DNA of 32,000 nt. Origin: Candidatus Saccharimonadota bacterium (GTDB lineage: Bacteria; Bacillota_I; Bacilli_A; Mycoplasmatales; Hepatoplasmataceae). Below the pieces are notes generated by a model. The model was given only the letters and a program-made list of their open reading frames with translations. It was not told the origin of the DNA and did no database searches. The stretch covers positions 270,001 through 302,000 of the forward strand of contig AP027131.1 in the NCBI GenBank assembly GCA_027925225.1, read 5' to 3'. This document shows, piece after piece, positions 1-32,000 of this stretch. The position numbers and the translations under genes were made by a program. Every line of letters starts with the position of its first letter. Within the stretch, counting starts at the first letter, position 1.

Positions 1-1305
1 CAGAAAAAGGAAATTGATATTAAAGATATTAAGGGAATTGGAATTACAAATCAAAGAGAAACAGTTTTAATTTGAGATAAAAAAACTGGAATTCCTGTTT
101 ATCATGCAATTGTTTGACAAGATAAAAGAACTGCAGATTATTGTGAAAAATTATCTAAAGATGAAAAAATATTAAAAATGGTTAAAGAAAAAACAGGCTT
201 AGTTTTAGATCCCTATTTTTCAGGAACCAAAATTAAATGACTTTTAGATAATGTAAAAGGTTTAAGAGAAAGAGCAAGAAGAGGTGAAGTTTTTGCTGGG
301 ACAATTGATACTTGATTAGTTTGAAAATTAACAAAGGGAAATTCTTTTTATACTGATTATACAAATGCTTCAAGAACTTTACTTTTTAATATTATTGATT
401 TAAAGTGAGATGATGAATTATTAAAACTTTTTGATATTCCAAAGGAAATTTTACCTGAAGTAAAAAATTCTGCTGATAATTATGGAATAACAGAAGTTGA
501 TGCATTTAAAGGAATTCCAATTTTATCAGTAATTGGAGATCAACAATCTTCACTTTTTGGACACAGGTCAAAAATAGGAGAAATGAAAGCAACTTATGGA
601 ACTGGGGCTTTCTTGATGTTAAATACTGGAGAAAAAGTTGTTTATTCAAAGAGTGGACTACTTACAACAATAGCATTAGGTTTAAATGGGAAAATTACAT
701 ATGCATTAGAAGGATCGATTTATATAGCCGGGAATGCTTTAAAATGAATTAAAGATGAACTTCATCTTATTCAAGAATATGAACAAATTGATTATTATTT
801 AAAAGATGAATTTGATACAAAAGGAGTAAGTGTTGTTCCTTACTTTGTTGGAGTTGGATCTCCATATTGGAATACAAAAGCAAGAGGTATTATTACTGGT
901 ATTACAAGAGGAGTGAACAGAGGAGATATTATTAGAGCCACTGCTGTTTCTATACCTTTACAAACTTATGATATTTTTAGAGCTTTTGAAAAAGATTATA
1001 ATAAAAAAATATTAAAAATGTCAATAGATGGAGGAGTATCTAATTCAATCAATTTAATGCAATTACAAGCAAATATTTTAAATGTAAAATTATATAATCC
1101 AAAATCTAGTGAAACTACAGCATTGGGTGCTGCATTTCTTGCTGGTCTTAAAGCTAAAATTTGAGATAATCAAGCACATTTGGATAAAATAATTACTTAT
1201 GAAAAAATATATGAACCAAAATTTGATGAAAAATTAAATGAAAAAATTATTGAAAATTGAAATTCTTCAGTTGAATTAGCACTAAAATGAAATAAAAATA
1301 ATTAA
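1..1305 (+). CDS. glpK: glycerol kinase (5' end outside window)
   Basis: Frame 1 is open from the window edge. The translation [48 protein letters not shown]... is a typical FGGY glycerol kinase. Ten in-frame TGA codons read as Trp, including the conserved IVWQD. The track fragment 913-1164 lies in the same frame. The gene ends at TAA 1303-1305. Confidence 0.95.
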
Positions 1306-1316
1306 AGGATTACTAT

Positions 1317-2447
1317 ATGAATAATAAAAATAATGCAAAAATATATGACATTTTAATAATAGGTGGAGGAATTATAGGAATAAGTATTGCTAAAGAATTC
1401 ATCGATAATAAAAAAAGTGTTTTTTTAGTTGAAAAAGACCCCAAAATATTACAAGAAACTTCTTCTCATAACAGTGGAGTAATTCATGGTGGTTTTGATG
1501 CGACTCCTGGAACATTAAAAGCAAAATTTAATGTTGAAGGCCGCCATCTTTATGAAAAATTATATTTTAAAAAAGAAACATCTTTTTTATGACAAAATTC
1601 TGATTCTTATATTTTGGCTTTTGATAAAGAAGAAGAAGAGGAATTAGAAAAACTTTATAATCAAGGAATTAAAAATGGCCTTAAAGCAAAAGAAATGGCA
1701 ATAATTTCTAGAGAAGATATTTTTAAAGTTAATCCTTATATAAATAAAGATGTTAAAAAAGCATTAGTTTGTTATACATCAAAATCAATTAATCCTCAAG
1801 AATTTGGGAATTTTTTATTTCTAAAAGCAAAAGAAAAAGGATTAGAATATAGTTTAAATTTTAAAGTTAATGAAATTTTTAAAAAAAATGATTATTGAAT
1901 TGTTAAATCTGAAGATGGAACAAAAATTAAAGCAAAATTCATTGTAAATGCTTCTGGAGTTTGAGCGGAAGAAATTGCGAAACTTGTTGAAAAAAATCCA
2001 AAATTTAAAATTAAAACAAGAAGAGGACAATATTTAATTATTGATAAAACGCAGAGAAAATATACAACTAATGATATTTTCTTTCTTACTCCAACAAGAC
2101 ATGGAAAAGGAGTAATTGTTGCTCCGCTTTTTGATGGAAGAGTTTTAGTTGGTCCAACAGCAGAAGATAATGTTCCAAAAGATGATATTCAGATTGTAAG
2201 TGAAAGGGTGCTTAAATCTATAAAAAAAATTGGTCGTAAAATTAATTGAAAAATTAATTTTGATCGAATAGAAACAGTGGCTGCTGGTTCTCGCGCAATA
2301 AATGAACTTACAAATGATTTTTATATTGATAAAAGCGAAGAAGTAGATAATTTCTTTCATGTTGCTGGAATTCAATCTCCTGGTTTATCAAGTGCACCAG
2401 CAATTGCAATATATGTTTATAAAAAATATTTAGAATTTAAAAAATAG
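1317..2447 (+). CDS. glpO: FAD-dependent glycerol-3-phosphate oxidase/dehydrogenase
   Basis: Track pieces 1317-1592 and 1614-1898 plus the untracked 3' part form one frame joined only by TGA. The N-terminus YDILIIGGGIIGISIAKE is a GxGxxG FAD-binding fold. The gene sits directly after glpK, as in Mollicutes glycerol operons. It ends at TAG 2445-2447 (376 aa). Confidence 0.85.
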
Positions 2448-2464
2448 TAATTATATTAAGAAAA

Positions 2465-2500
2465 TAAAAAACATAGAAATTTAAATTTCTATGTTTTTTA
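2465..2500. terminator. bidirectional intrinsic terminator between convergent glpO and the 150-aa ORF
   Basis: A perfect 10-bp stem, acatagaaat (2471-2480) / atttctatgt (2485-2494), with loop ttaa. It is flanked by an A-run 5' and a T-run 3', so it looks like a terminator on both strands. Confidence 0.6.
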
Positions 2501-2523
2501 TTTTGATATATTCTAAAACTTAT

Positions 2524-2976
2524 TTAATAATTTTTTTCTTTTTTATTTAAAAAAGATATATAAGAATTTAAATTTTGTTCTCCAACGAGTTCTAAAGTTA
2601 AAGAGTGTATTAATTCATTTTTTTTCTTTTTTGGGAAAAACGAATTTTCAATTTTTATTTCACCTTTTTCATTTTTTCCTATGCTTTTTATTAATTCGTT
2701 TTTACTAAATATATACAAATCACTAAGATTAATAACAGCATCCTTTTTATCAAATGTTTTTATAAAAAAAAGATTTTTTGCATTATTTTGATAATTATTA
2801 TTTTTCTTTGTAAACATTCTTGCAAAAAGATATCTATCATTAGATAACTTTTTTAAATATAAAAAAGGTCTTTTATTTTTATCTTCAATTCCTAGATAAT
2901 TTATATTTGTTTCACTTTCTTTTATAAAAACAAATGAGAACCTTTTTATAGATAAAATTTTTTTTTCGTTTTTCAT
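2524..2976 (-). CDS. hypothetical 150-aa protein, ToxN/AbiQ-like (putative type III toxin endoribonuclease)
   Basis: Intact ATG..TAA ORF with no TGA. Three ordered motifs resemble ToxN/AbiQ as I recall the family: INYLGIEDK (cf. IEYLKEFDDK), KRPFLYLKKLSNDRYLFARMFTKK (cf. PKAFIGIVLEIQGHKYLAPLTSPKK) and AVINLSDLYIF (cf. GLINLKFMIPI). An RNA hairpin region plus a terminator lies immediately upstream. The functional call rests on memory-based motif comparison, not a search. Confidence 0.45.
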   Translation of the reverse strand: MKNEKKILSIKRFSFVFIKESETNINYLGIEDKNKRPFLYLKKLSNDRYLFARMFTKKNNNYQNNAKNLFFIKTFDKKDAVINLSDLYIFSKNELIKSIGKNEKGEIKIENSFFPKKKKNELIHSLTLELVGEQNLNSYISFLNKKEKNY

Positions 2977-3000
2977 TGTATTTAATTTAATTATTTTATA

Positions 3001-3026
3001 AAACTAAAGTGAGTGCCCACTCACCA
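3001..3026 (-). terminator. intrinsic terminator downstream of sepF and 24 nt upstream of the ToxN-like ORF
   Basis: On the minus strand, GTGAGTG-GG-CACTCAC (3024..3009) forms a GC-rich stem. It is followed by TTTAGTTTTAT (3008..2998). The U-tract follows the stem only on the minus strand. Confidence 0.5.
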
Positions 3027-3106
3027 GATCTATCGATTTTACACTAATGGGCTTTTTAGCAACAATCAATAATCCATCAGAAAGGAGGTTAATAATGAAA
3101 ACCTCA
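3001..3106 (-). ncRNA. candidate structured small RNA or leader (putative antitoxin RNA) upstream of the ToxN-like ORF
   Basis: This is the most GC-rich non-coding stretch in the window. A minus-strand TATAAT sits at 3117..3112. Three hairpins follow: 3085-3090/3100-3105; 3044-3050/3074-3080; and the terminator stem 3009-3015/3018-3024. In the second hairpin, the A3046/C3078 mismatch on the plus strand becomes a G-U pair on the minus strand. The transcript ends are predicted, not observed. Confidence 0.3.
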
Positions 3107-3167
3107 CCAACATTATATATTTTAAATAAAAAAATTCTCATTTATAGAGAATTTTATTTAAAAAATT

Positions 3168-3455
3168 TTAATAAAGATCATTTGCGAATTTATCTAATAA
3201 TTCAACAGATGGTGAAAGAAGATAAGTTTTAGAAGAGACTTTTTTATGTTTTCCATTCATTGCATAAAGCACACCCGAAACGAAATCTACTATTCTTAAA
3301 ATTTCATTTTCACTTACATTTTCAAAATCAACAATTAAAACATTTCCTTTTCTAAGCTCGGCAGCCATTTCTTTTGCATCTATAAAAGATTTTGGTTGAA
3401 ATTTTAATAATTCTGAGTTTTTTATTTGTTTTTTATTTTTTTTATTAAATGCCAT
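3168..3455 (-). CDS. sepF: cell division protein SepF (short form)
   Basis: 95 aa. The sequence FQPKSFIDAKEMAAELRKGNVLIVDFENVSENEILRIVDFVSGVLYAMNGKHKKVSSKTYLLSP matches the SepF/DUF552 core pattern. The gene lies directly downstream of ftsZ, with the SD TAGGAGGA overlapping the ftsZ stop. Confidence 0.85.
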   Translation of the reverse strand: MAFNKKNKKQIKNSELLKFQPKSFIDAKEMAAELRKGNVLIVDFENVSENEILRIVDFVSGVLYAMNGKHKKVSSKTYLLSPSVELLDKFANDLY

Positions 3456-3463
3456 GATTCCTC

Positions 3464-4645
3464 CTAATTTTCTAGTAGTGATAATCCTGAAAAGATATCA
3501 TCATCCTTCTCTTTTTTAACTTCATTTTGTTTTTTATTTCTTAAATTCATTTCTTGAGTTACATGTTGTTTAAATGATTCAAGATCAATTTCTTCATAAT
3601 CATCTTTTCTATTTGCGCTTTTTTCTGCTGGTATTCCTTCAAATTCTTTTATTTGAGTAAGGCCAGTTGCAATTACAGAAACAACAATTTCATCACCCAT
3701 TTCTTCATTTATAGTAACTCCGAATATTACATCAACAGTTGAGTTTGCTGCTTCTTTTATAGTTTGAACGGCCTCTTGCGCTTGTTTTAAAGTAAGTGTT
3801 GCTGGTGAGCCAAGAACATTCACAATTGCATTTTTAGCTCCTTCAATTGAAGATTCTAAAATTGGAGATTGAATTGCTTGAATTGCTGCCTCAACGGCTG
3901 CATCTTCCCCTGATGCTTTACCTGTTCCAATTAATGCTAATCCTTGATTTTGAATTACAGCTTTTACATCTGCAAAATCTAGATTAATTAAAGAATGTTT
4001 ATTTATTAAATCTGCTATTGTACGAACGGCATTTTTTAAAGTTGCATCTGAAAAACGAAAAGAATCAGTAATTGAAAAAGAACCAAGTTCAGCAAGTAAT
4101 CTATTATTTGAAACTACAATAATTGAATCTACATGGTCTTTTAATTCTGTCATTCCTTGTTTTGCATTTTTTCCTCTTGTTATTCCTTCGAAATCAAAAG
4201 GTGTAGTTATAATACCAACAACAAGTGCTCCTGCTTCTTTTGCAATTTTTGCAATTATAGGAGCGGCACCAGTTCCTGTTCCACCACCCATTCCTGCTGC
4301 AACAAATACAAGATCAGTATTTTTTACTAATTCTTTAATATCGTTTGCTGATTCTTCTGCTGCTTTTTTTCCAATCTCTGGATTTGCACCAGCACCAAGT
4401 CCTTTTGTTAAACTTTCTCCTAAAATAATTCTATTTTCTGGAGGTAATTTAGAATCATTTAATGCTTGTACATCAGTATTTGCAACATAAAATTCAAGTC
4501 CTGTGATTTTGTCTTCTAACATTTTATTTACAGCATTAGAACCTCCGCCACCTACTCCAAATACCTTTATTTTTGCTCCTTTTTTTTCTTCTTTATAAAA
4601 ATCAAGAGTGTCAAAATTTTTGTTTGTTTCCATTTTTTTCTCCAT
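3464..4645 (-). CDS. ftsZ: cell division GTPase FtsZ
   Basis: 393 aa with IKVFGVGGGGSNAVNKM and the tubulin signature AAGMGGGTGTGAAP. Confidence 0.97.
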   Translation of the reverse strand: MEKKMETNKNFDTLDFYKEEKKGAKIKVFGVGGGGSNAVNKMLEDKITGLEFYVANTDVQALNDSKLPPENRIILGESLTKGLGAGANPEIGKKAAEESANDIKELVKNTDLVFVAAGMGGGTGTGAAPIIAKIAKEAGALVVGIITTPFDFEGITRGKNAKQGMTELKDHVDSIIVVSNNRLLAELGSFSITDSFRFSDATLKNAVRTIADLINKHSLINLDFADVKAVIQNQGLALIGTGKASGEDAAVEAAIQAIQSPILESSIEGAKNAIVNVLGSPATLTLKQAQEAVQTIKEAANSTVDVIFGVTINEEMGDEIVVSVIATGLTQIKEFEGIPAEKSANRKDDYEEIDLESFKQHVTQEMNLRNKKQNEVKKEKDDDIFSGLSLLEN

Positions 4646-4652
4646 CCTCAGG

Positions 4653-5852
4653 TTATATGTAATTGTAATATTTTCTTAATTTATCTTTTAACATTAATAT
4701 AATATTTTTTCTTTTTAAAAAAGAATTATCTAATTTAAAATCTTGATTTTGCTTAATATTTATTTTCATAATATTATTATTAATATTTTTTTCAATTTCA
4801 TAAATTGAACCCATTGCAATTATTTCTGTAGTTGAATTTATTCCAACAAGATTTGATTTGTAAATTGAAACATTTTTAATATTTAATCTGTTTTTTGCAT
4901 AATCTTCAAAACCATTTAACCTTGTTATTTGGCCAGAAAATACAATTTCATAATCATTAATGTTTGTCTCTCTTACTTTGTTTATTATATCCTTTAAAAT
5001 ATCATTTACAGCAAATGTAATTATCTTTGAAAGATCTTTTTTAGAAAAAATAATCTTTTCTCCTATAAGATTTCTGCCATTAAAAATTATTCTATTATCT
5101 TTTATTATTTCAGGTGGAATATTTCCAAATGTAAAAAATAAATATCTTGCATAATCAATTGTAAGTTTGTACTGATTTGCTATTTTTCTATAAATAAAAT
5201 TTAATCCTTGGTTTCTTTTTAAAAATGAAGCTAATTTTTCTTCTCTTAAATAATAGAAAGAAGTAAATTTATCTTCTACTTGTATATTAATTATTTTTTT
5301 GGATTTATTCATATAAGGTTTAAGGGCCTCAAAAATTGCATCTTTAGATGAAATTATTTTTGTTATTCTAATATCAAAAGTTTCAAGATATTTTTTTATA
5401 TCTTCAACAATTTTTTTATTCACATATTCATAAGAAATTTTTAATTTTTTGTGAAGTGGAGTTTCTGTTTTTTCTTCAAGTTTATAATTTATGAGTAAAA
5501 GTTTTCCATCATTATTTAATTCTCCATTTATTATGTTAAAGAAAGTTTCAGTTGTTTTTTCAGTTGTTTTAATATCATAATTTTTTACTTCAATTAATGT
5601 ACCAAAAGTGTTTATTGTTAAAAAAATATCATTAATTTTATTAATAGCAATAATTTTATTTACATCTTGTTTCATTTTTGGAATTCATGATAAATCAAAA
5701 CTTGCAAGATTGTCTTTGTCTATTTCTCTTGTATTATCTGATTCATATTCATATTCTTTAGAAAGTAAAACATGTCAACCATTTGATGTTTTCTTAAAAA
5801 GAATGACCAATGCATTTGTATCCTTGATTTCTATTAATAAAATTTTATTCAT
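4653..5852 (-). CDS. ftsA: divergent cell division protein FtsA
   Basis: The track ORF 4653-5675 extends upstream across two in-frame TGA codons to ATG 5852 (MNKILLIEIKDTNALVILFKKTSNGWHVLL...), giving 399 aa. I checked the extension codon by codon and found no TAA/TAG. The call rests on position between rsmH and ftsZ, size, and an actin-fold-like N-terminus; the sequence is divergent. Confidence 0.75.
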
Positions 5853-6747
5853 AATATTTTTTTATACTCCTTAGTTTTGCTGATCGTGCTTGTTTGTTTT
5901 TTTCTATTTCTTCTTTTGTTGGCCGAATAGATTTTGATGTTTTAAATTTAGACTTAATTTCAAAAGGTGTTATTTCTTGAATTTTTTTTGCTTCTCCAAA
6001 TATCTTTTTTATTGTTCTATCTTCTAATGAATGAAAACTAATTACAATAATGATTCCGCCTTTTTTTAAAACATCTAGACTTTGATTTAAAGCAGATTTT
6101 AGATTTGAAATTTCATCATTTGTTTCAATTCTTAAAGCCTGGAAAATATTTTTAGAAGGATGTTTTCTCTTATCGTATCCTTTGGTTTTTTTTATAATTT
6201 CATTCAAGGTTGTGTTTGTTAATATCTTTTCTTTTTCTCTTGCTTCTATAATAATTTTTGCTAAATAAGAAGCTCTTTTTTCATCTCCATATTCTTTAAA
6301 AATTTTTGTAAGAGAATTAAGATCATATTCATTTAAAATTTTTATTGCATCTTTTTCTTGTTTTTGATTCATTCTCATATCAAGTAAAATATTTTCTCCA
6401 TGATATGAGAATCCTCTATCTTCTGTTGTTAATTGATAATATGATGTACCTAAATCAAATAAAATTCCATCAACTTTTTCAATTTTTAATTCTTTTAATG
6501 TTTCTTCTATTTTATTAAAATTCTTATTTATAAAAGTTATGTTTGTAAATTTTTTAAGTCTTTTTTTTGCAAATTCAAGTGCTTTTTCATCTTGATCAAA
6601 AGCAATTATTTTTATTGTTTTATTTTTTTTTAAAATTGCTTCACTATGTCCACCAAGTCCAAGAGTTGCATCAATATAAATTCCATTATCTTTTATCTCT
6701 AATCTTTTAATAACTTCATTTATAAGAATTGAATTGTGGTAGAACAT
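5845..6747 (-). CDS. rsmH: 16S rRNA (cytosine1402-N4)-methyltransferase RsmH/MraW
   Basis: 300 aa with HNSILINEVI..YIDATLGLGGHSEAIL and ISFHSLEDR motifs. Its stop overlaps the ftsA start (ATGAATAA, 8-nt overlap). Confidence 0.95.
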   Translation of the reverse strand: MFYHNSILINEVIKRLEIKDNGIYIDATLGLGGHSEAILKKNKTIKIIAFDQDEKALEFAKKRLKKFTNITFINKNFNKIEETLKELKIEKVDGILFDLGTSYYQLTTEDRGFSYHGENILLDMRMNQKQEKDAIKILNEYDLNSLTKIFKEYGDEKRASYLAKIIIEAREKEKILTNTTLNEIIKKTKGYDKRKHPSKNIFQALRIETNDEISNLKSALNQSLDVLKKGGIIIVISFHSLEDRTIKKIFGEAKKIQEITPFEIKSKFKTSKSIRPTKEEIEKNKQARSAKLRSIKKYYE

Positions 6748-6750
6748 TTT

Positions 6751-7191
6751 TTAATCCTTATTTTTTTTATTTTCTGAAATTTTTTCTGCTGCTTCTTCGA
6801 TACTTATTTTATCTTCAGACATTAGTTCTTCTCAAGCTTCAGAAGCAATAATTTCTATTTTATTTCCTGTTCCAATTACTTGCACAGTTTTTTTCATTTT
6901 TGCTTGTTCTAATAAAGATTTAGGAATAAGAATTCTTCCTTTTAAATCTATTGTGATATACATTGAATTTCCAAGTATTTTTCTTTGTAATATACGAGCT
7001 TCTCTATTTAAGTAACTCATACTTAGTAGTAGTCCAGATCATTTTTCAAATTCGTTTTGTGGTCTGAGAACAAGGGTGTTTTCAAATTCTAAAGAAATTA
7101 CAATTTCTTTTTCAAGAAAAGTTCTGAAGGCTTTTGGTATCATAAGTCTTCCTTTTTCATCTACTGAAGTGTTGTAACTTCCAATATTTAA
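6751..7191 (-). CDS. mraZ: transcriptional regulator MraZ (non-ATG start; start uncertain)
   Basis: The track fragment 6832-7020 extends in frame across TGA on both sides. The N-terminus ..LNIGSYNTSVDEKGRLMIPKAFR and the second repeat ITIDLKGRILIPKSLL form the two MraZ/SpoVT-AbrB repeats. There is no in-frame ATG. The candidate starts are TTA 7191 (giving MNIGSY, the canonical MraZ N-terminus), ATT 7185 and GTG 7212. The gene ends at TAA 6751-6753. Confidence 0.85.
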
Positions 7192-7193
7192 TT

Positions 7194-7227
7194 TTTTCCC
7201 ACTTTTTCCCACTACACAATTATTATA
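7194..7227 (-). promoter_or_regulatory. dcw/mraZ promoter -10 box plus tandem MraZ-box repeats
   Basis: On the minus strand, TATAAT (7227..7222) is followed by ..GTGT.. and then two perfect tandem 10-nt repeats AGTGGGAAAA (7213..7204 and 7203..7194). Direct GTGGG repeats with 10-bp periodicity are the known MraZ operator architecture. Confidence 0.5.
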
Positions 7228-7271
7228 GTCATATTCTTTAAATTTATATTTTCAAAATAAGCTAAAATTAA

Positions 7272-7296
7272 AAAAACCTTATTTAAAAAGGTTTTT
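7272..7296 (-). terminator. weak A/T-rich hairpin between nusB and the mraZ promoter
   Basis: The stem aaaaacctt (7272-7280) / aaggttttt (7288-7296) has a 7-nt loop. Only two G-C pairs are present, so the call is weak. Confidence 0.3.
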
Positions 7297-7320
7297 TATT
7301 AATTATTTTTTTTACTAGAA

Positions 7321-7719
7321 TTATTTTAGTTTATCTAGAATTCCATTTATATATTTATAAGAATCAATATTACAATATTTTTTTGCAAAAATAACAGATT
7401 CATTAATAACTATTTGTTTTTTGTTTTTAAAAATAATTATTTCACAGGAACCATTAATTAAAACAGATTTTTCAAGATAATCAATTCTACTTCAATCTCA
7501 ATTTAAAGATTTTTCTTTTATTAGTTTTTCTATATAAGGAATATTATCGAAGATTTTCTCTATAGCATTTTGTTGCTCTAAAGTAAAATCATATTCTTCT
7601 AAATTTTGATGTAATTCTTTTTTTGCTTCTTCTATATCTAATTTTAATAAATAATATTTATAAATAAAGAAAATTCTATTTTCTCTATTTCTAAGATCAA
7701 ATTCATGTAAGTAATTCAT
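7321..7719 (-). CDS. nusB: transcription antitermination factor NusB
   Basis: The track ORF 7498-7719 continues across two TGA codons (..SLNWDWSRIDYLEKSVL..VINESVIFAKKY..SYKYINGILDKLK*). The W..R, INE-V..AK and (F/Y)(V/I)NG(V/I)LD pattern is NusB-like. 132 aa. Confidence 0.75.
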
Positions 7720-7901
7720 TATTTTTCTTTTATATCAATTACTTTTTTATTTTTATAATATCCACAATTTTGACAAACATTATGTGCTTTAAGAGAAGCT
7801 CCACAATTTGAACACAATGATGTGTTTGGAACATCAACTTTTTGATGAGTTTGTCTCTTTGCTTTTCTTGTTTTTGAAGTTCTTCTAAACGGTATTGCCA
7901 T
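7719..7901 (-). CDS. rpmF: 50S ribosomal protein L32
   Basis: MAIPFRRTSKTRKAKRQTH...CSNCG...CQNCGYY is the classic zinc-ribbon L32. A strong SD (AGAGGGGGA) lies upstream. The TAATG junction overlaps the nusB start. Confidence 0.95.
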   Translation of the reverse strand: MAIPFRRTSKTRKAKRQTHQKVDVPNTSLCSNCGASLKAHNVCQNCGYYKNKKVIDIKEK

Positions 7902-8017
7902 AAATCCCCCTCTTTTTATTTATAAAACCATTAAATACAATAAATATTGATAAAATAAAATTGTTATGTTTTTTATTAAAATAACTTTAATTATTATAAC
8001 AAAATAGTAATTCTATT

Positions 8018-8980
8018 ATGAAAATGATTAAAAAAAGTTTGTTAGATTTAAAGAAATGGGAAAAATTTTTATTAATTTTTACTTTGGCTTTTACTCTTCT
8101 TTATTTCATTTTTTTTCTTACTTTTGTAAATTCAAAAAGTAATGAGTGAATACTTATTTTAATTGCAACAATTACTATAGATTTTGGTATTGTGGGTGAA
8201 ATATTTAGCGAAAAAAGAAATATACATAATTATTTAGTGGGTGGAATCCATGTTCTTTTTTATAGTCTGCTTGCTTTTAATGCGAAATATTATAGTTCTT
8301 TTGCTTTAAATTTTTTCTTTTTTTTACCAATGCAATTTATTGGATTTTATTTTTGAAGAAAAAATGTTGATAGTGAGCAAAAATATGAAAATGTAAAAAC
8401 TTTTAAAAGAACAAGTTTAATATTTTTTCTTTTTTTAACAATTTTATTTTATTTTGTTTTTTCTTTTCTTTTTAAAAGTAAAACAGATGATCCTTTACCA
8501 TTTGTAGAATCGGCTGGCACATGACTTTCAATTGTTGCGATGTTTTTAATGATTTATGGTTTTTGGGAACAATGAATACTCTGAATAATTGTTAATTTAA
8601 TAACAATTGGGATGTGAGCTTATAGTTTTAGTAGCTCAATTGGTACATATGATGCATCATTTTATTTTTCATTTGAATTAATTTATATGTGAATTATTTA
8701 CTTAATTATTTCAATAGTAGGACTTACAAATTGAAGAAAAAAATATAAAAGCGAAAAGGTTTTTAAAGTTTTGAAAAACAAAAATATGATAAATATATCT
8801 CAAGTATCTTTAAGTAAAAAATTTAATGTTCAAAACTACAAATATTATTATTCGAAAGATTTTTTAACTTATAATTTTGAAAATATTAAAATAAATTTTT
8901 TTGATTTGAATTACTTAATTCCTAAAAATATTTTAAAAGATATAAACTTAGAAAATAAAAATTATTTTTTATATAATTAG
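8018..8980 (+). CDS. pnuC: nicotinamide riboside transporter PnuC family protein with C-terminal extension
   Basis: One frame runs from ATG 8018 to TAG 8978-8980. I checked it codon by codon: nine TGA and no TAA/TAG. It is a multi-TM protein with the PnuC-like GFWEQWILWIIVNLITIGMW motif. The track ORF 8771-8980 is its in-frame tail of about 70 aa. Confidence 0.75.
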
Positions 8981-9015
8981 TTTTTAAGAGTAAAACTAAT
9001 AATGGAGATAAAATT

Positions 9016-9375
9016 ATGCCTAGTAGAAAAACAATTATCGGAAGTAAAGCATTATTAATAAGTGCAATTGGAGAGCATGAGTTTGCTACTCAAATTTTTG
9101 ATTTTACAAAGATAAGAGAAATTAGAGCCGATTTAGATGCTTTGGAAGTAAAAATTCTTACAACATTTGATGATTCTTTTTATCGTGTTTTTAAAATTAA
9201 TCTTGAAAATTCTGAAGATAAAGAAAAATTTGAAGAAGGAAAAAAAGTATTAATAAAATTTTATAATGATTTACTAAATGCTTCAATGAGATTTTCAAAA
9301 GAAGAAATTGAACAATTATCAAAAAACATAAAAGAAAGACAAAATGAAAAACAATCAAGAAAACAAATCAAATAA
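9016..9375 (+). CDS. hypothetical 119-aa protein (charged, helical C-terminus)
   Basis: Intact ORF with a GGAG SD 8 nt upstream. I recognise no motif. Confidence 0.65.
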   Translation: MPSRKTIIGSKALLISAIGEHEFATQIFDFTKIREIRADLDALEVKILTTFDDSFYRVFKINLENSEDKEKFEEGKKVLIKFYNDLLNASMRFSKEEIEQLSKNIKERQNEKQSRKQIK

Positions 9376-9405
9376 ATTTTTAAAATAATATAAAGGTTTA
9401 AGAAA

Positions 9406-9960
9406 ATGAGTAATAAAAATTTAGTTTTAGTTATAGCAACAGATGGTTTTGAAGATGTTGAATTAGTTTTAGTAAGAGATATTCTTATTAGACAAGGATA
9501 TGATGTTGATCTTGCATTTGATACTGATAAGGAATATGTATTTTCAACTTATGGATTAAAAATAAAAGTAGATTTAAGACTTGACAATATTTTAGGTTCT
9601 TTAGGACAATACAGAGCATTATATATTCCTGGGGGAATTGGTGTTGAAAAATTAGAAAAAAACCCTTCGGTATATAAAATAGTTCAACATTTTTATGAAA
9701 ATAATAAATATATTGGTGCATTATGTATGGCTCCAATAATACTTGCGAATGCAAAAATTCTTAATGGTAAAAGAGCAATAGTTTATCCAAATAAAAAATA
9801 TCAAGAAATTTTAATTAAAGAGGGAGCTCATTTAGAAGCAACTAAATGTAAATATGATGAATCTTGTTCTGTTGTAATAGACGGTAAAATAATTACTGGA
9901 CTTGATATGTATACTTCATTTAAATTTGCAAATGAATTTGTTAAACTCATAGGAAAATAA
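9406..9960 (+). CDS. DJ-1/PfpI family protein
   Basis: 184 aa. The sequence has LVIATDGFEDVELV, YIPGGIG and the nucleophile-elbow IGALCMAP typical of the DJ-1/ThiJ/PfpI family. Confidence 0.85.
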   Translation: MSNKNLVLVIATDGFEDVELVLVRDILIRQGYDVDLAFDTDKEYVFSTYGLKIKVDLRLDNILGSLGQYRALYIPGGIGVEKLEKNPSVYKIVQHFYENNKYIGALCMAPIILANAKILNGKRAIVYPNKKYQEILIKEGAHLEATKCKYDESCSVVIDGKIITGLDMYTSFKFANEFVKLIGK

Positions 9961-9961
9961 A

Positions 9962-11656
9962 GTGATAGAAAATAATTTTAAAATTAATAGATTAAACTTA
10001 AATGAAACTGTTAATTTATATGGTTGGATTAACAAAATAAGAAAAATGGGAGATATCATTTTTCTAGATTTACGTGGAAGTAATGGTATTGTTCAAATAG
10101 TTCTTGAGAAAAATCATTTAGATTATGAGAAAGTTTTAAACTTTAAAAATAATGATATTATTTCAATTTCGGGAAAAGTATTTGAAAGAAAAAATAAAAA
10201 TAAAAATATTTTTTCTGGAGACATAGAAATTATTGCTAATAAAATAAATTTAATTTCCGCAGTTTCGAACCAACTTCCTATCTTACCTTTTGAAGAAATA
10301 ACTGCTTTAGAACAAGTGAGAATGAGATATAGATATTTAGATTTAAGAAGACCTAATATTTTTAATATTTTTAAAATAAGAAGCGAATTTAATAAATATA
10401 CAAGAAGATTTTTTGATGAAAATAATTTTCTTGAAATAGAAACGCCTTATCTTACAAAGAGAACATATGGAGGAGCTTCTGAATTAATTGTTACTTCTAA
10501 AAATCACTTAGGAAAAGAATATGCATTAGCACAATCGCCACAAATTTATAAGCAGCTTTTAATGTATTCTGGATTTGAAAGATATTATCAAATTGCTAGA
10601 TGTTTTAGAGATGAAGATTCAAGATCGGATAGACAACTTGAATTTACACAGTTAGATTTAGAAATGAGTTTTATAAATGACAAGGAAATAGAAGAAAAAA
10701 TTTATTTATTAATTGAACTTTATTTTGAATTTATTTTAAAAAATGTTTTTAAAAAAGAAATTTTGCTTCCTTTTAAAAGAATTACTTATAAATACGCATT
10801 AGAGAATTATGGTTCTGATAAACCTGATTTAAGATATGAAAATAAAATTTTTGATTTAATTAAAAATAATTTAATTAAATTAAAAGATAAAAAAATAGCA
10901 AAAGGGATTGCTTTTGAAAAAAATATTTCAATTAGTCAAATTAAAAAAATTAAAAAAGATTTTAAAGATAATTCTATAAATTTTTCTTATTTTTTTGTAA
11001 AAGATGGAATTTATTCTGAAGGAGAAATTAAAGAAGAATTTAAAAAAGATATTAATAAATTTAATAATTTTTTAAATTTATCAAATTATTTTGTAATTTT
11101 TTTAATTTCAGAAGATAAAAATAAATTATTAAATACACTTGGAGAAATAAGAATTAAGGTTGCAAAGAAATTAAATTTAGCGAATAAAGATAAATTAAAA
11201 TTTTGTTGGATTACTGATTTTCCTTTATTTGATAAAGATAAAGAAAATAATTTGGTTTCTAGTCATAATCCTTTTGTTGCATTAAAAGATGAAAGTGATT
11301 TAGAAAAAATAAATTTAAAAAAGGAAAATGAATTATTAAATTTGATGTCTAGATCTTATGATTTAGTTCTAAATGGTTATGAAATAGCAGGTGGATCAAT
11401 AAGAATCAGGGATAAAGAAATTCAAAGGAAGATTTTCAAAATTCTAAAATTAACAAATGAAGAAATTGATAGAAATTTTGACTGACTTCTTACGGCTCAA
11501 TCTTTTGCTACTCCATATCATGGTGGTATTGCACTTGGGATTGATAGAATACTTGCAATACTTTTAAAAAAATCTTCTATAAAAGAAGTTATTGCTTTTC
11601 CTAAGACTTCTCAAGGTACTGATGAATTGAGTGGCGCTCCAAGTGAAAAAAATTAG
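9962..11656 (+). CDS. aspS: aspartate--tRNA ligase
   Basis: The gene starts at GTG. The track ORF 9962-11485 continues over one TGA (..NFDWLLTAQSFATPYHGGIALGIDRI..). Class IIb motifs are present: LAQSPQIYKQLLM, FRDEDSRSDRQLEFTQLD and GGIALGIDR. 564 aa; ends at TAG 11654-11656. Confidence 0.95.
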
Positions 11657-11693
11657 AATAGGTTTTGCTTTATAATTAAAATGATTAAATGAA

Positions 11694-12683
11694 ATGGCAA
11701 GAACTAAAATATTAAAAAATAAAAAGTTTCGTATCCTCTGTATTGATGGAGGAGGACTTAAGGGTGTTTTTACAATTTATGCATTAATGCAGCTTAAAAA
11801 AGAATATGGAATTGATGTTTATGAAGAATTTGATATGTTTGTTGGTACATCAACAGGTGCACTTATACTTGCTCTTATTCTTTCAAAAAAAAATTTAGAA
11901 GATGCTTATAATGAATATATTAGAAAACCAAATTTTATTTTTTCTGAAAAAAATAGTCTTTTAAAACAATTAAGAAGTACTTTTTTCTCTCAATTTAAAA
12001 GTGAAAATTTAGTAAAAAATATTGAGCAATATGTTGATGATATGAGTTTTGAAGAATTTGAAAAAATTGCTAAAAAACCTTTTTTGTTTACAGCGACAAA
12101 TATTACTGAAGCAAAACCAGTTGTTTTTGGTTCTAGTCATTTTAATTTTGTAAATCAAAGATATAGAAATACCAAAATAAGAGATGCTCTTTATGCTTCT
12201 TCTGCAGCACCTTTTTATTTTGAACCGCTTATTGAAAAGGGAACTGATAATATAATTGCTGATGGCGGACTTTGAGCTAATAATCCAGTTTTGTTGGCAA
12301 TTATATATGCAATAGGAGATTTAGAAGTTAATTTTGATAATATTGAAATAGTTTCTTTTGGACAAACAAATACAGAAAAATTAGCTGTAAATTTTACAAA
12401 AGGATTTACACCAAAGGAAATTTTTATGTTAATTTCTTCTTCTTTAGTTGCAAGACAAAATTTTGATAATTTTGCTTCAACAATTTTATTAAAAGATAGA
12501 TTATTTAGATATTCTCCTGAGGAAGAATTTAAAGGAAATAAATTAAGTAATATTTCAGATGAATTTATAAATTACACTCATATTTATTGAGAAGAAAATA
12601 AAGAAAATCTTTTAAAATTTATTAAAAAAAGAAAAAGAAAAAATCTAAATTACTTTTTAGGAAAAGAAAAGCAATATAATTAG
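11694..12683 (+). CDS. patatin-like phospholipase
   Basis: Track pieces 11694-12275 and 12291-12590 plus a tail are joined by TGA. The oxyanion CIDGGGLKG, the nucleophile GTSTGA (GxSxG) and the catalytic Asp in ADGGLWANNP are all present. 329 aa. Confidence 0.9.
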
Positions 12684-12714
12684 ATATAATAATAAAAAAT
12701 GTTTTAAAAAAAAG

Positions 12715-13179
12715 ATGGAAATAACTACTACTACAGGACAATTTTTCTCATTGTTTTTCTTATTTTTTGGAATACTAACAATTCTAATAATTGTTATCTT
12801 TTATTCTAAATGACAAATTTATGGACCAAAATGACATAATTTTTCAACAAAGGTTAAATCATATTTTAAAAATAAATTTGATAAATCAAAACCAAAAGTG
12901 CAAAAAGGCGCAGTTATAGAAAATGAATCTTTAAAAGAGGAATTAGAAAAAAAAGAAAAACAAGCCGTCAGTGCACAAGAATTATTATCAATACAAAATA
13001 AAAAATTGCAGCATCAAAAAGAAGTGCAAAAAATGCAAATTGAAATTAATGAAAAAGCAAAGAAAAAAGAAGGAAAAACAAATGAAAAGAAAGAGCAAAA
13101 AGATTTAAAAATAGAAGAAAAAGAATTTAAAAAACAAGCGAAAAAAGAAAAAAAAGCAAAGAAAAAAAAGGGGAAATAA
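12715..13179 (+). CDS. membrane-anchored Lys/Glu-rich protein
   Basis: ATG 12715 lies in frame with the track ORF 12898-13179 across two TGA codons. The N-terminal TM is QFFSLFFLFFGILTILIIVIFY, followed by a highly charged KE-rich tail ending KKEKKAKKKKGK. Confidence 0.7.
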
Positions 13180-13189
13180 AGGAGAAAAA

Positions 13190-13435
13190 ATGGAAGCTTG
13201 AGAAATAGTTGGAATAACATTTATATGTTTATTACCAGTTGCAATATTTTTAACTTTTTATATTACTAGAAAATTAATTGAAAAACAATTAAAAGAAAAT
13301 CCACCAATTTCTGAAAAACAAGTACGTGCTATGTTTCAGCAAATGGGTAGAAAACCATCAGAAGCACAAGTAAGAAATACTTTAAATGCTTTAAAGGGTA
13401 GCAAAAGCAAAAATAAATATAAAAAGAGAAAATAA
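13190..13435 (+). CDS. UPF0154/YneF-like small membrane protein
   Basis: MEAWEIVGITFICLLPVAIFLTFYITRKLIEKQLKENPPISEKQVRAMFQQMGRKPSEAQV.. has one TM followed by the ENPPI..MGxKPS pattern of YneF-family proteins. An AAAGGAG SD lies upstream. The ORF is missing from the track because of TGA at codon 4. Confidence 0.75.
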
Positions 13436-13947
13436 TGTCAATTGAAATTAAAAAGATTGTAAATAAAGAGGACTGAAAAAAATTTAATAATTGAATACAA
13501 GAAAATAAAATTTTTTCAAATGATTCAACTTTCTTCACAGATCTTTTAAATATTAATCAAAATAAAAAGTATAAAAACTCTTTTTATGAGTTTTATTTTT
13601 TTAATTCAAAATTTTTAGATAATGCTTATACAATTTTTGATGACTATACAGATAAATCTGAAAAAAAAATTTTAAATAATAATAATAATTTTTTAAATTT
13701 TTTTTTAAGTCTTTTTATTTATAAAAACCCTAAATTAAAAAATGAATGAGAAATGCTTTTTATGTTTTTTAAAAATCTTGATGAATATTTAAAAAAAGAT
13801 AAAAAAGATTATAATAGGGAATTTGAAATTGTTCAAGATTATTGAAATTTTATTAATTTCTTATTTGAAAATAAAATAAAAAATTTTAATAATTGAGTTT
13901 TACTTATTAATAGTCATGTTTATAAAAAATCTAAGGGATTTATTTAG
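13435..13947 (+). CDS. hypothetical 170-aa protein (Trp/Asn/Phe-rich)
   Basis: The start is coupled to the upstream gene through TAATG. The frame is open across five TGA codons to TAG 13945-13947. I recognise no motif. Confidence 0.6.
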
Positions 13948-14048
13948 TTTTTCAATTAATGATATTTTTATGTAAAATTATTATTTTTATATAATTATTT
14001 TAATTTGTTTTAGTAATGTTACTTTTGGAAGGTTATTTAAAATTTTAA

Positions 14049-15962
14049 ATGGATAAAAAATATAATGCAAATTCAATTGAAGTAATTGAAAATTTAGAAG
14101 CAGTTAGAAAAAGACCGGGAATGTATATTGGTGATACAAATTCAAAAGGATTACATCACTTAGTAAGAGAAATTTTAGACAACTCAATTGATGAATATCT
14201 TTCTGGTTTTGCAGATAAAATAATTGTAACCTTAAATATTGATGATTCTGTTGAAGTTGAAGATAATGGAAGAGGTATTCCTATCGATATTCATTCAAAA
14301 ACAAAAAAACCTGCAATTGAAACAATTTTTACAACTCTTCATGCAGGAGGGAAATTCGGAGGAGAAAAATCTGGATATAAAATTTCTGGTGGACTTCATG
14401 GTGTCGGGTCTTCTGTTGTGAATGCACTTTCTGAATTTCTTGAAGTTATCGTTTGAAAAGATAAGGAAGAATATAGTATTAAATTTTTTAATGGTGGAAA
14501 AATAAAGGAACCACTCACACTTGTTGGTAAAACTTGAAAACATGGTACTAAAATAAAATTTAAAGCGGATAAAAAAATTTTTGCTACAACAACAATAGAC
14601 AGTCAAATAGTTTATGAATTATTAGAACAAACAGCTTACTTAAATTCAAAATTATCAATTATTTTTATTGATAATAAAAATAATAAAAAAACAGAATTTA
14701 AATTTAAAAATGGCTTAATTGATTATGTAAATTTACTTACAAAAGAAGAAGAAGAATTAACTCCTCCTTCTCTTTTTTCTGTAAAAAATGATGAAATGAA
14801 TATAATGTTTGCTTTTAAATACACAACATCAATTGAAGAAAAAATTTTTTCTTTTGTAAATAATATTGAAACAAAAGATGGTGGATCTCATGAAGTTGGA
14901 TTTAAATTAGCTTTTACAAAAGCTATAAATGATTATATAAATGAAAATAATTTACAAGAGGGTGGAAAAGTTTTAGAAGGCTCTGATATAAGAGAAGGAA
15001 TATGTGCTGTAATTTCAATTTTTGTTGTTGAAAAATATTTACAATTTGAAGGACAAACAAAATCTAAATTATCTTCAAACAAAGTAAGAATGTTTGTTGA
15101 TAAAGCAATTTATGATAATTTAAGACATTATCTAAATAAAAATAATAAATATGCTTTAACAATTGTAAAAAAAGCATATGAATCTAAAAGGGCTAAATTA
15201 GCTGCAAGAAAAGCAAGAGAAGTTTCTAGACAACTTATTCAAATAAAAGGTAAATCAGTAATAAATAAACTTGTTCCTGCACAATCAAATAAAGCAGAAG
15301 AAAGAGAATTATTTTTAGTTGAAGGAGATTCGGCTGGTGGTTCAGCAAAAAGAGGAAGGGATAATAAAACACAAGCAATTCTATCTTTAAAAGGTAAAAT
15401 AATAAATACAGAAAAAGCAACAATAAAGGCAATTTTAGAAAATGAAGAGCTTTTATCAATAATAGCAGCAATCGGAACTGGAATAAGAGGAGATTTTGAT
15501 ATTAGAGGACTTAAATATGGGAAAATCATCATAATGACTGACGCAGATACTGATGGTGCTCATATCCAAGTTTTACTATTAACGTTTTTTTATAGATTTA
15601 TGCAAAAACTTATAAAATTAGGAAAAGTTTATATTGCTTATCCTCCTTTATTTAAGGCAAAAGATTTAGATAGTAAAAAACAATTTTATATTTGAACAAA
15701 TGATGAAATGAAAGAAATTAAAAAAAAATATAGTAAATTAGAAATTCAAAGATACAAAGGTCTTGGAGAAATGAATTTTGAACAACTTTGAGAAACAACA
15801 ATGGATCCAGAAACAAGAACTTTAATTAAGGTTCATGTTTCTGATCTTGATGTTGCAAATAAAAGGATTGAAACATTAATGGGAAAAGATGTAGACATTA
15901 GAAGAAAATGGCTTGAAAGAAATGTTGAATTTAGTTTTGATGATGATTTTGATAAGGAATAA
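14049..15962 (+). CDS. parE: DNA topoisomerase IV subunit B
   Basis: Track pieces 14049-14456 and 14796-15695 plus a tail are joined by TGA. The GHKL ATPase motifs ([28 protein letters not shown]) and the Toprim motifs ([22 protein letters not shown]) are present. The call of ParE rather than GyrB follows from the ParC-type partner gene. Confidence 0.9.
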
Positions 15963-15965
15963 ATT

Positions 15966-18518
15966 ATGGCTTTTGAAGAAAATATAAAAATTGAAGAAAT
16001 TGATAAATTAATAGGAGAAAAATTTGGTAATTATTCTAAATATATTATTCAAGAAAGAGCATTACCTGATTTAAGAGATGGCTTAAAACCAGTACAAAGA
16101 AGAATTCTCTTTGCCATGAATAAATTAAGTCTTTATTATCGAACTCCTCATAAAAAATCTGCTCGTGTTGTTGGTGATGTTATAGGTAAATATCATCCTC
16201 ATGGTGATTCTTCGGTTTATGAAGCTATGGTAAGAATGTCTCAACTTTGAAAAATGAATCTTCCTCTTGTTGATATGCACGGAAATAATGGATCAATTGA
16301 TGGAGATTCTCCTGCTGCAATGCGTTATACTGAATCAAGACTTTCTAAATTAAGTAATTATTTACTTTTAAATATTGAAAAGGAAATTGTTCCTTTTGTT
16401 TTAAATTTTGATGATACAGAAAAAGAGCCTGTTGTATTACCTGCTTTATTTCCTAATTTACTTTTAAATGGATCTACTGGAATTGCTTCTGGTTATTCAA
16501 CAAATATTCCTCCTCATAATTTGCACGAATTAATAAATGCATTAATTTTTGTTTTTAGAAATAAAGGAAATAAACTTTCATATTCAAGTTTAAAAAAAAT
16601 TATAAAGGGTCCTGATTTTCCAACGGGAGGTATTATAAATGGTAGAGAAGGTATTGATGAAATTTATCGCACTGGAAAAGGAAAAATAAATTTAAGAGCA
16701 AGATATGAAATAAATAAAAATGAAAATGAAATTTATATTATAGAAATTCCTTTTGAAACTTCTAAAAGTGAAATAGTAAAAGAAATATCAAAAATAATTG
16801 ATGAAAATAAACTTCCAGGAATTTTAGATGTAAGAGATGATTCTGGAAGACACGGACTTAAAATAACTATTTTATTAAGCAGCGATGCTAATTTTGGATT
16901 AATTTTAAATTATTTATTTAAATATACTTCTTTGGAAAAACCATTTCATGCAAATTTAATTGCTATTCAAAATAAAAAGCCAGTTTTATTAACTTTAAAA
17001 GATACTTTGGAGAATTTTGCTAATTTTCAAATAAAAACTTATTTAAGTCTTTTTGATTTTGAATTAAAAAAATATCAAAAAAGATTAGAAATTGTAGATG
17101 CTCTAATACTTTTAAATAAATCAGTAAATTTAGGAATTAAATTAATTCAAGAAGCAAAAAATAAAGAAGAAGCAAAGGAGAAATTAATTGAATTTTATAA
17201 TTTTAACAATAATCAAGCAGAAGCAATTGTAAATTTAAGATTATATAGATTAACTTCTACTGATGTAAATAATCTTTATGAAGATTTTAAATTTCTAAAA
17301 GAAAAAATTGCATTTTATGACAAAGGATTAAATGATAAATCTTTTTTAATTGAAAATATTATTGGAAATCTTGAAATTTTAAATAACAAATTTTTGCATA
17401 AAAGAAAAACAAAAATTTTAAGTAAAAAATTAGAAGAAGAAATAAAAGAAATTGATTTAATATCAGAAAAAAATATAATTTTTGGAGTAACTTTTGAAGG
17501 ATACATAAAAGTTATTGATAAATCATTAAATCAAAATTATAAAGAAGAAGATTATAAATTAGTAAATGGAGACTTCTTAATTTTTACAAAGGAAGTTTCT
17601 AATTTAAAGAAAATTTTTATTTTTACAACAACAGGAAAATATTTTGTTCTTCCGATTTATAAATTTAATGAACAAAAATGAACAGATCTTGGAGAACATT
17701 TATCAAAATATTTTTCTATTGATTCCAAAGATCATGTTCTTACTTGTGGTTTTTTTGATGATGTAAAAGAAATAGAAGAACAAATTCTTATTTCTACAAA
17801 AAAAGGAAAAATAAAAAAAATGAATATTTCCGAATTTGAAAATCAAACAACAAAGCGTGGATTAAAATTTATTTCACTTTTAGATGTAAATGATGCTGTT
17901 GTTAGCATAAATTCAATTTCAAATGAAAATCAATATGTTTCAAGTGTTTCTAAAAAAGGATATTATATTAAATATAATTTAAAAGGTATTCCTTTATTTG
18001 GTTCTAATTCAATGGGAATTACAAATATGAAATTAAATCCTGATGATTATGTAGTTGGTACTGTTGTTGTTGAAAAAGATAAAGATATTTATAATGCGGC
18101 GCAAGTTCTTTTTGTTTCAAAATATGCAAGAGCAAAAAGGGTAAGATTTTCTGATTTAAAAATAACTTCAAGAGCAAGAAAAGGATCTAGAATTTTAAAT
18201 AAATTAAATAAATATGAAAATGATGAAATTATTAGTTATGTTGAAATTAATAAAAATAAAAATATATATTTAATGTTTAAAGATAACAAAATTGAAAACT
18301 TTTTAACAAATAGGATTATTGCAATTTCAAATATTGATTCAAATTTTAATTGAATTTATACAAATAATAAGATTATTAAAAATTTTGCTGGAATAGAATT
18401 AAAGTTTTCAGAAAATTTAAATTTAGATAGAAATAATATTGAAACAGAAGAATCTGAAGAAACAGAGGAAACACTAAATTTAGATAAAATTTTTGATGAT
18501 TTAAAAGATTTAGATTAG
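15966..18518 (+). CDS. parC: DNA topoisomerase IV subunit A
   Basis: Track pieces 15966-16250, 16254-17681 and 17820-18353 are joined by TGA. The motifs are [20 protein letters not shown] (the Q in PVQRR is typical of Gram-positive ParC, where GyrA has PVHRR), GKYHPHGD and the catalytic AAMRYTE. 850 aa. Confidence 0.9.
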
Positions 18519-18595
18519 TATTTATAATGTTAAAATTAATAGATTTTTAAAAATGTGTTAAAATTATTGTTAGTTAAAAGTGTGGTGAATTTATA

Positions 18596-18754
18596 ATGAG
18601 ACAAAAATTAATGTTAAAGTGTTCAGTTTGTGGTAATAACAATTATATTTTGGATAAGAACAAACAAAAACATCCAGAAAAATTAGAAGCAAAAAAATAT
18701 TGCAAATTTTGTCAAAAACAAACAAAACATATTGAAACAACTAAATTAAAATAA
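18596..18754 (+). CDS. rpmG: 50S ribosomal protein L33
   Basis: 52 aa, below the track cutoff: MRQKLMLKCSVCGNNNYILDKNKQKHPEKLEAKKYCKFCQKQTKHIETTKLK. This has the CxxC...CxxC L33 pattern. Confidence 0.9.
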   Translation: MRQKLMLKCSVCGNNNYILDKNKQKHPEKLEAKKYCKFCQKQTKHIETTKLK

Positions 18755-18755
18755 A

Positions 18756-19382
18756 ATGAATGAAAAAAAAACAAAAGATTCAAAAAGCGTAGAAAGTTCT
18801 AACTCTTTTTTGTTTGGCTTTTTTGTTAATTATTTTAAACCTTCAGCTTATATTTCATCAATTTCAGATATTAGTTTAAAAAAATTAAAAGAACAAGGAA
18901 TAAAAATGATTATTTGCGATTTGGATAATACACTTGTTCCACATTACACAAAATTTCCTTCAAAAAATGCAATAAATTTTGTTAATGAAGTTAAAAAATT
19001 AAATTTAATATTTGTAATAATTTCTAATAATACAAAAAATAGAGTTCGTTTTTTTGCAGAAAAATTAAAGTTAGATGACTATATTTATAATGCCAAAAAA
19101 CCTTATACCAAATATGTAAAAAAAATTTTAAAAAAATATGAAATTTCTACGGATGAAGCATTAATAATAGGAGATATGATAGTTACAGATATTTTGCTTG
19201 CAAATATTTTACATATTGAATCTATTTTAGTTACTCCGATTATAGATTATGGAAATACAATTAGTAGATCATTAAAATTTTTAGAAAAATATGCTTTTTT
19301 AAGACTTTCGAGAAATAATTTGATTACAAGTGATAACATTTTAAACAAGAAAGATTTTTATGAAGAATATGATCTCTTATAG
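18756..19382 (+). CDS. YqeG-family HAD-IIIA phosphatase
   Basis: The motifs ICDLDNTLV and IGDMIVTDILLAN are present, and the gene is syntenic with yqeH as in Firmicutes. Confidence 0.8.
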   Translation: MNEKKTKDSKSVESSNSFLFGFFVNYFKPSAYISSISDISLKKLKEQGIKMIICDLDNTLVPHYTKFPSKNAINFVNEVKKLNLIFVIISNNTKNRVRFFAEKLKLDDYIYNAKKPYTKYVKKILKKYEISTDEALIIGDMIVTDILLANILHIESILVTPIIDYGNTISRSLKFLEKYAFLRLSRNNLITSDNILNKKDFYEEYDLL

Positions 19383-19384
19383 TT

Positions 19385-20416
19385 ATGAATTATAAAAAAT
19401 ATTGTTTGGGTTGTGGTGAAATATTACAAATAGAAAATAAAAATTCTGATGGATATACTCCAGATATTAATTTAAAATTTTGTAAGAGTTGTTTTCAAAA
19501 TAAAAACTATGGAATTATAAATGATAATAAAACCTTTTTAAATATTGAAAAAACTTTAATAAAAATAAAGCAAAAAAAATTAAATGTAATTTTAATAATT
19601 GATATTTTAAATCCTTTTGAAACATTATTAAAAAATATTAATAATTATGTAAATAAAAAAAATATTATTTTAATTGTAAATAAAAGGGATATTTTTCCTA
19701 AGTCTATATCTGACTTAAAAATAAAAAAATGAATAGAAAAGATTGCTTTAAAAGCAAATTTTTCATTTAAAAAAATTTTTATTATTTCATCTTTAAAACA
19801 TAAAAATATTGATAATGTTTTTGAATTTTTTGATTCCTTTAAATTTAAGGAATTTGCGGTTATAGGATATTCAAATGTTGGTAAATCACATTTTTTAAAT
19901 TCTCTTTTTGCTTCAAAAAAGGTAAAAATAGAGAATTTAATTTCTAATTCTTTAAGTACAACAAAAAAAGAAATTAAATTAAATTTAAAAAATTTAATTT
20001 TTTATGATTATCCCGGTTTCTTTTTGGAGGGCAACTATTTAAATTTAATTAAAAATTTAGAATTTAAAAAAATAAGTCCGCAAAAAGAAATTAAAGTAAT
20101 TAACTATAATTTAAAAGATTCTCAATTAGTTAAGATTGATAATTATGCTTTTCTTGCTATAAATAATTTAAAAGAATTCAATAATTTTCAATTTATTTTT
20201 TCAAATAATTTAAAAATTTCAAGACACAAATTTGACAAAAACATTATTGATAAAAAATTTAAAAACATTATTTTTAATAATTTAAAAAGTTATGAAAAAT
20301 ATGATTTAATAATTTCGGGTTTAGGAATAATAACTTTTAAAAAATTATCAAATGATTTAACTTTATTTCTTCCTGAAAATGTAAAATATAATTTGCTTGA
20401 AAGTATTTTTTCTTAA
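19385..20416 (+). CDS. yqeH: ribosome biogenesis GTPase YqeH (circularly permuted)
   Basis: Track pieces 19385-19732 and 20024-20416 are joined through one TGA and an open stretch. There is an N-terminal CxxC..CxxC zinc finger. G4 (VNKRD) precedes G1 (GYSNVGKS). 343 aa. Confidence 0.85.
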
Positions 20417-20700
20417 ATATTTATAATTTTAATTTAATAATTAAATTTTTAAAGTTAAAACAGAAATTTATATTCACATAAATGAATCTGGTATTTTATA
20501 TAAAAATGAAATTTTTTTATATGTGAAATTAATTTTTTTAAATAATCAATAACATAAAAATTTTTTAAAAAAATATAATAAAAAGAAATAAAATAATTGG
20601 TGTTTCTAAAAGATTAAATAATTTAAAAAAGAAAAAAATCTTTTAGAAAGTTAAGAAAAATATAACTTTTATCATATTTAATATATTTTATACACTAATG

Positions 20701-20706
20701 TATAAT
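20701..20706 (+). promoter_or_regulatory. -10 box (TATAAT, preceded by TG) for the downstream RNA element
   Basis: The sequence cactaaTGTATAATc sits about 6-10 nt upstream of the start of the structured region. Confidence 0.35.
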
Positions 20707-20711
20707 CTTTT

Positions 20712-20856
20712 TGAGGAAAAATGTTTTTTATTCATTTTTTTTCTAAGATTTTAATTAATTAAAGCGTTATGCGACTAGAAAACATGTGTATTCATTAATC
20801 GTAATCTAAGTACGGGCTTCTAGTGCAAGCAACACAATATGTGTTGCTTTTTTTAT
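20712..20856 (+). ncRNA. unclassified small RNA or cis-regulatory leader upstream of nadD-yqeK
   Basis: The element is bounded by TATAAT (20701) and a strong terminator. A 9-bp stem with a bulge, 20771-20780 / 20818-20826, encloses the hairpin CGUA-AUCUAAG-UACG (20800-20814). The region is locally GC-rich in an otherwise AT-rich spacer. It also contains an SD-preceded 13-codon ORF (20721-20762). Confidence 0.35.
20827..20856 (+). terminator. intrinsic terminator
   Basis: The stem aagcaacac (20827-20835) / gtgttgctt (20841-20849) has loop aatat and is followed by a T-run. Confidence 0.65.
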
Positions 20857-20931
20857 TTAAAACAAAAGGATTTATTTTTTTTATCTTAAATAATGTAAAG
20901 TATAATTCTCTAGAAAGTTTATTAAATTAAA

Positions 20932-22158
20932 ATGAAAATAGGAATTTTAGGTGGCACATTTAACCCTCTTCACAAAGGTCATTTACATATTGCAAGAAAA
21001 ATATATGAAAAAGGAATTGTGGATCAAGTTTGAATGGTGCCAACTTATAGAACACCTAATAAAGCTTTTTTTCCTGAAAAAATTTCTTCAAAACATCGTA
21101 TGAAAATGATTGATGTTGAAATAAAGCATAAAAAATATAATAAATGATTAAAATTAAATGATTATGAAATAAAACAAAAGAGAACTTCTTATACTATTTA
21201 TACAATAGAGTATTTTATTTCTAAATATCCCGAACATGAATTTTATCTTATTATGGGTGATGACGTTTTTAAGACATTTAAGAATTGAAAAAATTATGAA
21301 AAAATTCTAGAAAAAACAAAATTAATTGTTTACAAAAGAAATGGTCTTAGTGAAAAAGAACAAAAAAAATATCCAATTATTTATATTAATGATATTGTTT
21401 ATAATATTTCATCTACAGATATATTATCAAAACTTTTATGGGAAAAAATTCCAAATAACACAAGAAAATACATTGCAAAGAAAAAATTATATTTAAAATC
21501 AATTATTTTTTATAAATTATATGAAACAAAAAGATTTGAGCATTCTCTTTCGGTTGCCAGTTATGCAAAAAGGCTTTCTCAAAAAAAAGAAAATATAATG
21601 ATAACCTTTTCAGATAATTCTGAATTTTATTTTAAAAAAATTTTTAAAAAGGGTAATTTAAATAAACAAGAAAGAGCATATTATGCTGGTCTTATGCATG
21701 ATATGTTTAAATATGACAGCGAAGCGAGTTTAATAAAAATTATAAGCGAAAACTCTAATTGAGCACTTCCTCATAAAGATGTAATGCATGGTTATGCTGC
21801 CGCAATTTGACTACAATCATTTTATTGAATAAAAGATGAAAAATTAACAAATGCTATTAAAAAGCATACTATGCCTGATGATAATATGAAATCATTAGAT
21901 AAAATTGTTTATGTTGCTGATAAAATTTCCGGTGATAGAAAAGGTGATGAAATTCTTCATTTAAGAAAAATGGCTTTTTTAGATTTAAATGAAACATTTA
22001 AAAAACTTTTAAAAAAACAATATGATCAATTAGTAGAATTAAAATTAAAAATTCCTGAAACTTTTGAAAATTCATATAAAAAATATGTTTTAGAAGAGAA
22101 AATAAAAAATAAAAAAGGAAAATGAAATAAAAATGTATTCTTTAAACGACTTAATTAA
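20932..22158 (+). CDS. nadD: nicotinate-nucleotide adenylyltransferase fused to YqeK-type HD phosphohydrolase
   Basis: A single frame runs from ATG 20932 across nine TGA codons. The N-terminal domain has GILGGTFNPLHKGHL (an HxGH nucleotidyltransferase) and ISSTDIL. The C-terminal domain has RFEHSLSVA, GLMHDMFK and YVADKIS (YqeK HD domain). The track shows only 21871-22125. Under code 4 the frame ends at TAA 22156-22158. Confidence 0.88.
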
Positions 22159-23179
22159 AAATAAAAATATTTGATTTAAAAATCCTGATGATTGTTTATA
22201 TCTTACAAATTTTGAATCAAGCAATTTAAATGTTTTTTATATTTCTGGAGAATGATATGCCTTAACAGATGATCGTTACATTGAAGCTGCGAAAAGTAAA
22301 ATAAAAAATATGAAAGTTATAAATATTTCTGATTTTTCTTTTAAAAACAATTTTCTTCCTAAAATAATAGAAACAGACAATACACTTTATATTGATGAAA
22401 ATAATTTTACATTAAGAGAATATAAAAATTTTAAAGATAGATATAAAAAAATAAAAATATTACATATTGATTTATCAAATATTAGAACAATAAAAAATGA
22501 TGAAGAAATTAATTTAATAAAAAAAGCTTGTAAAATAACAGATTCAATTTTTAAAAAATTTATTGAATATGTAAAACCGGGAATTAGTGAAAAAAAATTA
22601 GAAAAAGTAATTTTAAAATTAATTATAGAATCAGAAGCTGATAATATTTCCTTTTGACCAATTATAGCAGCGGGGGAAAATTCTGCAAGTCCGCATTGAA
22701 AAGCAAGTGATTATATTTTAAAAAAAGATGACATTATTACATTAGATTTTGGAGTAAAATATAAAAATTATGTTTCAGATATGACAAGAACTTTTGCTGT
22801 AAAAAATGATGTTTCAATAGAAGAAGAAAAAATTCACTCTTTAGTATTAAGGGGTCTTAATCTTGCAATAAAAAATGCAAAAGTAGGTGTTGAAATAAAA
22901 AAATTAGATGAATTGGTAAGAAAGGAATTTGAAAAAGAAGGATATGAAAAAAATTTTAATCATGCCTTAGGCCATGGAATAGGAATTAATATTCATGAAA
23001 ATCCATTAATTTATTCATATAATTCTGAAATTCTAAAGGAAAATATGATTATTACAATAGAACCAGGAATTTATATTCCAGGAAAATATGGTTGTAGAAT
23101 TGAACAAGATATTTTAATAAAAAAAGATAAAGCAATTGAATTAAATAAAGCAAATAAAAATCTTAATTTAAAAAGATAA
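22133..23179 (+). CDS. pepP: M24-family Xaa-Pro aminopeptidase/dipeptidase
   Basis: ATG 22133 is in frame with the track pieces 22310-22657 and 22781-23179 via TGA. The metal-ligand motifs are DFGVKYKNYVSDMTRTF, HALGHGIGINIHENP and ITIEPGIYIPGKYGCRIEQD. 348 aa. Confidence 0.88.
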
Positions 23180-23191
23180 TTATTTTTTAAA

Positions 23192-24994
23192 TTAATTGTT
23201 GAATGGAATTGTATAAGTTATTTCATCTATATAATTAGCAGAAATTTCTCCTGTGAGATCACCAAATCAATCATATTCAAAAATTGTCGTATCTAAGTAA
23301 ATTTCTATTTCATCTCCAGCAAAAAATAAATCATCATTTGGTGTTGGATCGTTGTTAAATATAACATAAGTATTATCTTCGCATAAAATATCATAAACAT
23401 CTTCTTTAAATAATATTGGTTCACTATTATTTAAAGAATAATAGATATCAATTTTTGCATTTGGATTATATGCTACATTACCTTCATCATTTCTTCAAAT
23501 ATTCTCTGTTCTCATTGTAAGAGCATAAGGAGAATCTGGGTTTGTTGTATTATAAAGCGTATCAAAAGTTAATCCACCATAATGTATATTAGAAGAATAT
23601 AAGTAATTATTATCTGCGCCATAATATACTTGTGGTGCTGTATATGCTTCACTGTGTTTAAATGAATCGTAATTCCCGCCACTAATCGAATCATAAACTG
23701 GTGTTAAATCACTACCATATCACATTTCTGTTTGCACTGTAAATATTAGTGAGTTGGGTTCATATAATGATATTAAATTTAAACAAATATCATTATGAAC
23801 AATATCATAAAAATAATAGGTATAAAATGAACTGTATGAATTAATTTCAAGAAAAGCATCTGTTAAATATTGAAATGTATCAATGTTGTCTTCTTCTTGA
23901 ACATAAACTGTGTAATGAATATAAGAGTTTTCAGATTTGTCATAATTATTATCATTAATTAATGTATTTATTTGTAAATCATCATTTGAAATAAAGTATG
24001 CTGATGATTGAATAAATGGAATTCCATAAATGTCAGCATAAAAAGGTTTAGAAAAGGTTAAAAATCAAGGTTCATCATTTTCAGAATCAGGATATGTATT
24101 TTTTGCAATACCAGCACCAATCATTAAATATTGATCATCAAAAGTTAAATTTTTAGTTTTTTCTAAATCATAATTTGAAGTCTTTACATTATTAAAAGTA
24201 TAATCATTTATACCATCAGGTATTTCAAATTGATAAATAATAACATCTAAAATATTATCAATAACATTTTCATAATCTTCTTTTCTATTTTTGTCATTTA
24301 AAAATTTATTTGCTTTTGTAGCTAATGTGATAATATCTGTTTCTTTAATTTTGTTAATATTTGAAATTGAATCTTCATTTATAAAATATAATGCAGCAGA
24401 AGATTTATTGTAAAAATATGAATCAACATTTGGAGCAATTTCTCCTATTGTATAAAACTCTCCATTTCTATTTGTGCTAATAGTCATATCTTCTTCTGAT
24501 TTTGACTCTACTTCAATATCTATATTTGAAGATTTATGCATTGTATAACTTCCAAGTTCTCCAGTTTCTTTTCCTCAAAGTGACCATTCTATTTCATAAT
24601 AAATATAAAAAGTTTCTTCATCTTCGCTTCCTGTACTTATATTTTTAAAAATATAAGTATTTGCATCTTCTTTTAATTCTTGATTTTGTATTTTTGAAGC
24701 ATCTTTTGTTTCTGTTTCTTGCATTCAAACATTTGCTTCTTTGATATTTGAGTGATGTGTATTAAAATCTATATTTACTCATAATTGATCATTATTTTGA
24801 TAAAAAGAGGGAGTATTATCATTTGATATTAAACTTACATCTGGCTTTTTTCAATCTCAAAAAACAGATGAAATTATTCCTGTATATCTTAAAAAAATAA
24901 AAATCATACATAAAATAATAAAAAATATAATAATAATATTTCTTATTTTTTTTCAAAAAGATATTAAAATAAAATTTCTATTTTTTTCTTCCAT
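23192..24994 (-). CDS. membrane-anchored extracellular protein (600 aa), third gene of the ABC operon
   Basis: ATG 24994 lies 4 nt after the permease stop. I checked the frame codon by codon to TAA 23192-23194; only TGA interruptions occur, and the track shows only 24065-24541. A single N-terminal TM (IIIIFFIILCMIFIFL) is followed by a Tyr/Asn/Asp-rich ectodomain. I recognise no motif. Confidence 0.8.
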
Positions 24995-24998
24995 GCTA

Positions 24999-27900
24999 CT
25001 AATCCCTTCCTAAAACTTCTATTGCATTTTGCCTTTTAAATGTTCAATAAACAATATAAATTAAAATTGCAAAAAATACAAATATTCCTAATATTATATA
25101 AATTCATTGCAGATAATTAATTCCTAGACTTATTGAAAATCCCATACCAAAAATTGAAGAAATATATTTTGATAAAAATAAAAAGAATAAAACATTTATT
25201 GGAATAATTATTAAAAATGATAAAAACATAATTAAAAGATATGGCATTATTACTAAAAAAGTTGCTCTTTTATTAGAATATCCTAATGCTTTAAGTGTTG
25301 ATACTTCTCTTCCAGAGTCATTTGCTATTTCCTTTATTGAGATACTTATTAATGAAATTGCAATAAAAATTGAAAAAAATATAAAAACAAAAAATATAAC
25401 AATTATAATTGCCGCAATAAAATTAACTTGATCTTCTATAACGGATTTACTTACGATATTATCATAATCACCATAAAAATCATTGTATAAAAAAGAATTT
25501 AATAATGTATCACCATCAGAAAAATTATTTGAAGTAAAAGCGTAATATTCTTCTTGTTGAGATTCTACTTGAAAAATAATATGAGTTTTTAAATTATTTT
25601 CATAATTAGAAACATATTGAAATAATGTGGCTGCTCCAAAAGGAAAAGTATTATTATAAATTCCAACAACTTCAACAGCAACAGGACCATTTACACCAGA
25701 TAATCTTAAATCATTATAAAGTTTATTATTTTCTTCATCAATAAAACCAGAAGTATAAATATCACCTACATTAACATTTAATCTTTCGGCATTATGGTTA
25801 TCAATTACTATAGGAATTGTTTCTACGGTTTTTTTATCTCCTGATGAATTTGATGTTACTTCAATTTCTTTGGGTTGATAATTTTCTAATATTTTAGCAT
25901 CAGCATCATCAAAATTTATTATTTTACTAAAATCGTTATAGTTTGGAACCATACTTATTCATTGATCATTAAAATTATCACTTTCTTCGGCTGTGTTATC
26001 TTTATATTTTGTAAGATTATATTCTCTTGTTCTATAAGATTGATCTTCTGAAATAACTCATGATGTTGGTTGTTTTTCAGAAATAACTTCTTCACTTTCT
26101 GGAAGATCTTCATTTATTTGAGCAATAAATTCATCAACTGTAGGATTACCAAAAACATCATTTGAAGTTTTATCATGATCATAAGAATATACATATTCTT
26201 CTCCTCAAGATTCATTTTGATTGTAATCTTCTCTTGTATAAAGCACACCATCATATCCAGAAACAACATGTACTCCTAATTGATTAATATTTGTTATTTC
26301 TTTATTTGTATAAGAATCTATATATGTATCTCAGCTAAATGAGGAAAACGTTGCTTGGGTTTCGTTTTCTGAATTATAAATTACTTGATTCATTGTGATA
26401 TCTGGTCTTATAATTTCTGCATCATCATCTTTTTCTATTGATGAATTGTAATTTAAATATTTAATATATTGTGCATAAATATTTTCATATTGTCCCATTG
26501 TAAGACCTGTTGTTGAAAGTGAAGTATTTTTTTCACTACTTGAAGGAGAAGAATCTCCATTTACATAATTTATTCCAGCATTTAATAGTTCAAATGCTTG
26601 TCAAGGAATTACCATTGTGCTTTGATAAAATTTTGTATTCTCAATATAACTACCATAAGTTAAATCAAATCATTCTGCTCTTTCCGAATAAGTGTTCATA
26701 TATGTTTCGGGAGCAATATAGTTATTAAAAAAATCATTTATTTCTTGTTCCACTTCTTCATCATTGCCATCAATTTGAAGTAGTTCTGCTTCTTGATTAG
26801 AATCAAGATTAACAAAAGTGTAATAACTTAAGACTAAAGGATCAATATCAGAACTTTCTATATAATTTGTATCTTCTGTGTTATTTATAATAAATGCATT
26901 TTCAAATGTTAAAGATTCATTTATTAACTCTGTTCCACTATTTACTAAATTAACACCAGAAAATGAAAATGAAATAATTAATACAGAAAATAAAACTGAA
27001 ATAAAAAGAACTGATGATTTCCCAATGCTTCGCAAGGTTATTTTTATTCTATAAGCATTTTTAAAATTATGTAATCTATTAGTAATTCCACTTGTTGCTC
27101 TTATTAAAATATTTGGTTTATATTCATCAACATCATTTATTAAATTTAAAGTAGGTTTTTTAAGCATTTTTAATGTTGAAAAATACGAAATTACTAATAA
27201 AATAACTATAGGTAAAATGAAAACTACAAATATTGTTATTCATGGGAAAGCAATACTACCCGCGGAAATTAAGTAAGTTTTTTTCCATATAAATATTCAT
27301 AAAAATTGTACAAAAAAACCAAGAATTATCGCTAAGATGCCACCCAAGAGAATAATCATTATTGGAAAAGAAATAAAAGAAATTGCAATCTTTTGCGGAG
27401 TTCAGCCTAATGCTTTTAAGGTTCCAATTTCTTTTGCGGAGCTTTTTATTTTTTTTCTTATTAAAATAATAAGAGTAAAAATTATAATGATAAGAAAAAA
27501 AATAACAAATACAACAATAAGTAAATTCATTAATTCTGCTTCTGCAAAAACCGTTTCTACTTGAATTGCATTATAATCGTTTATATTATTAAATTTTCTT
27601 ACTTGCACATTTGAAAAAAATGTAAAAAGTAATTTGTTTAATTGTTGATTATAATTATCAATTTGTTTTTCTATTATATTACTTGTGTAGTCATTATAAT
27701 GTTCTACATCATTATATAAATCTGAAAAACCAATAAATAACATTGGCTGTGCTACTGGCGCAAAATATTCTAAAAATGATTTTGTATTCATTAATACATA
27801 TGTTTGCTCGCTCACATCTGGAATTGGTTTAGAAATTGAAAAAGATGGAAAAACATATTCTGGCGCTCTAAAAGTAACAACAATTTTAGCTTGTATGTTT

Positions 27901-28763
27901 GTTCCAAAAGGCTGAGGAAGAGATATTATATCTCCGACTTCCTTATTATTTAATTCGGCCCAATCAGCTCCAATTCCAATTTTTACATCATAATCATCTC
28001 CTGATGCAGGAATGTTATTATCTAAAAACAAATCATTGATTCCTGCTGGTGTAAGAGAATCAACAACTTGATAATCATCTACTAAAACATTATTTGTTGA
28101 GCTACTTGCTGAATTAGTAGATTGTGTTAAAGTTGATTGACGATAATCTGTTAAAAGATATGAGTCAAGAGATTGCGGACTTCCTCTTACATAGTCATAA
28201 AGCATTTTTGTAATATCATAATTATTTAATGCGATATATTGATAACCTTCAGCGCTTATCTCATTAGACATATAATAAGTTAATTCATATTTTCAAAGAA
28301 GATTTTTCATATCATCATTTTCTAGATAAATTGAAACCTCTTTGTATCCAAGCAGATATAGCATTAAATCAGTAATATCAGGATTAAAATTAAAATATTC
28401 TAAAAGAAAATTTGATATTTCATCATTTTCATCAAATGTAAAAAAAGAATCGCTATATTTTTCCACATTTTTTAAGTCTAAATAAGAAAAATGAAGATTC
28501 TCTTCTATGAATAACTCATCAAGAGAATTTCCAATTCTTTTTGAAGCTTGAATAGTTCCTGCCGCGATTGAAAAAGTTACTCCAAAAAATATAATTAAAA
28601 GAATGGAAGAAAACAAACTTTTAAAAGTTGAATTAAATGAAGATTTAAAAAGTCTTCTTGATGTTTTAAAATAAAATAAAGTTTTGATTAAAACATAAAC
28701 TGTAATAATTGCAAAAATAATGATAAGGAGGATTATAATGAATCTTACTATTTCATATCACAT
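24999..28763 (-). CDS. MacB/FtsX-type ABC transporter permease, internally duplicated (1254 aa)
   Basis: Track pieces 28293-28616, 27402-28271, 26670-27167 and 25104-25952 share one frame. I checked all gaps codon by codon and found only TGA. The gene starts at ATG 28763, with GGAGG upstream, and ends at TAG 24999-25001. It has two FtsX modules (KEIGTLKALGW.. and REVSTLKALGYS..), each preceded by a TM and a large extracytoplasmic domain ending in a MacB-type VGD(I)... segment. Confidence 0.9.
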
Positions 28764-28770
28764 TTTTTTA

Positions 28771-29994
28771 TTAAACCTCCATCTTTAATGAATCAACTGA
28801 AATTTTGTTTTTATTTTTTGTAAAAGATTCTATCTTTCCATTTCCAATTGTTAAAATATAATCTCCAATTTTTTTTATTTCAGTATTATGAGTAACTAAA
28901 ACAATTGTAGTTTTATATTTTTCTATAATATTTTTAAAAATTTTAAGTACATCTTTTCCAGTTTTTTTGTCTAATGCACCAGTTGGTTCATCGGCTATTA
29001 ATATTTTTGGATTTTTTATTAAAGCTCTTGCAATTGATGCTCTTTGCTTTTGCCCTCCTGAAAGTTGGTGTGGGTATTTTTCCAATTGCTCTTCAATATT
29101 TAAATCTTTTGCAATATCTTTTAAATCTAATTTATTTTTTTGATTTTGCAAAAGATCTGCTCCTAATAAAATATTATCTTTTATTGTTAATGTTGGAATT
29201 AAATTATAAGATTGAAAAACAAAAGATATATTTTCTTCTCTAAATTTAGTCCTTTGTTTTTCATTCAGATATTTTAAATTTCTTTTTAAAATAACAATAT
29301 CTCCATCTTCAGTTTCTAATAAACCTGAAATTACATTTATTATTGTTGATTTTCCTGCGCCTGATGGACCATTTATTATTAACATATTTTCTTTTGGAAT
29401 TTTTAAATCCAAATCTACCAAAACATGTTCAATTTTATTTTCATAAATAAAAAATTTATTTACATGTTTTAAATCAATATCATAATCTGATTTTTCAAAA
29501 CCAAATTGGTATTTTCCAATATATTCATTTAATTCTTTTAAAAAACCTTTTTTAAAAATATTTTTAAAAATTTTATGTCTGTAAATATTTCTTTCAAATT
29601 TACTTCTATTATTTAAAAGTTTATTTATTTTTTTAAAATCCTTTTTTGAAAGAAAATCAAATTCTTTTTGATTTGTTAAAAATGTTTTTATTAGTATTAA
29701 ATTAATTAAAAGAGATTTTGGAGTTTTGTTATCAATGTTTTTTTCTCCTAGTTTTTTTAATGTTTCTACTAATTCTTCTTTTTTCTTTTTTTTTCAATAT
29801 GAATTTTCTAATATTTCTTGATTATGAATAAAATTTTCATATTTTTCTTCATTATTTTCAAAAAAATCAATTAAAAGTAATTTTAATTTTTTATAACTCA
29901 ATTTTTCATCAAAATTTATTTGATATTTTAGTAATTGATTACCTAACAATTCTTTATTGCTTTTTTTTATTTTAATTTTTTTATTTTTGTTCAC
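28771..29994 (-). CDS. ABC transporter ATP-binding protein (MacB/LolD-like) with ~190-aa N-terminal extension
   Basis: Track pieces 29794-29994 and 28771-29421 are in the same frame. I checked the gap codon by codon and found one TGA and no TAA/TAG. The motifs are Walker A GPSGAGKST, Q-loop, the signature LSGGQKQR, and Walker B ILIADEPTGALD. The gene starts at GTG 29994, and the upstream in-frame stop is at 30010-30012. Confidence 0.9.
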
Positions 29995-30158
29995 AATTTT
30001 ATTTTTATTTTAAAAATTATAAATTAAATATTTTTTACTAGATTATTTTTACATTTATAAATTAGTAATATTCCTTTAATTTTTTAGATTTTTATTTAAT
30101 GGTAGAATTGAAATATTATTAATAAAATAAACACACAATTTTTTATAGGTAAATAAAA

Positions 30159-32000
30159 ATGGAAGAAAACACAAATTTAAATATTTTAAATGTAAATGAA
30201 AATGAACTTAATTTTTTTAATTATAAAAAATTTTCTAATTTTAAAACAGCAAACAATACTGTAAAAAATCTAAATAAATTACTAATTAATTTAAATAAAA
30301 TTTATTCATCTATTTTTCATAATGAAAATATTAAATTAAATAAAAAGGTAAATAAGAAATATAAAAATGATTTAAAAAAAGGTTTAGAAAATAATTGACT
30401 TGAAACACAAATTAGGGAATTGAAAGAATTAAATGATTTAGAAAAGCACCTTTTATCTAAAAATTTAAGAGAAAATTATTTAAAAAATGAAACAATAAAT
30501 TTTAAAAAAATTAATATTAAAAAAATTCTTTATTTAAATAAAGAAGTTTGAAAAAATCTAAATATATTAACAAAATACACTGCTAAGAAAATAGATTTCT
30601 CAATAAATGAAAATTTAATTGAGGCTAATAATTTAATAAATTCATTTCACAAAAAAATGAATCAAAATAATTTGTTAGTAAAAAAATGAAATAACAATAA
30701 AATGTTTTTTAATAATTCATTTAACTTGACTTCGGATAATGTTAAAAATAATAAAAAAGATTTATCAAAAATTTTAAGACAAAATGAAAGACTATATGAT
30801 AAATTTTCTGATTTAAATCTTTTAAGTAAGAGATTATTTCATGTTCTTGATGTTGATAGTGAACTTTTTTTAGAAAAAGACCAAAAGAAATTAGAAAGTG
30901 TTTTATTTTATGAATTATCGAGAGCTGGAATAATACCTTATTCTAAAAAGCAAAATAATTACTTAGAAAAAACAGTAAGAAATATTATAAATGAATCTGA
31001 AAATATAGAAAAATCACTTTATGATATAAAAAATCAAGAAAAAAATGCAGTTAATTCTTTTAATTTTTTATTAGAAAAATTTAAACAAAATGAATTATTT
31101 AAAATAAATGCATCTATTTTGAGCTTTGAAAATACAAAAAAAGAAATTATTCAAAAATTGGATTTATTAAAAGAAAGAGGAGAAATTCTTTCAGACAAAA
31201 TTGATTTTTTAACTGAAAAATTAAGAAGACATGTAATAGGAAAAATTATTAAAGAAAATAATTTAGAGAAACAAAGTGACTTAATAATAAGTTTTGCAAA
31301 TTTAAGACATCCTTTATTAAATGAAAAAATTGGACAATTATCAAAAATTTCTCAAGAAGAAAAAATAGCTTCACCTTCAAGCTTTCCTCAAAAATCATTA
31401 AAAAAACAAATAATAATATTTGAAAATATTTATGATAATGTTTTATCACTTTGAAATTTAATAAATGATCTAAGGGAAAATAAAATTATTTACAATGTTT
31501 CAGAATTAAAATTTGGAAATTTAAATAAAATAAGAAATCCAAAAAAAAATAGCAATTTATTATTAATACAAAAAAAAGAAAGACATCAAGGTGTTAAATT
31601 AAAAAATATACTTGAAAATCAAATGAATGATATTAATAAATATTTAAATAGAATTATTGAAGTTCAAATTGATTTTTTAAAAAAATTTAATAAACCAAAT
31701 GAGGAAGGAGAAAATAAAAATATTGTTTTTGATTTTTCTGAAATAGGGAAAAAGTTAAAAGATAAAAATTTATTAACTCAAAATGATATTCTTAATTTTG
31801 ACAAAGAAAAAATTGCTCAAAAAATAGATTTTTTAGTTAAAAATCAGAATAAATTTTTTAGTAATAATAATTTAGAAAATTTTAATTATAAAGTAATTAA
31901 TTTAGGTGAAAAAATATTTCAACATAAATATTTAGATAAATATTCTAATAAAAATATAAATGTTAATCCCAAAAAAATAAAAGTATCCAGTATAAAAAGA
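30159..32000 (+). CDS. large Asn/Lys-rich protein, probably coiled-coil (3' end outside window)
   Basis: ATG 30159 and the track pieces 30159-30398 and 30702-31454 are in one frame. That frame stays open across several TGA codons to the window edge, giving more than 610 aa. No TM or known motif is seen. A long open frame in such AT-rich DNA argues for real coding sequence. Confidence 0.75.

What the first reader, a model, noticed from the sequence alone, without database searches (positions are those of the whole stretch)
2524..3117. Possible type III toxin-antitoxin-like locus: ToxN/AbiQ-like ORF preceded by promoter, structured non-repetitive RNA and terminator
The protein evidence:
- The 150-aa ORF convergent on glpO has no obvious function.
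- Three ordered motifs line up with the ToxN/AbiQ endoribonuclease family as I recall it (ToxN: MKFYTISSKYIEYLKEFDDKV..NPKAFIGIVLEIQGHKYLAPLTSPKK..LGLINLKFMIPI).
- Here the matching segments are INYLGIEDK, KRPFLYLKKLSNDRYLFARMFTKK and AVINLSDLYIF.

The RNA evidence, directly upstream on the same strand:
- This is the most GC-rich non-coding stretch of the window.
- A TATAAT box sits at 3117..3112.
- About 105 nt follow, carrying three hairpins.
- One hairpin contains a pair that is G-U on the minus strand but an A-C mismatch on the plus strand, which argues for a minus-strand RNA.
- The last hairpin is followed by TTTAGTTTTAT, an intrinsic terminator.
- The ATG lies only 24 nt further on.

Promoter, small RNA, terminator and toxin in that order is the defining layout of type III TA/abortive-infection loci such as toxIN and antiQ-abiQ. 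Unlike those, I see no tandem 34-45-nt repeats, only UGGUGAG occurring twice 83 nt apart. If the system is real, the antitoxin would be a single-copy structured RNA, a variant I do not know to be described. It would sit in a minimal wall-less bacterium at the 3' end of the cell-division operon.
Basis: partly seen in the sequence, partly recalled or inferred. Interest (0 to 1): 0.8.

Follow-up and report, generated by a model that had tools for sequence, protein, structure and literature searches.

The report
MazF-like toxin gene with partner RNA
In a tiny isopod-gut mycoplasma relative, a gene for a MazF-type RNA-cutting toxin has no protein antidote gene; it is preceded by its own promoter, a conserved folded ~105-nt RNA and a terminator that move with it as one cassette, so the RNA may be the antidote, which is not known for this toxin family.

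Summary
The sequence features are real. On the minus strand there is a promoter-like site (TATAAT at 3117-3112), a ~105-nt three-helix RNA, an intrinsic terminator (3025-2998) and a 150-aa ORF (2976-2524). There are no tandem repeats.

The window is from Candidatus Hepatoplasma vulgare. The ORF is not ToxN/AbiQ-like. Four tests place its three-member family in the MazF/PemK endoribonuclease family: Pfam and PHROG hits of a homologue, a profile search against PDB sequences, profile-profile comparison, and Foldseek. The catalytic Arg and Thr are conserved.

No conserved protein-antitoxin ORF is adjacent. In the one close relative (Logan contig L001) the promoter-RNA-terminator-ORF unit lies elsewhere, between glpF and an aminoacyl-tRNA synthetase gene. 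So the RNA belongs to the ORF, not to sepF. All six stem substitutions keep pairing, and differences concentrate in loops.

In L001 the sepF-downstream slot instead holds a DUF3800-I-like RNA plus a DUF3800 (RNase H-like) gene, with a homologous promoter and 5' hairpin.

Best reading (about 0.4): a type III-like toxin-RNA module with a MazF-family toxin and a single-copy RNA. The main rival is a purely cis-acting leader. The antitoxin function is inferred, not shown.

The parts
3128..3155 (-). sepF terminator hairpin (AAAAUUCUC / GAGAAUUUU plus U run). Its 3' arm overlaps the -35-like element of the module.
   Evidence: Read directly from the sequence. Not listed by the scan, which requires 3 G-C pairs.
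3112..3141 (-). Promoter-like site of the module: -35 ATGAGA (3141-3136), 18-nt spacer, -10 TATAAT (3117-3112).
   Evidence: 10 of 12 matches. The stretch AATGAGAAT...ATATATAATG is conserved upstream of the orthologous RNA in L001, where there is no sepF.
3085..3105 (-). P1: 5'-terminal 6-bp hairpin GAGGUU/AACCUC. Its 3' arm runs into the invariant CUCCUUUC (3087-3080).
   Evidence: Compensatory changes across three leaders (GAGGUC/GAUCUC and GAGAAC/GUUCUC in L001). CTCCTTTC occurs once in the window.
3026..3075 (-). P2 domain: 12-bp stem with one bulged A, enclosing hairpin P2a (GCUAA/UUAGU, 3060-3043). Contains the 23-nt invariant core GGAUUAUUGAUUGUUGCUAAAAA.
   Evidence: Two G-to-A changes in the 3' arm turn U.G into U-A in L001. 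No Rfam match.
2998..3025 (-). P3: intrinsic terminator (GGUGAGU GGGC ACUCACU) with interrupted U tract UUAGUUUUAU. Probably leaky.
   Evidence: 1 found, 0.1 expected. Conserved in L001, with a G.U to G-C change.
2524..2976 (-). ORF150: divergent MazF/PemK-like endoribonuclease candidate (annotated hypothetical protein HPAVJP_2500). No Shine-Dalgarno sequence.
   Evidence: Arg36-Pro37 and Thr56 align with the catalytic Arg and Thr of MazF. dN/dS is about 0.41 against the L001 orthologue.
2466..2499 (.). AT-rich hairpin (ACAUAGAAAU / AUUUCUAUGU) flanked by A and T runs. Putative bidirectional terminator shared by ORF150 and glpO.
   Evidence: Read directly from the sequence. Below the G-C requirement of the scan.

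Best explanation
A compact module of about 640 bp consists of a promoter, a ~105-nt structured RNA (P1, P2/P2a, terminator P3) and a gene for a divergent MazF/PemK-family endoribonuclease.

Proposed working:
1. Transcription starts a few nt after TATAAT and mostly stops at P3. This yields an abundant small RNA.
2. Occasional read-through yields a little ORF150 mRNA, which has no Shine-Dalgarno sequence.
3. The RNA acts in trans on the protein as a bound inhibitor or pseudo-substrate, as ToxI acts on ToxN. The module would then behave as a type III-like toxin-antitoxin or abortive-infection cassette.

Shown: the anatomy, the MazF-like nature of the protein, conservation of the RNA structure on this strand, co-inheritance of RNA and ORF, and absence of a conserved protein-antitoxin ORF.

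Inferred: toxicity, RNA-protein binding, neutralisation and terminator leakiness.
For: Protein is MazF/PemK-like:
- Homologue P0003 hits Pfam PemK_toxin at E=1.8e-4 (22.1 bits, cutoff 23.1) and PHROG 1936 'MazF-like growth inhibitor' at E=3.4e-6.
- The family profile A2 searched against PDB sequences gives MazF/PemK/EndoA as its eight best hits (E=0.005-0.07), all with the same register.
- hhalign against four MazF/Kid sequences gives E=5.5e-4.
- All top-50 Foldseek hits are MazF or CcdB (probability up to 0.99).
- The catalytic Arg (RP motif) and Thr are invariant.
- The ORF is kept intact at dN/dS of about 0.41. It evolves faster than sepF and ftsZ (0.05-0.08), as accessory genes do.

RNA is real and belongs to the ORF:
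- In L001 the orthologous ORF148 is not next to sepF, yet it carries the same promoter, RNA and terminator.
- 30 differences fall in 120 columns. Only 6 lie in the 58 paired columns (Fisher p=3e-4), and all 6 keep pairing; random expectation for that is 3e-4.
- Both sequences fold independently into the same three helices.
- The sense strand folds better than the antisense strand.
- GC content peaks here.

No protein antitoxin and no riboswitch logic:
- Small ORFs in the leader are frameshifted between the two genomes. Nucleotide conservation continues past the stop codon in L001.
- No conserved alternative (antiterminator) pairing was found by inspection of the two sequences; the MFE folds show only P1, P2/P2a and P3. 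P2 abuts P3 directly.

Cassette behaviour:
- In L001 the slot downstream of sepF holds an analogous promoter-RNA-terminator-nuclease unit. Its RNA is DUF3800-I-like (39 bits, E=7e-5) and its gene is DUF3800.
- That unit has a homologous promoter and P1 hairpin.
- Four Hepatoplasma lineages carry four different contents after sepF.

Type III toxins share the MazF/Kid fold class and this same operon layout (PMC5086642).
Against: - There is no experimental or transcript evidence.
- Only two RNA sequences exist, about 77-80% identical. Covariation amounts to one double change plus four one-sided changes, and the structure was derived from these same sequences.
- The RNA has no tandem repeats, which define known type III antitoxins.
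- The Tyloplasma homologue (L002) sits 4 nt after an aminoacyl-tRNA synthetase gene with no such RNA in 10 kb. The protein may therefore be tolerated without this RNA.
- The window ORF itself gives no Pfam hit. The AlphaFold models are of low confidence (pLDDT 52 and 47).
- The P1 hairpin is shared with an unrelated nuclease cassette, so at least that part of the RNA is not toxin-specific.
- Thermodynamic z-scores are modest.
Confidence: 0.4

Rival explanations
1. The RNA is only a cis-acting 5' leader. A 5' stabilising hairpin, a structured domain and a terminator keep expression of a potentially harmful MazF-like RNase very low, or place it under a protein- or ligand-dependent attenuation control. 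The protein is a solitary or domesticated RNase with no dedicated antitoxin.
For: - The promoter, structured leader, terminator and ORF layout is also that of attenuators.
- The Tyloplasma homologue has no RNA and is apparently co-transcribed with an aminoacyl-tRNA synthetase gene, which suggests the protein is tolerated alone.
- ORF150 lacks a Shine-Dalgarno sequence, whereas sepF has AGGAGG.
- The P1 head is shared with the DUF3800 cassette, as a generic expression element would be.
Against: - No conserved terminator/antiterminator alternative was found, and P2 stacks directly on P3.
- There is no Rfam riboswitch match.
- The sister DUF3800-I class is described as rarely lying in 5' UTRs and as occurring on either side and strand of its gene, which argues for trans-acting partner RNAs (PMC5737381).
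- A 50-nt conserved P2 domain is more than is needed for a plain terminator.
Confidence: 0.3
2. The locus is a classical type II mazEF-like pair. The 'RNA' region would encode a small protein antitoxin: the 45-aa ORF at window 3140..3003, MRIF...GLLIVAKKPIS...
For: - An ATG-initiated 45-aa ORF spans the region.
- In the GLLIVAKKPIS frame the two substitutions between the genomes are synonymous.
- The N-terminal 21 codons give pN/pS of about 0.27.
- Type II antitoxin genes normally precede mazF.
Against: - A 1-nt indel frameshifts the ORF in L001. There it ends after 29 aa, inside the conserved P2 3' arm, and nucleotide conservation continues beyond its stop.
- The conserved 11-aa peptide is reached from different start codons, with unrelated N- and C-terminal flanks in the two genomes.
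- There is no Shine-Dalgarno sequence.
- The low pN is confounded by conserved promoter and P1 nucleotides.
- All stem substitutions preserve pairing.
- The third leader (DUF3800) keeps P1 by compensatory changes but has no such ORF.
Confidence: 0.07
3. The small RNA is independent and functionally unrelated to ORF150. It could be a housekeeping or regulatory sRNA, or a decaying remnant, that merely lies upstream.
For: - It has its own promoter-like site and terminator.
- The CUCCUUUC / anti-SD-like motif could suggest a ribosome- or mRNA-directed role. This is my own reading of the sequence.
Against: - The RNA and ORF relocated together as one unit. Homology starts at the -35 region and ends at the ORF stop codon.
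- There is a single copy per genome segment searched.
- The RNA core was not found in GTDB representative genomes or JGI metagenomes, which gave only chance hits.
Confidence: 0.1
4. One reading: a ToxN/AbiQ-family type III toxin-antitoxin locus.
For: - The operon layout matches.
- Type III toxins share the MazF/Kid fold class (PMC5086642).
Against: - No ToxN, AbiQ, CptN or TenpN hit in Pfam, PADLOC or PDB sequences. No chain annotated as one of these appears among the 50 Foldseek hits shown.
- No tandem repeats.
Confidence: 0.02

Closest known systems
Type III toxin-antitoxin / abortive-infection systems (toxIN, antiQ-abiQ, cptIN, tenpIN)
   Same: - One promoter, then a non-coding RNA, then a Rho-independent terminator, then an endoribonuclease gene.
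- No protein antitoxin.
- A compact, relocatable cassette.
- The toxin fold class is related to MazF/Kid (PMC5086642).
   Different: - The toxin is MazF/PemK-like by sequence, not ToxN, CptN or TenpN.
- The RNA is single-copy and forms long helices rather than a 2-5.5x tandem array of 34-45-nt pseudoknot units.
- Processing and complex formation are untested.
Type II MazEF / PemIK (Kid-Kis) systems
   Same: - The toxin core aligns with MazF/EndoA/PemK, including the catalytic Arg and Thr.
- The partner element lies upstream of the toxin gene.
   Different: - No conserved MazE/PemI-type ORF is adjacent.
- The protein has about 12 extra N-terminal and about 25 extra C-terminal residues.
- Sequence scores are at or below curated thresholds.
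- A terminator separates the upstream element from the toxin gene.
DUF3800-I RNA (Rfam RF02969) with DUF3800 RNase H-like genes (Weinberg et al. 2017, PMC5737381)
   Same: - A highly structured RNA with a 3' terminator is tied to one nuclease gene.
- In L001 such a pair occupies the very slot that the MazF-like module occupies in the window.
- That pair shares the promoter and the P1 hairpin ending in CUCCUUUC.
   Different: - The central RNA domain is unrelated, with no RF02969 match at E<=10.
- The partner protein is a MazF-like beta-barrel, not an RNase H-like fold.
- The function of DUF3800-I RNAs is itself unknown.
Transcription-attenuation leaders and riboswitches
   Same: Promoter, structured 5' leader and intrinsic terminator just upstream of the start codon.
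   Different: - No conserved antiterminator alternative.
- No known aptamer.

Membership tests
Type III TA (ToxIN/AbiQ, CptIN, TenpIN) | Toxin belongs to the ToxN/AbiQ, CptN or TenpN protein family | tested here: not met
   No Pfam, PADLOC or PDB-sequence hit at E<=10. The profile search hits only MazF-type chains. The top 50 Foldseek hits are MazF or CcdB.
Type III TA (ToxIN/AbiQ, CptIN, TenpIN) | Antitoxin gene is a tandem array of short direct repeats | tested here: not met
   TRF at minimum score 30 finds nothing in 2400-3300. The only internal repeat is the heptamer UGGUGAG, which is not conserved in L001.
Type III TA (ToxIN/AbiQ, CptIN, TenpIN) | Rho-independent terminator between the RNA and the toxin gene, with a single upstream promoter | tested here: met
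   Terminator at 3025-2998 and promoter-like site at 3141-3112. Both are conserved in L001. The promoter is a consensus match only.
Type III TA (ToxIN/AbiQ, CptIN, TenpIN) | RNA binds and neutralises the toxin, and the toxin processes the RNA | not testable with these tools
   Needs toxicity-rescue and binding or cleavage assays.
MazF/PemK toxins (Pfam PF02452) | Profile match above the curated threshold | tested here: inconclusive
   The window ORF and P0002 give no hit. Homologue P0003 scores 22.1 bits against a cutoff of 23.1, E=1.8e-4. It also hits PHROG MazF-like at E=3.4e-6. The family profile against PDB MazF gives E=0.005. hhalign gives E=5.5e-4, probability 30%.
MazF/PemK toxins (Pfam PF02452) | MazF/CcdB-type beta-barrel fold | tested here: inconclusive
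   The top 50 Foldseek PDB hits are all MazF or CcdB, with probability up to 0.99. However, E is only 6e-3 or weaker, TM-scores are 0.25-0.50, and model pLDDT is 52. The second model has pLDDT 47.
MazF/PemK toxins (Pfam PF02452) | Catalytic Arg (RP motif) and Thr (B. subtilis MazF Arg25 and Thr48; residue roles from my own knowledge) | tested here: met
   R36-P37 and T56 are invariant in the three homologues. They align with the RP and T of S. aureus and B. cereus MazF and with R25 and T48 of the typed B. subtilis sequence.
MazF/PemK toxins (Pfam PF02452) | Adjacent protein antitoxin gene (MazE/PemI) | tested here: not met
   There are only 191 nt upstream and 76 nt downstream. Leader ORFs are at most 45 aa, frameshifted between the genomes, and outrun by nucleotide conservation.
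DUF3800-I RNA (Rfam RF02969) | Covariance-model score at or above the gathering score of 44.2 bits | tested here: not met
   No match at E<=10 for 2900-3250. By contrast, L001 5462-5585 scores 39.0 bits and window 20750-20859 scores 35.6 bits. Both are below threshold.
DUF3800-I RNA (Rfam RF02969) | Neighbouring DUF3800 gene | tested here: not met
   The neighbour is the MazF-like ORF150. tblastn finds no DUF3800 similarity at this locus.
Riboswitch / attenuator leader | Conserved, mutually exclusive terminator and antiterminator structures, or a known aptamer | tested here: not met
   No Rfam hit. The MFE and centroid folds of both orthologues show only P1, P2/P2a and P3. The candidate alternative pairings I examined by eye are not conserved.

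The most novel reading that the evidence does not exclude
This would be the first toxin-antitoxin-like system in which a MazF/PemK-family endoribonuclease is held in check by a single-copy, non-repetitive structured RNA instead of a MazE protein. It would bridge type II and type III systems. The module shares its promoter and 5' hairpin with a DUF3800-I RNA / DUF3800 nuclease cassette at the same genomic slot. By extension, the long-unexplained terminator-bearing RNAs associated with DUF3800 would be RNA antidotes or regulators of their neighbouring nucleases, exchanged as cassettes.
Probability: 0.3. Interest if true: 0.8.

Novelty: new variant of a known kind. Interest (0 to 1): 0.6.

Why it matters
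- Known type III antitoxins are all tandem-repeat RNAs paired with ToxN, CptN or TenpN toxins (PMC5086642).
- To my knowledge, and in the literature searches, known MazF toxins are all paired with protein antitoxins.
- A MazF-family toxin neutralised by a single structured RNA would show that RNA antitoxins arose more than once on this fold. Repeat-based searches would miss such systems.
- It would give a concrete, testable function for the DUF3800-I class of orphan structured RNAs, whose discoverers had no hypothesis for them (PMC5737381).
- It would add a toxin/defence-type module to a ~0.66-Mb symbiont genome that was reported to encode no toxins (PMC10928387).

Tried and rejected
- **ToxN/AbiQ membership.** Pfam, NCBIfam, PADLOC and PDB phmmer searches of ORF150 returned nothing. 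Rejected in favour of MazF/PemK.
- **Known RNA families.** Rfam gathering and E-value scans of the locus found nothing. There are no tRNA or tmRNA genes.
- **More homologues.** Two searches of the 5.8-billion-protein set and one exhaustive HMMER search gave only three family members. The GTDB genome scan and the viral scan for the protein found none.
- **More RNA copies.** 20-mer scans of GTDB genomes and JGI metagenomes gave only chance hits, several of them in rluD 'GLLIVAK' codons. blastn, nhmmer and a covariance model of P2-P3 found no further copy in the window or five related loci.
- **Small-ORF reading of the leader.** Examined and judged unlikely.
- **Origin from an rluD gene fragment.** The flanks are unrelated, so I treat the match as coincidence.
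- **Antiterminator logic via the repeated UGGUGAG.** Not conserved in L001.
- **Tyloplasma locus.** No RNA element was found next to the homologue.
- **Supplement of Weinberg 2017.** Not held in the library.
Full report
**Origin and context.**
- ORF150 is identical to hypothetical protein HPAVJP_2500 of the Candidatus Hepatoplasma vulgare MAG. This is a ~0.66-Mb mollicute from the isopod Armadillidium vulgare (PMC10928387).
- The genome uses genetic code 4. Table-11 ORF calls split several genes, and retranslation restores them.
- Read on the minus strand, the local order is mraZ-rsmH-ftsA-like-ftsZ-sepF, then the finding, convergent on glpK-glpO on the plus strand.

**Check of the observation.**
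Coordinates and numbers are given in the observation check above.
- There are no tandem repeats.
- The repeated UGGUGAG exists, but its 5' copy is not conserved in the orthologue.
- Folding energy alone is not exceptional (z = -1.3 and -2.3).

**What the protein is.**
- ORF150 itself has no hit in Pfam, NCBIfam, PADLOC, PHROGs or PDB sequences.
- Three large searches found only two relatives. P0002 (148 aa, 57% identity) comes from a Logan assembly. P0003 (131 aa, about 30% identity) is from Candidatus Tyloplasma litorale.
- The evidence for MazF/PemK membership is:
  - P0003 matches Pfam PemK_toxin (22.1 bits, cutoff 23.1, E=1.8e-4).
  - P0003 matches PHROG 'MazF-like growth inhibitor' (E=3.4e-6).
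  - The three-sequence profile searched against PDB sequences returns MazF, PemK and EndoA as its eight best hits (E=0.005-0.07), all aligning query 28-100 to MazF residues ~16-92.
Parts of two of those sequences (the S. aureus and B. subtilis ones) are checked by the alignments.
  - The top 50 Foldseek hits of the AlphaFold model are all MazF or CcdB. The model has pLDDT of only 52 and TM-scores are low.
- The Arg of the RP motif and the Thr are invariant in the family. From my own knowledge these are the catalytic pair of B. subtilis MazF, Arg25 and Thr48.
- No ToxN, AbiQ, CptN or TenpN match appears anywhere.
- The protein is therefore best called a divergent MazF/PemK-like endoribonuclease. 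Each line of sequence evidence is marginal on its own, but all agree.
- Against its L001 orthologue the ORF has dN/dS of about 0.41, compared with 0.05-0.22 for sepF, ftsZ, ftsA-like and rsmH. It is a maintained but fast-evolving gene.

**What the RNA is.**
- The decisive comparison is L001 (Logan ERR14127475). Its order is mraZ...ftsZ-sepF, then [RNA + DUF3800 gene], then glpO-glpK-glpF on the opposite strand, then [RNA + ORF148], then an aminoacyl-tRNA synthetase gene.
- So the orthologue of ORF150 is not next to sepF. Even so, it is preceded by the same -35/-10 region, the same three helices and the same terminator.
- Homology begins at about AATGAGAAT and ends at the ORF stop codon. The flanks are unrelated.
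- The RNA therefore belongs to the ORF and is not a sepF 3' UTR.
- Substitution pattern in a structure-guided alignment:
  - 30 of 120 columns differ, and only 6 of those fall in the 58 paired columns (Fisher p=3e-4).
  - All 6 keep pairing: one double compensatory change (U-A to C-G) and four changes between G.U and G-C or A-U.
  - Six random stem substitutions would keep all pairs with probability 3e-4.
  - Caveat: the structure was derived from these same two sequences.
- Paired columns differ at about 10% and unpaired columns at about 39%. The latter is close to the synonymous divergence of neighbouring genes (pS 0.33-0.43).
- Both RNAs fold independently into the same architecture and fold better on the ORF strand.
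- No Rfam family matches. No further copy exists in the window or five related loci. The core was not found in GTDB representative genomes or JGI metagenomes beyond chance hits.

**Is the leader a small protein instead?**
- A 45-aa ORF (3140..3003) overlaps the RNA, and its segment GLLIVAKKPIS is conserved.
- In L001 a 1-nt indel shifts the frame. That ORF stops after 29 aa, inside the conserved P2 3' arm.
- The conserved peptide is then reachable only from a different ATG, with unrelated flanks, and nucleotide conservation runs past the stop.
- The pN/pS of about 0.27 for the first 21 codons is confounded by the promoter and P1 nucleotides.
- I therefore keep a small-protein antitoxin only as a minor rival.

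**Cassette context.**
- In L001 the position after sepF holds a promoter, an RNA that scores 39 bits (E=7e-5, below the gathering score of 44.2) on Rfam DUF3800-I, a terminator and a DUF3800 gene.
- DUF3800 is an RNase H-like domain linked to retrons, CRISPR accessory genes and non-coding RNAs (PMC7736814, PMC10910872, PMC13594972).
- DUF3800-I is one of four highly structured motifs with 3' terminators. Their discoverers considered them improbable riboswitches and found DUF3800-I tied to a neighbouring protein gene in either orientation. They had no functional hypothesis (PMC5737381).
- The DUF3800 leader and the MazF-like leaders share the -10 region and the P1 hairpin ending in CUCCUUUC. 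P1 is kept by compensatory changes at three of six pairs.
- Two further lineages carry yet other genes after sepF.
- The picture is a variable slot holding interchangeable units of promoter head, specific RNA, terminator and nuclease gene.

**Mechanism.**
- I favour a type III-like toxin-RNA module (confidence about 0.4). The RNA would be made in excess because of the terminator. The nuclease would be made by read-through from an mRNA without a Shine-Dalgarno sequence. The RNA would act in trans as inhibitor or pseudo-substrate.
- Reasons for this reading:
  - a MazF-type toxin with an intact catalytic pair and no protein antitoxin;
  - strict co-inheritance of RNA and gene;
  - no antiterminator logic;
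  - the parallel DUF3800-I cassette;
  - the shared fold class of MazF and type III toxins (PMC5086642).
- Reasons against:
  - there are no repeats;
  - only two RNA sequences exist;
  - there are no expression or toxicity data;
  - the Tyloplasma homologue lies 4 nt behind an aminoacyl-tRNA synthetase gene with no such RNA within 10 kb.
- The main rival (0.3) is that the RNA is purely a cis-acting expression-limiting leader of a solitary RNase.

**Comparison with known systems and novelty.**
- The locus works most like a type III TA system but fails two defining membership tests, toxin family and repeat array.
- The protein is closest to type II MazF but lacks MazE.
- The RNA is a structural and positional analogue of DUF3800-I but is not a member of that family.
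- I found no report of a MazF/PemK toxin with an RNA antitoxin in two literature searches.
- The genome paper states that Hepatoplasmataceae seem to encode no toxins (PMC10928387).
- I rate it a new variant of a known kind, with interest 0.6. The anatomy is solid and the hypothesis is readily testable, but function is inferred from two genomes.

Noticed in passing
window 20750-20859 (+), with 20463-20549 (+): Second most GC-rich intergenic stretch of the window. It gives a sub-threshold Rfam DUF3800-I RNA match (35.6 bits, gathering score 44.2, E=9e-4) with its own TATAAT (~20701-20706) and terminator. It shares the core UUAAnCGUAAUnUAAGUACGG with the L001 copy. About 200 nt upstream of the match (20463-20549), a 30-aa remnant of a DUF3800 N-terminus (EIYIHINESGIL...) gives tblastn E=0.003. 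This looks like a decayed DUF3800 cassette whose RNA core is still intact, lying between yqeH-like and nadD-like genes.
   Followed up: partly
L001 5430-6225 (+): Directly after sepF in the Logan relative there is a promoter, a P1 hairpin ending in CUCCUUUCG, a DUF3800-I-like RNA (39 bits, E=7e-5), a terminator and a 207-aa DUF3800 gene (Pfam E=6.6e-15). The layout and the 5' head match those of the MazF-like module.
   Followed up: partly
window 3080-3090 (-); L001 9888-9899 and 5474-5485: In the window the 3' arm of P1 and the following bases read ACCUCCUUUCU. As I recall, this is the 3'-terminal anti-Shine-Dalgarno sequence of 16S rRNA. It is paired to an SD-like GAGG. CUCCUUUC is invariant in all three leaders. 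Its meaning is unknown; it could be a ribosome or SD mimic, a processing site or a stabiliser.
   Followed up: no
window 3053-3075 (-): The 23-nt invariant RNA core GGATTATTGATTGTTGCTAAAAA is identical to the codons for the RluA/RluD pseudouridine-synthase motif (TS)GLLIVAK(N) in several unrelated genomes, for example Mesoplasma photuris. The flanks are unrelated, so this is probably coincidence.
   Followed up: partly
L018 10276-11000 (GCA_040777445.1 contig), also L019: In another Hepatoplasma-like lineage, sepF is followed by a 77-aa hydrophobic ORF, then what looks by eye like a duplicated fragment of the sepF 3' end (~10830-10990), then a PIF1-type helicase gene. This suggests an insertion with target duplication. 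The sepF-downstream site differs in all four lineages seen.
   Followed up: no
L002 4996-5001 (Ca. Tyloplasma litorale AP027078.1): The most MazF-like family member (P0003, TYPL_1680) starts 4 nt after the stop codon of a 633-aa class I aminoacyl-tRNA synthetase gene. It is followed by a strong terminator, and no antitoxin candidate is visible. In L001 the orthologue lies just upstream of another class I synthetase gene.
   Followed up: partly
window 6751-7212 (-) and elsewhere: Table-11 ORF calling splits mraZ, glpK, glpO and other genes. They are continuous under genetic code 4 (UGA = Trp). MraZ belongs to the AbrB/MazE-like fold class (faint PF04014 hit on the L018 MraZ). It lies in the same gene string as the MazF-like ORF, and I take this to be coincidental.
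   Followed up: no
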